Shown one piece after another: positions 1 through 64,000 of a stretch of 64,000 bases of DNA. Numbering within the stretch: the first letter of the stretch is position 1; each line of letters starts with the position of its first letter. Source of the stretch: Methylocella sp. (lineage in GTDB: Bacteria; Pseudomonadota; Alphaproteobacteria; Rhizobiales; Beijerinckiaceae); NCBI GenBank assembly GCA_036561105.1, contig DATBPZ010000019.1:14757-78756 (forward strand). The letters run 5' to 3'. The notes below the pieces were generated by a model, which ran no database searches, was not told the origin of the DNA, and saw only the letters and a program-made list of their open reading frames with translations. Made by a program: the position numbers and the translations under genes.

Positions 1-443
1 CGCGTGACACGCAAAAAATGTCCGAGATGGACCTGCCGTGCTTCCTCCGCAAGCACGCCTCGCGTGACCTCGATCCCGGCGCTGGCCAGGATTTGCGCAC
101 CGCGTCCAGATGCCCGGGGATCGGGATCGTCAACCGCATAGACAACGCGGCCGATGTCGGCAGCGGCAATCGCATCAGTGCATGGCGGCGTCTTCCCGTG
201 ATGGCTGCAAGGCTCCAAAGTCACGTAAAGGGTAGCGCCCCGGGCTTGTCCGCCCGCTGCACGCAAGGCTTCGGTTTCCGCATGCGGGCGGCCGCCCGGT
301 TTGGTCCAGCCACGTGCCAAAATCGCGCCGTTCTTGACGATGAGCGCACCAACCGCCGGATTTGGCGCGCAAAGCCCAAGCCCGCGTCGGCCAAGCGTAA
401 GTGCCGCCGCCATGAACCGCGTATCGGCAGCGATTTGGCTCAC
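1..443 (-). CDS. ribD: Riboflavin biosynthesis protein RibD, N-terminal deaminase part (gene runs off the left edge)
   Basis: Absent from the ORF track because it is open at the edge. My minus-strand translation from GTG(443) reads ..[80 protein letters not shown]... This is the HAE / PCxxxGxxPPC zinc-deaminase signature of RibD. The GTG overlaps the nrdR stop as GTGA, and nrdR-ribD order is conserved. Confidence 0.8.
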
Positions 444-958
444 GCGGGATCCGGCGAACGAGCCTTTGCCAGCGGCGGTGCGGATTGCTCTTCGGAACCT
501 TCGCCCTCGCCCTGGGCCAGTTCGTCAACCAGCATATTAAAATCACGTGCCTCGCGAAAATTGCGATAGACAGAAGCAAAACGCACGTAAGCGACGCTGT
601 CGAGCGCGCGCAAACCTTCCATGACGAGCTCCCCAATTCTGTCGCTCGCGATCTCGCTATCGCCCTGGCTTTCAAGCTGGCGCACGATGCCATTCACCAT
701 CCGTTCCAGACGCTCAGGCTCAACGGGGCGTTTGCGCAAGGCAATTTCGAGCGAGCGCATGAGCTTGTCACGGTCAAACGGCACCCGCCTCCCGGATTTT
801 TTCAAAACCGTCAATTCGCGCAATTGCACACGCTCGAACGTGGTGAAGCGGCCGCCGCAATCGGGACACACCCGGCGGCGGCGAATGGCCGTGCCATCTC
901 CGGCGGGACGCGAATCCTTCACCTGAGAGTCGAAACTACCGCAGAAAGGGCACCGCAT
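440..958 (-). CDS. nrdR: Transcriptional repressor NrdR
   Basis: 172 aa. N-terminal zinc ribbon [20 protein letters not shown] followed by an ATP-cone ([40 protein letters not shown]). Confidence 0.95.
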
Positions 959-1090
959 GGCGGGCTGGCCTTAAGGAGGATCTTGCGAACGCGGGTTCGC
1001 GGCACTTGCGGTGTTAAAAACCATTGGGAACGCGGCCCGCTCTTGCCGGACCGCGTTTCCTTGAACACGAACCTAACCTTGCTTGCGGTC

Positions 1091-2389
1091 TCAATACACC
1101 GGGAAGCGCTGGGTGAGTTCACTCGCCCCCGATTTGACTTTCGCCTCGACGTCAGCATTCCCCGCCTCGCCGTTCTTGGCCAAACCATCCAAGGCATCGG
1201 CGATGAGTTCTCCCACCTTTTTGAATTCGGCGATTCCAAACCCACGCGAGGTCGCGGCGGGCGTGCCTAAGCGAATGCCCGAGGTGATCGCGGGCTTCTC
1301 GGTATCGAACGGGATGCCATTTTTGTTGCAGGTAATCCCAGCGCGTCCGAGCGCCGCCTCGGCCGCCTTTCCGGTGAGTTGCTTCGGCCGCAGATCCACC
1401 AGCATGAGGTGATTGTCGGTGCCGCCGGATGCGAGCGCAAATCCCCGCTCAACGAGCGTCGCCGCCAGCGCCTTGGCATTGTCGACGACCTGCTTCGCAT
1501 AAAGCTTGAATTCAGGCTTCAACGCTTCGCCGAAGGCGACTCCTTTGGCGGCAATGACGTGCATCAATGGGCCGCCCTGAAGGCCAGGAAACACCGCCGA
1601 ATTGATTTTCTTGGCGATCGCCTCGTCGTTGGTCAGGACCAAGCCGCCGCGAGGGCCGCGCAAGGTTTTGTGGGTGGTCGAGGTGACCACATGGGCATGC
1701 GGGAATGGCGAGGGATGCACGCCGCCCGCGACAAGACCGGCAAAATGCGCCATATCGACGAAGAAATAGGCGCCAACGGAATCGGCGATCTCGCGGAATT
1801 TCGTGAAATCCCAATGGCGGGGATAACCGGAGCCGCCCGCAATGATAAGCTTCGGCTTATGCTCTTCGGCCAGCTTGGCAACCTGCTCCATGTCGATCCG
1901 GTGATCGTCGCGGCGGACCCCATAGGGAATCGGCTTGAACCATTTGCCGGAGAGATTGACCGGCGAACCATGCGTCAAATGGCCGCCTGCGGCGAGATCG
2001 AGCCCCAAAAAGCTATCGCCAGGCTGCAAAAGCGCAAGAAACACTGACTGATTTGCCTGGCTGCCGGAGTTGGGCTGCACATTGGCGAATTTGCAGTCGA
2101 ACAGGCGGGTGACGCGCTCGATGGCCAGAGTTTCGGCGATATCCACGAATTGGCAGCCGCCATAATAGCGCCGTCCAGGATAGCCTTCGGCGTATTTGTT
2201 CGTCAGAACCGACCCCTGCGCTTCGAGCACCGCTTTGGAGACGATATTTTCAGAGGCGATCAGTTCGATCTCATGGCGTTGGCGGCCAAGCTCCAGCTCG
2301 ATCGCCTTGGCGATCTCGGGGTCGGCGTCGGCGAGTCCAGCCGCGAAAAAAGAGTTGGACGCTGCGCGGCGGGGGACGGCTTGGCTCAT
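1091..2389 (-). CDS. glyA: Serine hydroxymethyltransferase
   Basis: 432 aa. Typical SHMT motifs: [37 protein letters not shown] and the PLP site [16 protein letters not shown]. Confidence 0.97.
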
Positions 2390-2566
2390 GCTGAAGGTTC
2401 CTGCGAAAGCGGCCTAGCGCCAGCATCGCGGCTTAGAGCGCCCGCGAAACGGCCCGGCTCGGGATGACAAAAAAGTCAAATAGCATGTCAATCCGCCCGC
2501 GTGAAGACTTTGACAGCGGTTCGTCGCCCCTGCGACAATGATGGGCAGATCCATCCCCGCGAAGAC

Positions 2567-3397
2567 TCAGGCCGCGAGGGGCACCTTCTCGACAATGGTT
2601 TTTTCGATCCCACGAAGGCGTAATGCCTCGAGCAGATCCGGTCCCAGCGTCATAGCGCCGGTAAAGATCGCATAATGCGGCGCGGACGCAGGCCCGGCGG
2701 CGGGGAAACCCAGCTGTTCACGCAAGACATGGCTGGTCCGCCGGGCTATGGCGGGGGCTGGATCGATCCATTCGACTGGCCAGGGTGCCAGCCGCTCGAA
2801 ATGACCGAGCAGCAAGGGATAATGGGTGCAGGCGAGCACGACGCAATCTGTGCGCTGATCTCCCGACGTCACGAATGCGGGTGCGATTTCCTGCGCAATG
2901 GCCGCGTCCGAAACGCTTTTTCCTTGCATGAAGGCTTCGGCCAGCGGTGCAAGCTCGCGGGAGCCCGCGAGGGTGACCTCACAATGGGCCGCGTAAGTGC
3001 GCACCAAATCGCGAGTATAATCGCGGGCCACCGTGCCGGGCGTCGCCAGCACGGAAATAAGCCCAGAGCGCGAGAGGCTTGCTGCGGGTTTGATCGCCGG
3101 CACTGTCCCAACGAACGGAATCTCCGGGAATTTTGCCCGCAGATGCGGCAGCGCCAAAGTGGATGCGGTATTGCAGGCAATGACAACTGCATCCGGAGCA
3201 CAGAGGGTGATCAAGCGCTGCATCACCGTCAAAACCCTGGCGATCAAAATATCTTCCCGCAACGCCCCATAAGGAAAAGCGGCATCATCGGCGGCATAGA
3301 TCAAGCAGGCATCCGGAAGCAGGCGCGCCACCTCGGCCCACACAGTCAAACCGCCGAGGCCGGAATCGAAAATAAGAATTTTTGCAGCGCGAGCCAT
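2567..3397 (-). CDS. murI: Glutamate racemase
   Basis: The ORF track gives 2567..3517. I place the start at the internal ATG (3397) giving MARAAKILIFDSGLGGLTVW... Contains the two catalytic Cys motifs (VIACNTAS, VLACTHYPLL). Confidence 0.9.
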   Translation of the reverse strand: MARAAKILIFDSGLGGLTVWAEVARLLPDACLIYAADDAAFPYGALREDILIARVLTVMQRLITLCAPDAVVIACNTASTLALPHLRAKFPEIPFVGTVPAIKPAASLSRSGLISVLATPGTVARDYTRDLVRTYAAHCEVTLAGSRELAPLAEAFMQGKSVSDAAIAQEIAPAFVTSGDQRTDCVVLACTHYPLLLGHFERLAPWPVEWIDPAPAIARRTSHVLREQLGFPAAGPASAPHYAIFTGAMTLGPDLLEALRLRGIEKTIVEKVPLAA

Positions 3398-3573
3398 CAA
3401 TAAGCCAATGAAACCACGGATTTGAATGCTCGGAAAGCATAGCCGACGATCAAGGCAGATTTTGGTTAATGGCCAGTTCAAAACGTATTTGCACACCTCC
3501 CGGAGGCCGGGAAACACGATCGTCTCTTGCGTTCACCCACTCATTACAGATCGACGAACGGCAGAGGACGAAG

Positions 3574-5019
3574 ATGAGAAACGCAGCCAAAGAGATAGTC
3601 GAAACTCGGGTCCCGGCCCGCCTCGACCGGCTTCCCTGGGGACGATTTCATACGCTTGTGGCCATAGCCCTCGGAATTACTTGGGTCCTCGACGGTCTCG
3701 AAGTTACCCTCGCGGGCTCGATTGCGGGCGCCCTTGAATCCAGCCCCCGCCTGCACTTTACCGCATCTGACATCGGGCTCGCCTCAAGTCTTTATCTCGC
3801 GGGCGCTGTCATCGGTGCTCTCGGGTTTGGATGGCTGACCGACAGGCTTGGCCGCAGACCCATGTTTTTTATCACTCTGGGTCTTTACCTCGTCGCCACG
3901 GCCGCGACGGCTTTCGCCTGGAATTTGGCAAGCTTTTGTCTGTTCCGGATGCTGACCGGGGCTGGGATCGGCGGCGAATACAGCGCGGTCAATTCGACGA
4001 TTCAAGAGATGATCCCAGCCCGCTATCGCGGCTGGACCGACCTAGCCATCAATGGCTCGTTCTGGATTGGCGCCGCTCTAGGGGCGGGCGGCTCCATCGT
4101 CGTTCTTGACCCTGCCCGCTTCCCTCCCGACATCGGCTGGCGGCTTGCGTTTCTCATAGGGTCCGTGCTCGGGCTCATTATCTTCGCGCTTCGAACCTGG
4201 ATCCCGGAAAGCCCCCGCTGGCTGGTTATCCACGGCCGGGAGGAAGAAGCGGAGAAAGTCACCGCTGCCATCGAGGACAGATTTCGTCTCCACGGCGTGC
4301 GCTTTTCAGATGTATCGACGCTCAAGCCCATGCGGTTGCACCCGCGGGCTTATACACCCTTGCATGACGTTCTCAAAACCCTGTTCGTCACATTTCGGGC
4401 GCGAACTTTGTTGGGGCTTGCCCTCATGGGGGCACAAGCTTTCTTCTACAATGCCATTTTCTTCACCTATGCTCTCGTGCTGACGCGTTTTTATAACATC
4501 CCATCCTATAGCGTGGGCTGGTACATTCTCCCCTTCGCGCTGGGCAACGTGCTCGGTCCCTTGTTTTTGGGCCCCTTGTTCGATTCGATTGGCCGCAAGC
4601 CAATGATTGCGTTCACCTATGCGGCTTCCGGTGTTCTTCTCGCGGGAAGCGGCTGGCTATTCGCTAATCAACTGCTCGATGCGGCCTGGCAGACGATAAC
4701 TTGGACAGTGGTTTTCTTTTTTGCGTCCGCGGCAGCGGGGGCCGCGTATCTCACCGTGTCCGAGATATTTCCGGTCGAAATCCGCGCGCTTGCGATTGCC
4801 TTTTTCTATGCCGCTGGCACGGCGGTCGGCGGGGTGGCAGCACCGTTTTTATTTGGAACCCTCATTGAAACAGGCTCGCGCGGCAGTGTTTTTGGCGGAT
4901 ATCTTTTTGGCTCTGGACTCATGATGCTCGCTTCGATCGCCATGATGATCTGGGGCGTCGAAGCCGCGCGCAAACCGCTTGAAGCTGTGGCGCGGCCGCT
5001 GTCATCGGCACAAGATTGA
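3574..5019 (+). CDS. MFS transporter (metabolite/sugar:H+ symporter-like)
   Basis: ORF 3469..5019; start chosen at ATG 3574 (MRNAAKEIV..RLDRLPWGRFH). About 12 predicted TM helices. MFS loop motifs GWLTDRLGRRPMF and PESPRWL. Confidence 0.85.
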   Translation: MRNAAKEIVETRVPARLDRLPWGRFHTLVAIALGITWVLDGLEVTLAGSIAGALESSPRLHFTASDIGLASSLYLAGAVIGALGFGWLTDRLGRRPMFFITLGLYLVATAATAFAWNLASFCLFRMLTGAGIGGEYSAVNSTIQEMIPARYRGWTDLAINGSFWIGAALGAGGSIVVLDPARFPPDIGWRLAFLIGSVLGLIIFALRTWIPESPRWLVIHGREEEAEKVTAAIEDRFRLHGVRFSDVSTLKPMRLHPRAYTPLHDVLKTLFVTFRARTLLGLALMGAQAFFYNAIFFTYALVLTRFYNIPSYSVGWYILPFALGNVLGPLFLGPLFDSIGRKPMIAFTYAASGVLLAGSGWLFANQLLDAAWQTITWTVVFFFASAAAGAAYLTVSEIFPVEIRALAIAFFYAAGTAVGGVAAPFLFGTLIETGSRGSVFGGYLFGSGLMMLASIAMMIWGVEAARKPLEAVARPLSSAQD

Positions 5020-5185
5020 AGCACTTAGTTTCCTTCCGAAATAGAAAATGCTTAAATTGGCGTGCGCACTCTAAGCGATGGCCGTTGCCTGCTATCTAAA
5101 AATTATCTGTTTGGTGGATGAATCTTTTGTCGATGGCATGCGCTGACGGCGGCTACAGACCGCGTCTGGTTTTGAGGCAAGCAAG

Positions 5186-6628
5186 GTGTCGGGCATGAAA
5201 AATGTGCGAGTTTATCAGACGGCATCCAATTTACCCGGGCGGCCTTTCGACATAGCTGCCATGCTGGCGGAGCGCGAAGCGGAGCGCTATGCGCTGCACA
5301 CGCAACATCTGAACGAGATGATGGTTCGCGTATTGAAGACGCTTGGCTTCGATGTCGGATTTCGCACCGGTCAAGGCCAATATCTTTTCGATCGCACCGG
5401 CACCCGTTATCTTGATCTCCTCAGCGGGTGGGGCGTGTTCGGGATCGGCCGCAATCATCCGCTGCTGCGTGAAACGTTGAGCCAAGTGCTTGCCAGCGAT
5501 CTGCCCAATCTGGTGCAAATGGACGTGTCCGTCCTTGCCGGTCTGCTCGCCGAGCGTTTGCTTGGTTTCGTCCCCTATCTTGATAAGGTTTTCTTCACGA
5601 ATTCTGGCGCCGAGGCCGTCGAAACCGCGATCAAATTCGCCCGCAGCGCAACTCGCCGTCCTGGTATTGTCTATTGCGATCACGCCTTTCATGGTTTGAC
5701 CTATGGCGCTTTGTCGGCAAATGGCGACGACATATTTAGAGGCGGCTTTGGCCCGCTTCTCCCCGGCTTTTCGGCCATTCCCTTCAACGATCTCGCCGCT
5801 TTGGAAAAAGCCTTGTCGGCCCGCGATGTCGCGGCCTTCATTGTCGAGCCAATCCAGGGCAAAGGGGTAAATATACCGGATGATCTTTATCTTCGTGGCG
5901 CTCAGGCCTTGTGCCGCAAATATGGGACGTTGCTGGTCGCCGACGAAATTCAGACGGGAATGGGCCGCACCGGACGTTTTCTTGCCGTCGAACATTGGGG
6001 TGTCGAGCCGGACATGGTCTTGCTCGCCAAATCGCTCTCCGGCGGACATGTGCCGGTCGGCGCTGTTTTGACCCGCAAGGCGATTTTCGAAAAAGTCTTC
6101 AACCGCATGGACCGCGCCGTCGTTCATGGTTCCACCTTCGGAAAGAACGACCTGGCGATGGCGGCTGGTCTTGCAAGCCTTGAGGTGATCGAAGCCGAAG
6201 GGCTTGTTCATAAGTCCGCCCAGACAGGAGCAAGGCTTCTCACGGCGTTTGAGAAAATGGCGCAACGCTACGAACTGGTGCACCAGGCACGAGGCAAAGG
6301 CCTCATGATCGGCATTGAATTCGGACCGCCTCGGTCACTCAAACTCAAGGCTGCATGGTCCTTGCTTGAAACGGTCAGCGCCGGTCTCTTTTGTCAGCTC
6401 ATCACCATCCCGCTGTTCAAGGATCACAAGATCCTCGTCCAAGTCGCTGGCCACGCCAACACCACCATCAAGCTGCTGCCGGCACTTGCGATCACGGACT
6501 CTGATTGCGAGTGGATTGAACATGCTTTCGACGCGGTGATCGCCGATAGCCATCGCGTGCCCGGCGCGGTTTGGTCGCTTGGCAAGACCTTGGCAGATCA
6601 TGCAATCAAGGCCTACGCAACGAAATAG
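5186..6628 (+). CDS. Class-III (acetylornithine/GABA-type) PLP-dependent aminotransferase
   Basis: 480 aa. Motifs FFTNSGAEAVETAIKFAR, LLVADEIQTGMGRTGRF, LAKSLSGGHVPVGAV. The start could be GTG 5186 or ATG 5195. Confidence 0.85.
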   Translation: MSGMKNVRVYQTASNLPGRPFDIAAMLAEREAERYALHTQHLNEMMVRVLKTLGFDVGFRTGQGQYLFDRTGTRYLDLLSGWGVFGIGRNHPLLRETLSQVLASDLPNLVQMDVSVLAGLLAERLLGFVPYLDKVFFTNSGAEAVETAIKFARSATRRPGIVYCDHAFHGLTYGALSANGDDIFRGGFGPLLPGFSAIPFNDLAALEKALSARDVAAFIVEPIQGKGVNIPDDLYLRGAQALCRKYGTLLVADEIQTGMGRTGRFLAVEHWGVEPDMVLLAKSLSGGHVPVGAVLTRKAIFEKVFNRMDRAVVHGSTFGKNDLAMAAGLASLEVIEAEGLVHKSAQTGARLLTAFEKMAQRYELVHQARGKGLMIGIEFGPPRSLKLKAAWSLLETVSAGLFCQLITIPLFKDHKILVQVAGHANTTIKLLPALAITDSDCEWIEHAFDAVIADSHRVPGAVWSLGKTLADHAIKAYATK

Positions 6629-6658
6629 AACCGCTGACAGCTCGCGCGCCGCGGAAGC

Positions 6659-7315
6659 CTATAGCGAGTCGAGCGCCGAAATTGTCTGCTCGACCTTCGG
6701 CAATTCGCGCTCGGCAATGGCATGCAGGCCGGGGTCCGTGCCATTTTGAATAAAATCGCGATAAAGAATCTGCAGTTGAACCAGTGCCTCCATCTGCGCC
6801 GAAACGAACAGCGCATCAAAATCGTGGCTGCTCGAGGCCGAAAGTCGCTGCAAGGACGCAACTTGCGCGGGCAGCAAATTCGGCGCCTTAAGTTTTGGAG
6901 CCCCAACCCCGATCTGCCCTGTATAAGGAGAGCGGAGGGTCACAACCGGACCGTTCACGTTAACCCAAGCAGACAGAGAGTTGGCAATCGCGCTTTGGTC
7001 CTTGGCGAGAGGGCCGGCGAACTGCTGAATTTTGGCATTGCGCGATTTGGAAATGGCCATGCGGCTGGCGGTAGCGATAAAATTTGTTGTCGGAACGGCG
7101 GTTGCCACGAAATGTGATGTCAGTTCGGAGGCTGAAACAGCCTGAGGCGGCGGAGGCGAAGATGGGGCTGCTTCTCCCCCTCCCCCCGTCTGAGCGGTGG
7201 CGGACAAAACAGCGCTCAGGGCCGCCAAGGTTCCGGCCACGAGGGCGCCGGCAGGCTTGGGCAAGAAAGTATTTTGCACGTCTTCCTTATCCTTTTGAAC
7301 CGAGCTGGTTTTCAA
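6659..7315 (-). CDS. Secreted DUF4142-like protein
   Basis: 218 aa. Signal-like N-terminus (LVAGTLAALSAVLSATAQ) and a G/P/S-rich linker. The two-repeat helical pattern (..HDFDALFVSAQMEALVQLQILYRDF..LPKVEQTISALDSL) is reminiscent of DUF4142. The family call is motif memory only. Confidence 0.55.
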   Translation of the reverse strand: MKTSSVQKDKEDVQNTFLPKPAGALVAGTLAALSAVLSATAQTGGGGEAAPSSPPPPQAVSASELTSHFVATAVPTTNFIATASRMAISKSRNAKIQQFAGPLAKDQSAIANSLSAWVNVNGPVVTLRSPYTGQIGVGAPKLKAPNLLPAQVASLQRLSASSSHDFDALFVSAQMEALVQLQILYRDFIQNGTDPGLHAIAERELPKVEQTISALDSL

Positions 7316-7347
7316 GATTGTATACTAGAGCAGATTCGTTCTCGCTT

Positions 7348-8298
7348 TCATTGAGGCACTGGAACAGGCGGCGGAGTTTGCGGGCTGGGATTGTAATCTG
7401 TGGGCTGCCCTTGTTTTGAGGCCGCCTTTTTCGCCATCGTTTTTGTCTTTCCTGGGCGCGGATTGCTATTTTTCTCAAGGGCCGTTTGCAAGGCGAGAGC
7501 CCGTGCTTGGGTGACCCGGAGCGCACAAAATCCATGCACGTCCTCGCCCGTATAATTACGGCAAGTTACATCGCGCTCCGATGAAAAACCCGCTTGTTCG
7601 CCAGCGATTTTCTTAATTGCGGCTTTATCTTTGCCGGCATTCGCGAGCAGCGCACGAAATTCGGCCCGCATTGAAGATTCCGCCAGGCCCCGTTCGCGTT
7701 CCAGTTGCTTGATCTGGTCAGGACCAAAACTCTTGCCCGGCGGGCCCCAGAAGCCCGCCATCGCTGCGCGGCAATCCGCCGCCGAGAAATCGCACGAGGG
7801 CGGAGCCCGGGAGATCATGACGGCCCCATCGAGCACATCGAAGGAAAACGGACAGGCCTCGATGTTTACCTCGTAGCGGGAGACACCATCCGGCCGGCCG
7901 GTAAACACCGTTTGGATAGGTGTATCCGAAACCACATCGACGCGGCATTGCTCGCCCGGGTGAGAGATTGCTTCTCCAGCCAGGGAAAGGTGGGTAATCT
8001 CGAGTCCCATGCCCGGCGCGCCCCCGAAGGCGATGGTGCCATCAGCGCCATCGCGCGCCAGTTCAAGACCGGTAATCGTCGACTCTGGCGGTGGTTTTAG
8101 AACAACGGGTCTTGCCTTCGCTGGCGCCCCTGCGGGATTTCCAGCGGGGGGCGAAGACTGAATGGCTCCCGGAAGCAGGAGTTGGGCACGCGCCGGTGCC
8201 CAGATCAAAAGCGTCGCGGCCACTGCGAACACCCAAAAATACCCTGGCCGGAAACATGCCCCGCTCAAATGCCGCCTCGTCTTATCCCTTGGTTCCAT
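7348..8298 (-). CDS. Secreted hypothetical protein (Cys-containing, Lys/Pro-rich C-terminal tail)
   Basis: 316 aa. Signal peptide FWVFAVAATLLIWAPARAQ. Six Cys. The C-terminal segment ERDVTCRNYTGEDVHGFCALRVTQARALAL is vaguely DUF1311/LprI-like. Codon usage is consistent with neighbouring genes. Confidence 0.55.
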   Translation of the reverse strand: MEPRDKTRRHLSGACFRPGYFWVFAVAATLLIWAPARAQLLLPGAIQSSPPAGNPAGAPAKARPVVLKPPPESTITGLELARDGADGTIAFGGAPGMGLEITHLSLAGEAISHPGEQCRVDVVSDTPIQTVFTGRPDGVSRYEVNIEACPFSFDVLDGAVMISRAPPSCDFSAADCRAAMAGFWGPPGKSFGPDQIKQLERERGLAESSMRAEFRALLANAGKDKAAIKKIAGEQAGFSSERDVTCRNYTGEDVHGFCALRVTQARALALQTALEKNSNPRPGKTKTMAKKAASKQGQPTDYNPSPQTPPPVPVPQ

Positions 8299-8420
8299 TC
8301 GTTATGGTTTGGCGCGATTGGCCAGGCGAATCAAGGCAAACTTACCGGACTCACCCGTGGAACTGACATTATATAGGTTTTGGAAATCCGCACTTACGGC
8401 CCAATCCCTTTAATCTTTGG

Positions 8421-8450
8421 CTTGCGTGCTTCAATCCTCTTCTTATATTC
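8421..8450 (+). promoter_or_regulatory. Candidate RpoH (sigma-32) heat-shock promoter of dnaK
   Basis: CTTG(8421-8424)-N17-CTTATATTC(8442-8450). It matches the alphaproteobacterial sigma-32 consensus CTTG-N17-CYTATNT and lies about 130 nt upstream of the dnaK ATG. Confidence 0.5.
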
Positions 8451-8578
8451 GGCGCATCTTGCGTTCACGCGCTGCGATACCAATTTGACCATAATCGGGG
8501 ACCGGGCGGAAATCCGTCCGCCCATTGCCGGGCCGCTTCGGGGCCCAGTGGTCTTGCGGAGCAAAAGGGAAAGCTATC

Positions 8579-10486
8579 ATGGGTAAAGTTATCGGAATCG
8601 ACCTCGGCACCACCAATTCTTGTGTGGCGGTTATGGAGGGGACGACGCCGAAAGTTATTGAAAACGCGGAAGGCGCACGGACAACGCCCTCGATCGTCGC
8701 ATTCACCGATGATGGCGAGCGTTTGGTTGGCCAGCCGGCCAAGCGCCAGGGCGTCACCAATCCTGAGCGGACTTTCTTCGCCATCAAACGGCTCATTGGC
8801 CGGACGTTCGACGACCCGATGACCAAGAAGGATATGGGCCTCGTCCCCTATAAAATTATTCGCGCTTCCAATGGCGACGCTTGGGTGGAAGCCGACGGAA
8901 AGCAATATTCCCCCTCGCAAATTTCCGCCTTCATTCTGCAAAAGATGAAGGAGACGGCTGAAGCCTATCTCGGCCAGCAGGTGAGCCAGGCTGTCATTAC
9001 AGTGCCCGCCTATTTCAATGACGCGCAGCGGCAAGCGACCAAGGATGCCGGCAAGATTGCGGGCCTCGAGGTGTTGCGGATCATCAACGAACCGACTGCG
9101 GCGGCACTCGCCTATGGGCTCGACAAGAAAGGTTCTGGGACAATCGCGGTCTACGACCTTGGCGGCGGCACCTTCGATGTTTCCATTCTCGAAATCGGCG
9201 ACGGAGTCTTCGAGGTCAAATCGACCAACGGCGATACGTTCCTGGGCGGCGAGGATTTCGATATCCGGCTTGTCGAATATCTGACCTCCGAGTTCAAGAA
9301 AGACAGCGGTATCGATCTGAAAAAGGACAAGCTGGCTCTCCAGCGTTTGAAGGAGGCCGCCGAAAAGGCCAAGATCGAACTGTCCTCCGCGGTCCAAACC
9401 GAAATCAATTTGCCCTATATCACAGCCGATGCGTCGGGACCCAAACATCTCACCTTGAAACTGACACGGGCGAAATTCGAGGCGCTTGTTGACGATCTCA
9501 TTCAAAAGACCGTCGAACCGTGCCGCAAGGCATTGAAGGATGCTGGACTCACCGCCGGCGAAATCAACGAGGTGGTCCTGGTCGGCGGCATGACCCGCAT
9601 GCCCAAGGTGCAGGAGGTGGTGCGGAGCTTCTTTGGCAAGGAACCGCATAAAGGGGTCAATCCCGATGAGGTCGTCGCGATCGGCGCGGCGGTTCAGGCG
9701 GGCGTCCTCCAGGGCGACGTGAAGGACGTTCTTCTGCTGGATGTGACGCCACTGTCGCTCGGCATCGAGACCTTGGGCGGCGTATTTACGCGGCTCATCG
9801 AGCGCAACACGACGATTCCGACCAAAAAGAGCCAAGTGTTCTCGACCGCCGAAGACAACCAGACCGCTGTCACCATCCGCGTCTTCCAGGGCGAACGGGA
9901 AATGGCGGCTGACAATAAGCTGCTCGGCCAGTTCGACCTTGTTGGGATTCCGGGGGCGCCGCGCGGCGTTCCCCAGATCGAAGTGACCTTCGATATCGAC
10001 GCGAATGGCATCGTCAATGTCTCCGCGAAGGACAAGGCGACAAGTAAGGAACAGCAGATCCGCATTCAGGCCTCGGGAGGTCTGAGCGACTCCGATATCG
10101 ACAAAATGGTGAAGGACGCCGAATCGCACGCCACCGAGGATAAGAAACGCCGTGAGCTCGTCGATGCCAAAAATCACGGCGAGGCGATGATTCACACGAC
10201 ACAAAAATCTCTCGAAGAATTTGGCTCCAAGATCGCGCAATCCGACAAGAGTGCAATCGAGACCGCGATCAGCGCCTTGAAAACAGCCCTCGAAGGAGAG
10301 GACAGCGAGGTGATCAAGGCCAGGACGAATGAGCTTGCGCAAGCCTCCATGAAAATCGGCGAAGCGATGTACAAGGCCCAGAGCGAGGGGCCCAGCGCCG
10401 AGGGCACGCATGGCGAGCCAAAGGACGACGTCATCGACGCCGATTTCAAGGAAGTTGGCCCCGACGACAAAACGAAATCGGCATAA
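8579..10486 (+). CDS. dnaK: Molecular chaperone DnaK (Hsp70)
   Basis: ORF 8525..10486; start set at ATG 8579 ([18 protein letters not shown]). Hsp70 signatures are present throughout ([26 protein letters not shown]). Confidence 0.98.
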
Positions 10487-10541
10487 GGGGCGCGGGCAAA
10501 GCATAAGGCGAAGCGGCAAGGCCGTTAGCCCGCTCCCGCCG

Positions 10542-10580
10542 GGACCATGAACGCGAAATCGTTCATGGTCCTGATTTTGC
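10542..10580 (+). terminator. Rho-independent terminator/attenuator after dnaK
   Basis: Perfect 12-bp stem GGACCATGAACG (10542-10553) / CGTTCATGGTCC (10560-10571) with a 6-nt loop, followed by TGATTTTGCTT. Confidence 0.6.
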
Positions 10581-10842
10581 TTACATGATTTTGAACGGCG
10601 CTCCCTGTTTGGGATCATGTAGGAAGAGATGCCGCGCCGGGGTTTTCGGCACGGTGTCTCGACCTTGGCAGCGGTGTCCTTTATAATAAGGAGACTTGCC
10701 ATTGAAGACCGAGGCGCTGTGTTTGGCCACGATGTAATGTGACAGCGTTGGGATCGGGATGGCCGATTTTGATTGAGCGTGACCGGCGCAGCCTACCATC
10801 TGCGGAGGCTCGCGGAGCGCGGTGATTGGAACACGAAGCACG

Positions 10843-11973
10843 ATGACCAAGCGGTGCTATTACGAAATCCTCGGTATTTCCAAGAGCTCCACGGAGGTCG
10901 AGATGAAATCGGCTTTCCGCAAGGCAGCGATGCATTGTCACCCCGACCGGAATCCGGGGAATGCGGAAGCTGAAATTCAGTTCAAGGAACTGAACGAGGC
11001 GTACCAAATTTTGTCTGATTCGCAGAAGCGGGCGGCTTATGATCGCTATGGTCATGCCGCATTCGAGCATGGCGGTTTCGGCGCCGGAGGAGACGGGTTT
11101 GCCGCTTCCATGGCGGATATTTTCGACGATCTCTTCGGCGACATGATGCCAGGGCGCCGCAGCGGCGGACGCCGGGGTCCCGCGCGCGGCTCAGATATCC
11201 GTTATAATATGGAGATATCACTCGAAGAGGCATTTCACGGCAAAGCCGCCTCGATCAATCTGCCAACTCTCGTCGGCTGTGACGCTTGTGCCGGTTCCGG
11301 CGCCAAGCCCGGCGCCAAGCCAAGGCATTGCCCGACTTGCGGCGGACACGGGCGGGTGCGCGCGCAGCAAGGCTTTTTTGCCATTGAACGAACATGTCCG
11401 CATTGTCATGGTGGCGGCGAAATCATCGACAACCCGTGCCAATCCTGCAGCGGGTCGGGACGCATTACCAAGCAGCGCAACCTTTCCGTCAATATTCCGC
11501 CAGGTGTCGAGGATGGCACACGGATCCGTCTCGGTGGCGAGGGCGAGGCAGGAGCAAAAGGCGGTCCATCCGGCGATCTTTACATTTTTATATCGACGAA
11601 ACCGCATCCATTTTTCCAACGCGAGGGCGCCGATCTCTTCTGCCGCGTTCCAATCTCTATGGTCCAGGCGGCGCTGGGGGCCGAAGTGAGCGTCCACACG
11701 CTAGAAGGTGGTGAAGCAAAGGTTAAGATTCCTGAGGGAACTCAATCCGGCAAACAGTTCAAACTGAAGGGCAAGGGGATGCCCGTACTGCGTGCGCGCG
11801 ATACTGGCGACCTCTATATCGAAGTAAGAATTGAAACGCCCCAAAATCTCACCAAGCGGCAACGCGAACTTCTTTCAGAGTTCGAATCTTTGTCCTCGAC
11901 AAAAACGCATCCAGAATCCGCCGGGTTTTTTGCCAAGATGAAGGACTTTTTCGAGAATCTCAGCAGTCAGTGA
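10843..11973 (+). CDS. dnaJ: Molecular chaperone DnaJ
   Basis: Start at ATG 10843 ([16 protein letters not shown]). J-domain HPD motif (HCHPDRNPG), G/F-rich region, and four CxxCxGxG zinc-finger repeats ([32 protein letters not shown]). Confidence 0.97.
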
Positions 11974-12104
11974 CATCCCCGCTTGACGGTGCCCTTTTTG
12001 GCGCGCGCCCTCTTGCCCGTTTCTTTTATTTATGTTTGATGACAGCGCGCCCTTGTTGGCGGTTTTGCAGGTGAGATCTGCCCTGCAAGAGGGAGGACCG
12101 TTTC

Positions 12105-12980
12105 TTGGGTAGCCTACCCGCGCGCGCCAAGCGGCGCAGTTCACCAAAACGAAACACGCCGATCGAAAAGCGGATCGCGGACGAGGCGCGCTTTTTCCGG
12201 TCTTGGCTCGACAACCCCGCACTTGCCGGAGCTGTCTCCCCATCCGGGCGATTTTTGGCGCGCATGATGGCGCGTTATGTCGATCCGATCAAAGGCGGAC
12301 CGATCGTTGAACTGGGACCTGGCACCGGCGCGATCACCGAAGCGCTGCTGGAGCGCGGTATCGCACCAGGGCGGCTTTTCCTCGTCGAATTCGACCCGGG
12401 TTTTTGCAAGCTCTTGAAACGGCGCTTTCCCGGCGTTCATGTCATCAAGGGGGATGCTTATAACTTGACGGAGACTTTGAGCAACCGTCTCCGGCGGCCC
12501 CCCGGGGCGATTGTCTCGAGTTTGCCGCTATTGTTAAAGCCCGAAATACAAAGGATCGCGCTTCTCGCAGACGCGTTTCAGTGCATGACGCCGGACGGGC
12601 GTTTCATCCAGTTTACTTACGGTCCTCTCTCGCCCATCCCCCGCGATCAAGCGTCCGCGCTCGCCTTTGACGTCGAAGCGTCGCCACCTGTCTGGTTGAA
12701 TCTGCCTCCGGCGCGCGTCTGGATTTACCGCCGGCAACAGGAGGGGGCAATCGATGTTCCGCAACGTCAACTGAACCCGGCGCAGGAATTTCTGGACCGT
12801 CTCAAACTCGGGACCGAAAAGATACATCTCGACTTGAAAAAAGAAATTGCCGCCGCCAGGGCGAGGCTCCGGCGGGAACCACCATTCGACCAGGCTACGC
12901 GTCAAGCGGGACGCCCGGACTCCGTTTCTTCGAGTTCGCGCGGGCGCGCAACCGGCATCGATAGTTCCCGCCATTTGTGA
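12105..12980 (+). CDS. pmtA: Class-I SAM-dependent methyltransferase, phospholipid N-methyltransferase (PmtA)-like, with C-terminal extension
   Basis: TTG start 8 nt after GAGGGAGGA. SAM motif I is VELGPGTGAITEALLERG. FFRSWLDNPALAGAVSPSG resembles rhizobial PmtA. It sits downstream of dnaKJ as in Bradyrhizobium (from memory). At 291 aa it is roughly 80 aa longer than I recall for PmtA. Confidence 0.6.
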   Translation: MGSLPARAKRRSSPKRNTPIEKRIADEARFFRSWLDNPALAGAVSPSGRFLARMMARYVDPIKGGPIVELGPGTGAITEALLERGIAPGRLFLVEFDPGFCKLLKRRFPGVHVIKGDAYNLTETLSNRLRRPPGAIVSSLPLLLKPEIQRIALLADAFQCMTPDGRFIQFTYGPLSPIPRDQASALAFDVEASPPVWLNLPPARVWIYRRQQEGAIDVPQRQLNPAQEFLDRLKLGTEKIHLDLKKEIAAARARLRREPPFDQATRQAGRPDSVSSSSRGRATGIDSSRHL

Positions 12981-13723
12981 TGGGCGCGAATGCTCTTCAT
13001 CAACGAGAACTAACAATTGCTCGCGACAAGCTTATCGTAGCGCTCGATGTCCCAACGCCGCGGGATGCGAGGGCACTTGTATCCGCCCTTGAAGATACAG
13101 TCGTCTTCTACAAGATTGGCTTGGAACTCGCCTATAGCGGCGGACTTGCTTTCGCCGAGGAACTGATCAAGAACGGCAAACAGGTCTTTCTCGACCTCAA
13201 GCTGCATGACATCCCCGCCACAGTAAGCCGGGCCTGTGCCCAGGTTGCCAATTCAGGGGCAAGCTTTCTCACCGTTCACGCCTACCCGCAGACCATGCGT
13301 GCGGCCAAGATCGCTACGGTAGGTTCTTCCCTGCGCGTTCTCGGCGTGACCGTCTTGACATCCTGCGATGATCTCGATCTCGCCGAAGCAGGTTACGCTT
13401 ACGGGGTTCGCGATCTCGTAGCGCGACGTGCGACGCAGGCTTGCGAAGCTGGTATCGATGGCTTGATTCTCTCCGCCGGCGAGGCAAGCTCCATACGCGC
13501 GAGCATCGGGCACAAATTGATCCTTGTCACCCCGGGAATCCGTCCCGAAGGCAGCGCCGTCGCCGATCAGAAAAGATCGGCAACTCCTGCCGCGGCAATC
13601 AAAGCCGGAGCGGATTATTTGGTTGTCGGCCGGCCGATTACGGGAGCCGGAAATCCGCGCGAGGCAGCGGTCTCAATCAGTGCCGAAATTGCGGCGGCCC
13701 GGTCCCCAAATCATGTGTCTTGA
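12977..13723 (+). CDS. pyrF: Orotidine 5'-phosphate decarboxylase
   Basis: 248 aa. LIVALDV..FYKIGLEL..FLDLKLHDIPATV..LVVGRPIT motifs. The start overlaps the pmtA stop (GTGATG). Confidence 0.9.
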   Translation: MMGANALHQRELTIARDKLIVALDVPTPRDARALVSALEDTVVFYKIGLELAYSGGLAFAEELIKNGKQVFLDLKLHDIPATVSRACAQVANSGASFLTVHAYPQTMRAAKIATVGSSLRVLGVTVLTSCDDLDLAEAGYAYGVRDLVARRATQACEAGIDGLILSAGEASSIRASIGHKLILVTPGIRPEGSAVADQKRSATPAAAIKAGADYLVVGRPITGAGNPREAAVSISAEIAAARSPNHVS

Positions 13724-13945
13724 AATCCTCAAACGCAAAACGCCGGGCGTACCTCCGGCCCGGCGCGCGATCCAGAAGCGCCATCGGCGATGCAGGATCA
13801 ATGCGTATATGGAAGAATGCCGTGACGGCATGATGACGAGTCACCCAACTCAGACAGAAGGAACGTATCTCTCGCTTGAAGCGCTTTTCCTCAAGCCTGT
13901 CAGGCATTATAGCTAAGGCTCGGAGAGGATTGCTGGAGATCGGCC

Positions 13946-14758
13946 ATGGGTGAAATGCGGCTTGTCGTTGCTGGAGCGGCTGGACGCATGGGCCGCGTGC
14001 TCATTGAGATCATTCGCCAAACGCCGGGCGCACATCTCGCAGGCGCGATAGAACAACCAAACTCGATCGCCATTGGCCAGGATGCGGGGCTACTCGCTGG
14101 TTGCGGCCAGATGGGCGTCGCGATCAGCGGCGACGCGCTCTCTGCCGTTGCCGCGGCAGACGGAATCCTCGATTTCACCTCGCCTCAATCGACGGTTGAG
14201 CTCGCGGCACTGGCTGCACAGGCTCGCCTTGTTCACGTCATCGGCACGACAGGCTTGAGCGCAGATGATCTCGCAAAAATCGAAGCCGCTGCTCGTCACG
14301 CAATCATCGTACGGTCAGGCAACATGAGTCTTGGCGTCAATCTCCTCGCCGCGCTTGTCAAAAAGGCCGCGAAAACGCTGGGGCCGGAATATGACGTCGA
14401 GATCGTCGAAATGCATCATCGCATGAAGGTGGATGCCCCCTCCGGGACCGCGCTTCTCCTCGGCACGGCGGCGGCGGAGGGGCGTGGTATCGCCCTCGAA
14501 GGGCACGCCATCCGCGCCCGTGATGGTCACACGGGCATGCGCAAAATCGGCGATATTGGCTTTGCGACGCTCCGCGGCGGCACCGTGATCGGCGATCACA
14601 AAGTTATTCTCGCGGGACCGAGCGAGAGAATCGAACTCACCCATATCGCGGAAGACCGCAATATTTTCGCGCGGGGCGCCGTACAGGCCGCGCTTTGGGG
14701 CAAAGACAAAAAGCCCGGCCTTTATTCCATGACGGACGTTTTGGGGCTCGGAGACTGA
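13946..14758 (+). CDS. dapB: 4-hydroxy-tetrahydrodipicolinate reductase
   Basis: 270 aa. N-terminal Rossmann motif [11 protein letters not shown] and the DapB signature [19 protein letters not shown]. Confidence 0.92.
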
Positions 14759-14900
14759 ACCATTTGGCGCCAGTCCATGCTGGCGGTCTGCGAATGGCAC
14801 ACCAATTGCGCCGGGAAGCCGTCAGTATGGCGGTGGCCCTGTCAGCACGCCCCCAGCGGCCCCATATCAGCGTTGGCAGCGGCTGCGAAAAATATCTCAC

Positions 14901-17900
14901 ATGGCTTTGGACCTCGCCCTACCCGCTTTTTCGGCCCCCTACGCAGAGGAAGACGAAACACTCGCGGCTGCGCTCCTCGCCAACGCGGACCTTGGTGCGG
15001 AAGCTGAGGTGCGCATTGACCAGCGAGCATTGCGGCTCATCGATGCGGTGCGGAACCAATCGATCCGCATTGGCGGCATTGAAGATCTTTTGCGCGAATA
15101 TTCGTTGTCGTCAGAGGAAGGCCTCGCACTGATGGTTCTCGCAGAATCGCTTCTGCGGGTTCCTGACGATCTTACCGCCAACTGGCTCATCGAAGACAAG
15201 CTCACCTCAGCGCATTGGGACCATCACGCAAAATCGGAAGCTCTCCTCGTCTCCGCCGCTGCTTGGGCGCTTGGGATCACCGCGCGGGCCATCGACAAGG
15301 GAAGGTCTGCGGAAGGAGTGGTTGCGACGCTTGCGCGCAGGATTGGCATGGGCGCCTTGCGGACCGCCGCGCGCCGGGCGGTGGAGCTCATGGGGTCGCA
15401 TTTCGTCCTCGGTCAAACCATTGAAGAGGCTTTGCAGCGCGCTTGCGCGAAGTACGAGCGGCTTGACTGCTATTCCTTCGATATGCTGGGCGAAGGCGCG
15501 CGCACTGCGAATGACGCGCAGCGCTATTTCGACTCCTATGCGCATGCGATCGATGCGATCGGCAAATCCGCGGGACCTGGCGTGTTGCCAGAGCGCCCGG
15601 GTATCTCCGTCAAGCTTTCGGCGCTGCATCCCCGATTTGAGCCCTTGTCGCGGCCACGCGTCCTCGCCGAGCTTTTGCCGCGCATCGCGGTACTTGCCCG
15701 GCGAGCGAAGCAGCATGATTTGCTCTTCATCATCGATGCCGAGGAAGCCGACCGGCTTGAGCTTTCCCTGGACATTATCGACTTGTTGTTTGCCGATCGG
15801 ACACTCTCGGGTTGGCACGGATTTGGCCTCGCGGTGCAGGCCTATCAGAAGCGGGCTTTGGCGGTCATCGATCATGTTGCGGCGATGGCGCGCCACTATG
15901 ATCGCCCGTTCATGCTGCGGCTGGTAAAGGGCGCTTATTGGGACAGTGAAATCAAGCGGGCGCAAGAACGGGGTCTTGCCGGTTATCCAGTTTTTTCGCG
16001 TAAAGCGATGACTGATCTGAACTACCTTGCCTGCGCGAAAAAACTCCTCGCGATGCGGGATATCGTGTACCCGCAATTTGCAACCCACAATGCATTGACG
16101 ATCGCGACAATCGCCGAACTCGCGCGAGGCACCGGAGGGTACGAATTCCAGCGCCTCCACGGCATGGGCGAAGACCTCTTCGCCGCCTTGCGGAGCGACC
16201 TGCCAAAGATTGCGTACCGCGTCTACGCGCCGGTCGGCATGCATGAAAATTTGCTGGCCTATCTCGTCCGCCGGCTTCTCGAAAATGGCGCCAATTCGTC
16301 CTTTGTTGCGCGGCTTGGCGATCCGCATATCCCCGCCTCGGAACTTATTGTCCGTCCGCAAGCCATTATAGGGGATCGCAGCCGGGCGCGTCCGGCGGAT
16401 CTGCCATTGCCGAGACATATCCATATGCCGGCACGCATGCTCGCCGAAGGAGTGGAATTCGGCGACCGCATCGCGTCAGATGCTCTGTTGGCGCAAATAG
16501 CGGGTGCCACACCGAACTTTGATGCCGCGCCCATCATCTCGGGCATGCGGCGCGATGGAGACTTGCGCAAAATTGTTTCACCGATTGACGGAATTGTGAT
16601 CGGGAGCGTCGGCGAAACCTCCCCTGGCCTATTAACCGAAGCGATGATGAGTGCGCGCGCGGGGTTTCGCGCGTGGTCGCATGAGCCTGCCAAACTGCGG
16701 GCGGCTTGTCTTGATCGAACTGCGCAACTGATCGAAGCGGAGGCGCCAAACTTTCTTCATCTGCTCCAAGTCGAAGCAGGCAAGACGATCGAAGACGCCG
16801 TCAGCGAACTCCGGGAAGCCGTGGATTTCTGCCGCTATTACGCGCATCAAGCGCGACGGCAATTGGAACGCGCAGATTCGCTGCGCGGGCCAACCGGGGA
16901 GGACAATCGCCTCCAGTTGCACGGGCGGGGCGTCTTCCTATGTATCAGCCCTTGGAACTTTCCTTTGTCGATTTTTACCGGCCAGGTTGCAGCGGCACTT
17001 GCCGCAGGAAATAGTGTCCTCGCGAAGCCTTCCGAGCAGACCCCTTTGATCGCCGCGGCAGCCATCCATCTCTTGCATCGTGCTGGCGTGCCAGGCTCGG
17101 CGCTGCATTTTTTGCCGGGTGATGGCGGGCTTGGGGAGCAGCTTGTTTCCTTGCCTGGGATTGCGGGTGTCGCCTTCACAGGCTCGATGGAAATCGCGAG
17201 CAAGATCAATCGCGCTTTGGCCGCGAAGGACGGACCAATTCCCGTGTTGATCGCGGAGACCGGGGGCATCAACACAATGATCGCCGACGCAACCGCCCTG
17301 CCCGAGCAAGTCTGCGACGATGTGCTTGCCTCGGCGTTCCGTTCGGCTGGGCAACGGTGTTCGGCCTTGCGGATTCTCTGTGTGCAGGATGATATCGCCG
17401 ACCGGGTGATCACAATGATCGCCGGGGCGGCGCGGGAACTTGCAATCGGCGATCCGCGCGATGCCCGCGTTCAAATCGGCCCCGTGATCGACGCTGATGC
17501 CAAGGCGAGGCTGGATGCCCACATCGCACGCATGAAGCATACGGCCTTGGTCCATTATGCTGGTGAAATACCATCATGCGTGCCGCGAGGCGGTTTCTAT
17601 GTCGCGCCTCACATTTTCGAAATTGATGCCGTGAGCGATCTCAAATGTGAGGTTTTCGGCCCTATATTACATGTCGTTCGTTTCAAGGCGGCGGACCTCG
17701 ATCTATTGCTCGATGCGATCGAAGCCTACGGGTCTGGGCTGACCTTGGGCGTGCATTCACGAATCGATGCCACGGCTGAACGCATTTTAGCGCGGCGCCT
17801 TGCAGGCAATTGCTATGTCAATCGCAATATGATCGGCGCCGTCGTCGGCACCCAGCCGTTTGGCGGCTTCAATCTTTCTGGCACCGGGCCAAAGGCGGGC

Positions 17901-17999
17901 GGACCGCACTATCTCAACCGCTTTTGTCTTGAGCAAACGATTTCGATCAACACTGCGGCAACCGGCGGCAACCCGCATCTTATCAACAGCACACAATGA
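14901..17999 (+). CDS. putA: Bifunctional proline dehydrogenase / L-glutamate-gamma-semialdehyde (P5C) dehydrogenase PutA (short form, no N-terminal RHH domain seen)
   Basis: 1032 aa. PRODH barrel region (SVKLSALHPRFE, LRLVKGAYWDSEIKRAQ, ATHNALTIA, FQRLHGMGE) followed by an aldehyde dehydrogenase domain (ISPWNFPL, ETGGINTMI, FRSAGQRCSALR). Confidence 0.93.
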   Translation: MALDLALPAFSAPYAEEDETLAAALLANADLGAEAEVRIDQRALRLIDAVRNQSIRIGGIEDLLREYSLSSEEGLALMVLAESLLRVPDDLTANWLIEDKLTSAHWDHHAKSEALLVSAAAWALGITARAIDKGRSAEGVVATLARRIGMGALRTAARRAVELMGSHFVLGQTIEEALQRACAKYERLDCYSFDMLGEGARTANDAQRYFDSYAHAIDAIGKSAGPGVLPERPGISVKLSALHPRFEPLSRPRVLAELLPRIAVLARRAKQHDLLFIIDAEEADRLELSLDIIDLLFADRTLSGWHGFGLAVQAYQKRALAVIDHVAAMARHYDRPFMLRLVKGAYWDSEIKRAQERGLAGYPVFSRKAMTDLNYLACAKKLLAMRDIVYPQFATHNALTIATIAELARGTGGYEFQRLHGMGEDLFAALRSDLPKIAYRVYAPVGMHENLLAYLVRRLLENGANSSFVARLGDPHIPASELIVRPQAIIGDRSRARPADLPLPRHIHMPARMLAEGVEFGDRIASDALLAQIAGATPNFDAAPIISGMRRDGDLRKIVSPIDGIVIGSVGETSPGLLTEAMMSARAGFRAWSHEPAKLRAACLDRTAQLIEAEAPNFLHLLQVEAGKTIEDAVSELREAVDFCRYYAHQARRQLERADSLRGPTGEDNRLQLHGRGVFLCISPWNFPLSIFTGQVAAALAAGNSVLAKPSEQTPLIAAAAIHLLHRAGVPGSALHFLPGDGGLGEQLVSLPGIAGVAFTGSMEIASKINRALAAKDGPIPVLIAETGGINTMIADATALPEQVCDDVLASAFRSAGQRCSALRILCVQDDIADRVITMIAGAARELAIGDPRDARVQIGPVIDADAKARLDAHIARMKHTALVHYAGEIPSCVPRGGFYVAPHIFEIDAVSDLKCEVFGPILHVVRFKAADLDLLLDAIEAYGSGLTLGVHSRIDATAERILARRLAGNCYVNRNMIGAVVGTQPFGGFNLSGTGPKAGGPHYLNRFCLEQTISINTAATGGNPHLINSTQ

Positions 18000-18069
18000 A
18001 TTTCGTTTGAATTTGCAGGAACTCCCACGTTCGGATTTTGTTTTCTGGAGAGAGGAGGATTCCAATTTG

Positions 18070-19122
18070 GTGGGTTTGCGCTTGCCTACGCCTATCTGCC
18101 TCTCGCCGAAGTGGGTCGCACCGCCTGCGAGGGAAGATGCGGCGGGAACGGTTCTGCCGTTCCGTGAGCGGACGCCTTGGTTTGGGGGTGACCTGCAAAC
18201 CCTCCGCTATGCCCTGCGCGGCGCTCCCCCGGATTTGCCTGGAGGCGAGCGGCTGCTGCTACGGATGCCCGACGGCGACCGGCTGGCGGCCCGGCTGGAT
18301 CGCCAGGCCGACCCAATCACCAGGCCGCTCGTCGTGCTCGTGCATGGTCTTACAGGTTCCGAAGCCAGCGGGTGCGTGGTGGCGAGTATGCGACATCTGG
18401 TCGGCCAGGGCTGGCCGGTCTTGCGCCTCAACCTGCGCGGAACCCTCCCTTCGCTCCCGACCGCCACAGGGCATTATCATGCCGGCCGGACAGAAGATTT
18501 GGCGGATGCCTTGCGCGGGCTGCCGGGCGATCTTACCCGCCATGGGATCGTCCTGCTCGGCCATTCGCTGGGCGGCAATCTCGTGCTCAAATTCATGGGC
18601 GAAGGCGGGCATGGCATGCCGGTGCTTGCCGCCGTGGCGGTTTCCACCCCTCTTGACTTAGCGGCGACCTGTGCCCGGATGATGGCCCGGCGTAATTACG
18701 GCTATCAACGCTACATGCTCGAGGCGATGAAACGGGAAGCGCTGGCTCCGGGTTCCTCTGTTAGCACGACTGAGCGGGCTACCATCGCCGCCGTCCGGAA
18801 CGTTTATGAATTCGACGATCGCTTCATCGCGCCACTCTTTGGCTATAAGGATGCCCAGGACTATTACGAAAGCAATGCCGCTAAGCATTTCCTTGCTGGC
18901 ATCGCGCGGCCGACACTGGTGCTCCACGCCTTGGACGACCCTTGGATTCCCGCTGCGTGCTATACTGCGATCGACTGGCCGCGCCTGCCGAAGATCGAAA
19001 CGGTTTTGACCCCACGCGGCGGGCATCTGGGCTTCCACGGACAAGGCAGCCGCGTTCCTTGGCACGACCGCATGACGGCGTGGTGGCTTGCACGCAAGTT
19101 CCGGTTTGGCCCAAATCGATGA
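18070..19122 (+). CDS. Alpha/beta-fold hydrolase (YheT-like)
   Basis: The track ORF 17860..19122 overlaps the putA 3' end. A plausible start is TTG 18067 or GTG 18070. Nucleophile elbow GHSLGGN, HGLTGSE motif, LHALDDPWIP, and GGHLGF near the C-terminus. Confidence 0.75.
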   Translation: MGLRLPTPICLSPKWVAPPAREDAAGTVLPFRERTPWFGGDLQTLRYALRGAPPDLPGGERLLLRMPDGDRLAARLDRQADPITRPLVVLVHGLTGSEASGCVVASMRHLVGQGWPVLRLNLRGTLPSLPTATGHYHAGRTEDLADALRGLPGDLTRHGIVLLGHSLGGNLVLKFMGEGGHGMPVLAAVAVSTPLDLAATCARMMARRNYGYQRYMLEAMKREALAPGSSVSTTERATIAAVRNVYEFDDRFIAPLFGYKDAQDYYESNAAKHFLAGIARPTLVLHALDDPWIPAACYTAIDWPRLPKIETVLTPRGGHLGFHGQGSRVPWHDRMTAWWLARKFRFGPNR

Positions 19123-19231
19123 GACAGGCTAAGTTGAAGCTCTGCCCGCGAAAGGTCGCCGAACAAACCCTCGAGGCGAGACAAAGTCCATTGCGCTCAA
19201 GGACATTCCGCTAGATCCGGGGATAACGAAC

Positions 19232-19993
19232 CTACCGCGATGCCACGCGCCGCCATTTCGCTTCGACACGTCTTGTGATTGCCTTCACCCTGGCTTCCTG
19301 CGCGGCCCAAAAAGCGCGGCTCACCGCCGCCGTTCGTATCCTCGGTCCGCGTTTCACCGCTTGAGTGGGAGGAATCGTTGGCTCAAAAACAAATGGCACG
19401 GATGTCGCCGCCGCGAAGGGCGATCCGACGGCCGCAAGATGCGCGCGCGCGCGGCCGCAATAATTCACAGAAAGGGCCGACATCATCTCCTCGCCGTGAC
19501 CCGCCCGGTATTTCATGAGGGCGCGGCAAAGGTCGCCATTGGCGAGACGCCAAGCCTGGCCAAGATAAGTCACCCCGTAATGAATATTGACGTCCGGCTT
19601 CGCGAGCTCGGCAGCATCGCCTTTAAAGCCCAGCATTGCCGCTGTCTCGGGCCGCACTTGCATCAGGCCGATTTCTCCGACGCCACCGACGGCACCCGGA
19701 TCATAGCCGCTCTCGATCGCCGCGACCGCGTCGGCAATATCGGGCGGAAGCCCGTTTTTTTCGGCTTCCCGTTTGATGAGTGTGCGATAGAAACCTCTGG
19801 TGGACGCGTCAATATTTTTCGGGTTCAAGGCTTGGTCCCAGTTAGCCTCTGGCACCATAGGCGGCTGTGCCTGAGCATCCGCTCCAACCGGTCGTGGAAC
19901 CGGCAGCGGCGGACTTTCCTCGGCCAAGGCCGTGCCCGCCTGGGTTAGGAAAATCGCGCATGAAAGGCCGGAAGCGGTTTTGCGGAAGGGCAT
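19232..19993 (-). CDS. Lytic transglycosylase (SLT domain) protein
   Basis: Track ORF 19232..20152; start set at ATG 19993 (MPFRKTASGLSCAIFLTQAGTALA, a signal peptide). SLT catalytic motif AIESGYDPGAVGGVGEIGLMQV, then YGVTYL. Confidence 0.75.
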   Translation of the reverse strand: MPFRKTASGLSCAIFLTQAGTALAEESPPLPVPRPVGADAQAQPPMVPEANWDQALNPKNIDASTRGFYRTLIKREAEKNGLPPDIADAVAAIESGYDPGAVGGVGEIGLMQVRPETAAMLGFKGDAAELAKPDVNIHYGVTYLGQAWRLANGDLCRALMKYRAGHGEEMMSALSVNYCGRARAHLAAVGSPFAAATSVPFVFEPTIPPTQAVKRGPRIRTAAVSRAFWAAQEARVKAITRRVEAKWRRVASR

Positions 19994-20183
19994 CTGTTTC
20001 CTTTGTCCTAAGTGCTCAACCCGGACCATGCGACAGTAGCACCAAAAGTTTAAGGGGATTTTTTTCCGCTTGTTCAATGAAATAACCGCTTTATAAACAA
20101 AGACATAGAGATTATTAGCGGCAATACACAGGCAAAGAAGATAGTCAGCCAAAAGAGTCCGTCAGCAAAGCGCAACTTCCTAA

Positions 20184-21551
<1,368 letters not shown>

Positions 21552-21589
21552 GGCAGAGTTTGATCCGCCGTGGAATCCACAAGGCAAAC

Positions 21590-21621
21590 AGGCCCGCTGG
21601 AGAACCGGCGGGCCTTTTTTA
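21590..21621 (+). terminator. Rho-independent terminator after eno
   Basis: Stem AGGCCCGC (21590-21597) / GCGGGCCT (21608-21615) followed by TTTTTTAT. Confidence 0.7.
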
Positions 21622-21774
21622 TGAAATATTCGCGTCACACTGACCAGGCTATACTTAATACGCCGACACTCTTCGTTTTCTCCGGCTTAATCTAGGCCTT
21701 TCCATAGAACTCAAAAGAGAATTTGCAGGTTTTTTTTATTGTAGAAAAGGATTCGAGATGATTGCAGCGACGTA

Positions 21775-22437
21775 ATGGTCCACGATGTAGTGACGATTGG
21801 GCCTGAGGAGGACGTGTCGAAAGCTGTGAAGCTGCTGGTGGATCACGACATAAGCGCTCTTCCCGTCGTCGATGACGAACGGCGCGTCATAGGTATTCTC
21901 AGCGAAGCCGATCTGCTTCATCGCGACAAGATTGGAACCGAGCAGCATCGGGCATGGTGGCTCGAGGCAGTCACGCCCGCAAGCGTGCTTGCCTTGGATT
22001 ATGCGAAATCGCATGGACGCAAAGTGGCGGAGGTTATGTCCGAAGACATTATCTCGGCCGATGAAAACACGCCGCTCTCCGATCTCGCGAATATCCTTGA
22101 GAAAAACCGGATCAAGCGTGTCCCGATTCTCAAGGATGGCAAGCTTGTTGGGATCGTAAGCCGTTCCAATCTCATCCAGGCGCTTGCGTCGGCGCCCTCC
22201 CAGCCTGAAAATGATCAGCTGGCGGACCGGGGGATCAGATCAGCAATCTTGGCGCGGCTGGCCGAGCAATCTTGGACCGACTTTGGCGAGCGCAATATCG
22301 TCGTGACAAATGGAGTCGTAAATCTTTGGGGCCTCGTTGGGTCCCCGGAAGAACATAAGGCGCTCCTCGCTCTCGCTGAAAGCGTGCCGGGTGTGCGTGA
22401 GGTGTCGGATGAAATGATCGCCTCCTATTCGCTTTAG
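21775..22437 (+). CDS. CBS-pair + BON domain protein
   Basis: 220 aa. Two CBS repeats (VVTIGPEEDVSKAVKLLVDHDISALPVVD; IISADENTPLSDLANILEKNRIKRVPIL..GIVSRSNLIQAL) and a C-terminal BON-like segment (VTNGVVNLWGLVGSPEE..LAESVPGVREV). See the finding on the start region. Confidence 0.8.
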   Translation: MVHDVVTIGPEEDVSKAVKLLVDHDISALPVVDDERRVIGILSEADLLHRDKIGTEQHRAWWLEAVTPASVLALDYAKSHGRKVAEVMSEDIISADENTPLSDLANILEKNRIKRVPILKDGKLVGIVSRSNLIQALASAPSQPENDQLADRGIRSAILARLAEQSWTDFGERNIVVTNGVVNLWGLVGSPEEHKALLALAESVPGVREVSDEMIASYSL

Positions 22438-22448
22438 CGGGAGGCGGC

Positions 22449-22925
22449 TTACTTCGTATTCAGCTTTCGCTGCTTTCGCCCGACCTGGACGTGAACCAGC
22501 ATCATCACTGGCAACGTTAGGCCAAAGGCAAGGTGGATGTCGCTCGCCCACGGTCTTAAGGCTTCTGAAGCCAGGTAATAAAGTCCAAAGGCGGTCACGA
22601 TCAGCACGGCATTACATACGGCCATGATCATGCCCGTGGCACGGTTTTTCCTTGCCCGCCAGGCGCGCCCGACATGCACGGGAACTAGGGCACCAAGCAG
22701 CATCAAGGTCACCATAGCGGTGCCGCCATGGATCATAAGAAGAGTGGCCGCGCTCTCTTGCCAGATTTCATTCTCGGAGGATTCTTTTATGCGGTCGGCA
22801 ACGAACCACGCCGCGCCGCTCATGAAAAGCACCCCGAACGCGGCATAGACCGCGAAGCGGAAGGGGGGATCAAGCCGCCAGAACGGCAGCATTTTGCCAC
22901 TCCGCGCTGACGCGGACTTCCCCAT
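22449..22925 (-). CDS. Small 4-TM membrane protein with four helix-end histidines (DUF4405-like, putative di-heme b-type)
   Basis: 158 aa (alternative ATG at 22892). Four hydrophobic helices. The only His residues are H66/H84 (helix 2) and H131/H145 (helix 4). It is the last gene of the ApbE operon and overlaps the apbE 3' end. Confidence 0.6.
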   Translation of the reverse strand: MGKSASARSGKMLPFWRLDPPFRFAVYAAFGVLFMSGAAWFVADRIKESSENEIWQESAATLLMIHGGTAMVTLMLLGALVPVHVGRAWRARKNRATGMIMAVCNAVLIVTAFGLYYLASEALRPWASDIHLAFGLTLPVMMLVHVQVGRKQRKLNTK

Positions 22926-23784
22926 CCGCCGTCACGAAAAGAGCGCTCGCGCCATATTGGCGGAGCAAGGGCGCCGAAGCTTCGGCCATGAGCATGACAA
23001 CCTTGGTCAAGGCGTCAGCCAAAAGGCAGGAGGGCGCGCGCACGCTTGCGCCGGTTACCGCGCGGACTGGTTCGCCGGTCGCCGGGTCGATGATCATTGG
23101 GCTCTGGGCATCCAGGGATTGCAAAGGATCATATCCGCTGCCGCTTGACGCCAGTGCCGCATTGCGCAGTTCGACCTGACATAAACCGCGGTCCGGTTGG
23201 CCTGGATCGCGTATGGTGACCATCAGTCCTTTCGGCCCAAAAGCGGCAAGATCACCACCGGCGTTGACAAGGCCGGACGGCATTCCGGAGGCGCGCAAAA
23301 CATCGATCGCGCGATCGACGGCAAACCCTTTGGCGATGCCGCCGAGATCAATCCGGATCCCGGAGTCATGAAACCGCACGCGGTGACCGGCGCGCAATTC
23401 GATTGCGCCGCCGACAAGCATCGTCCGGGAAATGTCTTGAATATCGCCCCCGTGATAAGGCAAGAGACCGAGCTTCTGCAAAGCGGGCGCAATCCTTATG
23501 TCGAACAGCCCATTCGAACAGCTGTGCAAATCAAGCGCCGTTTCGAGTACTTGATAGGTCCAAGGATGCACTTCCGTTGGTGCTTTAAAAGCCTCTCGGT
23601 TGAGGCGGCTCACATCGCTGCCCTCCTCATGAAAGCTCATCAAGCGATGCACGGTTTCAACCGCCATGAACGCCGCCTCGACGGCCGCCTCCATCGCCAA
23701 GGTCCCCGCACCGTCGGCGCCAATTTCGACAAAAGTTCCGAGCAGAGGCCGTAGCCGGTGGAGATTATCGCAGGTGGCTTGCAT
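22870..23784 (-). CDS. apbE: FAD:protein FMN transferase (ApbE family)
   Basis: 304 aa. ApbE hallmarks: LLGTFVEI near the N-terminus, DLGGIAKGFAVDRA, VNAGGDL, ASSG, and C-terminal LLADALTKVVML. No signal peptide or lipobox is visible. Confidence 0.85.
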   Translation of the reverse strand: MQATCDNLHRLRPLLGTFVEIGADGAGTLAMEAAVEAAFMAVETVHRLMSFHEEGSDVSRLNREAFKAPTEVHPWTYQVLETALDLHSCSNGLFDIRIAPALQKLGLLPYHGGDIQDISRTMLVGGAIELRAGHRVRFHDSGIRIDLGGIAKGFAVDRAIDVLRASGMPSGLVNAGGDLAAFGPKGLMVTIRDPGQPDRGLCQVELRNAALASSGSGYDPLQSLDAQSPMIIDPATGEPVRAVTGASVRAPSCLLADALTKVVMLMAEASAPLLRQYGASALFVTADGEVRVSAEWQNAAVLAA

Positions 23785-24232
23785 AATACGCCAATATTCT
23801 TTTCACCCCTTCCGTCACATGCCGCGACGACAAAGTGGCACCCGAGATGTTGCGAATATCCTGATTCATTTGCAGAGCGCTACCGCTGCTCTTGCCAACG
23901 AATTGTGAGAGCCAGCTCGCATCCGCGACTTCGAACCCGTAAGATTCCCGGTAAGTCAGAATCTCGACGCGGCGGACATGACCAGAGGCGTCAAGGGCAA
24001 CCGAATAGTCGATGTAGAGATGCTTGCCAATGACGTGGTCGACAAAGAAGTATCCGGCAACACTGCCGCCGTTAAGCGCCTTCCACACACGTTGTGGCTG
24101 AACCTCCTCGAAGCGGGCCCCCGGAAAGGCATGCTGCTGAGCCGCGCCGATACTCGAATATTGGTAAGCGTAGGCGGGCAAGGTTATCGCAACCGCCGCC
24201 GCCGGGGCGGCCCAGCGGATCCATCCATCCAT
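23765..24232 (-). CDS. Secreted FMN_bind-domain protein (predicted ApbE substrate)
   Basis: Track ORF 23765..24289; start set at ATG 24232, 7 nt after GGGAG (MDGWIRWAAPAAAVAITLPAYA, a signal peptide). The C-terminal motif DIRNISGATLSSRHV matches the NqrC/RnfG-type [S/T]GA[T/S] flavinylation site. Confidence 0.75.
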   Translation of the reverse strand: MDGWIRWAAPAAAVAITLPAYAYQYSSIGAAQQHAFPGARFEEVQPQRVWKALNGGSVAGYFFVDHVIGKHLYIDYSVALDASGHVRRVEILTYRESYGFEVADASWLSQFVGKSSGSALQMNQDIRNISGATLSSRHVTEGVKRILAYYASHLR

Positions 24233-24307
24233 GCCATAACTCCCTATCTGATCAGAAAGAATGTGCTGCCAGGATCGCGCTGATAGCACATTCTTGGCGT
24301 GCGCCGG

Positions 24308-26047
24308 TCAAAAGAAAAAGCCGACTCCTCCCAACACGCTGTCAGACTGCGCTCCGAGGGGTGCCGCATTGATCGCTCTCGTATAGTTCAATTTTAAAAC
24401 CAGCTCCGGCGTCGGATACACGGCGAACCCGACGTCGTGAAATTGTTGTATGCCAGAACCCGTGGGGAAGTTGAAATCGGTGCCGGCAAAACCGCCTGTC
24501 TGGAAATTCTGATAGGTGTAGCGATAAAATGGCACGGCTTCCCAATTGCTGCCGAGGATTGGACCAAAAAACGGAGTGAGTGGCAAGTGATAAGCGACCT
24601 CGGCGGATCCGCCAAACATGCTCTTACCGACGTTGTCGAAGGGATCTGTGTCGTTGTTCGCCCGCAAATTCGCCGGATTGCCAAACAGGACATCAACGAA
24701 TTCGCCGCGGAATTCGAGGCCCGTGTCAGGGACGTGGTAACGGAAATCCGTCTCGAAGATTGTGAGACTTGAACGGCCAAGTAATATCCCAGTATTGCTG
24801 TAGGCGCCCCGCGGCGTCGTGCTCGGGGTAAAGTAGACGGAAGAGCCGCCATCGAACCCTGGCCAAAATGCCGGCGCATAGCTCAGACGGAACGTATATC
24901 CAAGATAGTTGCTGAGCTGGCGGAAATCCCCCAATGGCGCTTGTGACAAGCCCAACGCGTCGATACCATCAATTCCGGGAGCATATCCGACCGGGAATAG
25001 TGGAACCCCGTTGGCATCCGTCCGCAACGCGAAATCATCGCCGAAATCTTCCAGCGCTTGACTGACCTGAAACTGATAATTCAGACCCTCGGTGATTTGC
25101 CCCCAAATGCTCGCCGCCGGAGCTTTCCACGTCGATGGTATGAGTCCGTTGTCAAGTTCCGGGCGCCGGACGCTATAGAAATTGGTGGGCTCATGATAAA
25201 GATTGAGCCAGTCGATCGGCACAAGATCAATGCCGGGCGCGCGAATGTTAAAATAGGGCGCAATTCTGAAATCGACATAGGCCTGCTCGATCTCGGCTGT
25301 CCCATGCAATTTGTCGTCGGCGTCGAATGCAACACCCCCGTGTTCGAATTCGATCTCGGAATTGAAAATGATATTATCAGTGAATTGATAGGTCGGGAGC
25401 AGCACAAGCCGCGCGGCGTCAAAGCCGGTTTGCCATTGACCGTTGGCGTCCGGGTTTTGCTGAGCCCCAAACCGCATTTCACCATAGGCGCCGATCTTCA
25501 GTCCCGGAAGCGGCGATGGCGCGACGCCGAAAAGATCCTCATTTGCCGGGGTCGGGGCTTCAAGCTGGGCGGTTTCCCGGGCTCCCATGTAACCGGGCGC
25601 GGGCGCAAGGTTCCAAGCCGCCGCGGGCGGCCTTTTGCCCGGCGGCATCGACTCGGGTACAACGGGCTGATCTTGCACCGATGCTTCTTTGGTGCCGCCT
25701 TTGCGCGTGTTCGCCACATGCGTCTTGGAGCCATTCGCCGCGGACCCCTCGCTTTTACTGCGATGAAGCTCGCCTTCGAGCGACCGGATGCGCGCTTCCA
25801 TCCTTTCCATCTTTTCGAGCAATTGTTCATTCGTAAGCTGGCCGCCCGCCTTTCCCTGCCCGGCCGCATCCTGAGCGAGCGCAGCGCTTGCTGTTGAAGC
25901 CAAGAGAGAAGCCACAGCAAGCGCCGAGGTCCAACCGCTGTTCCGCTTTACCGCAAGGGGATTTAGCGAAATCGGGCAAGTCAGCGTTGCCGCGCCAACC
26001 GTCTCATTATTTTTTGAGCCACCGGCGGCCCCTCGTTTGCCAAGCAT
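24308..26047 (-). CDS. Outer-membrane porin-like beta-barrel with N-terminal coiled coil (DcaP-like architecture)
   Basis: 579 aa. Signal peptide (..ALAVASLLASTASAALAQ), heptad-like segment LTNEQLLEKMERMEARIRSLEGELHRSK, and a Pro-rich linker. This is followed by a long region of alternating aromatic/polar beta-strand pattern ending in ...LGGVGFFF (C-terminal Phe OMP signal). Confidence 0.65.
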   Translation of the reverse strand: MLGKRGAAGGSKNNETVGAATLTCPISLNPLAVKRNSGWTSALAVASLLASTASAALAQDAAGQGKAGGQLTNEQLLEKMERMEARIRSLEGELHRSKSEGSAANGSKTHVANTRKGGTKEASVQDQPVVPESMPPGKRPPAAAWNLAPAPGYMGARETAQLEAPTPANEDLFGVAPSPLPGLKIGAYGEMRFGAQQNPDANGQWQTGFDAARLVLLPTYQFTDNIIFNSEIEFEHGGVAFDADDKLHGTAEIEQAYVDFRIAPYFNIRAPGIDLVPIDWLNLYHEPTNFYSVRRPELDNGLIPSTWKAPAASIWGQITEGLNYQFQVSQALEDFGDDFALRTDANGVPLFPVGYAPGIDGIDALGLSQAPLGDFRQLSNYLGYTFRLSYAPAFWPGFDGGSSVYFTPSTTPRGAYSNTGILLGRSSLTIFETDFRYHVPDTGLEFRGEFVDVLFGNPANLRANNDTDPFDNVGKSMFGGSAEVAYHLPLTPFFGPILGSNWEAVPFYRYTYQNFQTGGFAGTDFNFPTGSGIQQFHDVGFAVYPTPELVLKLNYTRAINAAPLGAQSDSVLGGVGFFF

Positions 26048-26091
26048 TGCTGTCTCCGTATTCCTGCAACTGACGCTACGCCGAGATAATA

Positions 26092-26217
26092 ACGCTTCTA
26101 ATCTAGCGTATTTCTACAGTCTGAACCGGCGGCAATACGTCGTCAATTACTTATACTTCTTTATATAAACTCTAAGTTGCATGTTTTAGAGTTAGAATAA
26201 GTATAAACTAGAAGCGT
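26092..26217. repeat. AT-rich block with three sets of inverted repeats in the divergent promoter region
   Basis: Three perfect reverse-complement pairs, checked by hand: ACGCTTCTA (26092-26100) / TAGAAGCGT (26209-26217); TTATACTT (26151-26158) / AAGTATAA (26199-26206); AACTCTAA (26168-26175) / TTAGAGTT (26186-26193). Confidence 0.6.
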
Positions 26218-26460
26218 AAAATAGAGGGCTGATTGCGGCAAATGAGAATTTGGCAGAACGGCAGCAAAATAACTGGTTAGAAGATGTTGCGCTTCTGCCA
26301 CACGCTTTGCGGATGAGTGGCAAAACGGATCCATTGAGGAGAAATAACTTTGACGGCCTTTGACGGAGTGCTGACTTGCCTTATAGGTTTGGCCTCCAGG
26401 CGCAGAGCCGGACGCACGCTGGGACGGCCTCATGTCAACGCGGTGCCATGACGTTGCTTC

Positions 26461-26534
26461 GCGGGTGTAGCTCAATGGTAGAGCAGCAGCCTTCCAAGCT
26501 GAATACGAGGGTTCGATTCCCTTCACCCGCTCCA
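26461..26534 (+). tRNA. tRNA-Gly (anticodon UCC)
   Basis: 74 nt. Acceptor stem GCGGGTG/CACCCGC, D-arm GCTCAATGGTAGAGC, anticodon loop CTTCCAA (TCC), T-arm GAGGGTTCGATTCCCTT, encoded 3' CCA. Confidence 0.93.
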
Positions 26535-26627
26535 ACTCTGCAATGCGATATTCCAGACAAGGCGAGGTGGCGGAGGTTTCTGCTCTGCCCGCTTCTTGGG
26601 GCGATTTGCGCGATTTTTCCAATCGAT

Positions 26628-27977
26628 ATGCCGCAAGCACAGGAGGCCAGCGGCAGTTCTGCGGTCACGGAAGATGTATCGTTACCGCCCGAGTTACAGC
26701 CAACGATCGCCTCGAGCATTCCGGCTCTTGCTGAATTTAAGAAAGGACTCTTTGATCTCGGCTATAATTTACAGTTCAGCTACTTTGCCGATGGCCTTGC
26801 GAATCCGACCGGGGGGGTCAAACAAGGTGCTGCTTATGAAGGCCTTCTTTACATGGTCCTCGATGCGGACCTTGCGAAGATAGCAGAATTGGATGGCCTA
26901 AGCTTTCGCATCAACGCATATCAAATCCACGGGCGCCAACTGTCTGCCTACAATATTTTCAACCTGGCCCCTGTCGATAGCATCGAGGCACGGCCGTCGA
27001 CGCGGCTGTTCGAACTGTGGGTCGAACAGAAGTTCGGCGATTTGGCTTCGATCCGCGTCGGCCAATTATCAGCCGACAATCAGTTTTTCATAAGTGAATT
27101 CGGCAACAGCGAATATATCAACAGCACATTTGGATGGCCGACGATATTTCACGCTGACTTGCCAGGGGGTGGAGGACCCAATTACCCTCTGGCTACTCCA
27201 GGGGTGCGCCTTAAAGTGACCCCAGACAATCATGTGACTCTTCTTGCCGGTTTGTACAATGGCGATCCAGCTGGGTCAGGATTCACCGGTACCCAGGAGA
27301 TAAAAGACCCGGCAGGAATTAACTTTCGCCTCCGGGACCCGCCTTTGCTGATGACTGAAGCGCAATATAGCTACAATCAAGACAAGGCTTCGCAGGGGCT
27401 CGCTGGGACGATCAAATTGGGCGGCTGGTATCATTTTGGTCCCTTTCCTGACGAACAGTTTAGTGTCCGTGGCAAGACGCTCGCCCTTCCAGACAGCGTG
27501 GCGGAGACTCACACCGGCGATTTCGGGATCTATGGCGTGATCGATCAGATGCTCTGGCACCTTCCGGACGCTGATCCAAAGAAGGGAGTCGGAGCCTTCG
27601 CCCGTGTGTCGGCAAGCCCGTCTGACCGTAACCTCATCAGTTTTTATGCCGAGGGGGGCATTAATTTCATGGGGCTTTGGCAGGAGAGACCCGACGACAG
27701 TTTTGGCCTCGCTGCGTCTTTTTCGCAGCTATCACCCGCCGCGGCGGCGCTCGATCACGAAAGAGATCTCCTATTACATGCCATCTTGCCCGTTCGTGAT
27801 TATGAGTTGGTCACCGAACTTACATATCAAGCGAAGATCATTTCGGGCTGGACCGTCCAACCTGATTTGCAATATATTTTTCATCCCGGCGGCGGCACAA
27901 TCGATCTGCTCAACCCCTTTACTGGGCGTATCCCTAACGCCGCCGTTTTCGCGGTGCGCACGCAAATCAGTTTCTAG
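26628..27977 (+). CDS. Carbohydrate-selective porin, OprB family
   Basis: The track ORF 26376..27977 reads straight through the tRNA gene, so the true start must lie after 26534. The first canonical start is ATG 26628. OprB-like N-terminal region (GLFDLGYNLQFSYFADGLANPTGGVKQGAAYEGLLYM), beta-barrel pattern, C-terminal ...VRTQISF. The start is problematic (see finding). Confidence 0.8.
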   Translation: MPQAQEASGSSAVTEDVSLPPELQPTIASSIPALAEFKKGLFDLGYNLQFSYFADGLANPTGGVKQGAAYEGLLYMVLDADLAKIAELDGLSFRINAYQIHGRQLSAYNIFNLAPVDSIEARPSTRLFELWVEQKFGDLASIRVGQLSADNQFFISEFGNSEYINSTFGWPTIFHADLPGGGGPNYPLATPGVRLKVTPDNHVTLLAGLYNGDPAGSGFTGTQEIKDPAGINFRLRDPPLLMTEAQYSYNQDKASQGLAGTIKLGGWYHFGPFPDEQFSVRGKTLALPDSVAETHTGDFGIYGVIDQMLWHLPDADPKKGVGAFARVSASPSDRNLISFYAEGGINFMGLWQERPDDSFGLAASFSQLSPAAAALDHERDLLLHAILPVRDYELVTELTYQAKIISGWTVQPDLQYIFHPGGGTIDLLNPFTGRIPNAAVFAVRTQISF

Positions 27978-28034
27978 CGACGTGTTCGGACGGAGGCACA
28001 GGGGCTAGCGGTTGGCTGCGCGCGCGGAGCGCCG

Positions 28035-29396
28035 TTAAATGTCCGCTCCGTCCATGCCGCCCGATTCAAGAAATCTCTCCAGCCAATGGATGTCGTAGAG
28101 TCCATTTTGCATATCGGCGTTTCGAACCAGCGTTTGAAACAATGGAATGGTCGTATCGATTCCATCGACAATGAATTCATCGAGCGAGCGGCGAAGACGC
28201 ATCAACGCCTCGTTGCGGTTGCGGCCATGCACGATAAGTTTGCCGACGAGCGAGTCGTAATTTGGCGGAATCGCATAGCCAGCGTAGACGGCGCTATCGA
28301 CTCGCACCCCAAGGCCGCCCGGCGGATGATAATAAGCAATCTTTCCCGGCGAAGGCCGGAAGGTGGCGGCATCTTCCGCGTTGATGCGGCATTCAATGGC
28401 GTGGCCGTTGAACACGACTTCATCTTGCGTAAGGGTCAAGGGTGAACCGGCCGCGATCCGGATTTGTTCATTGACGAGATCGACGCCGGTGATCATCTCC
28501 GTAACCGGATGCTCGACCTGTATCCTGGTATTCATCTCGATGAAATAAAATTTGCCGTCTTCATAGAGGAACTCAATAGTTCCCGCCCCCGCATAGCCGA
28601 GTTCCCGCATTGCGGCCGCGCAAATTTCGCCAATCTCCTGGCGCTGCGGGGCATTGAGCGCGGGAGAGGGACTTTCCTCCCAGACCTTCTGGTTGCGCCG
28701 CTGCAACGAGCAATCGCGGTCGCCGAGATGAATGGCCTTGCCGTGCCCATCGCCCAAAATTTGGATTTCGATATGGCGAGGCTTTTCGAGATATTTTTCA
28801 AGATAAACCGAATCGTCGCCGAAGGCTGATTTGGCTTCGGCCCGTGCCGTTTCGAGTGCTGAAGGGAGCTCCTGCGCGGTGCGGGCAACTTTCATGCCTC
28901 TGCCACCGCCACCTGCCGCGGCCTTGACGAGAACCGGGAATCCTAGGGCCCGCCCCACGGACAGCGCTTCCGTATCGCTCGTAATTGCGCCGGGCGAGCC
29001 AGGAACGCAGGGAATGCCAAGCCGGAGCGCGGTCGATTTGGCTGCGATCTTGTCGCCCATAAGCCGGATATGTTCCGGCTTTGGACCTATGAAGGTAATG
29101 TGATGGTCCATGAGAATCTCGGCAAACCGCGCATTCTCCGAAAGAAAACCATAGCCTGGATGCAAGGCTTCGGCGCCGGTGATTTCGCAGGCGGCCAGAA
29201 GGGCTGGAATGTTCAGATAGGAATCCCGGGCGGGCGGCGGCCCGATACATACGGATTCGTCGGCAAGCTTCACATGCATCGCATGAGCGTCGGCCGTCGA
29301 ATGAACCGCCACCGTCGCGATGCCGAGTTCCTTGGCGGCACGCAAAATCCGCAAGGCGATTTCGCCGCGATTGGCGATAAGGATCTTATCGAACAT
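28035..29396 (-). CDS. accC: Acetyl-CoA carboxylase, biotin carboxylase subunit
   Basis: 453 aa. [26 protein letters not shown]..., ATP-grasp motifs ([31 protein letters not shown]). Confidence 0.97.
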
Positions 29397-29419
29397 ATCA
29401 GCTCACCGGCCACGCGGCC

Positions 29420-29884
29420 TTATTCGATAACGAGCAACGGCTGGCCATACTCGACCGGCTGACCGTCCTCGACCAGAATGCCCGTAACTGTTCCGGCGCG
29501 CGGAGCCAGGATCTCGTTGAAGGTTTTCATCGCCTCGACAAGAATGACCTTGTCACCTGCCTTGACCTGCGTTCCGATCTCCACGAAGGGGGTACTCTCC
29601 GGAGATGCCCGCAAATAGGCGGTCCCCACCATCGGCGATTTGACCGTGCCTGGACTGTCCGGCGGCACCGGGGAAGCGCTCACCACGGCGGCATGCGGCG
29701 AGACAATTGGCGGCTGAACCACGGCGGGAGTGAGCTGCCGCGCGACACGAATTTTGACGTCGCCGTTGGCGACCTCGATCTCGGAGAGCCCAAGACGCGC
29801 CACCATTCCGGCCAAGGTTTCGACCAATTCCGTGTCGATGGTGGCGGGCGCGCTCACGTCCGGTTTTGAATCCGGATATTTCAT
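29420..29884 (-). CDS. accB: Acetyl-CoA carboxylase, biotin carboxyl carrier protein
   Basis: Track ORF 29420..30046; start set at ATG 29884 (MKYPDSKPDV..). Biotinylation motif VEAMKTFNEI. Located directly upstream of accC. Confidence 0.9.
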   Translation of the reverse strand: MKYPDSKPDVSAPATIDTELVETLAGMVARLGLSEIEVANGDVKIRVARQLTPAVVQPPIVSPHAAVVSASPVPPDSPGTVKSPMVGTAYLRASPESTPFVEIGTQVKAGDKVILVEAMKTFNEILAPRAGTVTGILVEDGQPVEYGQPLLVIE

Positions 29885-29975
29885 TTCTATTTTCTCTCGT
29901 TTTGACGGGCGCCCTGGGTCATTCCCGGCCGGAACGAACCACGGCGAAAGTGTTTGATTGCAATAGGGAAATTCG

Positions 29976-30425
29976 TCACGCTTTTCCTGCCGCTCCGGCC
30001 CGGGAAAGTAAAGCTTCGAGCGCGAGTTCATAAGACAGTGCGCCAAAACCGACGATCACGCCAAGCGCGACCGGGGAAATCAACGACCTATGACGGAAAC
30101 TCTCCCGGGCATGAACATTCGAAAGATGCACCTCGACAACATCCGCCTTCGCTCCCTTGATCGCGTCTTGCAGCGCGATCGACGAATGTGAATACGCCCC
30201 GGCATTTAAAATCACTGGCTCGCCAGCGCGCCCAGCTTCCTGCACCCAGGTCACGAGATCGCCTTCATGGTTCGATTGGCGGAAGTATAAAAGAAGCCCG
30301 TGCGGCTTGCAGCGGGCGGAAAGATTCGCTTCGATGTCCGCAAGGGTCGCATGACCATAGGTTTCCGGCTCCCGTACGCCGAGAAGATTAAGATTTGGTC
30401 CATTGAGGACGTGGACGGCTTTCAT
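29976..30425 (-). CDS. aroQ: Type II 3-dehydroquinate dehydratase
   Basis: 149 aa. MKAVHVLNGPNLNLLGVREPETYG, NAGAYSHSSIAL, VEVHLSNVHARE. Conserved aroQ-accB-accC arrangement. Confidence 0.93.
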   Translation of the reverse strand: MKAVHVLNGPNLNLLGVREPETYGHATLADIEANLSARCKPHGLLLYFRQSNHEGDLVTWVQEAGRAGEPVILNAGAYSHSSIALQDAIKGAKADVVEVHLSNVHARESFRHRSLISPVALGVIVGFGALSYELALEALLSRAGAAGKA

Positions 30426-30576
30426 GGCGATTCTGGTCTCAGGAAATGCCTATCGCGTTTCCATAGCCGGGATCAAAACACAAGGGAAGCCTACGTCCTC
30501 CCCCCAAATGCGCTTGCCCCATACCGTAACTCGTGCGATAAGGTGTCAAACCATCTCAAAATAGCGGAATCCCAAA

Positions 30577-30822
30577 ATGATCAAGTTCGGTGCGGCCGTC
30601 GCCGGTTTGTGCCTTGGCGTGATGATGTTGCCGAATGCCTCCGAGGCAAGGCCTGTGGGAACCGTCCAGGGGCTGCCTTTTTTTGGCCTCCCCTATCCGT
30701 ACGGATACGTCTATAATCCGCCAAGAACGGAGTGTTACACCTTTCAGCAGGTTGAAACTCCAGACGGGCCGCGAATGGCTGCAGTATGGACTTGTGGCGC
30801 GCCTGTAACGGCCAAGTATTGA
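30577..30822 (+). CDS. Small secreted hypothetical protein
   Basis: 81 aa. Clear signal peptide (MIKFGAAVAGLCLGVMMLPNASEA), a Pro/Tyr/Gly-rich mature part and two Cys. No family recognised. Confidence 0.4.
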   Translation: MIKFGAAVAGLCLGVMMLPNASEARPVGTVQGLPFFGLPYPYGYVYNPPRTECYTFQQVETPDGPRMAAVWTCGAPVTAKY

Positions 30823-30866
30823 GCTTTTCCCCCCGTCACAATCGAAGCAATTCCGGGGACCAAATT

Positions 30867-30899
30867 CGTGCCTTCCGCAGCGGGACGCCGGAAGGCACG
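30867..30899 (+). terminator. Strong hairpin downstream of the small ORF (no U-tract)
   Basis: Perfect 11-bp stem CGTGCCTTCCG (30867-30877) / CGGAAGGCACG (30889-30899) with an 11-nt loop. No T-run follows, so intrinsic-terminator function is uncertain. Confidence 0.4.
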
Positions 30900-31300
30900 T
30901 GCCACCTAACGTGGCTTTGTCTGAGTTTCTGATACTGCTTCCGAGGCCATTGCTTACCTTTTTGTGCCATAGACGTAAGACGTGAGTCTTTACGGCTTCG
31001 TAATTTAGCGAAGCAGGAAAACATTAAGGTTAAATGTTAACTATGAAATAATAATATATGGTAGACGTTTTGCCATGTGAGAATAGGTCTGAGCCTGAAT
31101 TAAGATTCAAAAAGCATATTGGCCATTATTGATTTTTTGGTGGCGCGAAACATATCGTTTTCGCATTGCTCAATATTTTGAATTGGTTTATTTTTACGTG
31201 CTTGAGACGGAGAGCGTTATGCTCAATACCGCTCGCATAATGATTTTTTTCTCTCTTTTCATCGTGGTGGTTTCTACACGATAATGGTGAATTGAAACAG

Positions 31301-33583
31301 ATGCTGCAAATCAACAAGCGCTCACCGGATTCAAGCGACACCCCAAGCCGGCCTGAGGCTCTAATTGCGGATTCATTTAAAAATTTTTTGAGGGTCTTGA
31401 ATCGGCAGCGTCCAATTGCTTCCGTAGTATTTATCTGTTGTTTTGCTCTCGGAATGCTTTACTATGTTACGACGCCTGCAAGTTATACTGCAGGCGGAAC
31501 AATTGTCATTGATAAGCGAAAGCTTCAGCTGTTTCAGAAAGAATCGGTTTTAGGCGACGTTGACCTCGATACTGCAGCTGTTCAGACTGAGGTTGAGGTT
31601 CTCAAATCGGATAACATCGGCCTTGCCGTCATCCGCAAGCTCCAACTTACCGATGACCCAGAGTTCGCTGACACTCCAAAGGGACCAATTCGCCGGTTGA
31701 TTGCGGTTATCGGACGCTTGACCAAATTCTCGGAGGCGGAACGAGCGCTTTCGGAAATCGACCGGGAAAATGCTGCACTTCTTAAATTCAACGAGCAACG
31801 CACGCTCAGCCGCGTGGGCATGACCTATGTTATAGACATTGGCTTTACCTCTCATGACCGAGACAAGTCAGCGCGGATCGTCAATGCGATCGCGGACGCC
31901 TACATCGATGACCAATTGAATGCCAAATACCAGGCCACCCGCCGGGCCAGCCTCTGGCTGCAGGAGCGCATTGCGGAACTGCGCACCCAAGCGACGGCGG
32001 CCGAACGCGCGGTCTTGGATTTCAAGGGCAAAAACAACATCGTCGATGCCGGCGGCGGACGGCTGATCAACGATCAAGAACTCGTCGAGGTCAACAGTCA
32101 ACTCATCCTTGCCCGCGCTGCAACCGCCGAGGCAAAAGCCCGACTTGATCGGATTAATGCGGTCATGAAGCAAGATGTTGCCGATGCTTCGGTCGCGGAC
32201 GCCTTGAAAAGCGAAGTCATTATTAAGTTGCGCAACCTATATTTAGAGGTTGCCCAGCGGGAAGCCATATGGGCAAAAATGTACGGCGAGAACCATCTAG
32301 CGGCGATAAATCTCCGGACCCAGATGGAGCAATATCGGCGCAGCATCAAGGATGAGATGCGCAAGATCGCCGAAAGCTACAAGAGTGACTATGAAATCGC
32401 TCTGACGCGGCAAACAAGTCTTGAATCCAGTCTCGCCAATGTCGTGGATCAGTCGCACACTACTGGCCAAGCTCAGATCCAATTGCGCGAGCTAGAAAGC
32501 AACGCCGAAACCTCGCGTGCTCTCTATGACAGCTTTCTGCAACGCTATATGGAGGCGGTACAGCAGCAGTCCGTACCGATGAGCGAAGCGCGCTTGATCA
32601 GCCCTGCTTTGCGGCCAGTATCTAAGAGCGCCCCGAAATTATTAACTGTTTTGCTCGTAACTCTCGCGGGCGCGACCCTGTTGAGCTTTGGCGTCGCTTA
32701 TCTCCGCGAGGCTTGGGATGGGACGTTGCGGACCACTGGCCAAGTCGAGGACACGCTTCATTTTAATTGCCTGGCGATGGCCCCCGTGCTGGCGGCTCCC
32801 GCCACACGGATCGATTTACTCAGTGACGAAACGAAAGCCGTGCCCATGGATCGCAGAACCGCGGCACCCGGACAGGATTGGCTTCGCTATGCTGTCGATT
32901 CGCCGTTTTCTCGCTATGCAGAGGCAATCCGGTCGATAAAGATCGCCGCCGATTTGAGCGGCGCCCTCAAATCTCACAAAGTCATCGGAGTGACCTCGAC
33001 CTTACCAAATGAAGGCAAATCAACGATCGCCGCAAATCTCGCTCATCTCATTGCGGATGCGGGAGGAAGTGTCATTTTGGTCGACGCCGATCTCCGCAGC
33101 CCATCCTTATCCCGGAAATATTCACCCGACTCGCCTGGATCGATCGGCGCCGTGATGAGCACGATCTCGCTTCATGACGCCATCATACCTGTTCCCTTTA
33201 CGAGCTTGCATTTTTTACCAGCGGGAGCCACCGCAAGACTGCCACATACGAATGAAATTCTCGCGTCGGCGGCGTATAAGAAGATCATCGACGAGCTTCG
33301 CACGAAGTACGATTACATTATTGTTGACCTTTCGCCAGTCGCTCCCATCGTCGACGTTCGCGCCACGGGACACTTCATCGACACCTATGTCTACATCGTC
33401 GAATGGGGGCAAACGAAGATAGAGGTGATCGAACGCGGTCTCGCAGAAGCAGGTAATGTCACCAGCCGTCTACTTGGCGTGGTGCTTAATAAAGTGGATA
33501 CATCCACACAGAGCCGCTATGAGCATTATCATGGAAATAAATATCACCGGAAATACTACGCGAAATATGGCTACACGGAATAA
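31301..33583 (+). CDS. Polysaccharide co-polymerase / tyrosine autokinase (Wzc/ExoP/GumC-type BY-kinase)
   Basis: Track start is TTG 31292; ATG 31301 is likelier. Wzz-like N-terminal TM plus a long coiled-coil periplasmic region and a second TM. The C-terminal kinase has Walker A TSTLPNEGKSTIAANLA, A' ILVDADLR, B YIIVDLSP, and a Tyr-rich tail RYEHYHGNKYHRKYYAKYGYTE. Confidence 0.88.
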   Translation: MLQINKRSPDSSDTPSRPEALIADSFKNFLRVLNRQRPIASVVFICCFALGMLYYVTTPASYTAGGTIVIDKRKLQLFQKESVLGDVDLDTAAVQTEVEVLKSDNIGLAVIRKLQLTDDPEFADTPKGPIRRLIAVIGRLTKFSEAERALSEIDRENAALLKFNEQRTLSRVGMTYVIDIGFTSHDRDKSARIVNAIADAYIDDQLNAKYQATRRASLWLQERIAELRTQATAAERAVLDFKGKNNIVDAGGGRLINDQELVEVNSQLILARAATAEAKARLDRINAVMKQDVADASVADALKSEVIIKLRNLYLEVAQREAIWAKMYGENHLAAINLRTQMEQYRRSIKDEMRKIAESYKSDYEIALTRQTSLESSLANVVDQSHTTGQAQIQLRELESNAETSRALYDSFLQRYMEAVQQQSVPMSEARLISPALRPVSKSAPKLLTVLLVTLAGATLLSFGVAYLREAWDGTLRTTGQVEDTLHFNCLAMAPVLAAPATRIDLLSDETKAVPMDRRTAAPGQDWLRYAVDSPFSRYAEAIRSIKIAADLSGALKSHKVIGVTSTLPNEGKSTIAANLAHLIADAGGSVILVDADLRSPSLSRKYSPDSPGSIGAVMSTISLHDAIIPVPFTSLHFLPAGATARLPHTNEILASAAYKKIIDELRTKYDYIIVDLSPVAPIVDVRATGHFIDTYVYIVEWGQTKIEVIERGLAEAGNVTSRLLGVVLNKVDTSTQSRYEHYHGNKYHRKYYAKYGYTE

Positions 33584-33697
33584 CTGTTCGCCATCCGGTT
33601 GGCCTGGATCGAATGTACTGTAAGGCTTAACCACCATGCCCCTCGCCAGAACACGAGACGCATTTCCATTCGCGGGCTTCATTCTTTAAAATCAGCC

Positions 33698-35122
33698 ATG
33701 TTGAAAGCCACCGGCCACTTCGCTCCCATCCATGTGATTGGCGGCGGCCTTGCAGGAAGTGAGGCGGCTTGGCAGATCGCCCGAGCTGGTATGCCGGTGG
33801 TAATTCATGAAATGCGGCCCGCGCGGACAACGCCAGCGCATCACACCGGCAATCTCGCCGAACTCGTTTGCTCAAATTCGTTTCGCGCCGATGATCCGGA
33901 AACAAGTGCGATCGGCATTTTGCATCGCGAAATGCGGTACCTCGATTCGCTCGTCATGGCGTCCGCCGATGCCAACAAGCTTCCCGCGGGAGGCGCGCTC
34001 GCTGTCGACCGGGACCAATTTTCCAAGTTCATCACTGAAAAAATCTGCTCGGAACCCCTTATCGAACTCAGGCGCGATGAAATCGAAGGGCTGCCGCCGG
34101 ACACATGGGACAATGTGATTATTGCGACGGGGCCTTTGACATCACCATCCCTAGCGGCCGCTCTTGGCGCTTTGACCGGAGAACGGAATCTTGCTTTTTT
34201 CGATGCGATTGCCCCGGTCGTTCACCGCGAGTCGATCGACATGGACAAAGCGTGGCTCCAATCGCGCTACGACAAGCAAGGGCCAGCGGGGACCGGTGCT
34301 GATTACATTAACTGTCCGCTGACAAAGGATCAATATACGGCCTTCGTGGAAGCTCTCGTTGCGGCCGATAGATCCGAGCCGCATCCCTTGACGGGGGAAT
34401 TTGAGGACACACCATATTTCAATGGCTGCCTGCCAATCGAAATTATGGCGGAACGGGGCTGCGAGACGTTGCGGCACGGGCCGATGAAACCGTTCGGCCT
34501 GACCAATCCACACTCGGATGCTGCAGCAAAAGCCTATGCAGTCGTGCAGTTGCGTCAGGATAATGCGCTCGGCACACTCTATAATATCGTCGGATTCCAG
34601 ACCAAGCTAAAGCATCCCGCGCAGATCGAAATTTTCCGCACCATTCCGGGACTTGAAAACGCCCGTTTCGCGCGCCTCGGTGGAATTCATCGCAACACAT
34701 TTCTAAACTCTCCTAAGCTTCTCGATGATGCGTTGCGGCTCAGGGTGGCACCAAGACTGCGGTTCGCCGGCCAGATCACCGGCTGCGAGGGTTATGTCGA
34801 AAGCGCGGCAATCGGCCTCGCAGCGGGCCGCATGGCGGCCGCGGAGCGGAACGGAGAGGTTTTTCCGCCCTTACCTCCGACGACGGCACTGGGCGCCCTT
34901 ATCAATCATATTACTGGCGGGCACATCGCGATTATCGACGCGGGACCGCCGTCATTTCAGCCAATGAACGTGAATTTTGGCCTGTTTCCGCCGCTTGTAC
35001 AGGAAACGCATGGCGAGAAACGTCGGGGTGCAGAAAAAGGCTTGACGCGAAAGGCGGCCATGAGTCAGCGCGCGGCGCGAGATTTGGCGTGTTGGCTGAA
35101 CCAAGCTCCGGCAGCCGGATAA
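33698..35122 (+). CDS. trmFO: Methylenetetrahydrofolate--tRNA-(uracil54-C5)-methyltransferase TrmFO
   Basis: Track ORF 33599..35122; start set at ATG 33698 ([28 protein letters not shown]). TrmFO/Gid motifs [34 protein letters not shown]. Confidence 0.93.
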
Positions 35123-35133
35123 TCGCCGCAGGT

Positions 35134-35307
35134 TCAAAAAATCAAGCTTCCGCTCAAGACGCTAAGCGTCAGGAAGACCAAAAACACCACGAGGAAGACA
35201 AAGAATAAGATGCGCGCAACCCTCGCGAACGCCGTGGAAGTGCGCCTGAAGCCGAAAAGACCAGCGAAAATCGAGATAAGGAAAAAAATAAGCGCCCATC
35301 TCAGCAT
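35134..35307 (-). CDS. UPF0391/DUF1328-family small membrane protein
   Basis: Not in the track (57 aa). My translation is MLRWALIFFLISIFAGLFGFRRTSTAFARVARILFFVFLVVFLVFLTLSVLSGSLIF*. This is the typical DUF1328 pattern (two TM helices around GF.G....A). Confidence 0.6.
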   Translation of the reverse strand: MLRWALIFFLISIFAGLFGFRRTSTAFARVARILFFVFLVVFLVFLTLSVLSGSLIF

Positions 35308-35458
35308 TTGTGTTCCCCATTTAATTCCGTGGTGCCATTCGAATTGTCTCGAAAATTATAAGTGGCTTTAGTCTGCTCGAACCGAGGCCGTTCGCAAGCA
35401 AATTCGTGAGCACCTCGAATGTTCCAAGCGCCGCTCCTCTCGCCAGATAGCTCCTTGC

Positions 35459-36379
35459 CTACCAAGTGAAAAGCACTTCAGCCGCGAGGCCAGCGAAAAG
35501 GAGAAGTCCTGCGTCACGATTTGAGCGGAACAAACGTAAAGCAAGCGCATCATCACGAGGATTGATCCGCATTGTTTGCCAGCCAAGATGCAAGGCGAAA
35601 AGAACAAGACCGCTTTGCGCCAGCACCCCTGCCTTAGCGGCAAGCAAAGCCCCCGCAACGCAGAAAACCGCGAGCATGTAGAGAGAGCCAACACCCACGC
35701 GGACGCGGTCGCCGAAAAACCGGGCCGTGGATCCAATCCCGACGATCGCATCGTCCTCGATGTCCTGGATCGCATAAATCGTATCGTAACCGATGGTCCA
35801 AAACACCGCGCCAAGATAAAGCAGCAAAGGCGCGGGCGCGAGAAATCCCAAGGCAGCGGACCAGCCGACCAAGCCCCCCCATGCGAAGGCGGCGCCGAGA
35901 ACCGCTTGCGGCCATGAACTAATCCGCTTCATGAAAGGATAGAGGCCGACGATCGCAAGCGATGCGCATCCGAGAAAAATGGTGAAACTGTTGAAACAAA
36001 GAAGCACAGCAAGCCCGACGAGACATTGTGCGCCAAGAAAGAGTTTCGCGGTGCCGATGCCAGCACGCCCCGAAGCGAGCGGGCGTTGTTTGGTGCGCTC
36101 CACCTTCGCATCAATGTCGCGGTCGATGAGATCGTTGTAGGTCGAGCCAGCGCCACGCATTGCAACGGCCCCAATAAAAAACAAAATAAGATCGCGGCCA
36201 TGCAACGACCCATGCTGGTAAATGCTCGCGAGGGTGCTCGACCACCAGCATGGCAACAACAGCAGCCACCAGCCGATTGGGCGATCAAGCCGCGCAAGCT
36301 CCAGCAAGGGGTGCCAAGATTGCGGCGAAAACCGGAATATGAAATTTGCGGCAGTCACATTAGAGCGCTTTCCGATCAT
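35459..36379 (-). CDS. ubiA: 4-hydroxybenzoate polyprenyltransferase
   Basis: 306 aa. LELARLDRPIGWWLLLLPCWW and the UbiA Asp-rich motifs GAGSTYNDLIDRDIDAKVERT and YAIQDIEDD. Confidence 0.9.
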   Translation of the reverse strand: MIGKRSNVTAANFIFRFSPQSWHPLLELARLDRPIGWWLLLLPCWWSSTLASIYQHGSLHGRDLILFFIGAVAMRGAGSTYNDLIDRDIDAKVERTKQRPLASGRAGIGTAKLFLGAQCLVGLAVLLCFNSFTIFLGCASLAIVGLYPFMKRISSWPQAVLGAAFAWGGLVGWSAALGFLAPAPLLLYLGAVFWTIGYDTIYAIQDIEDDAIVGIGSTARFFGDRVRVGVGSLYMLAVFCVAGALLAAKAGVLAQSGLVLFALHLGWQTMRINPRDDALALRLFRSNRDAGLLLFAGLAAEVLFTW

Positions 36380-36425
36380 GTGGAATCACCTGATCGAAAA
36401 GAAATCGCTCAAAATCAAAAAGCTG

Positions 36426-36473
36426 GAGCATGTTCTGTTCGAAAAAGTCGACCAACTTTTTCGGAACATGCTC
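36426..36473 (-). terminator. Rho-independent terminator of the upstream minus-strand gene
   Basis: Long bulged hairpin GAGCATGTTC..CGAAAAAGT / ACTTTTTCG GAACATGCTC with loop CGACCA. On the minus strand it is followed by CAGCTTTTTGATTTTG. Confidence 0.6.
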
Positions 36474-36579
36474 TAATGGGAGTGGCAGGAGCGGGCGCGC
36501 CGTCGCGGAAAAACCCGGCGGCAACATCAGCCGGAGCGAGCTGTCCGGGCGATACCGTCCGCCCTGGGCAGACAGTGTA

Positions 36580-37026
36580 TCAAAGCGGGCCAGCGGGAAG
36601 CTTCTGCTGTGGTGCATTGAGCGCGCCAGAGGCCTGCTGCTCTTGCGCTTTTTTCATTTCGGCGGCCACCTTACAGGCTTGGTTGGCGACAGTGCTGGAT
36701 TTGCCGGTGCTCGCTGTAATATTCTGGAAAGCTTCGTCGGGAACCCCACACCATTCCTTGTTTTTCGTCAGATAGGCGAGAAGATCATGCTCGGCGGCGA
36801 CGAGGGCGCGCAGCTTAGGGCACGAGGCTACCGGGTCCAGCTGTTTCTTACCACCCTGGGCAAGTTGATTGAGCTGATCGATAATGCCCTGGCGCTTTTT
36901 GGTGAGTGCGCCGATATCCTGGTTGCAATCGATGGCATTGGCCGTGCCGCTGATGACCAATGGAATCAACGCTGTGATGACAAGCACGGCTTTACGCACG
37001 CCGCCATTTCCCTTATGTGGCATCAT
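36580..37026 (-). CDS. Secreted hypothetical protein (4 Cys, helical)
   Basis: 148 aa. Signal peptide VLVITALIPLVISGTANA, four Cys spaced through a helical-looking mature part, and a Q/A-rich tail. No family recognised. Confidence 0.5.
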   Translation of the reverse strand: MMPHKGNGGVRKAVLVITALIPLVISGTANAIDCNQDIGALTKKRQGIIDQLNQLAQGGKKQLDPVASCPKLRALVAAEHDLLAYLTKNKEWCGVPDEAFQNITASTGKSSTVANQACKVAAEMKKAQEQQASGALNAPQQKLPAGPL

Positions 37027-37221
37027 GATATGAGCCTTTCAGTGACGTTTTCGATGCGCTGACCAAGCCTTACTCTATTGTTCCTAAGTTACTGCCAAGA
37101 ACTGTAAGGTTTACCGGCAGCAATGCGACTTGTGAACCCATGCCGTGTCATATCAAAAAGTGTACCGCCCGCGCAAGCGTGGCCTCTTGTGGCGGGATCC
37201 GTCGTAACCTCGGGCGGCTGC

Positions 37222-37977
37222 ATGTCCCGCTATGATTTTTCTGCCCAGCGGCTTTATGTTAACGCGCCCCTCGCGGAGGCGACGCTTGTTGAGCTTGACC
37301 AAGTGCAGTCAAATTATGTCCGCAATGTGTTGCGCTTGAACGCAGGCGCTGTGATTCTTGTGTTTAATGGCCGGGATGGCGAATGGAAAGCGGCTGTTAC
37401 GGCCTCTCGTCGCAAGCTCGTGATCCTCGCCGTTGAGGAGATGACCCGGGCGCAGGAACCGCGTCCCGATCTGTGGTATTTGTTCGCCCCGCTGAAACAT
37501 GCCCGGCAAGACTACATGGTTGAAAAAGCCGTCGAGATGGGGGCTGGTCTGCTGGGGCCTGTGCTCACCCGCAGGACACAAACGCATCGAATCAATAGCG
37601 AGCGCATGCGTGCCCATACGATCGAGGCGGCCGAGCAATGCGGGATTTTGACAATTCCGGACATCGCGCCCGCAATCAAGCTCGATGCGCTGCTCGAAGC
37701 TTGGGACAATGACCGCCTGCTCATATTCTGTGACGAGGACGCCCCCTCGGGCGATCCCGTAACGACGCTGTGCCAACGGGCTGGCGCCAAAGGCCACGCT
37801 CCTCTTGCTGTCTTGATCGGCCCGGAAGGCGGCTTCGACGCCACGGAACGCGAGGCCTTGCTTGGCTTGTCGCAGGTCCTTCGCTTGTCCCTCGGTCCGC
37901 GCATTTTGCGCGCCGATACGGCCGCTGTCGCGGCACTCGCCTTACTCCAAGCGACCCTCGGCGATTGGCGAGGATAA
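37222..37977 (+). CDS. rsmE: 16S rRNA (uracil1498-N3)-methyltransferase
   Basis: Track ORF 37123..37977; start set at ATG 37222 (MSRYDFSAQRLYV). RsmE motifs NYVRNVLRL, FNGRDGEW, KHARQDYMVEKAVEMGA, IGPEGGF, LGPRILRADTA. Confidence 0.88.
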   Translation: MSRYDFSAQRLYVNAPLAEATLVELDQVQSNYVRNVLRLNAGAVILVFNGRDGEWKAAVTASRRKLVILAVEEMTRAQEPRPDLWYLFAPLKHARQDYMVEKAVEMGAGLLGPVLTRRTQTHRINSERMRAHTIEAAEQCGILTIPDIAPAIKLDALLEAWDNDRLLIFCDEDAPSGDPVTTLCQRAGAKGHAPLAVLIGPEGGFDATEREALLGLSQVLRLSLGPRILRADTAAVAALALLQATLGDWRG

Positions 37978-38033
37978 ACATTAACGCATCATTATATCGC
38001 CTCAATGTAGGGTCAAAAAATTGACCGTTAACA

Positions 38034-38402
38034 TTGCAAGAATCGTTCGGGCTTCAAATGAATTTGCATGAAATGATCGTTTCGGTTGGTTGCTGTGCGG
38101 CGGCTGTTTGGCTTGGCTTTGGCAGCTCCGCGCGAACGGACGAACTGCACTCAGCCAATGAGACAATCGCGCGCGAGCGGTGCGCCAGCCTACAGCCGGG
38201 CGCCGCGGCAGAAGACGGTTCGGGTTGCGACCGGATCGGCGGCCACGTCCGCGTCGATTTTGGCTCACGCTTGCCAAATCCATCCTCCTACGGCCGACCC
38301 ACGGCTTCTCCCGTTGCTGTGCGCGTGAATGAAGGCGCGCCGTCGCGAGCCCATCTCCGGTTGCCAGCGGGCAACCTCGGTTTCGATCCTTTCCGCCGCT
38401 GA
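38034..38402 (+). CDS. Hypothetical small exported protein (uncertain)
   Basis: 122 aa ORF (alternative ATG 38058). Hydrophobic N-terminus IVSVGCCAAAVWLGFG. No recognised motif. Coding status rests only on ORF length and the absence of a competing gene. Confidence 0.3.
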   Translation: MQESFGLQMNLHEMIVSVGCCAAAVWLGFGSSARTDELHSANETIARERCASLQPGAAAEDGSGCDRIGGHVRVDFGSRLPNPSSYGRPTASPVAVRVNEGAPSRAHLRLPAGNLGFDPFRR

Positions 38403-38485
38403 GGCAGGTTTTTCACGCTAGTGCGAAGATGGCCCGTTGATACAGCAACGACGTCAATTTACCAGCTGCTAGGAACCTCAAACGC

Positions 38486-39001
38486 TTAAAGCGGCTTACC
38501 GCCAGCCGGTGCACCGCCGAATTTCTTCAAAGCCGCGAAAGGCTCCTTCTCGGCAAAACCGCAGGCATTCATGTGCAAGGGTCGCTCCTTGCCATCGGCG
38601 AGCCAAAGATCGTGCACCTCTCCGTCGTCACTAACGCTGCTACGCCAGCAAACCTGTGCGCTGCCTTTGTTCGAATCAAAAAACACCGTCATCTGATTGC
38701 CGCCGCAATCTTGCGACTTGCACGACCATGCGGCAAAAACTCCCTTTTTGTCGCCAGCGACCGGACCTTCCGGACCATGCAGCTCTGTTTTGGAGAGCGA
38801 AAAATAATGCTCGCCCATCGCAGCGCGCATTGCAGCCTCGACGCCCGGCTGTTCCCAGAGAGACTTGCCGCCGACTAATGTTTCATCGGGATATTTGTCG
38901 AGCCACTGGCCAACCGCAGAGAGATCAGTTGCCATGACGGCCCCGCAAGTCATGCCAAGAATCGCGGCAGGCAACACGCTCCGAACGATCCAACTCATCA
39001 T
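38486..39001 (-). CDS. Ivy-family (inhibitor of vertebrate lysozyme)-like periplasmic protein
   Basis: 171 aa. Signal peptide, then WSCKSQDCGGNQMTVFFD, which parallels the E. coli Ivy loop SACKPHDCGSQRIAVMWS (from memory). Confidence 0.55.
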   Translation of the reverse strand: MMSWIVRSVLPAAILGMTCGAVMATDLSAVGQWLDKYPDETLVGGKSLWEQPGVEAAMRAAMGEHYFSLSKTELHGPEGPVAGDKKGVFAAWSCKSQDCGGNQMTVFFDSNKGSAQVCWRSSVSDDGEVHDLWLADGKERPLHMNACGFAEKEPFAALKKFGGAPAGGKPL

Positions 39002-39044
39002 GTTTCCTTCCTGCTATGACCGCTTGAGATACGGTTGCGAGACT

Positions 39045-40427
39045 TCAATATGAACATTCGTCGAAAGCGAATTCCATATTTCCAGCCCATTGGGTTTTGA
39101 ATTTCCGGATCAATCTTTCAGCTTCGCTCGTTTCGAGGAGAACCGCATCGAGAGGATCAAGAAACCAAGTTTCATCATTGCCACGCCCGTCGCGCCGGTT
39201 GCGCTTCGCAAGTCCTGCCCGAGCGATATGCAGAACTTCGGCCGCGACCTCGCGAAGCGGGCGCCCGCCAACGGCCGCGGCAAGCCCGAGGCGGGGAACC
39301 TCCGCCCGCAATTTTTCGCGCGTCGCATCGCTCCAGGTCTTCACGATGTCCCAAGCCGCATCAAGCGAGGAAGGATCATAAAGGAGACCCGCGAAAAAAG
39401 CCGGGAGCGCCGTTAGGAATGGCCTTGGTCCGGCATCCGCGCCACGCATTTCGAGATAGCGCTTGAGCCGCACTTCCGGAAAAATGGTGGAAAGATGGTT
39501 GGCCCAATCGGCGAGCGTCGCCTGTTCGCCAGGCAACGCCGCTAGCTTGCCCTGCAAGAGATCGCGGAAATCGCCCCCTGCCACATCGTGGTAGATGTCG
39601 CCCCGTTTGACAAAATACATCGGCACCGAAATGGCATAATCGACATAGCGCTCAAACGACATTCCATCCTCGAACGCAAAGGGCAGCATACCTGTGCGTG
39701 CCGCGTCGGTATGGCGCCAAATCTCCGAACGCGCTGAAAGGAATCCATTGAGCTTGCCATCCGCAAAGGGGGAATTGGCGAAGAGTGCTGTCGCGACCGG
39801 CTGCAAGGCCAGCGACACGCGCAACTTTTTCACCATATCCATTTCGCTGGAGAAATCGAGATTGGCTTGCACCGTGCTTGTGCGGAACATCATATCAAGC
39901 CCTTGCGTGCCAACCTTAGGCATATATTTCGCCATGATCACGTAGCGGTGTTTTGGCATGATTGGAATTTCACCGCGCCGCCATTTCGGACTCATGCCAA
40001 GGGATAAAAAGCCTATCCCGAGCGGCGCCGCTACGGCATCCAAAGTCAAAAAATGGCGGTCGAGCTCGGAGCCGGTTTGATGGATCGTCTCGAGCGGCGC
40101 GCCGGAGAGTTCGAATTGACCGCCAGGTTCGAGGGAAATTCCGGCACCCCCCATCGCGTCGAAGAGTCCGATGATATGGGCACCGTCGGTGACCGGCGCC
40201 CAGCGGAGTTTCTCCTGCATTCCCTCCAAAAGTGCCTTTATGCCACCTTGACCCCGGACTCCTTCGTAAGGCACGGGCGAATGGCCGCTACGGTAATAGG
40301 GGATTTTCTCATGCTCCGTCCCGATCCGGAATTGTGCCGGAGGTTTTGCTCCTCCTTCGATCCAAGCGACAAGCTCATCGCGCGACGTGATGGGCGTGGA
40401 ATCCGTAACGTCGCGAGCCATTGCCAT
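39045..40427 (-). CDS. gshA: Glutamate--cysteine ligase, plant/alphaproteobacterial type (GCS2)
   Basis: 460 aa. FRIGTEHEKIPY, ISLEPGGQFELSGAP, MFRTSTVQANLDF, FPEVRLKRYLEMRGAD. Confidence 0.9.
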   Translation of the reverse strand: MAMARDVTDSTPITSRDELVAWIEGGAKPPAQFRIGTEHEKIPYYRSGHSPVPYEGVRGQGGIKALLEGMQEKLRWAPVTDGAHIIGLFDAMGGAGISLEPGGQFELSGAPLETIHQTGSELDRHFLTLDAVAAPLGIGFLSLGMSPKWRRGEIPIMPKHRYVIMAKYMPKVGTQGLDMMFRTSTVQANLDFSSEMDMVKKLRVSLALQPVATALFANSPFADGKLNGFLSARSEIWRHTDAARTGMLPFAFEDGMSFERYVDYAISVPMYFVKRGDIYHDVAGGDFRDLLQGKLAALPGEQATLADWANHLSTIFPEVRLKRYLEMRGADAGPRPFLTALPAFFAGLLYDPSSLDAAWDIVKTWSDATREKLRAEVPRLGLAAAVGGRPLREVAAEVLHIARAGLAKRNRRDGRGNDETWFLDPLDAVLLETSEAERLIRKFKTQWAGNMEFAFDECSY

Positions 40428-40610
40428 ACTTTCATTTTCTACACTTGACAGCTGTCGTCATGGGGCAATCCGCTGGCACCATATTCAAAAATATGGCCCC
40501 ATCGGAACTTAACTCCGCGCCGAGCTACATAAGCGGGCGGACGCCGCAGCGCAATGCGCGTGGCGGGACAGAGATGCCGGAACGCCATCCGGCGGACGGA
40601 TGAAAAAATC

Positions 40611-41516
40611 TTAGTGGCGCTTGCCGCTCATGATATCGCTGATTTCTGCCTCAACCCCGCTTTGGGGCGGCCCAGCGGGCGGTGGCGTTGTTCCCGGTTG
40701 CAGCATTTTGGTCAGAGCCTCGAGACCCGCCTGAATCGAAGCCGGATCAAAACCCGGTATTTGTGGACCACCACTCGGGGCAGGTCCCGCCGCCGGGCCG
40801 GATGCTGGACGGCCAGCAAGATTTCCCAGGATGGACCCCAAAAGGCCGCCGAGGCCCCCTTGGCCGCCCGCCGGACCTGCCGGTGATTGGCCGGGGCCGA
40901 CCGGGTTGCGGCCGCCACCCAGGATCTGGCCTAGAATTGAGCCTAATCCGCCTGGGCTTCCGGCGGGTTCTGGGGCGGGCGCCGATGGCGGCTGCGGCGG
41001 AACCGTCTTGCCGCCAAGGATCTGGCCGAGAATCCCGCCGAGGTTGCCCTGCCCGGCAGCATTGGCGAGTTGCCCGATGATCCCGCCAAATCCTTGACTT
41101 TGAAGAGACTTATTGAGGCCGCCGACAATCATCGAAACGATAACCGGAAGCATTTGCGAAAGCGTATCGGCGTTCATGCCCGTCGTGCTTGCCGCCCGTA
41201 CGGCGATTTCCTCTTGAGCGCGATGCGAGCCAAGCAGTTGGCTGAGAATGTCACCGCCCTTTTGCGCGGTAGCGGTAGATTGTGCCGCCTCTGGATCGGT
41301 AAAGGCCGCCAAATGCTGACCTTCCCCCAGCGCCCCAAAGAAGGAAGCGATTCCAAGCGGCTGCGAGGCCTGCTTCAAGAACCCCTCGGACAGCTCCGGC
41401 ACAATGGCCTTGACCGCCGCGTCCGCCTCTTCGGACGTTATATTGAACTGTGCCGCCAAATTATCGATTGCTTGGCCGCCCTGGGCATTACGCAAAATCT
41501 CATAAAGATTGAACAT
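40611..41516 (-). CDS. DUF937-like protein with Gly/Pro-rich repeat C-terminus
   Basis: The track ORF extends to 41861, but a coding-like N-terminus begins at ATG 41516 (MFNLYEILRNAQGGQAIDNLAAQFNITSEEADAAVKAIVPELS). The C-terminal half has three LG[GS][IL]LG[QS]ILG repeats separated by P/G/A-rich spacers. Confidence 0.6.
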   Translation of the reverse strand: MFNLYEILRNAQGGQAIDNLAAQFNITSEEADAAVKAIVPELSEGFLKQASQPLGIASFFGALGEGQHLAAFTDPEAAQSTATAQKGGDILSQLLGSHRAQEEIAVRAASTTGMNADTLSQMLPVIVSMIVGGLNKSLQSQGFGGIIGQLANAAGQGNLGGILGQILGGKTVPPQPPSAPAPEPAGSPGGLGSILGQILGGGRNPVGPGQSPAGPAGGQGGLGGLLGSILGNLAGRPASGPAAGPAPSGGPQIPGFDPASIQAGLEALTKMLQPGTTPPPAGPPQSGVEAEISDIMSGKRH

Positions 41517-41584
41517 GGCCGTCCTCCACAGCTCGCCCGCGTTAACGGGCCGCCGGAACGTTGTCCGGCGGTCGCGGCGCAATG

Positions 41585-43009
41585 CTACAGGACCTTCGGG
41601 CGATTTGCGAGCCGCGCCGTGACGTAATAAGCCGCGATCACGGCACCCGCGCCAAACAGGGCCGAACCGAGGATCAGGCCAACATAGCCGCCTTCCGCCC
41701 CAAACCGCGCGGTGCCGATCGACACGAAGGGGACCGTCCCTAGCGTTGCACGCCCCCAATTGAACAGTGTCGAAAGAAGTGGAAATCCGAGATTGTTGAA
41801 GGCCGCGTTGGCGACAAAAATGGCTCCCAGAAAAAACCAGAGGGCGCCGCCATAGGCGCAAACGAACAGCAACAGATCGGCGGTCTCGCCCTGCGCGTGA
41901 AAGAGTTTAACAATCATAGGCGCGGTCAGCCGCAGAAGGATCGCCACCGCGATGACGTAGAGCGCGGCAAAGGTTAAGCAGTCGGTAAGCACTTGCCGCA
42001 CTCTCGGGATTAGCTTGGCACCGAGATTTTGGCCCATGATCGGGCCAACCGCTGCGGATAAGGCGAAGAGAACTCCGAATGCCATGGGATTGAGCCGGTC
42101 GACGATGGCAAAAGCCGCGACAACCGCTTCGCCGAAATGCGAAAAAATGCGCATCGTATAGGCATTGGCTGCTGGGGCCGCCAGATTGGTCAGGATCGCC
42201 GGAATGGCAATGCCCATCACCGGGGCGAGATCCAATCTTGCCGCCGCGCGGCTCGGTTTGGCGACGAGATCATGTTTGAGAACGGCGCCATTCAGTCCAA
42301 CCGCAATGAAAACGAACCTAGAAATGAGCGTGACGATGGCAGCGCCCGTGACACCAAGGCCAAAACCGAAAATAAACAAGGGATCGAGCGCGGCTGTGGT
42401 GAGCGCACCCGCGAGCGTTACATACATCGAGCGCTTCGCATCGCCCGCAGCGCGCAAAATGCTTGCGAGCCCCATGCCGAGACCGAGGAACACGGTGGCC
42501 GGAAGTGTAATCGCAAGGTAGGCGGACGCGACGTCGAGAGTTACGCCGCTCGCCCCAAAGAGAGTAAGAATTTCCCGCCGCATCATCCAAGCGGCACAGC
42601 TCACCAAAGCCGCGATCAGAAAGACATGGACAAGGCCAGAAGCCGCGAGCCGCCTTGCGCGCGTTCTATCGCCGGAGCCGAGCGCGCGCGACACAAGGGC
42701 GCCGATCGCGATGGAAAGTCCGATGTTGATCGAGACGGAGAAAAACAGGACCTGCGAGGCAAAGCCGACGGCAGCGGTGAGCTTCGAATCGCCAAGCCAG
42801 GATACGTAGAGCAGCGACAAAAGATCGACGAGAAAAATCGACATGAGTCCAAGAGACGTCGCCGACGTCATGACGATCACATGACGCATGGTCGAACCCT
42901 GGGTGAAAACCGCGCGGGGAAGTGGGCCATTGCTCAATGGGCGGTTCCTTCTTGCGGGATATCGGGCAACGCGGTTTGGCGCTAGGCGGAGAGCGGACGA
43001 AGTCAGCAC
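41585..43009 (-). CDS. MATE-family efflux transporter
   Basis: 474 aa (alternative ATG at MRHVIV). About 12 TM helices in two six-helix halves. The LxxLYVSWLGDSKLTAAVGFASQV pattern is typical of NorM/DinF-like proteins. Confidence 0.85.
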   Translation of the reverse strand: MLTSSALRLAPNRVARYPARRNRPLSNGPLPRAVFTQGSTMRHVIVMTSATSLGLMSIFLVDLLSLLYVSWLGDSKLTAAVGFASQVLFFSVSINIGLSIAIGALVSRALGSGDRTRARRLAASGLVHVFLIAALVSCAAWMMRREILTLFGASGVTLDVASAYLAITLPATVFLGLGMGLASILRAAGDAKRSMYVTLAGALTTAALDPLFIFGFGLGVTGAAIVTLISRFVFIAVGLNGAVLKHDLVAKPSRAAARLDLAPVMGIAIPAILTNLAAPAANAYTMRIFSHFGEAVVAAFAIVDRLNPMAFGVLFALSAAVGPIMGQNLGAKLIPRVRQVLTDCLTFAALYVIAVAILLRLTAPMIVKLFHAQGETADLLLFVCAYGGALWFFLGAIFVANAAFNNLGFPLLSTLFNWGRATLGTVPFVSIGTARFGAEGGYVGLILGSALFGAGAVIAAYYVTARLANRPKVL

Positions 43010-43063
43010 CAGAATGTTTTTTGCGTTCCGATCAAACGCAATGCTTTCCCGAAGGAGAGCAGC

Positions 43064-43627
43064 TCAAATTTTTGGCGCAGTCCAGATGACCATGTCGCGC
43101 ATGACTTGCGCCAGCGCCGCGTCAAGCGCCGCGGCGACCACCGCCGGATCGCTCGAGGCCACCGGCACATTACCTGAAAATAAACGCCCGGCGATGATGC
43201 GGCCGCTCTGGCCGACAATTTGCGCGGAAATTTCGACCACAGCCTCCCCCCGCCCCGTATCGAGTTCGAACCGCCGGATGCTGGATTGGAGACTGACATC
43301 GGCGAGCATGCCGGGCCGTCCAACCGCCCGCAACAGATGTGCATTCTGAAAGCTCTCGATCAGCCGGCTCTGTACAAGCGATGGCAATTTGTCGGCCCAT
43401 TGGGCGCCCGTGAGATAGGCGACCGATTGTGGATCGGTCCGCACGACAATACGATCCGAGTCGGCTGGCAATATTGCATCGGGACGTGCCACTGCGAGCT
43501 GGCCGCGCCCTGCTCGCGCGGCAAAATCGCCGCTTGCCGGGCTGAGGTCGTAAGTGGTTTTCGGCGCAGAGGAACAGGACGCAAGCACGGACAACGACAA
43601 GCCGGCGAGCAAAAACACCCGCTGCAC
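43064..43627 (-). CDS. ABC-type transport auxiliary lipoprotein (DUF330 / PqiC-like)
   Basis: Track ORF to 43687; likely GTG start at 43627 giving (M)QRVFLLAGLSLSVLASCSS with lipobox LASC. Located downstream of the MlaD-like gene. Confidence 0.7.
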   Translation of the reverse strand: MQRVFLLAGLSLSVLASCSSAPKTTYDLSPASGDFAARAGRGQLAVARPDAILPADSDRIVVRTDPQSVAYLTGAQWADKLPSLVQSRLIESFQNAHLLRAVGRPGMLADVSLQSSIRRFELDTGRGEAVVEISAQIVGQSGRIIAGRLFSGNVPVASSDPAVVAAALDAALAQVMRDMVIWTAPKI

Positions 43628-43867
43628 GCGATCCAAATTCCAAGCGTCCGTGAGGCCAAAATACCCCATGCAGAAATCCACTTCCAAACAAACGGCACAA
43701 GGGTTGACCCGGCGGCGGAGGACCGAAGTCCCTTACACGGGAAACCTTATCGAAACATCCGGACTTGGGCTTCCCCGATGTTCAATGATAGCATGGAATG
43801 CTTCCGTCAAGCTTAGCGCAGCATTTGGCGGCCCCACTTATTGACCGCGCAAATTCATGAAAAGCCG

Positions 43868-44938
43868 TTAACGCGCACCAGAATATTCGGGAATTTGCGG
43901 CGATTTTCCGAAAAGGAACTGTTGCGGATTGCTCTCGATCGAACGGACTGCCTGATTGATTTGCTCAAGGGTCTTGCGGCCATCGACCGCCAGCGCCTCG
44001 TATTGGCGAAGCCCAGAACCCGTAAAGCGGTTGATATTGACGGCGATTTCCTTCATCCGGGAATCAAGATCGTCGGCGGCCTTCTTAACTGACTTTGCGG
44101 CTGCGGCAATTTCGCCAAACGCACCCTTCGAATCCCCCGTCGCAAGAAAACCATTCAAATTGGTCAAAACCCCGTCGACCTTGTCCGCCGCTTTGTCGAG
44201 TTTTGCCGACAACGAGGCGAAATCGCTGACGATCGTTTTGACGTCATTGGGATTGATCGCCTTTACGACATTATCGGCATCTGCCGCCAGGACGTCGAGT
44301 CTCGCCGTCAACGGTTTGATGGATTTGCCTACATCGGCGATCGCACCCATGAAATCCTTCAGACCGTCGGAATTGGCGGCGAGCGCATCGGAGAATTTTT
44401 CGGCGTTCTTCACCGAAGCCGTGATCGACGCCGAATTGTCATCGATCAGGCGGTTGGTTTTGTCGAGGAAATCGGAGGCCTGCGTCGCGATACGTCGCGC
44501 CGTCGCGATGAGATCCTGGAAATCCGACCGATCAGCGATAATGACACCGGGCTCTTGCTTACTCGTTTGAAGAGGCGGCGCATCGGTGGCACCGCCGGTC
44601 AATGCGACGGAGGCAACCCCTGTAAACCCCGTGTATTCGAGCCTCGCCTTTGTATCTGCGCGCACCGGAACCTTCGCATCGACATCGACCAGAGCAAAGA
44701 CGCGCGAGGGATCTTGCGGCAATAGATCAATTTTCGTGACCTCGCCAACCCGCACCCCATTGAAGAGGACCCAGCCGCCATTCGACAGTCCTGAAATCGA
44801 GCCCGTGAAAACAATTTTGTAAGTCTTTTGACCACCAGGTTTCTCGGCGCCGGAAAACCAATAAACAAAGCCAAAGGCCGCAGCGATGACAGCCAGGGTG
44901 AAAATACCTATCAATGCATAGTTCGCACGGGTTTCCAT
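43868..44938 (-). CDS. MlaD/MCE-domain substrate-binding protein
   Basis: 356 aa. N-terminal anchor METRANYALIGIFTLAVIAAAFGFVYW, an MCE domain (FTGSISGLSNGGWVLFNGVRVGEVTKI), and a long helical C-terminus. Confidence 0.85.
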   Translation of the reverse strand: METRANYALIGIFTLAVIAAAFGFVYWFSGAEKPGGQKTYKIVFTGSISGLSNGGWVLFNGVRVGEVTKIDLLPQDPSRVFALVDVDAKVPVRADTKARLEYTGFTGVASVALTGGATDAPPLQTSKQEPGVIIADRSDFQDLIATARRIATQASDFLDKTNRLIDDNSASITASVKNAEKFSDALAANSDGLKDFMGAIADVGKSIKPLTARLDVLAADADNVVKAINPNDVKTIVSDFASLSAKLDKAADKVDGVLTNLNGFLATGDSKGAFGEIAAAAKSVKKAADDLDSRMKEIAVNINRFTGSGLRQYEALAVDGRKTLEQINQAVRSIESNPQQFLFGKSPQIPEYSGAR

Positions 44939-44975
44939 CTAGCCTCGCCTGCTGTTCTTAAACATGAATCCTGCT

Positions 44976-45860
44976 TCACGTTGGGCTGGGAGTATCATTC
45001 AACGCGTCCGTCTGAATGTTTTCTGCCGCCATGCCCGCTTCCCCGAAGTGACCCGCTGAAGCGGAGTCCGCAAGACGCGCCCTTTTGCCATGGAAGTAGG
45101 CGTGAACCCACGGATGCTGTGAGGCAAGCATCGTGGAAAGCGGTCCTTCGGCAACCACTTTCCCATCCGCGAGCGCGGCAATCCTGTCGCAGATCGAAAA
45201 GAGACTGTCGAGGTCATGGGTCACCATGAATACCGTGAGACCAAGCGTTCGTTGCATTGTGGCGATCAATTCGTCGAATTCCGCCGCGCCGATCGGATCA
45301 AGGCCCGAAGTCGGCTCATCGAGAAACACGAGTTCTGGATCGAGCGCCAAGGCCCTTGCCAAGGCAGCCCGTTTGATCATGCCGCCGGAGAGTTCGGACG
45401 GGTATTTGTTGCCGGCGTCTGGATCAAGACCCGCGAGCTCGATCTTGAGCATCGCGAGTTCTTCTGTAAGGCGCGGCGACAATTGCAAATGTTCGCGCAT
45501 CGGAACTTCGACGTTCTGCTTGACGGTGAGACCAGAAAACAGCGCGCCTTGTTGAAACATGACGCCGATACGACGCTCAATCGCGGCGTATTCGCGGGGC
45601 GACAGCGCGTCAAGATCCGCGCCAAGAATCTCGATGAGCCCGCTGCGTTTCTGGATAAGCCCCAAAATCGTCCGCGTAAGAACCGATTTTCCAGTGCCGG
45701 AGCCGCCGACGAAGCCCAAGACTTCGCCTCTGTAAACATCAAGATCAAGGCCTTGCATGATGAGCTTATCGCCAAAACCCACCACGAGATCGCGCACCTT
45801 AATGATGATCTCCGGCGGCGCGCCCCGGCCCGCGGCATTTTTCTCTTGCCCGTTCATCAA
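44976..45860 (-). CDS. ABC transporter ATP-binding protein (MlaF-like)
   Basis: 294 aa. Walker A GGSGTGKS, signature LSGGMIKR, Walker B LVFLDEPTSGLD, H-loop VTHD. Confidence 0.92.
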   Translation of the reverse strand: MMNGQEKNAAGRGAPPEIIIKVRDLVVGFGDKLIMQGLDLDVYRGEVLGFVGGSGTGKSVLTRTILGLIQKRSGLIEILGADLDALSPREYAAIERRIGVMFQQGALFSGLTVKQNVEVPMREHLQLSPRLTEELAMLKIELAGLDPDAGNKYPSELSGGMIKRAALARALALDPELVFLDEPTSGLDPIGAAEFDELIATMQRTLGLTVFMVTHDLDSLFSICDRIAALADGKVVAEGPLSTMLASQHPWVHAYFHGKRARLADSASAGHFGEAGMAAENIQTDALNDTPSPT

Positions 45861-46996
45861 TATCCGATCCCGGCGAAGAACATCGCAAAAAGCCCATCGA
45901 CCACGACGACCATAAAAATCGACTTCACTACCGAGGCTGTAACCCGGCGTCCCAGCGATTCCGCCGAACCGGCAACAGCCAGACCTTCGACGCAGGCAAT
46001 AAGACCAACGATAAGCGCCATGAAGGGAGCTTTAATGAGCCCGCTGAAAAAACTATGGTAGCCGATCGCCGTCTGCAGTCCCGTCAAAAATCTTGCCGGA
46101 GTGATCCCGTCATATATCCAAGCGACCAACAGGCCGCCGAAGATCCCGGACATATCGGCAATGAAGGTCAAGAGCGGAAGGCCGATGATGAGCGCCAGAA
46201 TTCGGGGAACGATCAAGATGTCAACAGGCCGCAATCCCATGACGGTCAGAGCATCGATTTCCTCTTGAAGCTTCATTGAGCCCAGTTCTGCGGTGATCGC
46301 CGAGCCGGATCGTCCGGAGATCATGATCGCGGTCAACAAAACGCCGAGTTCACGCAAGACCAAAATACCGATGAGGTCGACAACGAAGATTGTCGCGCCA
46401 AACCTCCGCAACTGGAAAATACCCTGCTGCGCGATGATGGCACCCGCCAAAAAATTAATCAGGGCAATAATCGGCGCGCCGCGAAGGGCGATGCTCTCCA
46501 TTTGGACGATGAGCGAAGTTCCGCGGAAATGAGACGGGTTGACGAGGCTTCTTCCGATGGCCGCCACGACCTCCCCGAGAAACCCAATGCCCTTGTACAG
46601 ATCGCCGCCCGCGGACACCACGGTTTCGCCGATATCCGCGAGAAGCCGGAAGATGTAAGAACCGTGTGGTGATACCGGAACAGCAACTGCCCGGTAACGG
46701 GCTTCACGCAGCAGGATTTCATATTCGGGGCGGATCGATTCAAGCGTTGCCTCGATGCCGGACGCGCCGAGCGTGTCACGCGCCCGGTCGATGAGCCACG
46801 CTCCCGCCGTATCAAGCCGGACAATCCGGCCAAGATCAAAAACGACTTTTCGTGCCCCGGCGCTTTCCTGAAGAAGGCCTTCGGCGCGGGTCTCGATGGC
46901 TGCCGACGCGTCCACGGTCCATTGGCCGCCGAGACTAAGCCGCACGGAGTCGCCCACATGCTGCGCGGAAAATTGCGGACCGTCCGGCAAATCCAT
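45857..46996 (-). CDS. MlaE-family ABC permease with N-terminal STAS-like domain
   Basis: 379 aa. N-terminal STAS-like segment (LSLGGQWTV..VVFDLGRIVRLDTAGAWLI), then the MlaE core (VVDLIGILVLRELGVLLTAIMISGRSGSAITAELGSMKLQEEIDAL). The 4-nt overlap with the ATPase gene indicates an operon. Confidence 0.88.
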   Translation of the reverse strand: MDLPDGPQFSAQHVGDSVRLSLGGQWTVDASAAIETRAEGLLQESAGARKVVFDLGRIVRLDTAGAWLIDRARDTLGASGIEATLESIRPEYEILLREARYRAVAVPVSPHGSYIFRLLADIGETVVSAGGDLYKGIGFLGEVVAAIGRSLVNPSHFRGTSLIVQMESIALRGAPIIALINFLAGAIIAQQGIFQLRRFGATIFVVDLIGILVLRELGVLLTAIMISGRSGSAITAELGSMKLQEEIDALTVMGLRPVDILIVPRILALIIGLPLLTFIADMSGIFGGLLVAWIYDGITPARFLTGLQTAIGYHSFFSGLIKAPFMALIVGLIACVEGLAVAGSAESLGRRVTASVVKSIFMVVVVDGLFAMFFAGIGY

Positions 46997-47263
46997 CGCG
47001 TAAGCTCCGCCCCAATGTTAACAAGACCTAGCAACAAAAACGACATCAATGATGCCGGTTTGACAGCCGCTTGCGGCAAAGTCGAGGCAATTTCACGAAA
47101 ACTATCCCCGGCGGGCATCAAATGCTTACAGTCGTCAATTCGCAGCCTGCATTTGTCTTGTTGCGCGAAAGTCACGGGGCTCTACAATCGCGGGATTTCA
47201 CTGAGCGTTACCTGCACAATAGTTGATTCTTGCTTGACTCCGGGAAGATAACTCTCGCATTTT

Positions 47264-47283
47264 TGATAATGTAATCGTTATCA
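47264..47283. promoter_or_regulatory. Fur-family-like palindromic operator candidate
   Basis: TGATAA-TGTAATCG-TTATCA has perfect 6-bp arms. The string GATAATGTAATCGTTATC resembles the classic Fur box GATAATGATAATCATTATC (one gap, one mismatch). It is the only such AT-rich element upstream of the copper cluster. Confidence 0.3.
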
Positions 47284-47369
47284 TCGTTCGGAAAGTGTAG
47301 CACGTGCGCGCGGCCTCGTCCCAACCTCCCCGGCACCGGGAACTATCGCGTAAGTCCGCGAGGGGCTGG

Positions 47370-47777
47370 GTGCGTGCCGTCCGCTGTTGGTTCATTCTGT
47401 TTGCCTGCATCTCGCAATCCTTCGTGTTTGCTCAACACAATCATGCGTTGATTGCTGACTCGCATTTCATCGCGGCCGCCGGCGGGTCAAGCCATCAATC
47501 CGCGAGTACTGGCCTGGAACAAGCAGCGGTTCGCTGCGCGACAGATTACGGCCACGCCGGTTCCTCCGGGCACGGTTCGCCGTCGCCGTGCCAGGAGGAC
47601 AATTGCCCTTGCTGCCCATTGACGGACGGCACCGCCGCGATATTACCTCAGGAATTTGCGCACGCCTCCGATCCACCGCGGCATTTAAGAACGATCGCCC
47701 TGCCAGTATTTCTCGGCGCCCTCACACGGCCTTTGACCCATGATGGGCAGCCGCGCGCACCACCCATCCAGGTCTGA
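47370..47777 (+). CDS. DUF2946-like small membrane-anchored protein with CPCCP motif
   Basis: Track ORF 47304..47777. GTG 47370 (after AGGGGCTGG) would give (M)RAVRCWFILFACISQSFVFAQ, an N-terminal anchor or signal. His-rich stretch, then ..QEDNCPCCPLTDG..ILPQEF. The architecture is as I remember DUF2946, which is usually copper-associated. Confidence 0.5.
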   Translation: MRAVRCWFILFACISQSFVFAQHNHALIADSHFIAAAGGSSHQSASTGLEQAAVRCATDYGHAGSSGHGSPSPCQEDNCPCCPLTDGTAAILPQEFAHASDPPRHLRTIALPVFLGALTRPLTHDGQPRAPPIQV

Positions 47778-47849
47778 CCAGCTAGCATTGCAGACGCCGC
47801 CCTCTCGCGGCAGATCACGGCTACTCCCTGTTCAGATCGAGGATCGGTC

Positions 47850-48863
47850 ATGTCTTACAAAGCTTCCCTGGCGTGCGCTGGCGCATTCGCCGCTGCAGCC
47901 ACTCTCGCCGGCGTCACCCCGGCGCTCTCACACACGGTCGTCGGCAACCGGGTCTTCCCCGCGACACTTACGATTGACGATCCTGGCGTTAATGACGAAT
48001 TGGCACTTCCAGCCTTCGCCTATGTCGCCAATGCTGATAACTCTAACGAGTTCGACTATGCTTTCGAATGGCAAAAGACGATCACTTACAATTTGTCGTT
48101 CTCAATCGGAAGTGCGTTAACCCACCTCGTCAATACGGTGAGACCAGACGGGAGCATTGGCGGGCTGACCGGATGGCAAAATATTGAAACTCAGTTGAAA
48201 TGGACTCCCTACCAGAACGACGAGCACGAATTCATCGTGTCTGTTGCGGGAAGTTCCGAATTTGGTAGAACCGGCAATCCCAGCATTGGCGCCGACACCG
48301 TCACATCACTCACGGCAAAAGGTTTCGTCGGCAAGGGTTTTGGTGATGTCGAGGCCGAGTGGTTAAAGCCCTTCGCGTTGACTGGCGAGGTCGATTACAC
48401 TTGGTCCACGCATCCGGTCAGCATAACTGGCATCGACAGTACCGGCGCGTTTTCGATCGACCAGAGCCCCACGTTTTTGACCTACGGTGCGACGGTGCAA
48501 TATAGCCTGCTCTACATGAACTCCTTCGTGCATGAAGTGCCGGAGTTCTTTAGGCACCTCATTCCCACCTTCGAAGCTGTTTTCTCGACCCCCATTTCGA
48601 ACATTGGCCCCTCGATTCCTGATTCGGTTCCAGGCACGCATGAGACCACTGGTATATATGGCCCAGGGCTCTACTACCTAGGACGGCTAGGCCCCATTTC
48701 ATTTGAGCTCGGCGCCGTTGTAGCCATTCCAATTAACCGGGCGAGTGGGAGGCATGTGGGCGCTCTCGCCATCCTGGATTTGTTCTTGGACGATATGTTG
48801 CCGGATTCGCTTGGCAAGCCGCTCATCGGACCGCGCCAGGCCCGGGGTGACAATCTGTACTGA
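47850..48863 (+). CDS. Outer-membrane beta-barrel protein (MetA-pathway/'transporter' PF13557-like)
   Basis: 337 aa. Signal peptide MSYKASLACAGAFAAAATLAGVTPALS, predicted mature N-terminus HTVVGNRVFPATL. Alternating beta-strand pattern and an aromatic C-terminus (..GDNLY). RBS GAGGA upstream. Confidence 0.55.
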   Translation: MSYKASLACAGAFAAAATLAGVTPALSHTVVGNRVFPATLTIDDPGVNDELALPAFAYVANADNSNEFDYAFEWQKTITYNLSFSIGSALTHLVNTVRPDGSIGGLTGWQNIETQLKWTPYQNDEHEFIVSVAGSSEFGRTGNPSIGADTVTSLTAKGFVGKGFGDVEAEWLKPFALTGEVDYTWSTHPVSITGIDSTGAFSIDQSPTFLTYGATVQYSLLYMNSFVHEVPEFFRHLIPTFEAVFSTPISNIGPSIPDSVPGTHETTGIYGPGLYYLGRLGPISFELGAVVAIPINRASGRHVGALAILDLFLDDMLPDSLGKPLIGPRQARGDNLY

Positions 48864-48873
48864 GGAGGCAACC

Positions 48874-49239
48874 ATGCAGCGTCTCATAAAGCTTCTACTT
48901 GTGGTAGGGTTCGTCTCGTCTGTCATCGCGGATACCGCATTCGCTCATGCGTTTCTCGATCACGCCGTCCCTGGTGTCGGGATGGATGTTACCGGTTCCC
49001 CGCGTGAACTCAGACTTTACTTCACCCAGGGCGTGGTGGTTGCCTTTTCGGGCGTCCAAGTTGTTGGCTCCGGGGGTAAGATTCCGACCAGCAAAGCTGT
49101 CAACGATCCGTCAGACCAAAGCGTTTTGATTGTGCATCTCGGACGGGCACTGGGGCCTGGCACCTATACGGTGAGTTGGCACGTGGTCTCGGTGGACACG
49201 CATCCGACATCCGGCACGTTTCATTTCACCGTGACCTGA
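48874..49239 (+). CDS. copC: Periplasmic copper-binding protein CopC
   Basis: Start ATG 48874, after GAGGAGG. Signal peptide ..DTAFA, then mature N-terminal His (HAFLDHAVPG) and the DxH motif in VSVDTHPTSGTFHFTV. This is a CopC fold with the Cu(II)-site ligands. Confidence 0.85.
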   Translation: MQRLIKLLLVVGFVSSVIADTAFAHAFLDHAVPGVGMDVTGSPRELRLYFTQGVVVAFSGVQVVGSGGKIPTSKAVNDPSDQSVLIVHLGRALGPGTYTVSWHVVSVDTHPTSGTFHFTVT

Positions 49240-49344
49240 ACTGATATCCAGGCGGCGCAATTAACCGGCCAGCCGGGCTCGTCACGAAATGGCGAGGCCC
49301 GGCCGTCATTTCACACCAACGTCAATCATCGGCTCTTACAAGGA

Positions 49345-50289
49345 TTGCCGACAATGCTGACGGTTTTCCTGCCTCTGGTTATCGTACGCTGGATCCAATT
49401 CGCGGCGGTGTTTGTGTTGTTCGGATCCTCGTTCTTTTGGCTCTACATGGGAAACGAACGGTTTGCGGCCGGTCCTGGCGGGTTGTCCCGGACCCTTCGC
49501 GCGACCGTTATTTTGCTCCGCTTCGCCGCGCCGATCGCCGCACTTTCCGCGATCGCCTGGATCGGCTGCCTTTTGATCAATATGACAAGCGACGTTCACA
49601 GCATCACTGATTCCGAGGACCTGCGCCTTTTCTTTTTCGAAACGCCGTTCGGCACGGTGTCCTTCGTGCGATTGACGCTGCTTGCGGCTGCTATCGTCAT
49701 CGTATTCCTGCCCTGGCATAATCGCACATGGTTCTTCGCGCTCCTCATCATCGGCGCCATACTCTTGATTACCCAAGCCTGGTTCGGTCATTCAGCTGAT
49801 AGCCGAGGGTTTTATCGAGCAATCATGATCACGGTGTATGGCATCCATACCCTCGCTGCGGCTGTCTGGGTCGGCGGCCTTCCGCCCCTTCTTTTCGCAC
49901 TCATCGAACAGCGCCGCTTCGGTTCCTTAGAGGCGCGCGAGTCCGCTCTCGATATCTTGGCACGTTTCTCTCTCATGGCTATGACGGCGGTTTCCTTGCT
50001 TGTCGCAAGCGGCGCCGCCAATGCCGTTTTTCGCGTCAATGGATCCCTCGGCAAACTTTTTGACTCGACCTATGGCGATATGCTGTTCAAGAAATTGGTC
50101 CTGGTCGCGGCCATGCTCGCCTTTGCCTGTGTCAATCGGTTCCTCTTGATGCCAAAGCTCCGCATGGCCTCGTTGAAAGGAATGATACCAATCGTCTGGC
50201 TTCGGAACAGCATAACTCTCGAATTGGTGATTGGTATCTTTGTACTCGGAGCTTCGGCCATGCTTGGCATCACTATGCCGCCGCAATGA
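49345..50289 (+). CDS. copD: Copper resistance/import membrane protein CopD
   Basis: 314 aa (TTG 49345 or ATG 49354). About 8 TM helices. CopD-like motifs (WIQFAAVFVLFGSSFF, GHSA, IHTLAAAVWVGGL). Confidence 0.85.
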   Translation: MPTMLTVFLPLVIVRWIQFAAVFVLFGSSFFWLYMGNERFAAGPGGLSRTLRATVILLRFAAPIAALSAIAWIGCLLINMTSDVHSITDSEDLRLFFFETPFGTVSFVRLTLLAAAIVIVFLPWHNRTWFFALLIIGAILLITQAWFGHSADSRGFYRAIMITVYGIHTLAAAVWVGGLPPLLFALIEQRRFGSLEARESALDILARFSLMAMTAVSLLVASGAANAVFRVNGSLGKLFDSTYGDMLFKKLVLVAAMLAFACVNRFLLMPKLRMASLKGMIPIVWLRNSITLELVIGIFVLGASAMLGITMPPQ

Positions 50290-50374
50290 AGATCGACCGC
50301 GGCGGCTGGCTTGATGGTGCCGGCGCAGCGTAGCTGCTAAACCCGAGTCAAGAGATCGAACCTAAAGGACAAAC

Positions 50375-50755
50375 GTGAATCGTCGTTACTTCATTGCCGC
50401 CGCCGGAAGTGTCGCCGCCTTCGCTCCGGCATCCCTGGCTCATGCGAGGTTTAGGGGCGAGGCGCTCCTCGACCACGCGGTCCCCGGCGTCGGATTGACC
50501 GTCAGCGGCTCCCCACGCGAGATCAGGCTCTATTTTGACCTGGACGTGGTTAGCGGCTTGTCCAGAGTTGGCGTTAGTGCTTCCACCGGGGCGGCGATCC
50601 CGGTTGGCAGGCCTGTCAATGATCCTTCCGACCAGCGGATTGTGATCGTTAAGCTTGGACGCCTCCTGCCTCCCGGTATCTATCGGGTAAGCTGGCTCGT
50701 TGTCTCTATCCGCGAGCGTCCAAGCTCCGGAACTTTTCATTTTACGGTCACTTGA
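50375..50755 (+). CDS. CopC-domain paralog with Tat-like signal and degenerate metal site
   Basis: 126 aa, clearly a paralog of 48874..49239 (LLDHAVPGVGLTVSGSPREIRLYF.., PVNDPSDQRIVIVKLGRLLPPGIYRVSWLVVS.., SSGTFHFTVT). Its N-terminus is MNRRYFIAAAG (twin-Arg), and RER replaces the DTH motif. Confidence 0.7.
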   Translation: MNRRYFIAAAGSVAAFAPASLAHARFRGEALLDHAVPGVGLTVSGSPREIRLYFDLDVVSGLSRVGVSASTGAAIPVGRPVNDPSDQRIVIVKLGRLLPPGIYRVSWLVVSIRERPSSGTFHFTVT

Positions 50756-50876
50756 ATCAGCGATGTGGTGTCCATTGCAGTGACGCTGCCTTGCGGCGCA
50801 GGCTGCCGGGCGCTAACTAGCTATATCCTGGACTTAGATGGCATTGCCGCGCCCTGGGTTCAACTTTTGGTGGTCC

Positions 50877-51575
50877 ATGCCGGCGACGCCACATATTGAA
50901 AAGCACTTTCTTGCCTCGGCCCTCGTCCGCGACATCGTCATTGGAATGGCGGATGGGCTTACCGTTCCCTTCGCCCTCGCGGCGGGCCTTTCCGGGGCCG
51001 TGTCCTCGACAGCCATCATTATAACCGCCGGACTCGCCGAAGTTGCGGCGGGCGGCTTGGCAATGGGGCTTGGCGGCTATCTCGCCGCGCGCACGGATCT
51101 CGAACATTACCACTCCGAGTTCCAACGCGAAAAATTGGAGATTAAGCAAGTCCCTGAAACCGAGCGAGCGGAAGTCCGCCAGATCCTACGTGAGCATGGC
51201 CTCGAACGTGACTTGGCAGAGACTGTGACGGCCGCGCTGACACGCGATCCCGACCGCTGGATCAATTTCATGATGCGTTTCGAGCTTGGCTTGGAAGAGC
51301 CGGTGCCTGGCCGGGAACTTAAAAGCGCCATGACGATCGGCGGTGCCTACGTCGTTGGCGGTCTCATTCCCCTCTTGCCTTATTTCCTTCTGCCAACGGT
51401 TTCCCGTGCGCTTCCGGTATCGATTGGGCTGACCCTTGCGGCTCTCCTGATTTTTGGCGGCGTGAAAGGGCAAATGACTGGCGTCGCGCCCTTGCGCAGC
51501 GCCTTGCAGACGGCGGCTATTGGCTCCCTCGCCGCCGCTGCCGCTTTTGCCATTGCGCGGCTGGTTGGCAAGTGA
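50877..51575 (+). CDS. VIT1/CCC1-family iron/manganese transporter
   Basis: Track ORF 50838..51575; ATG 50877 preferred. Motifs VRDIVIGMADGLTVPFALAAGLSGA, a cytoplasmic acidic helical loop (EHYHSEFQREKLEI..ETERAEV), and GGAYVVGGLIPLLPY. Confidence 0.85.
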   Translation: MPATPHIEKHFLASALVRDIVIGMADGLTVPFALAAGLSGAVSSTAIIITAGLAEVAAGGLAMGLGGYLAARTDLEHYHSEFQREKLEIKQVPETERAEVRQILREHGLERDLAETVTAALTRDPDRWINFMMRFELGLEEPVPGRELKSAMTIGGAYVVGGLIPLLPYFLLPTVSRALPVSIGLTLAALLIFGGVKGQMTGVAPLRSALQTAAIGSLAAAAAFAIARLVGK

Positions 51576-51596
51576 TCGCGCGTCCCCCGCAAATTT

Positions 51597-52850
51597 GTGC
51601 AAATGTTGAGACTTGATCCTTTAATCTTGAGTCTCGCGGTCGCGCTTGGCATCGGTCTTTTGATCGGCACGGACCGTGAGCGCCGGAAGGGAGAAGGGCC
51701 AGATCGTTCGCCCGCTGGGCTTCGGACCTTTGCCCTTGCCTCGCTTGCCGGGGCAATCAGCTTTATCGTTGGCGGCATGCCTCTGCTTGCCATCGCCACG
51801 GCTGGCATTTTTGTCATGATCGCGCTCGCCTATTGGCGCGGGCGCGGCCTCGATCCTGGTCTGACGACAGAAACCGCTCTGGTATGCACCCTGCTGCTCG
51901 GCGGGCTTGCGGTCAGCAGACCAGGCCTCGCCGCCGCCACCGCCGTCGCGATTGCGATCCTGCTCAATGCGCGCACGGAGCTCCACCATTTCGCGCGCGC
52001 GGTGCTGAGCGTAGATGAGATCCGTGATGCTTTGATCTTCGCCGCCGCCACTTTGATTGTGCTACCAATTCTGCCAAATCACCCGATGGGGCCTTTCGGC
52101 GCTCTCAATCCCCGCGCGATCTGGATCATCGTCATCCTTGTCATGGCCATCGGTGCCCTCGGCCACATCGCAGTCCGGCTCGCCGGTATCCGTTTTGGCC
52201 TTCCAATCGCCGGATTTGCATCGGGTTTCATTTCCAGCACGGCAACAATCGCCAGCATGGGCGCGCGGGCGGCCAATACGCCAGAACTTCTTTGGCCAGC
52301 AGCGGCCGGGGCAATTTTCTCCACCTTCGCGACGGCGATCCAGATGGCCGTGGTGCTGGCCGTAACGAACGTCGAAGTTTTGCGGGCTGTTGTCGTGCCG
52401 CTTGCGTTTGCAGGCGCTGCCGCTGACTTCAATGGGGTTGCCTTCGCATTCCTCGCCATGCACCAGAATGGGGAAAAAATGGAGGAGCGGGGACGCGCTT
52501 TCAGCGTAAAGGCGGCGTTTATTTTCGCGACGGTGCTGACACTGATCTTGCTCGTTTCAAAAGCCGCCGACGCATGGTTCGGCGCAACCGGTGTCACCGT
52601 GGCGGCGATGATTGCCGGATTCGCCGACACCCATTCGGCGGCGATTTCCGTGGCCACATTGGCGAATGACGGCAGAATGACACCCGCCGAAACCGCGGTT
52701 CCCATTTTGCTTGCACTGTCCACAAATACGGTCACCAAGGCAGTCTTATGCGTCTACACGGGAGGCTTGCCATTCGCCTTGCGTGTCGTGCCGGGTTTAG
52801 TTTTGATGATTTTGGCCGCATGGGCAGTGTGGCTGTTGCTGCCATCGTAA
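51597..52850 (+). CDS. MgtC/SapB-family membrane protein fused to DUF4010
   Basis: 417 aa, polytopic. N-terminal MgtC-like motif LAVALGIGLLIGTDRERRKGEG..AGLRTFALASLAG, followed by additional TM repeats typical of DUF4010. Confidence 0.8.
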   Translation: MQMLRLDPLILSLAVALGIGLLIGTDRERRKGEGPDRSPAGLRTFALASLAGAISFIVGGMPLLAIATAGIFVMIALAYWRGRGLDPGLTTETALVCTLLLGGLAVSRPGLAAATAVAIAILLNARTELHHFARAVLSVDEIRDALIFAAATLIVLPILPNHPMGPFGALNPRAIWIIVILVMAIGALGHIAVRLAGIRFGLPIAGFASGFISSTATIASMGARAANTPELLWPAAAGAIFSTFATAIQMAVVLAVTNVEVLRAVVVPLAFAGAAADFNGVAFAFLAMHQNGEKMEERGRAFSVKAAFIFATVLTLILLVSKAADAWFGATGVTVAAMIAGFADTHSAAISVATLANDGRMTPAETAVPILLALSTNTVTKAVLCVYTGGLPFALRVVPGLVLMILAAWAVWLLLPS

Positions 52851-52928
52851 CTTGACGTTATCGATGGTTTTTCGCCGCGATGACGGCAGCGGGACTCTTA
52901 TCTGTCAAGACTCGTTCGATTTAGGCTC

Positions 52929-53909
52929 ATGATCAGGCTTGCCATTTCCGTTGAACGCGTGCCCATCCTCGGCAAATTCGTGATTGCGCGCGGTGCAAAG
53001 AGCGAAGCTGTCGTCGTCGTGGCAACCATCGAAGATGGAGCATTTCGGGGCCGCGGCGAATGCGTTCCCTATGCGCGCTATGGCGAAACGGTCGAGTCCG
53101 TCCTGTCCCAAATTGCATCGGTCCATGCGCAAATAGAGGCAGGCGCGGACCGCCACCTCCTGCAAAGCCTGCTGCCGCCGGGGGCCGCCCGCAACGCGCT
53201 CGATTGCGCACTCTGGGATTTCGACGCCAAGCGAAGCGGTGTCGCGGCTTATGTGCTCGCAGGGCTCGCGCCTCCAGTGCCCGTCACCACCGCCTTCACG
53301 ATTTCCGCTGGCAGTCCTCCTGAAATGGCGGCGGCGGCGGCGAGAGCACAAGCGCGTCCCCTCCTCAAAATCAAATTGATGGGTGAAGGGGATTCAGCAA
53401 GACTCGCGGCTGTGCGCGCCGCAGCCCCAAACGCGGCGCTTATCGTGGATGCCAATGAGGCGTGGACGGCGGCGGATCTCGAACGCAACTTTGAAGCCTG
53501 CGCCAAGGCGGGCGTCGGTCTTATCGAACAGCCGCTGCCCGCGGGCGAAGACTCGCCGCTCGCCAAAATCCAACATATCGTGCCAGTCTGCGCCGATGAA
53601 AGCGTGCATGACCGGGGAGGTCTTGAGACCTTGCGCGAGCGCTATGACGCAATCAACATCAAACTCGACAAAACGGGGGGGCTGACCGAGGCATTGGCCT
53701 TGATGAAACTTGCGGAGAATCTTGGCTTCGAACTCATGATCGGCTGCATGGTCGCCAGTTCGCTGTCGATGGCGCCAGCCCTCTTGCTGGCCGGGCAAGC
53801 GCGTTTCGTCGATCTTGATGGCCCGTTGCTGCTGGCCCAAGACCGTCCCGGTGGTCTCGTCTATGCGGGCTCGACCGTTCACCCACCGGCCCGGGAATTC
53901 TGGGGTTAG
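52929..53909 (+). CDS. Enolase-superfamily dipeptide epimerase (L-Ala-D/L-Glu epimerase-like)
   Basis: 326 aa. N-terminal capping domain (RGECVPYARYGET), KIKL, metal ligands in VDANEAW / IEQPL / ADES, and IKLDKTGG with the second catalytic Lys. Confidence 0.8.
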   Translation: MIRLAISVERVPILGKFVIARGAKSEAVVVVATIEDGAFRGRGECVPYARYGETVESVLSQIASVHAQIEAGADRHLLQSLLPPGAARNALDCALWDFDAKRSGVAAYVLAGLAPPVPVTTAFTISAGSPPEMAAAAARAQARPLLKIKLMGEGDSARLAAVRAAAPNAALIVDANEAWTAADLERNFEACAKAGVGLIEQPLPAGEDSPLAKIQHIVPVCADESVHDRGGLETLRERYDAINIKLDKTGGLTEALALMKLAENLGFELMIGCMVASSLSMAPALLLAGQARFVDLDGPLLLAQDRPGGLVYAGSTVHPPAREFWG

Positions 53910-54129
53910 AAACAATATTCTTGCTTGTATTACAGTTAGTTACATATTTTTATTAATGTGATTTATGAATATGATCGGCAATTTTGCCCTGGGCATAAGT
54001 TCCAGTGCCCACGGATTTCTGGCCCTGGAAATGTCGCAATCTTGCAACAGCGTGATATAAAGGCAACGCAATTTTAAATTTCATTGCAGATTCGATATTC
54101 CGATTCTTCACCATTACCAGCCGGCAATT

Positions 54130-56409
54130 ATGGGTGATCGAAAAGCAACGCGGCGCATCTTGAGGGGAAAAAGCACTCACCCCCGTTTCACGGCCCGTTT
54201 CGGGCCCGTGGCCGTCATTCTTGCCCTCTTTATTGGCCTCGTCAGTTTTCTTATTTTTTCCAACTACACGCCGATACCGCCGACGGATACCGTCGTTCTC
54301 GGCCTGTTTGTCGCAAATATCCTGTGCATTCTTCTCGTTTTTGGTATCGTCCTGGCTGAGGCCTATGCACTGTTCACGGCGCGCCGGGCAGGCGTTGCCG
54401 GCGCAGAACTGCATGTCCGGATTGTCGGGCTCTTCTCGATTATCGCTGCCGCGCCGGCACTCCTGATGGCTTGGGTTGGGTCGGTAACGCTCGAACGAAG
54501 TCTCAATCCCTCATTTATGCAGGACGGCCGCGGCTTTGTGCACAATACGATCGAAGCGGCACGTTTGTTTCGCGAAGGCCAATGCAAGTCGCTGCTTCAG
54601 GAGGCGAGACTGACTGCTTCCGATCTCGAACGCGGCAAGTTGATGTTCGAGGTGGACCGGCCGCTGTTTCGTGATTTTTTTGCATCAAGGGCGCGCTTTC
54701 TCGGCTTCACCGCGGCGGCCCTGATGAAGTCGGACGGCACGGTGGTCGAACGCGTGGATACCGGCGCTGTGGTCGGCAAATCCGTGGTCCGCCCGGAGCC
54801 CGCCGATTTCGCCGACGCCATAAAGAACGAGCCTCTATGTCTCATCCTCGATGAAGGTAGAACCTTCGTCGCCTTGAGGACCCTGAATTCCTTTCAGGAC
54901 ACGTTTTTATATGTCGCCCGCCCGGTCGATCCTTTCACGGTGGAGTTCCCGCGCCAAGCCGCCAAACTCGTCGCGCTTTACGATGCGTTCGACAGCCACA
55001 GGAGTGGCATCAGAATCGCCTTCGCGACCATGTTCGTGTTGATCGCGCTCATCATGCTTTTATCGGCCACCTGGCTTGGTCTTTCCTTCGCCGATAGCCT
55101 TGTCGCGCCAATCCGGCGGCTGATCGCCGCCACTGACGAGGTCGCCTCCGGCAACCTCCATGTTCAAGTCGCGGTTCGCAAGTCCGAAGGCGATCTTGGC
55201 CACCTCAGCGAGACGTTCAACAAAATGACATCGGAGTTGAGCCTCCAGCAGCATCGGCTGATCGCGGCGAGCAAACTCATCGATGAGCGGCGCCTCTTCA
55301 CCGAAGCGGTTCTGTCCGGCGTTCCGGTCGCGGTCGTTGGCGTGGGACGCAAGGGCGAAATTACCGCGCTCAATCCCTCCGCCGAAAAATTGATTCCGCA
55401 AGACGGCGAAACGGCCGAGCGGATCACCGGGCAAGCAATCGCAACGGTGTTGCCGGAAATTGACACTTTGCTCAACGAAGCACGTGCAAGCCAATCCCGG
55501 CTGGTCCAGGGCCAAATCTCACTGAACCGCGACGGGCTCGACCGCTTGTTCAATGTGAGCATCACCAGCGAGCCTGGAGACCGCGCCGACAAAAGTTATG
55601 TCGTGACGCTCGACGACATCACCGATCTCGTGACCGCCCAGCGGACGGCCGCCTGGGCCGATGTCGCCCGCCGCATCGCCCATGAAATCAAAAACCCGCT
55701 GACGCCAATTCAACTCTCCGCCGAGCGGCTCAAACGCAAATATGGGCGCCTTATCGGACAAGACCGCGATATTTTTGATCAATGCACCGACACGATCATC
55801 CGGCAGGTCGACGACATCAAGCGCATGGTCGATGAATTTTCGTCATTCGCCCGCATGCCGAGGGCACGCCTCGAAAGCGGCGATTTGAGTGAGTGTGTGC
55901 GTCAGGTTCTGTTTCTGATGCGGGTCGCGCATCCCGACATAGACTTCGAAGACAAGACGCCGGACGCTCCGGTCCGCGTTCCATTCGACCGGCGGCTTTT
56001 CTCTCAAGCCCTGACAAATATTGTCAAGAACGCCACCGAAGGGATCGCCGCGCACACGGATGAACCGGGCTTCCACGGTAAGATATCGGTCGCGGTTGGG
56101 GTGGCTGGACGCATCGTCTCCGTCGATGTGATCGACAATGGCATGGGTTTTCCCAAGGAAAACCGGCAAAGACTGCTTGAACCCTACATGACGACGCGGT
56201 CCGATGGCACGGGCCTCGGGCTGCCGATCGTCGCCAAAATACTTGCCGATCACGGCGGCGGGCTCGAACTGCGGGATGCACCGGCTGGTCGGGGCGCCTG
56301 GGTCAGGATGTTTTTTCCCTTGGGCCATGAACTTGACGGACACGAATCCAGCGATGTGGACAAATCCGCCGAGGTAACCCTGCCGGCCGAAGTCAAAAAA
56401 GGAGCATGA
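54130..56409 (+). CDS. ntrY: Sensor histidine kinase NtrY
   Basis: 759 aa. N-terminal multi-TM region, HAMP (APIRRLIAATDEVASGNL), PAS, H-box AHEIKNPLTPIQLSAERL, N/G boxes (NIVKNATEG; DNGMGFP; GTGLGLPIV). ATGA overlap with ntrX. Confidence 0.85.
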   Translation: MGDRKATRRILRGKSTHPRFTARFGPVAVILALFIGLVSFLIFSNYTPIPPTDTVVLGLFVANILCILLVFGIVLAEAYALFTARRAGVAGAELHVRIVGLFSIIAAAPALLMAWVGSVTLERSLNPSFMQDGRGFVHNTIEAARLFREGQCKSLLQEARLTASDLERGKLMFEVDRPLFRDFFASRARFLGFTAAALMKSDGTVVERVDTGAVVGKSVVRPEPADFADAIKNEPLCLILDEGRTFVALRTLNSFQDTFLYVARPVDPFTVEFPRQAAKLVALYDAFDSHRSGIRIAFATMFVLIALIMLLSATWLGLSFADSLVAPIRRLIAATDEVASGNLHVQVAVRKSEGDLGHLSETFNKMTSELSLQQHRLIAASKLIDERRLFTEAVLSGVPVAVVGVGRKGEITALNPSAEKLIPQDGETAERITGQAIATVLPEIDTLLNEARASQSRLVQGQISLNRDGLDRLFNVSITSEPGDRADKSYVVTLDDITDLVTAQRTAAWADVARRIAHEIKNPLTPIQLSAERLKRKYGRLIGQDRDIFDQCTDTIIRQVDDIKRMVDEFSSFARMPRARLESGDLSECVRQVLFLMRVAHPDIDFEDKTPDAPVRVPFDRRLFSQALTNIVKNATEGIAAHTDEPGFHGKISVAVGVAGRIVSVDVIDNGMGFPKENRQRLLEPYMTTRSDGTGLGLPIVAKILADHGGGLELRDAPAGRGAWVRMFFPLGHELDGHESSDVDKSAEVTLPAEVKKGA

Positions 56410-57785
56410 AAGTCGTCATGGCAAGCGATATCCTGATAGTGGACGACGAAGCCGATATCCGCGAAATTGTCTCGGGAATTTTGTCGGACGAGGGTCACGG
56501 CACGCGGACGGCGAAGAATTCCGACGAAGCGTTGAACGCCATCGCGGCAAGGCGTCCCACCCTCGTTTTCCTCGATATTTGGCTGCAGGGATCGCGGCTT
56601 GACGGTCTCCAATTGCTGAAGATCATCAAGGACCAAAATCCGGTGCTTCCGGTCGTCATGATATCCGGTCACGGAAATATCGAGACGGCGGTTTCCGCGA
56701 TCAAGCTTGGAGCCTATGATTTTATCGAAAAACCGTTCAAGGCGGATCGTTTGGTGCTGGTCGCTGAGCGCGCACTTGAAGCCTCGCGATTGAAGCGCGA
56801 AGTGACGGAGTTGCGAACGCGCGCCGGACGCAGCAACAAGATTGTCGGCCGGTCGCCCGCGATCAATCAATTGCGCCAGGTAATCGAGCGGGTGGGGCCA
56901 GCCAACTCACGGGTCTTGATCACCGGCGCGCCGGGCGCGGGAAAGGAACTGGCGGCACGAAGCATCCATGATGCATCCGCCCGTGCAAACGGTCCTTTTA
57001 TCACTATCAACTCGGCGACGATCGAGCCAGAAACAATGGAAATGGAATTGTTCGGCGTCGAAGCCAAGGAGGGACGCCCCCGTACAGTCGGTGCGCTCGA
57101 GGAATCGCATGGCGGCACGCTCTATCTCGACGAAATCGCCGACATGCCCAAAGAGACCCAGGGGAAAATTCTGCGCGTTCTGGTCGAACAGAATTTTCTT
57201 CGCGTCGGAGGTTCGACCCGCGTTCATGTCGATGTCCGTATTATCTCGTCAAGCTCGCGCGACCTTCCAAAACTGATCGCCGATGGCGCCTTTCGCGAGG
57301 ATCTTTTCCATCGCCTTGCTGTTGTGCCGGTTCGCGTCCCCTCGGTCAGCGAGCACCGTGAGGACATCGCCGAGCTTATCGCCTATTTCATGGAACAGCT
57401 TTCGATCACGACCGGAATGCCAAAGCGCGTAATCGCCGACGACGCCATGGCGGTTCTCCAATCGCATGATTGGCCCGGCAATATCAGACAATTGCGCAAC
57501 AACGTCGAGCGACTGATGATTCTTGCCAGCGGCGATCCAGAGGCACCGGTCACCGCCGATATGCTGCCATCCGAGATTGGTGCCCTCGTTCCCTCGACTC
57601 CAAATGGCGCAGGCGGCGAGAAATTGATGAGCTTGCCGTTGCGGGATGCCAGGGAAGTCTTCGAGCGGGAATATCTCGTCGCCCAGCTCAACCGGTTCGG
57701 CGGCAATATTTCGCGCACCGCTGAATTCATCGGCATGGAGCGCTCGGCCTTGCACCGCAAATTGAAGTCGCTACAGGTCGATTGA
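56406..57785 (+). CDS. ntrX: Sigma-54-interaction-domain response regulator NtrX
   Basis: 459 aa. Receiver domain (ILIVDDEADIREI..FLDIWL), AAA+ domain (ITGAPGAGKE, GGTLYLDEI), and a C-terminal HTH (GGNISRTAEFIGMERSALHRKLK). Confidence 0.9.
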   Translation: MKVVMASDILIVDDEADIREIVSGILSDEGHGTRTAKNSDEALNAIAARRPTLVFLDIWLQGSRLDGLQLLKIIKDQNPVLPVVMISGHGNIETAVSAIKLGAYDFIEKPFKADRLVLVAERALEASRLKREVTELRTRAGRSNKIVGRSPAINQLRQVIERVGPANSRVLITGAPGAGKELAARSIHDASARANGPFITINSATIEPETMEMELFGVEAKEGRPRTVGALEESHGGTLYLDEIADMPKETQGKILRVLVEQNFLRVGGSTRVHVDVRIISSSSRDLPKLIADGAFREDLFHRLAVVPVRVPSVSEHREDIAELIAYFMEQLSITTGMPKRVIADDAMAVLQSHDWPGNIRQLRNNVERLMILASGDPEAPVTADMLPSEIGALVPSTPNGAGGEKLMSLPLRDAREVFEREYLVAQLNRFGGNISRTAEFIGMERSALHRKLKSLQVD

Positions 57786-57826
57786 GCCCGTCTCGTGCCA
57801 TAGAGTTTGGAGCCGCAAAAGGGCTA

Positions 57827-59221
57827 ATGGAACGTTCGTTGAGGAAGGGGGCGCTTGGCCTTCTCGATTCTGCCATCATGGCCGTCGCCGGTTCGGCACC
57901 GGCCTATTCGATCACCGCCAGCACCGCGGCACTGATCGCCGCCGTGGGCCTCGCCGGACCAGCGGCGTTGCTGATCGCATTTCTCCCGATGACTGGCATC
58001 ACGATAGCTTTCTCCTATCTCAATATGTGGCGGTCGGATGCCGGAGCTGCCTACGCCTGGGTCGGACGCGCGATCCATCCCGCACTCGGATTCATCGCGG
58101 GCTGGGCGCTGCTCAGCCTTTCGACGATCTTCATGGTCGCCGCGGCGCTTCCGGCTGGCGAGGCCACGCTCGATCTTGTTGCGCCAGGTCAACTTCATAA
58201 TGTCCTTTGGGCGACGGCGATCGGCACCCTCTGGTTCCTGGGCGTGCTGGCGCTCGTGACATTGGGTATCACCGCGACCGCCAAAGTCCAGGCCGTGCTG
58301 ACATTGATCGAAGTGGCTGCCGTGATCCTCATCGGCGGACTTGCGATCTGGCACTCGCGCATGGCACCCGCAGCCGCGTTTTCCTGGGACTGGTTCATGC
58401 CATCCCGTTTCGGCTCCTTCAATTCCTTCTCAGCCGGGATGCTGGTCGCGATCTTCTATTTTTTCGGCTGGGACGTGTCGTCCAATCTCGCGGAAGAAAC
58501 AAAAAATGCCAAACACGCGGCCGGCTTCGGCGGCATCGCCGGCGTGCTCGTAATCTTTGCCCTTTTTCTCCTCGCGCAAGTCGCCATCCAGATGGCCTTG
58601 ACGTCCGATGATATCCAGGTGAACGCCGCAAATTTGCTTCCGGCTCTCGGCCATGCGGCGTTCGGCCGCCCCTGGAGTGCCATCGCGGTTCTGACAGTGA
58701 TGGTGAGCGCGGTTGCGACGCTTCAAACACAGCTCCTTCAATGCACGCGGCTGTTGTTCTCGATGGCCCGCGACCGGGTGATCGGCCAGTCCATGGGCTG
58801 GTTGCATCCACGCTTCCAGACGCCCTGGCTCGCGGGCATCGCTGTGGCGTTTATCTCGCTTGTTCTCTTCGCGGCCTCAGCCACGGTGCCCAGCCTCAAT
58901 CAATTGATGAGCGAACTCATCAATGCGATTGGCGTGCAGGTCTCATTCTACTATGCGCTGGCAGGCATTGCCTGCGTTTGGTATTACCGTCATGTGCTGT
59001 TCACCAGCTGGAAGATTTTCTTGCTGGCGGGGATTGTTCCGCTGACATCCGCATTCTTCGTCGCCAGCGTCGGACTTTATGAACTGCCGCAACTCGGCTT
59101 TCGCATCTCCGTGATAAGTGTGGGTACGATCCTGATTGGCATTGTGCCCCTATGCTACTATCGCCGACTCTATAAGAGCAGCTTTTACACGGACCCGCCG
59201 GAATCCGCCAAGATTACTTAA
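57827..59221 (+). CDS. APC-superfamily amino acid/polyamine permease
   Basis: Track start TTG 57782; ATG 57827 (MERSLRKGALGLLDSAIMAVAGSAPAYS) preferred. About 12 TM helices with the typical APC N-terminal motif. Confidence 0.85.
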   Translation: MERSLRKGALGLLDSAIMAVAGSAPAYSITASTAALIAAVGLAGPAALLIAFLPMTGITIAFSYLNMWRSDAGAAYAWVGRAIHPALGFIAGWALLSLSTIFMVAAALPAGEATLDLVAPGQLHNVLWATAIGTLWFLGVLALVTLGITATAKVQAVLTLIEVAAVILIGGLAIWHSRMAPAAAFSWDWFMPSRFGSFNSFSAGMLVAIFYFFGWDVSSNLAEETKNAKHAAGFGGIAGVLVIFALFLLAQVAIQMALTSDDIQVNAANLLPALGHAAFGRPWSAIAVLTVMVSAVATLQTQLLQCTRLLFSMARDRVIGQSMGWLHPRFQTPWLAGIAVAFISLVLFAASATVPSLNQLMSELINAIGVQVSFYYALAGIACVWYYRHVLFTSWKIFLLAGIVPLTSAFFVASVGLYELPQLGFRISVISVGTILIGIVPLCYYRRLYKSSFYTDPPESAKIT

Positions 59222-61220
59222 ATGTCATGATGATCGCATCGGAGGCGAGGATGTCGCCGGGCTGAACGTGAATTTTCGCGACCGTCGCGTCGAATTCCGC
59301 GCAAACGGCGGTTTCCATTTTCATCGCTTCGATGATGCAGAGTGTTTCGCCGGTTCTTACCGCCTGCCCTGCAATCACAGGAATTGCTTTGACAAGACCA
59401 GGCATTGAACAGCGCAGGACATTGGACCCCGCCGGCGGTTTTTTCTCTGGAATGAGTTGAGCCAATTCTGCTTCCCACCGCGTAAAGACGCGCGCATCCA
59501 CGCCAAAACCACCATGCGTCAAATGGATGCCATTGAGGAGTGGGCGTACTTGGACTGCGATCGATTCGCCATCGATCGTGCCGATCCAGACTGGCTGGCC
59601 TGGTACCCAATGAGAAACGCAAAGGCACGCACGTTTGGTATCCTCGAAGCAAACAGCGAGACCTTCGCTTCCATCATCGAGAGTCACATCATGCCGTATC
59701 TTGCCGAGCATGACCGAGCGCGTCCGGGTAAACTTCAGCGGTTGCGGCAAAGGCACTTGTCCGGAAATCTTGCGCTTGCGCTCATTCATCAGGTGATCAA
59801 TTGCCGCCGCCACACAGGCGAACAGCACCGAGATTTCACCTTGCGGGGCAACCGGCGTGAAGCCGCGCGGATATTCCTCCGCGATAAATCCCGTCGAGAG
59901 CCGTCCCGCGCGAAAGCGTTCATGCCCCATCACGGAAGCAAGAAACGCAATGTTGTTGGCAACCCCTTCAATGACGAAACGATCGAGCGCTCGCGCCTGT
60001 GCCTCAATCGCTGTCGTTCGATCAGGTGCATGGGTTACGAGCTTCGCGATCAACGAATCGTAATGGATGGAAACTTCGTCGCCTTCGCGGACGCCTGTAT
60101 CGATACGCAATGCAGTGCCACCGAGTTCTCCGTCGCCAGGCGGGCGATATGTCTTGAGACGCCCGGCCGAGGGGAGAAAATTGCGGCTTGGATCTTCGGC
60201 CAGGATACGGCTTTCGATCGCCGAACCTTCAAAACGGACACCGGCTTGCGTCAAGGCCAGTCTCTGACCGGCCGCCGAACGGATCATTTGCTCGACGATG
60301 TCGATGCCGGTGATGAGTTCGGTCACCCGGTGCTCGACTTGAAGCCTTGTGTTCATTTCAAGAAAATAGAAGTTTCCATCTTGCGTGGCGATGAATTCAA
60401 CGGTTCCGGCGGAATCATATTTTACCGCGCGGGCCAGGGCGATTGCCTGTTCGCCCATCTTGTCGCGGGTCTCCCCTTCAAGGAAAAGGGATGGCGCTTC
60501 CTCGATGATTTTTTGATGGCGGCGCTGGATCGAACATTCGCGTTCGCCAAGATGAATAAGGTTTCCGTGTTTATCGCCTAGCACTTGAATTTCGATGTGC
60601 CGCGGATCGGTGATGTACTTTTCCATAAAAACCCGGCCATCACCGAAGGCGCTTTTTGCTTCCGATGTAGCGCGAGCGAAGCCTTCCGCAATCCCCTCCC
60701 TGGATTCGACAATGCGCATTCCTCTACCGCCGCCACCGGCCGACGCTTTGAGGATCACCGGATAGCCTATGTCCTTGGCGATCGCGGCCGCCGAGTGGGC
60801 GTCATCGATGACGCCGGAAAACCCCGGCACTGTTGCAACGCCAGCATTTTGCGCGAGCTTCTTGGCTTCGATCTTATCGCCCATCGCCTCGATGGCTCTC
60901 GGATGGGGGCCGATAAATGCAATGCCGCTGGCTGCCAGGGCGCGCGGAAACGCCGCCTGCTCCGACAAAAACCCATAGCCAGGATGGACCGCGTCGGCGC
61001 CCGCCGCCTTGCAGGCCGCGATGATATTTTCGATGGAAAGATAGCTTTCAGCCACGGGTGGCGGCCCGATCCGTACCGCCTCATCCGCCATCCCCATATG
61101 CAGCGCGTCCCTGTCGGCATCGGAGTAGACGGCGACCGTTGCAATCCCCATCCCGCGTGCTGTGGCGATTACTCGGCAAGCGATCTCGCCCCTATTCGCA
61201 ATAAGAATTTTCTTGAACAT
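59214..61220 (-). CDS. pccA: Propionyl-CoA carboxylase alpha subunit (biotin carboxylase + BCCP domains)
   Basis: Track ORF to 61322; start set at ATG 61220 ([41 protein letters not shown]). ATP-grasp motifs, a BT linker (FIAEEYPRGF) and C-terminal biotinyl site IEAMKME. The N-terminus closely follows alphaproteobacterial PccA as I remember it. Confidence 0.85.
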   Translation of the reverse strand: MFKKILIANRGEIACRVIATARGMGIATVAVYSDADRDALHMGMADEAVRIGPPPVAESYLSIENIIAACKAAGADAVHPGYGFLSEQAAFPRALAASGIAFIGPHPRAIEAMGDKIEAKKLAQNAGVATVPGFSGVIDDAHSAAAIAKDIGYPVILKASAGGGGRGMRIVESREGIAEGFARATSEAKSAFGDGRVFMEKYITDPRHIEIQVLGDKHGNLIHLGERECSIQRRHQKIIEEAPSLFLEGETRDKMGEQAIALARAVKYDSAGTVEFIATQDGNFYFLEMNTRLQVEHRVTELITGIDIVEQMIRSAAGQRLALTQAGVRFEGSAIESRILAEDPSRNFLPSAGRLKTYRPPGDGELGGTALRIDTGVREGDEVSIHYDSLIAKLVTHAPDRTTAIEAQARALDRFVIEGVANNIAFLASVMGHERFRAGRLSTGFIAEEYPRGFTPVAPQGEISVLFACVAAAIDHLMNERKRKISGQVPLPQPLKFTRTRSVMLGKIRHDVTLDDGSEGLAVCFEDTKRACLCVSHWVPGQPVWIGTIDGESIAVQVRPLLNGIHLTHGGFGVDARVFTRWEAELAQLIPEKKPPAGSNVLRCSMPGLVKAIPVIAGQAVRTGETLCIIEAMKMETAVCAEFDATVAKIHVQPGDILASDAIIMTFK

Positions 61221-61415
61221 CCAAAGCCCCGGAATGGGTGCCGCGCCCTTCGCGTCGTGCAACCCCGGCGTCTTTGCCGTCCAGGGCCGCAGGCAAGTTG
61301 GTCCGCCGCGTCCATAACACAAAATTCGGCCGGCTGTGTCTAAACGGCAATAAGGTAATGATATAACATATGATACGACCGATCCCAGCGCCGGATGAAA
61401 TCAAAGGAAAAGATC

Positions 61416-63584
61416 ATGCTGTTCGTACCCCGTGGACGGGTAAAAATGAGCACCGTCGTCCTGACACTTGCCGCCACTCCCGCTTTTGCGGAGAGTCTCG
61501 CCCCACCGTCTCAAGCATCAACCGACGCTGGGACAGCGACCATCACTCTCGAAACACTCGAAGTCATCTCGCAACAACTCGACTCCGCGCGTCTTCAAAT
61601 TCAGCCGAGCCTCGGCGCCAGTACCTATTACTTTGGCCCAGAGGCGCTTGAGACGATCCCACAAGGCGAAAACGCACCCTTAAACCAGGTCATGCTGCAA
61701 ATGCCTGCCGTTGCGCAGGACAGTTTTGGCCAGATTCATGTGCGCGGCGATCATGCCAATGTGCAATTCAGGATCAATGGCGTGCAGTTGCCCGAGGGTC
61801 TCTCGGTCTTCGGGCAGGCCCTCGAAACCCGCTTCGCCAACAGCATTTCGCTGCTTACCGGTGCGCTGCCCGCGCAATATGGATTTTTTACCGCTGGCGT
61901 ATTGGACATCCAGACCAAGACCGGTCTCACCAATCCCGGTATGGCCGTTACCATGTATGGGGGCAGCTTCAATTGGCTGCAGCCGAGCTTCGAATATGGC
62001 GGGCACGAAGGTCCCGTCGATTGGTTCTTCACCGGCGATTATTTGGCGAACGGCCGTGGCATCGAGAACCCCGCCGCGACCTACAATGCAATTCACGACG
62101 CGACACAGCAGCTCCACGGCTTTTCCTATATGTCAGGCATTATCGATCCCAATACGCGGGTGAGCGTGTTCGGCGGCGCTTTCGACGGACGGTTTCAAAT
62201 TCCCAACAATCCTGGCCAAATACCCTCTCTTGGTCTCAACGTGCTGGGAATCACCTCATTCAACAGCAACCTCCTCAACGAGGTCCAGCACGAGTCAAAC
62301 CAGTTCGGCGTGCTGTCACTGCAAAAGCATGTCGATGATATCGATATGCAACTCTCGGCCTTTGTCCGCAACAGTGTACTGTCCTTTAGTCCTGACGTGA
62401 TCGGCGATCTCTTGTTCAACGGGGTAACCCCTTTCGCGCGGCGATCCGACCTCGCGGAGGGCGTACAGGCTGACGCAAGCTGGCGGATCAACGATAGCCA
62501 CACGTTGCGGGGCGGCTTCCTCGGGCAGGTTGAGACCACGGCCTTTGACACGAATTCTTTCGTGCTACCTGCCGATGCGACAGGCGCCCAGACTTCGGAT
62601 GTGCCGCTTGGCGTCGTCGATAATGGCTCCCGGACCGGCGGTCTGTATGGGATCTACCTTCAGGATGAATGGCGGCTTTTGCCGGCCCTGACGCTCAACG
62701 CCGGTGTGCGCTTCGACGCGGTGAATCAGTTCACCAATGAGAATCAGGTGAGCCCTCGTGTGAATTTGGTCATGAAGGCAACCGAGTCCACAACAGTCCA
62801 TGCCGGCTATTCCCGTTATTTCGTGCCACCGCCTTTCGAACTCGTCGCCCCGGCGGCGATCGCGCTTTTCAACAATACGACGGCGGTCCCCGCTGTCCAG
62901 CAAGACGGCGTCGTCAGGGCGGAGCGGTCGCATTATTTCGATATTGGCGTTAACCAGATTCTCGTCCCTGGCCTCACAATCGGTCTCGATGGCTATTACA
63001 AACTCGCGACAAATCTCATCGACGAAGGCCAATTCGGCGCACCGATCATTTTAACCGCGTTCAATTACGCCAAGGCCTATGTCGCAGGGGGCATCTTCAC
63101 CGTAAGTTACGACCAGGGGCCATGGTCAGTCTATGGCAATGTCGCCTATTCGCGCGCCATGGGAACAAACATCAACTCCGCGCAGTTCAATTTCGCGCCG
63201 GACGAACTGGCTTACATTGCGCAAAACTATATCCATCTCGACCATGATCAGACATGGACTGGCTCGGCAGGAATGGCCTACACTTTCAATCAGGGCACAA
63301 AATACCAAACCCGTGTGTCAGCCGATCTCTTGGTGCAAAGCGGCCTGCGCTCCAGCACGCCAACCGTGCCCAACGGCGGGTCGCTGCCAGCCTATTTGGT
63401 CGTCAATGCCAGCATCGTCCAAAAACTCGATCTCGGGATCGGGCAAGGAACCGAACTTCGCCTGGATGTCTTGAATGTTGGTGACGCGATCTATGAAATC
63501 CGCGATGGATCCGGGGTTGGCGTCGGCGCGCCGCAATTTGGCACCCGCCGCGCGATCCTTGCGGGGTTGACCCAGCGATTTTGA
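61416..63584 (+). CDS. TonB-dependent outer-membrane receptor
   Basis: Track start 61395; ATG 61416 follows AAAGGAAAAG and gives the signal peptide MLFVPRGRVKMSTVVLTLAATPAFA. Plug motifs (HVRGDHANVQFRINGVQLPEG, LTGALPAQYG), a 22-strand-like barrel, C-terminal ..LAGLTQRF. Confidence 0.9.
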   Translation: MLFVPRGRVKMSTVVLTLAATPAFAESLAPPSQASTDAGTATITLETLEVISQQLDSARLQIQPSLGASTYYFGPEALETIPQGENAPLNQVMLQMPAVAQDSFGQIHVRGDHANVQFRINGVQLPEGLSVFGQALETRFANSISLLTGALPAQYGFFTAGVLDIQTKTGLTNPGMAVTMYGGSFNWLQPSFEYGGHEGPVDWFFTGDYLANGRGIENPAATYNAIHDATQQLHGFSYMSGIIDPNTRVSVFGGAFDGRFQIPNNPGQIPSLGLNVLGITSFNSNLLNEVQHESNQFGVLSLQKHVDDIDMQLSAFVRNSVLSFSPDVIGDLLFNGVTPFARRSDLAEGVQADASWRINDSHTLRGGFLGQVETTAFDTNSFVLPADATGAQTSDVPLGVVDNGSRTGGLYGIYLQDEWRLLPALTLNAGVRFDAVNQFTNENQVSPRVNLVMKATESTTVHAGYSRYFVPPPFELVAPAAIALFNNTTAVPAVQQDGVVRAERSHYFDIGVNQILVPGLTIGLDGYYKLATNLIDEGQFGAPIILTAFNYAKAYVAGGIFTVSYDQGPWSVYGNVAYSRAMGTNINSAQFNFAPDELAYIAQNYIHLDHDQTWTGSAGMAYTFNQGTKYQTRVSADLLVQSGLRSSTPTVPNGGSLPAYLVVNASIVQKLDLGIGQGTELRLDVLNVGDAIYEIRDGSGVGVGAPQFGTRRAILAGLTQRF

Positions 63585-63893
63585 TTTCGCACGAAATTTT
63601 TTCCCAAAAAGTGAAGTTGTGCACACTCGCTCGAGCTTTTGGTCCCGGAAGGGCGGGCGCTCACGCGGCCCGCAGCCCAACCAATCCGAGTGAGAGGGGA
63701 CCACGACACGGATATTCACGATAATCAAATGCGCCGAGCGCAATCCGTCTTAAGCCGCAAAGCATGTGGTGACGGCGCTTCCTGTCAAGCCACGGGCGAT
63801 CGAAATGGGATCGAAGACTCTCTTCCCTCGATGGAACCAGTTCATGTTGATGCCGTTAGTAGGCCACCTGCAGATAACTCAGGAGGAACAACC

Positions 63894-63980
63894 ATGGGAC
63901 TCGGACGCGGTGCCCTGCTTTGGCTACTGGGAGTACCTTTGCCAATCATCCTTTTACTCGTTCTGTTCTGGCATAACTGA
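63894..63980 (+). CDS. Possible 28-aa hydrophobic small protein
   Basis: AGGAGG 7 nt upstream of the ATG. MGLGRGALLWLLGVPLPIILLLVLFWHN is a single TM helix. It forms the tail of a 113-aa track ORF whose upstream part does not look coding. Confidence 0.35.
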   Translation: MGLGRGALLWLLGVPLPIILLLVLFWHN

Positions 63981-64000
63981 AAGAGGGCCGAAGCGAACGC

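Follow-up and report, generated by a model that had tools for sequence, protein, structure and literature searches.

The window analyzed here, a 64-kb stretch of DNA, carries four closely packed genes on its minus strand (positions 22449-26047) that encode a porin, a secreted FMN_bind protein, an ApbE-family enzyme, and a four-transmembrane (4-TM) protein; all coordinates given below refer to features on this strand. The original prediction read these genes as a single trans-envelope flavin/heme electron-transfer module. The observation itself was confirmed, including the spacing (a 75-nt gap, a 20-nt overlap, and a 23- or 56-nt overlap) and all four gene identities, while the overall interpretation was supported in part.

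The first gene (24308..26047) encodes a 579-aa outer-membrane porin, an assignment based on an AlphaFold model, Foldseek matches, and the Porin_O_P similarity of distant orthologs. Its N terminus is a long leader with a signal peptide (...SALAVASLLASTASAALA, with cleavage before QD). Residues 73 to 103 (nt 25739-25831) are helical in the model and correspond to the predicted coiled coil, which is followed by a low-complexity linker, and residues 183 to 579 (nt 24311-25501) are modeled as a 16-strand barrel with the C-terminal end GGVGFFF. The model therefore agrees with the coiled-coil outer-membrane barrel proposed from the sequence. Its best Foldseek matches were OprO/OprP and OmpC/F-type porins (E ~1e-12). 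A Pfam search with the window porin yielded nothing above the cut-off; distant orthologs exceed the cut-off for Porin_O_P (PF07396). Sixteen acidic, nine basic, and four His residues of the barrel are invariant.

The FMN_bind open reading frame spans 23765-24289, but its true start is almost certainly the ATG at 24232, because all orthologs begin with M-x-x-W-x-R... there. The resulting 155-aa precursor (23765..24232) matches PF04205 above the cut-off (E 2.4e-10) and has a Sec signal, MDGWIRWAAPAAAVAITLPAYA, with cleavage before YQY, that is conserved in orthologs. The flavin-acceptor motif noted originally, DIRNISGATLSS, is present, and the Thr predicted to accept FMN (ORF residue 152, codon 23834-23836) is invariant in 77/77 orthologs. 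RnfG/NqrC profiles match the protein below threshold, and RnfG is its closest solved relative, with DIRNISGATLSS aligning to ITGATITS, the flavinylated motif of RnfG.

The third gene (22870..23784) encodes a leaderless 304-aa member of the ApbE (FAD:protein FMN transferase) family, which matches PF02424 with an E value of 1.3e-47 (profile position 1 at residue 15) and ApbE/Ftp structures in the PDB at 1e-22. Its start overlaps the FMN_bind stop by 20 nt, and an in-frame stop lies 7 codons 5' of its ATG. A signal peptide was sought in two sets of orthologs (69 and 45) and was absent in all, and the window enzyme lacks the His that precedes IIDP in characterized ApbE/Ftp proteins. Judged from these sequence features, the enzyme conflicts with simple periplasmic flavinylation of a Sec-exported substrate. 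The family assignment made earlier holds, but the proposed role as flavinylator of the secreted protein is strained.

The last gene (22449..22892) encodes a 4-TM protein of 147 aa from the ATG at 22892, the start called in homologs; the open reading frame extends to 22925 (158 aa). The predicted topology is N-in/C-in, and the model contains four helices (pLDDT 71.5). Four His residues (H66, H84, H131, and H145) are invariant or conserved to at least 90% across the 1,437 clusters (50% identity) of the family. They form pairs at matching depths in TM2 and TM4; the predicted positions put H66 and H131 toward the periplasmic side of the membrane and H84 and H145 toward the cytoplasmic side. In TM4 the spacing is 14 residues, and this stretch is the one that matches Ni_hydr_CYTB; the TM2 pair is spaced by 18 residues rather than 13 to 14.

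Pfam returned nothing above the cut-off for the window 4-TM protein. Among 45 family members, sub-threshold matches were to Ni_hydr_CYTB (26/45) and DUF4405 (10/45), both Pfam families of cytochrome-b type, and UniRef labels some members DUF4405. Foldseek found only generic four-helix bundles for the model, a PDB profile search gave no match, and hhalign against a neighboring cytochrome b561 gave a probability of <1%. The di-heme assignment made originally is therefore backed by the His pattern and the sub-threshold matches but not by fold search or profile-profile comparison. We regard the protein as a borderline relative of DUF4405 and cytochrome b561 and as a candidate di-heme cytochrome b of that type. 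In the HMM searches, neither it nor the FMN_bind protein was placed in a family whose defined role is unrelated.

The order porin–FMN_bind–ApbE–4TM is kept in ~60 of 74 informative Hyphomicrobiales genome loci, well above chance expectation, and the four genes recur across genomes as one conserved unit. The FMN_bind–(ApbE)–4TM core also occurs in distant metagenomic lineages and Ralstonia. It is retained around metagenomic 4-TM relatives at only 28 to 50% identity, where the upstream gene encodes a Porin_O_P porin (~14 loci) or DUF6662 (10 loci). The Ralstonia solanacearum megaplasmid bears the module too, with a gene for a di-heme CCP/MauG peroxidase directly 5' of the porin gene. The porin is replaced by a multicopper-oxidase-like protein (~765 aa) in ten loci of photosynthetic Bradyrhizobium. 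We found no partner oxidoreductase conserved across loci.

The original prediction held that none of the usual partners of such modules is present. This is true of the window, where neither feoAB nor another iron gene was found within the 64 kb, but iron genes adjoin the unit in relatives. The genes feoA-feoB lie directly upstream and co-directional in ~12 Bradyrhizobium/Xanthobacteraceae loci, divergent from the unit in Rhodomicrobium, and downstream of it in 6 distant metagenomic loci. A ferritin-like gene is found upstream in 3 loci, genes for a TonB-dependent receptor, ExbB, or ExbD adjoin the unit in several, and Nramp plus a DtxR-type regulator (MntR) do so in L084-86. B. diazoefficiens/japonicum was absent among the 120 closest Bradyrhizobium-type 4-TM homologs.

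Upstream motifs also point to iron. Matches to the Irr box (ICE) with ≤2 mismatches numbered 30 in 1.19 Mb of loci, 24 of them in the region immediately upstream of the operon, which makes up 8.4% of the sequence (binomial 6e-21), and the true half-site ranked 1/140 among composition-matched permutations (24 matches; the permutations averaged 0.49, and the best of them reached 9). As the loci share phylogenetic ancestry, these counts are not independent. Such boxes are present in just 19/74 loci, and the multicopper-oxidase variant retains one just upstream of FMN_bind. The window's own ICE-like boxes are weak, with 3 and 4 mismatches. One palindrome, TTTATACTTATTCTAAC (26191..26207, 144 nt upstream of the porin ATG), is the sole match with ≤3 mismatches to TTTAGAANNNTTCTAAA in the 64-kb window and is conserved upstream in Beijerinckiaceae relatives. 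The other, ATTAGAAGCGTTATTAT (26086..26102, 39 nt upstream; 4 mismatches), lines up with a CTTAGAAAGCTTATAAT box that is conserved in relatives L004, L005, L007, and L009. The substrate, called unknown at first, can in part be specified: because of the feoAB, ferritin, TonB-system, and Nramp neighbors and the Irr boxes, the reading shifts to iron.

We postulate, with moderate confidence, that the operon is an iron-responsive unit for reductive iron acquisition across the cell envelope. Iron limitation would induce expression, with Irr acting on the ICE-like boxes that precede the porin gene, and the Porin_O_P-type porin, with its conserved acid- and His-rich barrel, would give iron in inorganic or weakly chelated form access to the periplasm. 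Metal entry is a likelier role for the porin than a step in electron transfer. A similar idea is embodied in MnoP, the Mn2+-specific channel that Hohle et al. reportedly described in 2011 in the outer membrane of B. japonicum (cited in PMC6011978), namely that a channel for a particular metal is regulated together with a metal importer of the inner membrane. The 4-TM protein would hold two b-type hemes (H66/H131 outer, H84/H145 inner) and, drawing on the quinol pool or a cytoplasmic donor, move electrons through the inner membrane to the FMN_bind protein, which would bear covalent FMN on Thr152 (ORF numbering), presumably installed by the ApbE-family enzyme. The reduced flavoprotein may then convert Fe(III) to Fe(II), or keep Fe(II) reduced in an oxic periplasm, for import by FeoAB, which in the window's genome must lie elsewhere. 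Flavinylated extracytosolic proteins have already been implicated in iron reduction and assimilation (PMC8238504), and the use of inorganic ferric iron by B. japonicum requires FeoAB but not FsrB, the reductase being unknown (PMC10760861).

An alternative hypothesis is that the same electron-delivery module, from 4-TM cytochrome to periplasmic flavoprotein, serves another periplasmic acceptor: Cu(II) or Mn reduction for uptake, supply of a periplasmic oxidoreductase, or defense against peroxide or oxidative damage, with the iron-gene neighbors reflecting general metal-stress islands. We consider this possible but unlikely. The multicopper-oxidase-like replacement of the porin in Bradyrhizobium, the CCP/MauG gene in Ralstonia, and Nramp and MntR in L084-86 would fit it, as would the ties of PepSY_TM relatives to copper supply for oxidases (PMC13038864) and the feeding of a repair enzyme by MsrQ-type cytochromes (PMC8238504). 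However, the commonest neighbors, which arose independently, are feoAB (in three arrangements) and ferritin, and the enriched motif is the box of Irr, a controller of iron genes, which even the multicopper-oxidase variant has; nor is any one oxidoreductase partner conserved.

It seems improbable that the 4-TM protein is instead a small permease or channel for Fe(II) or another divalent metal, with the His pairs as ligands and the flavoprotein reduced by other means. Its two His pairs, placed at equal depths on two helices, show the classic bis-His di-heme arrangement, the Ni_hydr_CYTB and DUF4405 matches and labels recur, and heme b binding has been shown for DUF4405 (PMC11334425); moreover, electrons must reach a periplasmic flavoprotein through the membrane, and the cluster has no other conserved candidate for their source. 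In favor of a permease or channel, none of the solved or curated cytochromes is significantly similar to the protein, a metal path through a minimal four-helix bundle could equally be lined by its invariant His, Arg, and Trp, and many loci, including the window, have no feoAB nearby. Very improbable, in our view, is a module running in reverse, oxidizing periplasmic Fe(II) or another porin-admitted reductant and passing electrons to the quinone pool for energy or detoxification. Such chains are reversible in principle (PMC8238504), and the hosts include lithotrophs such as Nitrobacter, but feoAB, ferritin, TonB systems, and Irr boxes fit acquisition under iron scarcity, Fe(II) oxidation beside a ferrous importer would be counterproductive, and flavins, with their low midpoint potential, are poor Fe(II) oxidants.

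Reductive iron acquisition, the reading we favor, can be set beside several known systems. OprO and OprP (Porin_O_P, PF07396), both top Foldseek matches, share the 16-strand barrel fold with the window porin, which differs in its N-terminal coiled coil and linker and its lack of a Pfam match; the OprP pore has an arginine ladder (title of PDB 2O4V), whereas the conserved residues here are mostly acidic plus His. Listeria PplA/FmnB and RnfG/NqrC likewise have an FMN_bind domain, an [S/A]GAT acceptor motif, and flavinylation by an ApbE-family enzyme, and PplA delivers electrons to extracellular ferric iron (PMC8238504, PMC9973259). Unlike these, the window FMN_bind protein consists of one secreted domain of 133 aa that is free in the periplasm of a Gram-negative cell, and the unit lacks the Ndh2/EetAB/DmkAB module and Rnf or Nqr membrane subunits.

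A role as assimilatory iron reductases has been proposed for MsrQ-like and PepSY-like flavinylation systems (Méheust et al. 2021, PMC8238504), and FoxB/FsrB are periplasmic ferric-siderophore reductases whose product in B. japonicum is passed to FeoAB (PMC10760861). All resemble the proposed scheme in having an inner-membrane di-heme protein that sends electrons to the periplasmic side for Fe(III) reduction, co-localization with iron transporters, and responsiveness to iron regulators. The 4-TM protein belongs to another family, without a PepSY or ferric-reductase domain; in relatives it is linked to the transporter FeoAB and not to VIT1, FTR1/P19, or a TonB receptor; and its outer-membrane partner is a diffusion porin rather than a TonB-dependent receptor, which suggests inorganic or loosely bound iron over siderophores.

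The originally proposed path from an inner-membrane heme-b-like conduit to a periplasmic flavoprotein is in line with the published model for DUF4405-, MsrQ-, and PepSY-type clusters (PMC11334425, PMC8238504). DUF4405 binds heme b and co-localizes with apbE (Huang, Méheust, Barquera & Light 2024, PMC11334425). In those clusters, too, apbE and the gene for an ApbE substrate accompany one for a small membrane protein rich in His, in which conservation is highest at four central His and which is proposed to pass electrons through the cytoplasmic membrane to a flavoprotein outside the cytosol. The published DUF4405 proteins, from Firmicutes and Proteobacteria, have six TM helices and are partnered by Flavodoxin_4 substrates and an ECF transporter for flavin, and no link to a porin, Feo, or Irr was described for them (PMC11334425), whereas the window unit has four TM helices, a substrate with a single FMN_bind domain, a leaderless ApbE, and a porin. 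Because clusters combining DUF4405 with apbE were reported in 2024, the FMN_bind–ApbE–4TM core is of a known kind; the porin, the Feo link, Irr control, and the consistently leaderless ApbE are new, making the operon an apparently undescribed variant of known flavin-based systems.

The porin ORF of the operon runs from 24308 to 26047 on the minus strand and encodes 579 aa. It is followed on the same strand by an FMN_bind ORF (23765 to 24289, minus; 174 aa), an apbE ORF (22870 to 23784, minus; 304 aa), and an ORF for a 4-TM protein (22449 to 22925, minus; 158 aa). We place the start of the FMN_bind protein at the ATG at 24232, giving 155 aa, because all orthologs begin M-x-x-W-x-R-[W/Y]-x-x-P-A-A-A...A-Y-A, and homologs of the 4-TM protein are called from the ATG at 22892 (147 aa). 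The original prediction described four closely packed genes, and its spacing figures were recovered: 75 nt separate the porin and FMN_bind genes, FMN_bind and apbE overlap by 20 nt, and apbE overlaps the 4-TM gene by 23 nt (by 56 nt if the longer ORF is taken). The ORFs were found at the predicted coordinates and their synteny is kept in relatives, confirming the four-gene observation. Pfam recognized the FMN_bind protein (PF04205) and ApbE (PF02424), and it gave no match above cut-off for the porin or the 4-TM protein of the window. NCBIfam returned RnfG/NqrC and ApbE matches at sub-threshold scores only. A scan for promoters and terminators detected nothing beyond shuffled expectation.

A genome scan that used one genome per species and the 4-TM alignment as query found 80 loci, all in Hyphomicrobiales (Beijerinckiaceae, Bradyrhizobium, Nitrobacter, Rhodomicrobium, and other Xanthobacteraceae). 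Of the 74 informative loci, about 60 kept the order porin–FMN_bind–ApbE–4-TM, and no further gene was conserved across all loci. A metagenome scan, seeded with eight sequences of a distant 4-TM subgroup whose representatives are about 34 to 49% identical to the window protein, recovered FMN_bind–ApbE–4-TM wherever the contig was long enough. Upstream of FMN_bind, about 14 of these metagenomic loci encode a shorter Porin_O_P-type homolog of the porin, and 10 encode a DUF6662 protein. The DUF6662 proteins, of about 300 to 380 aa, are encoded directly upstream of FMN_bind in orthologous loci L088, L106 to L109, L114, L140, L147, L154, and L158 (L numbers denote loci from the two scans). About a dozen loci had no ApbE between FMN_bind and the 4-TM protein. 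The module is also carried by the megaplasmid of Ralstonia solanacearum (131 records), in the order coiled-coil porin, FMN_bind (with NISGATLS), an inserted lipase-like gene, and 4-TM, with no ApbE. Because ApbE and the outer-membrane protein are usual and not constant, the conserved core consists of the 4-TM protein and the flavoprotein.

This synteny across relatives rules out that the genes cluster by chance; the porin, FMN_bind, ApbE, and 4-TM genes form one unit. Hosts of the 4-TM family include methanotroph relatives, rhizobia, nitrifiers, and the plant pathogen R. solanacearum. The chromosome of Nitrobacter sp. JJSN has two apparently identical copies of the four genes about 1 Mb apart (L068 and L070). 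In a 79% identical relative (L001/L004), an IS element with a DDE transposase lies between the porin and FMN_bind genes (L001, 7770 to 9125) and the L001 ApbE is split into two ORFs (10006 to 10921); the operon in this genome appears to be decaying.

The FMN_bind protein is a short Sec precursor with one domain of 133 aa, which matches PF04205 at 41.4 bits against a cut-off of 22 (E value, 2.4e-10). Its closest solved relatives are RnfG subunits, and ISGATLSS of the window protein is aligned with ITGATITS of RnfG. The predicted acceptor threonine (Thr152 in ORF numbering) was invariant in 77 of 77 orthologs. The surrounding motif was SGAT in 54 of these, AGAT in 22, and SAAT in 1, with GAT-LSS otherwise constant; the residue three positions before the threonine is thus Ser in 55 orthologs, including the SAAT sequence, and Ala in 22. 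The Asp usually found six residues before the threonine is absent from that position in the window, which reads D-I-R-N-I-S-G-A-T. From these sequence features, the FMN_bind protein is a predicted ApbE substrate with covalent FMN on the threonine.

The third gene product is, by its similarity, a clear member of the ApbE family (Pfam E value, 1.3e-47; PDB matches to ApbE/Ftp at 1.8e-22 over residues 29 to 294), and the GGIAKG, NAGGD, SSGSGY, and ADAL motifs are visible in its alignment to ApbE/Ftp of the PDB. Its reading frame is closed by a stop 7 codons before the ATG, and the alignment to the Pfam profile starts only at residue 15, leaving no space for a signal peptide or lipobox. We detected no signal peptide or lipoprotein signal of an extracytosolic ApbE in the window protein, in 69 Hyphomicrobiales orthologs, or in 45 distant orthologs. 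Cytosolic ApbEs exist, for example in Klebsiella, and are known for cytosolic substrates only, while the classical ApbE acts in the periplasm (PMC12052999). Because cytosolic ApbEs are known, the operon protein remains a family member even though it departs from the classical topology. In the alignment with Treponema pallidum Ftp, the His-His before IIDP is replaced by “PM” in the window ApbE; distant orthologs mostly have xP[LI]VDP or similar there, with 1 of 20 starting with His (HPIIDP). The FAD-contacting His of Vibrio cholerae ApbE is His257 (PMC12052999), to which this position may correspond.

That the ApbE is leaderless while its presumed substrate is exported by Sec is difficult to explain, and we regard this as a mechanistic oddity. 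Possibilities are that flavinylation takes place before export, that a second, exported ApbE is encoded elsewhere, or that this ApbE has a different role. Tat export through the conserved N-terminal RRxRPLLGT was rejected, as this motif forms strand 1 of the ApbE fold and is not followed by a hydrophobic stretch. For a programmed frameshift that would join FMN_bind to ApbE, the 20-nt overlap contains no slippery sequence.

The host is a Methylocapsa/Methylocella-like member of the Beijerinckiaceae, and its 4-TM protein shares 97% identity with a protein of Methylocapsa sp. D3K7. Charge distribution and the positive-inside rule give an N-in/C-in topology with the loop RAWRARKNR and the tail GRKQRK in the cytoplasm. 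Two of its four conserved histidines, H66 and H131, are predicted to lie on the periplasmic side of the membrane, and the other two, H84 and H145, on the cytoplasmic side, so that each pair would be placed to ligate one heme. None of the four varied among 21 close homologs. An exhaustive profile search yielded 1,437 clusters of 4-TM proteins at 50% identity (E ≤ 1e-3), and among 45 distant members, 28 to 51% identical to the window protein, H84, H131, and H145 were invariant and H66 was conserved in at least 90%. Apart from a few Gly and one Arg, the four histidines were the best-conserved positions in these 45 members.

The 4-TM protein of the window scored 22.8 bits against Ni_hydr_CYTB (PF01292), below the cut-off of 30.1. 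Sub-threshold matches (E values of 1e-7 to 1e-2) were obtained to PF01292 in 26 of the 45 distant members and to DUF4405 (PF14358) in 10 of the 45, and UniRef names some Bradyrhizobium members DUF4405. DUF4405 was reported in 2024 to bind heme b and to colocalize with apbE (PMC11334425). Because of the recurrent Ni_hydr_CYTB and DUF4405 matches and the heme b of DUF4405, we read the 4-TM protein as a putative minimal four-helix di-heme cytochrome b. An hhalign comparison of the family with the cytochrome b561 that adjoins the operon in Bradyrhizobium aligned the TM4 His pair only, at a probability below 1%, and sequence and profile searches of the PDB with the 4-TM family gave no real match. 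Foldseek searches of the PDB with the structural model (four helices; pLDDT, 71.5) returned generic four-helix bundles, none at E ≤ 0.001, a result that tells little, since the model is no more than a plain bundle at that pLDDT.

More than 1,300 homologs of the porin were found, almost all without a name. Their alignment has four regions: a signal peptide ending ALA|QD, a conserved coiled coil (LLEKMERMEARIRSLEGEL), a low-complexity linker that varies, and a barrel of very high conservation with the aromatic C-terminal end GGVGFFF. The AlphaFold model has a helix at residues 73 to 103 and 16 strands across residues 183 to 579, with pLDDT values in the barrel mostly between 70 and 90. Foldseek placed this model in the OprO/OprP and OmpC/F class (E values of 1e-12 to 1e-10), and PDB sequence and profile searches gave no real match. 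A distant ortholog from the same operon type matched Porin_O_P (PF07396) at 49.9 bits against a cut-off of 20.9, and a few close homologs carry a precomputed PF07396 assignment. Invariant barrel residues include 16 acidic and 9 basic residues and 4 His, a composition that would suit a cation or metal channel. In L002 (1469 to 7758), a 70% identical porin paralog stands alone, without FMN_bind, ApbE, or 4-TM genes, and adjoins genes for a TonB-dependent receptor, ExbB, and ExbD and a TonB-sized gene.

The variable neighbors of the operon are the best clue to its function. Genes for feoA-feoB are immediately upstream and codirectional in about 12 Bradyrhizobium/Xanthobacteraceae loci and divergent in 2 Rhodomicrobium loci, and FeoB is encoded downstream in 6 distant metagenomic loci; feo thus occurs in three arrangements, each in other lineages. 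In 3 loci the DUF6662 variant is preceded by a ferritin-like gene, and genes for TonB-dependent receptors, ExbB, and ExbD flank several loci. The feoAB genes were absent from the 64-kb window.

Divergent from the operon, the window has an OprB-family porin gene (26376 to 27977, plus strand; Pfam E value, 1e-81), the ORF of which overlaps a tRNA-Gly(TCC) gene (26461 to 26534, plus strand). In close relatives (L084 to L086, 763 to 4327), genes for Nramp/MntH and a DtxR/MntR-like regulator lie between the OprB gene and the operon, an arrangement that looks like a manganese-uptake unit of importer plus porin.

We looked for the iron control element (ICE), the box bound by Irr, using the query TTTAGAA-N3-TTCTAAA with up to 2 mismatches over 1.19 Mb of loci, and controlled for AT richness by running all 140 half-site permutations over the same upstream windows. 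The query had 30 matches, of which 24 fell in the 8.4% of sequence directly upstream of the operon’s first gene (binomial, 6e-21); the remainder were mostly upstream of a cytochrome b561 or feoA gene preceding the operon. Among the 140 permutations the true ICE ranked first, with 24 matches in 19 of the 74 loci (permutation mean, 0.49; next best, 9). These ICE counts overstate independence because the loci are related to one another; even so, the motif persists across families and across changes of first gene.

The window itself has an ICE-like box with 3 mismatches 144 nt upstream of the porin ATG (26191 to 26207, minus), which is the sole match with up to 3 mismatches in the 64 kb, and a weaker one with 4 mismatches 39 nt upstream (26086 to 26102, minus). 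Both boxes are kept in Beijerinckiaceae relatives, although the promoters have diverged elsewhere. In loci outside the Alphaproteobacteria, a Fur-box scan found weak matches (4 to 5 mismatches of 19) at operon starts, which, having no control, are a hint only. Some loci of cultured Bradyrhizobium (L169, 2029 to 2922; L170, 4861 to 5728; L044, L056, and L073) encode a PepSY_2 protein (92 aa) and a cytochrome b561 (about 190 aa; Ni_hydr_CYTB) just upstream of the porin. This pair, with an ICE box upstream, may be a second small redox couple of the same regulon.

On balance, we lean somewhat toward a model of reductive iron uptake for the operon. The putative 4-TM cytochrome would take electrons from quinol or a cytoplasmic donor and deliver them to the flavoprotein in the periplasm, which would reduce Fe(III) that had entered via the porin, and the resulting Fe(II) would go to FeoAB. 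The components fit the published scheme of flavinylation-associated systems, in which electrons go from a membrane cytochrome to an extracytosolic ApbE-flavinylated protein (PMC8238504, PMC11334425). Two variants of the unit leave room for acceptors other than iron. In photosynthetic Bradyrhizobium (L020, L025, L029, L034, L036 to L038, L045, L052, and L053), a multicopper-oxidase-like protein of about 765 aa is encoded in place of the porin, and in R. solanacearum HA4-1 (L167, 4656 to 5900) the gene before the porin, annotated as “diacylglycerol kinase,” encodes a protein of the di-heme cytochrome c peroxidase/MauG family (Pfam E value, 8e-35). In the photosynthetic Bradyrhizobium loci an ICE box follows the oxidase gene and is directly upstream of FMN_bind, and type II secretion genes (GspK, PilN-like, and GspM) precede the multicopper-oxidase-like gene. 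The trans-envelope electron-transfer module of the original prediction was upheld in part; its substrate, which had been left open, is now sharpened toward iron.

A more specific form of the iron-uptake model is tentative, and we consider it rather unlikely to hold in full. It proposes a self-contained uptake system for inorganic (nonsiderophore) iron in aerobic Proteobacteria, in which a metal-selective porin and a periplasmic covalent-flavin ferric reductase, supplied via a new minimal four-helix di-heme cytochrome, would feed FeoAB. The system would be the FsrB-independent “unknown ferric reductase” that genetics implies for Bradyrhizobium, and flavinylation would occur in the cytoplasm before Sec export.

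The general iron-uptake model would fill a stated gap, since the Bradyrhizobium reductase for inorganic iron has been stated to be not identified (PMC10760861). We treat the operon as a lead to the missing ferric reductase of B. japonicum and not as a finding: japonicum and diazoefficiens were missing among the 120 closest Bradyrhizobium-type 4-TM homologs, in which many species are named (feoB of USDA110 is blr6523).

The operon is a concrete candidate for the system that supplies Feo-dependent aerobes with Fe(II) made from insoluble Fe(III). It is a widespread, uncharacterized candidate for a step of bacterial iron uptake that is acknowledged to be missing, and it poses the puzzle of a cytoplasmic ApbE with a Sec-exported substrate. 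Flavinylation in the cytoplasm before export, if true, would give this modification a sequence of steps not seen before. With the operon, flavin-based extracytosolic electron transfer would gain a component for entry through the outer membrane, and the DUF4405-like cytochromes would come to include a minimal form with four helices.

FrcB (B. japonicum Bll3557), a stand-alone di-heme ferric reductase, and its related reductases are described in a 2026 paper as having large periplasmic domains (PMC13038864), and the 147-aa 4-TM protein has none. Full-text literature searches retrieved no paper that links a flavinylation cluster to a porin or to Feo. Two systematic surveys of flavinylation name VIT1, P19/FTR1, and TonB receptors, and in neither are Feo or porins mentioned (PMC8238504, PMC11334425). 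The screen of the 2021 survey dropped ApbE and FMN_bind genes without signal peptides (PMC8238504) and would therefore have removed the leaderless ApbE of the operon. A DUF4405-like cytochrome together with ApbE and a flavoprotein, possibly for iron reduction, is already published, and the operon is not a new principle; what is new is that the cytochrome has four helices, that a porin or a DUF6662 protein is its dedicated partner, that the unit is associated with Feo and Irr, and that the ApbE is leaderless.
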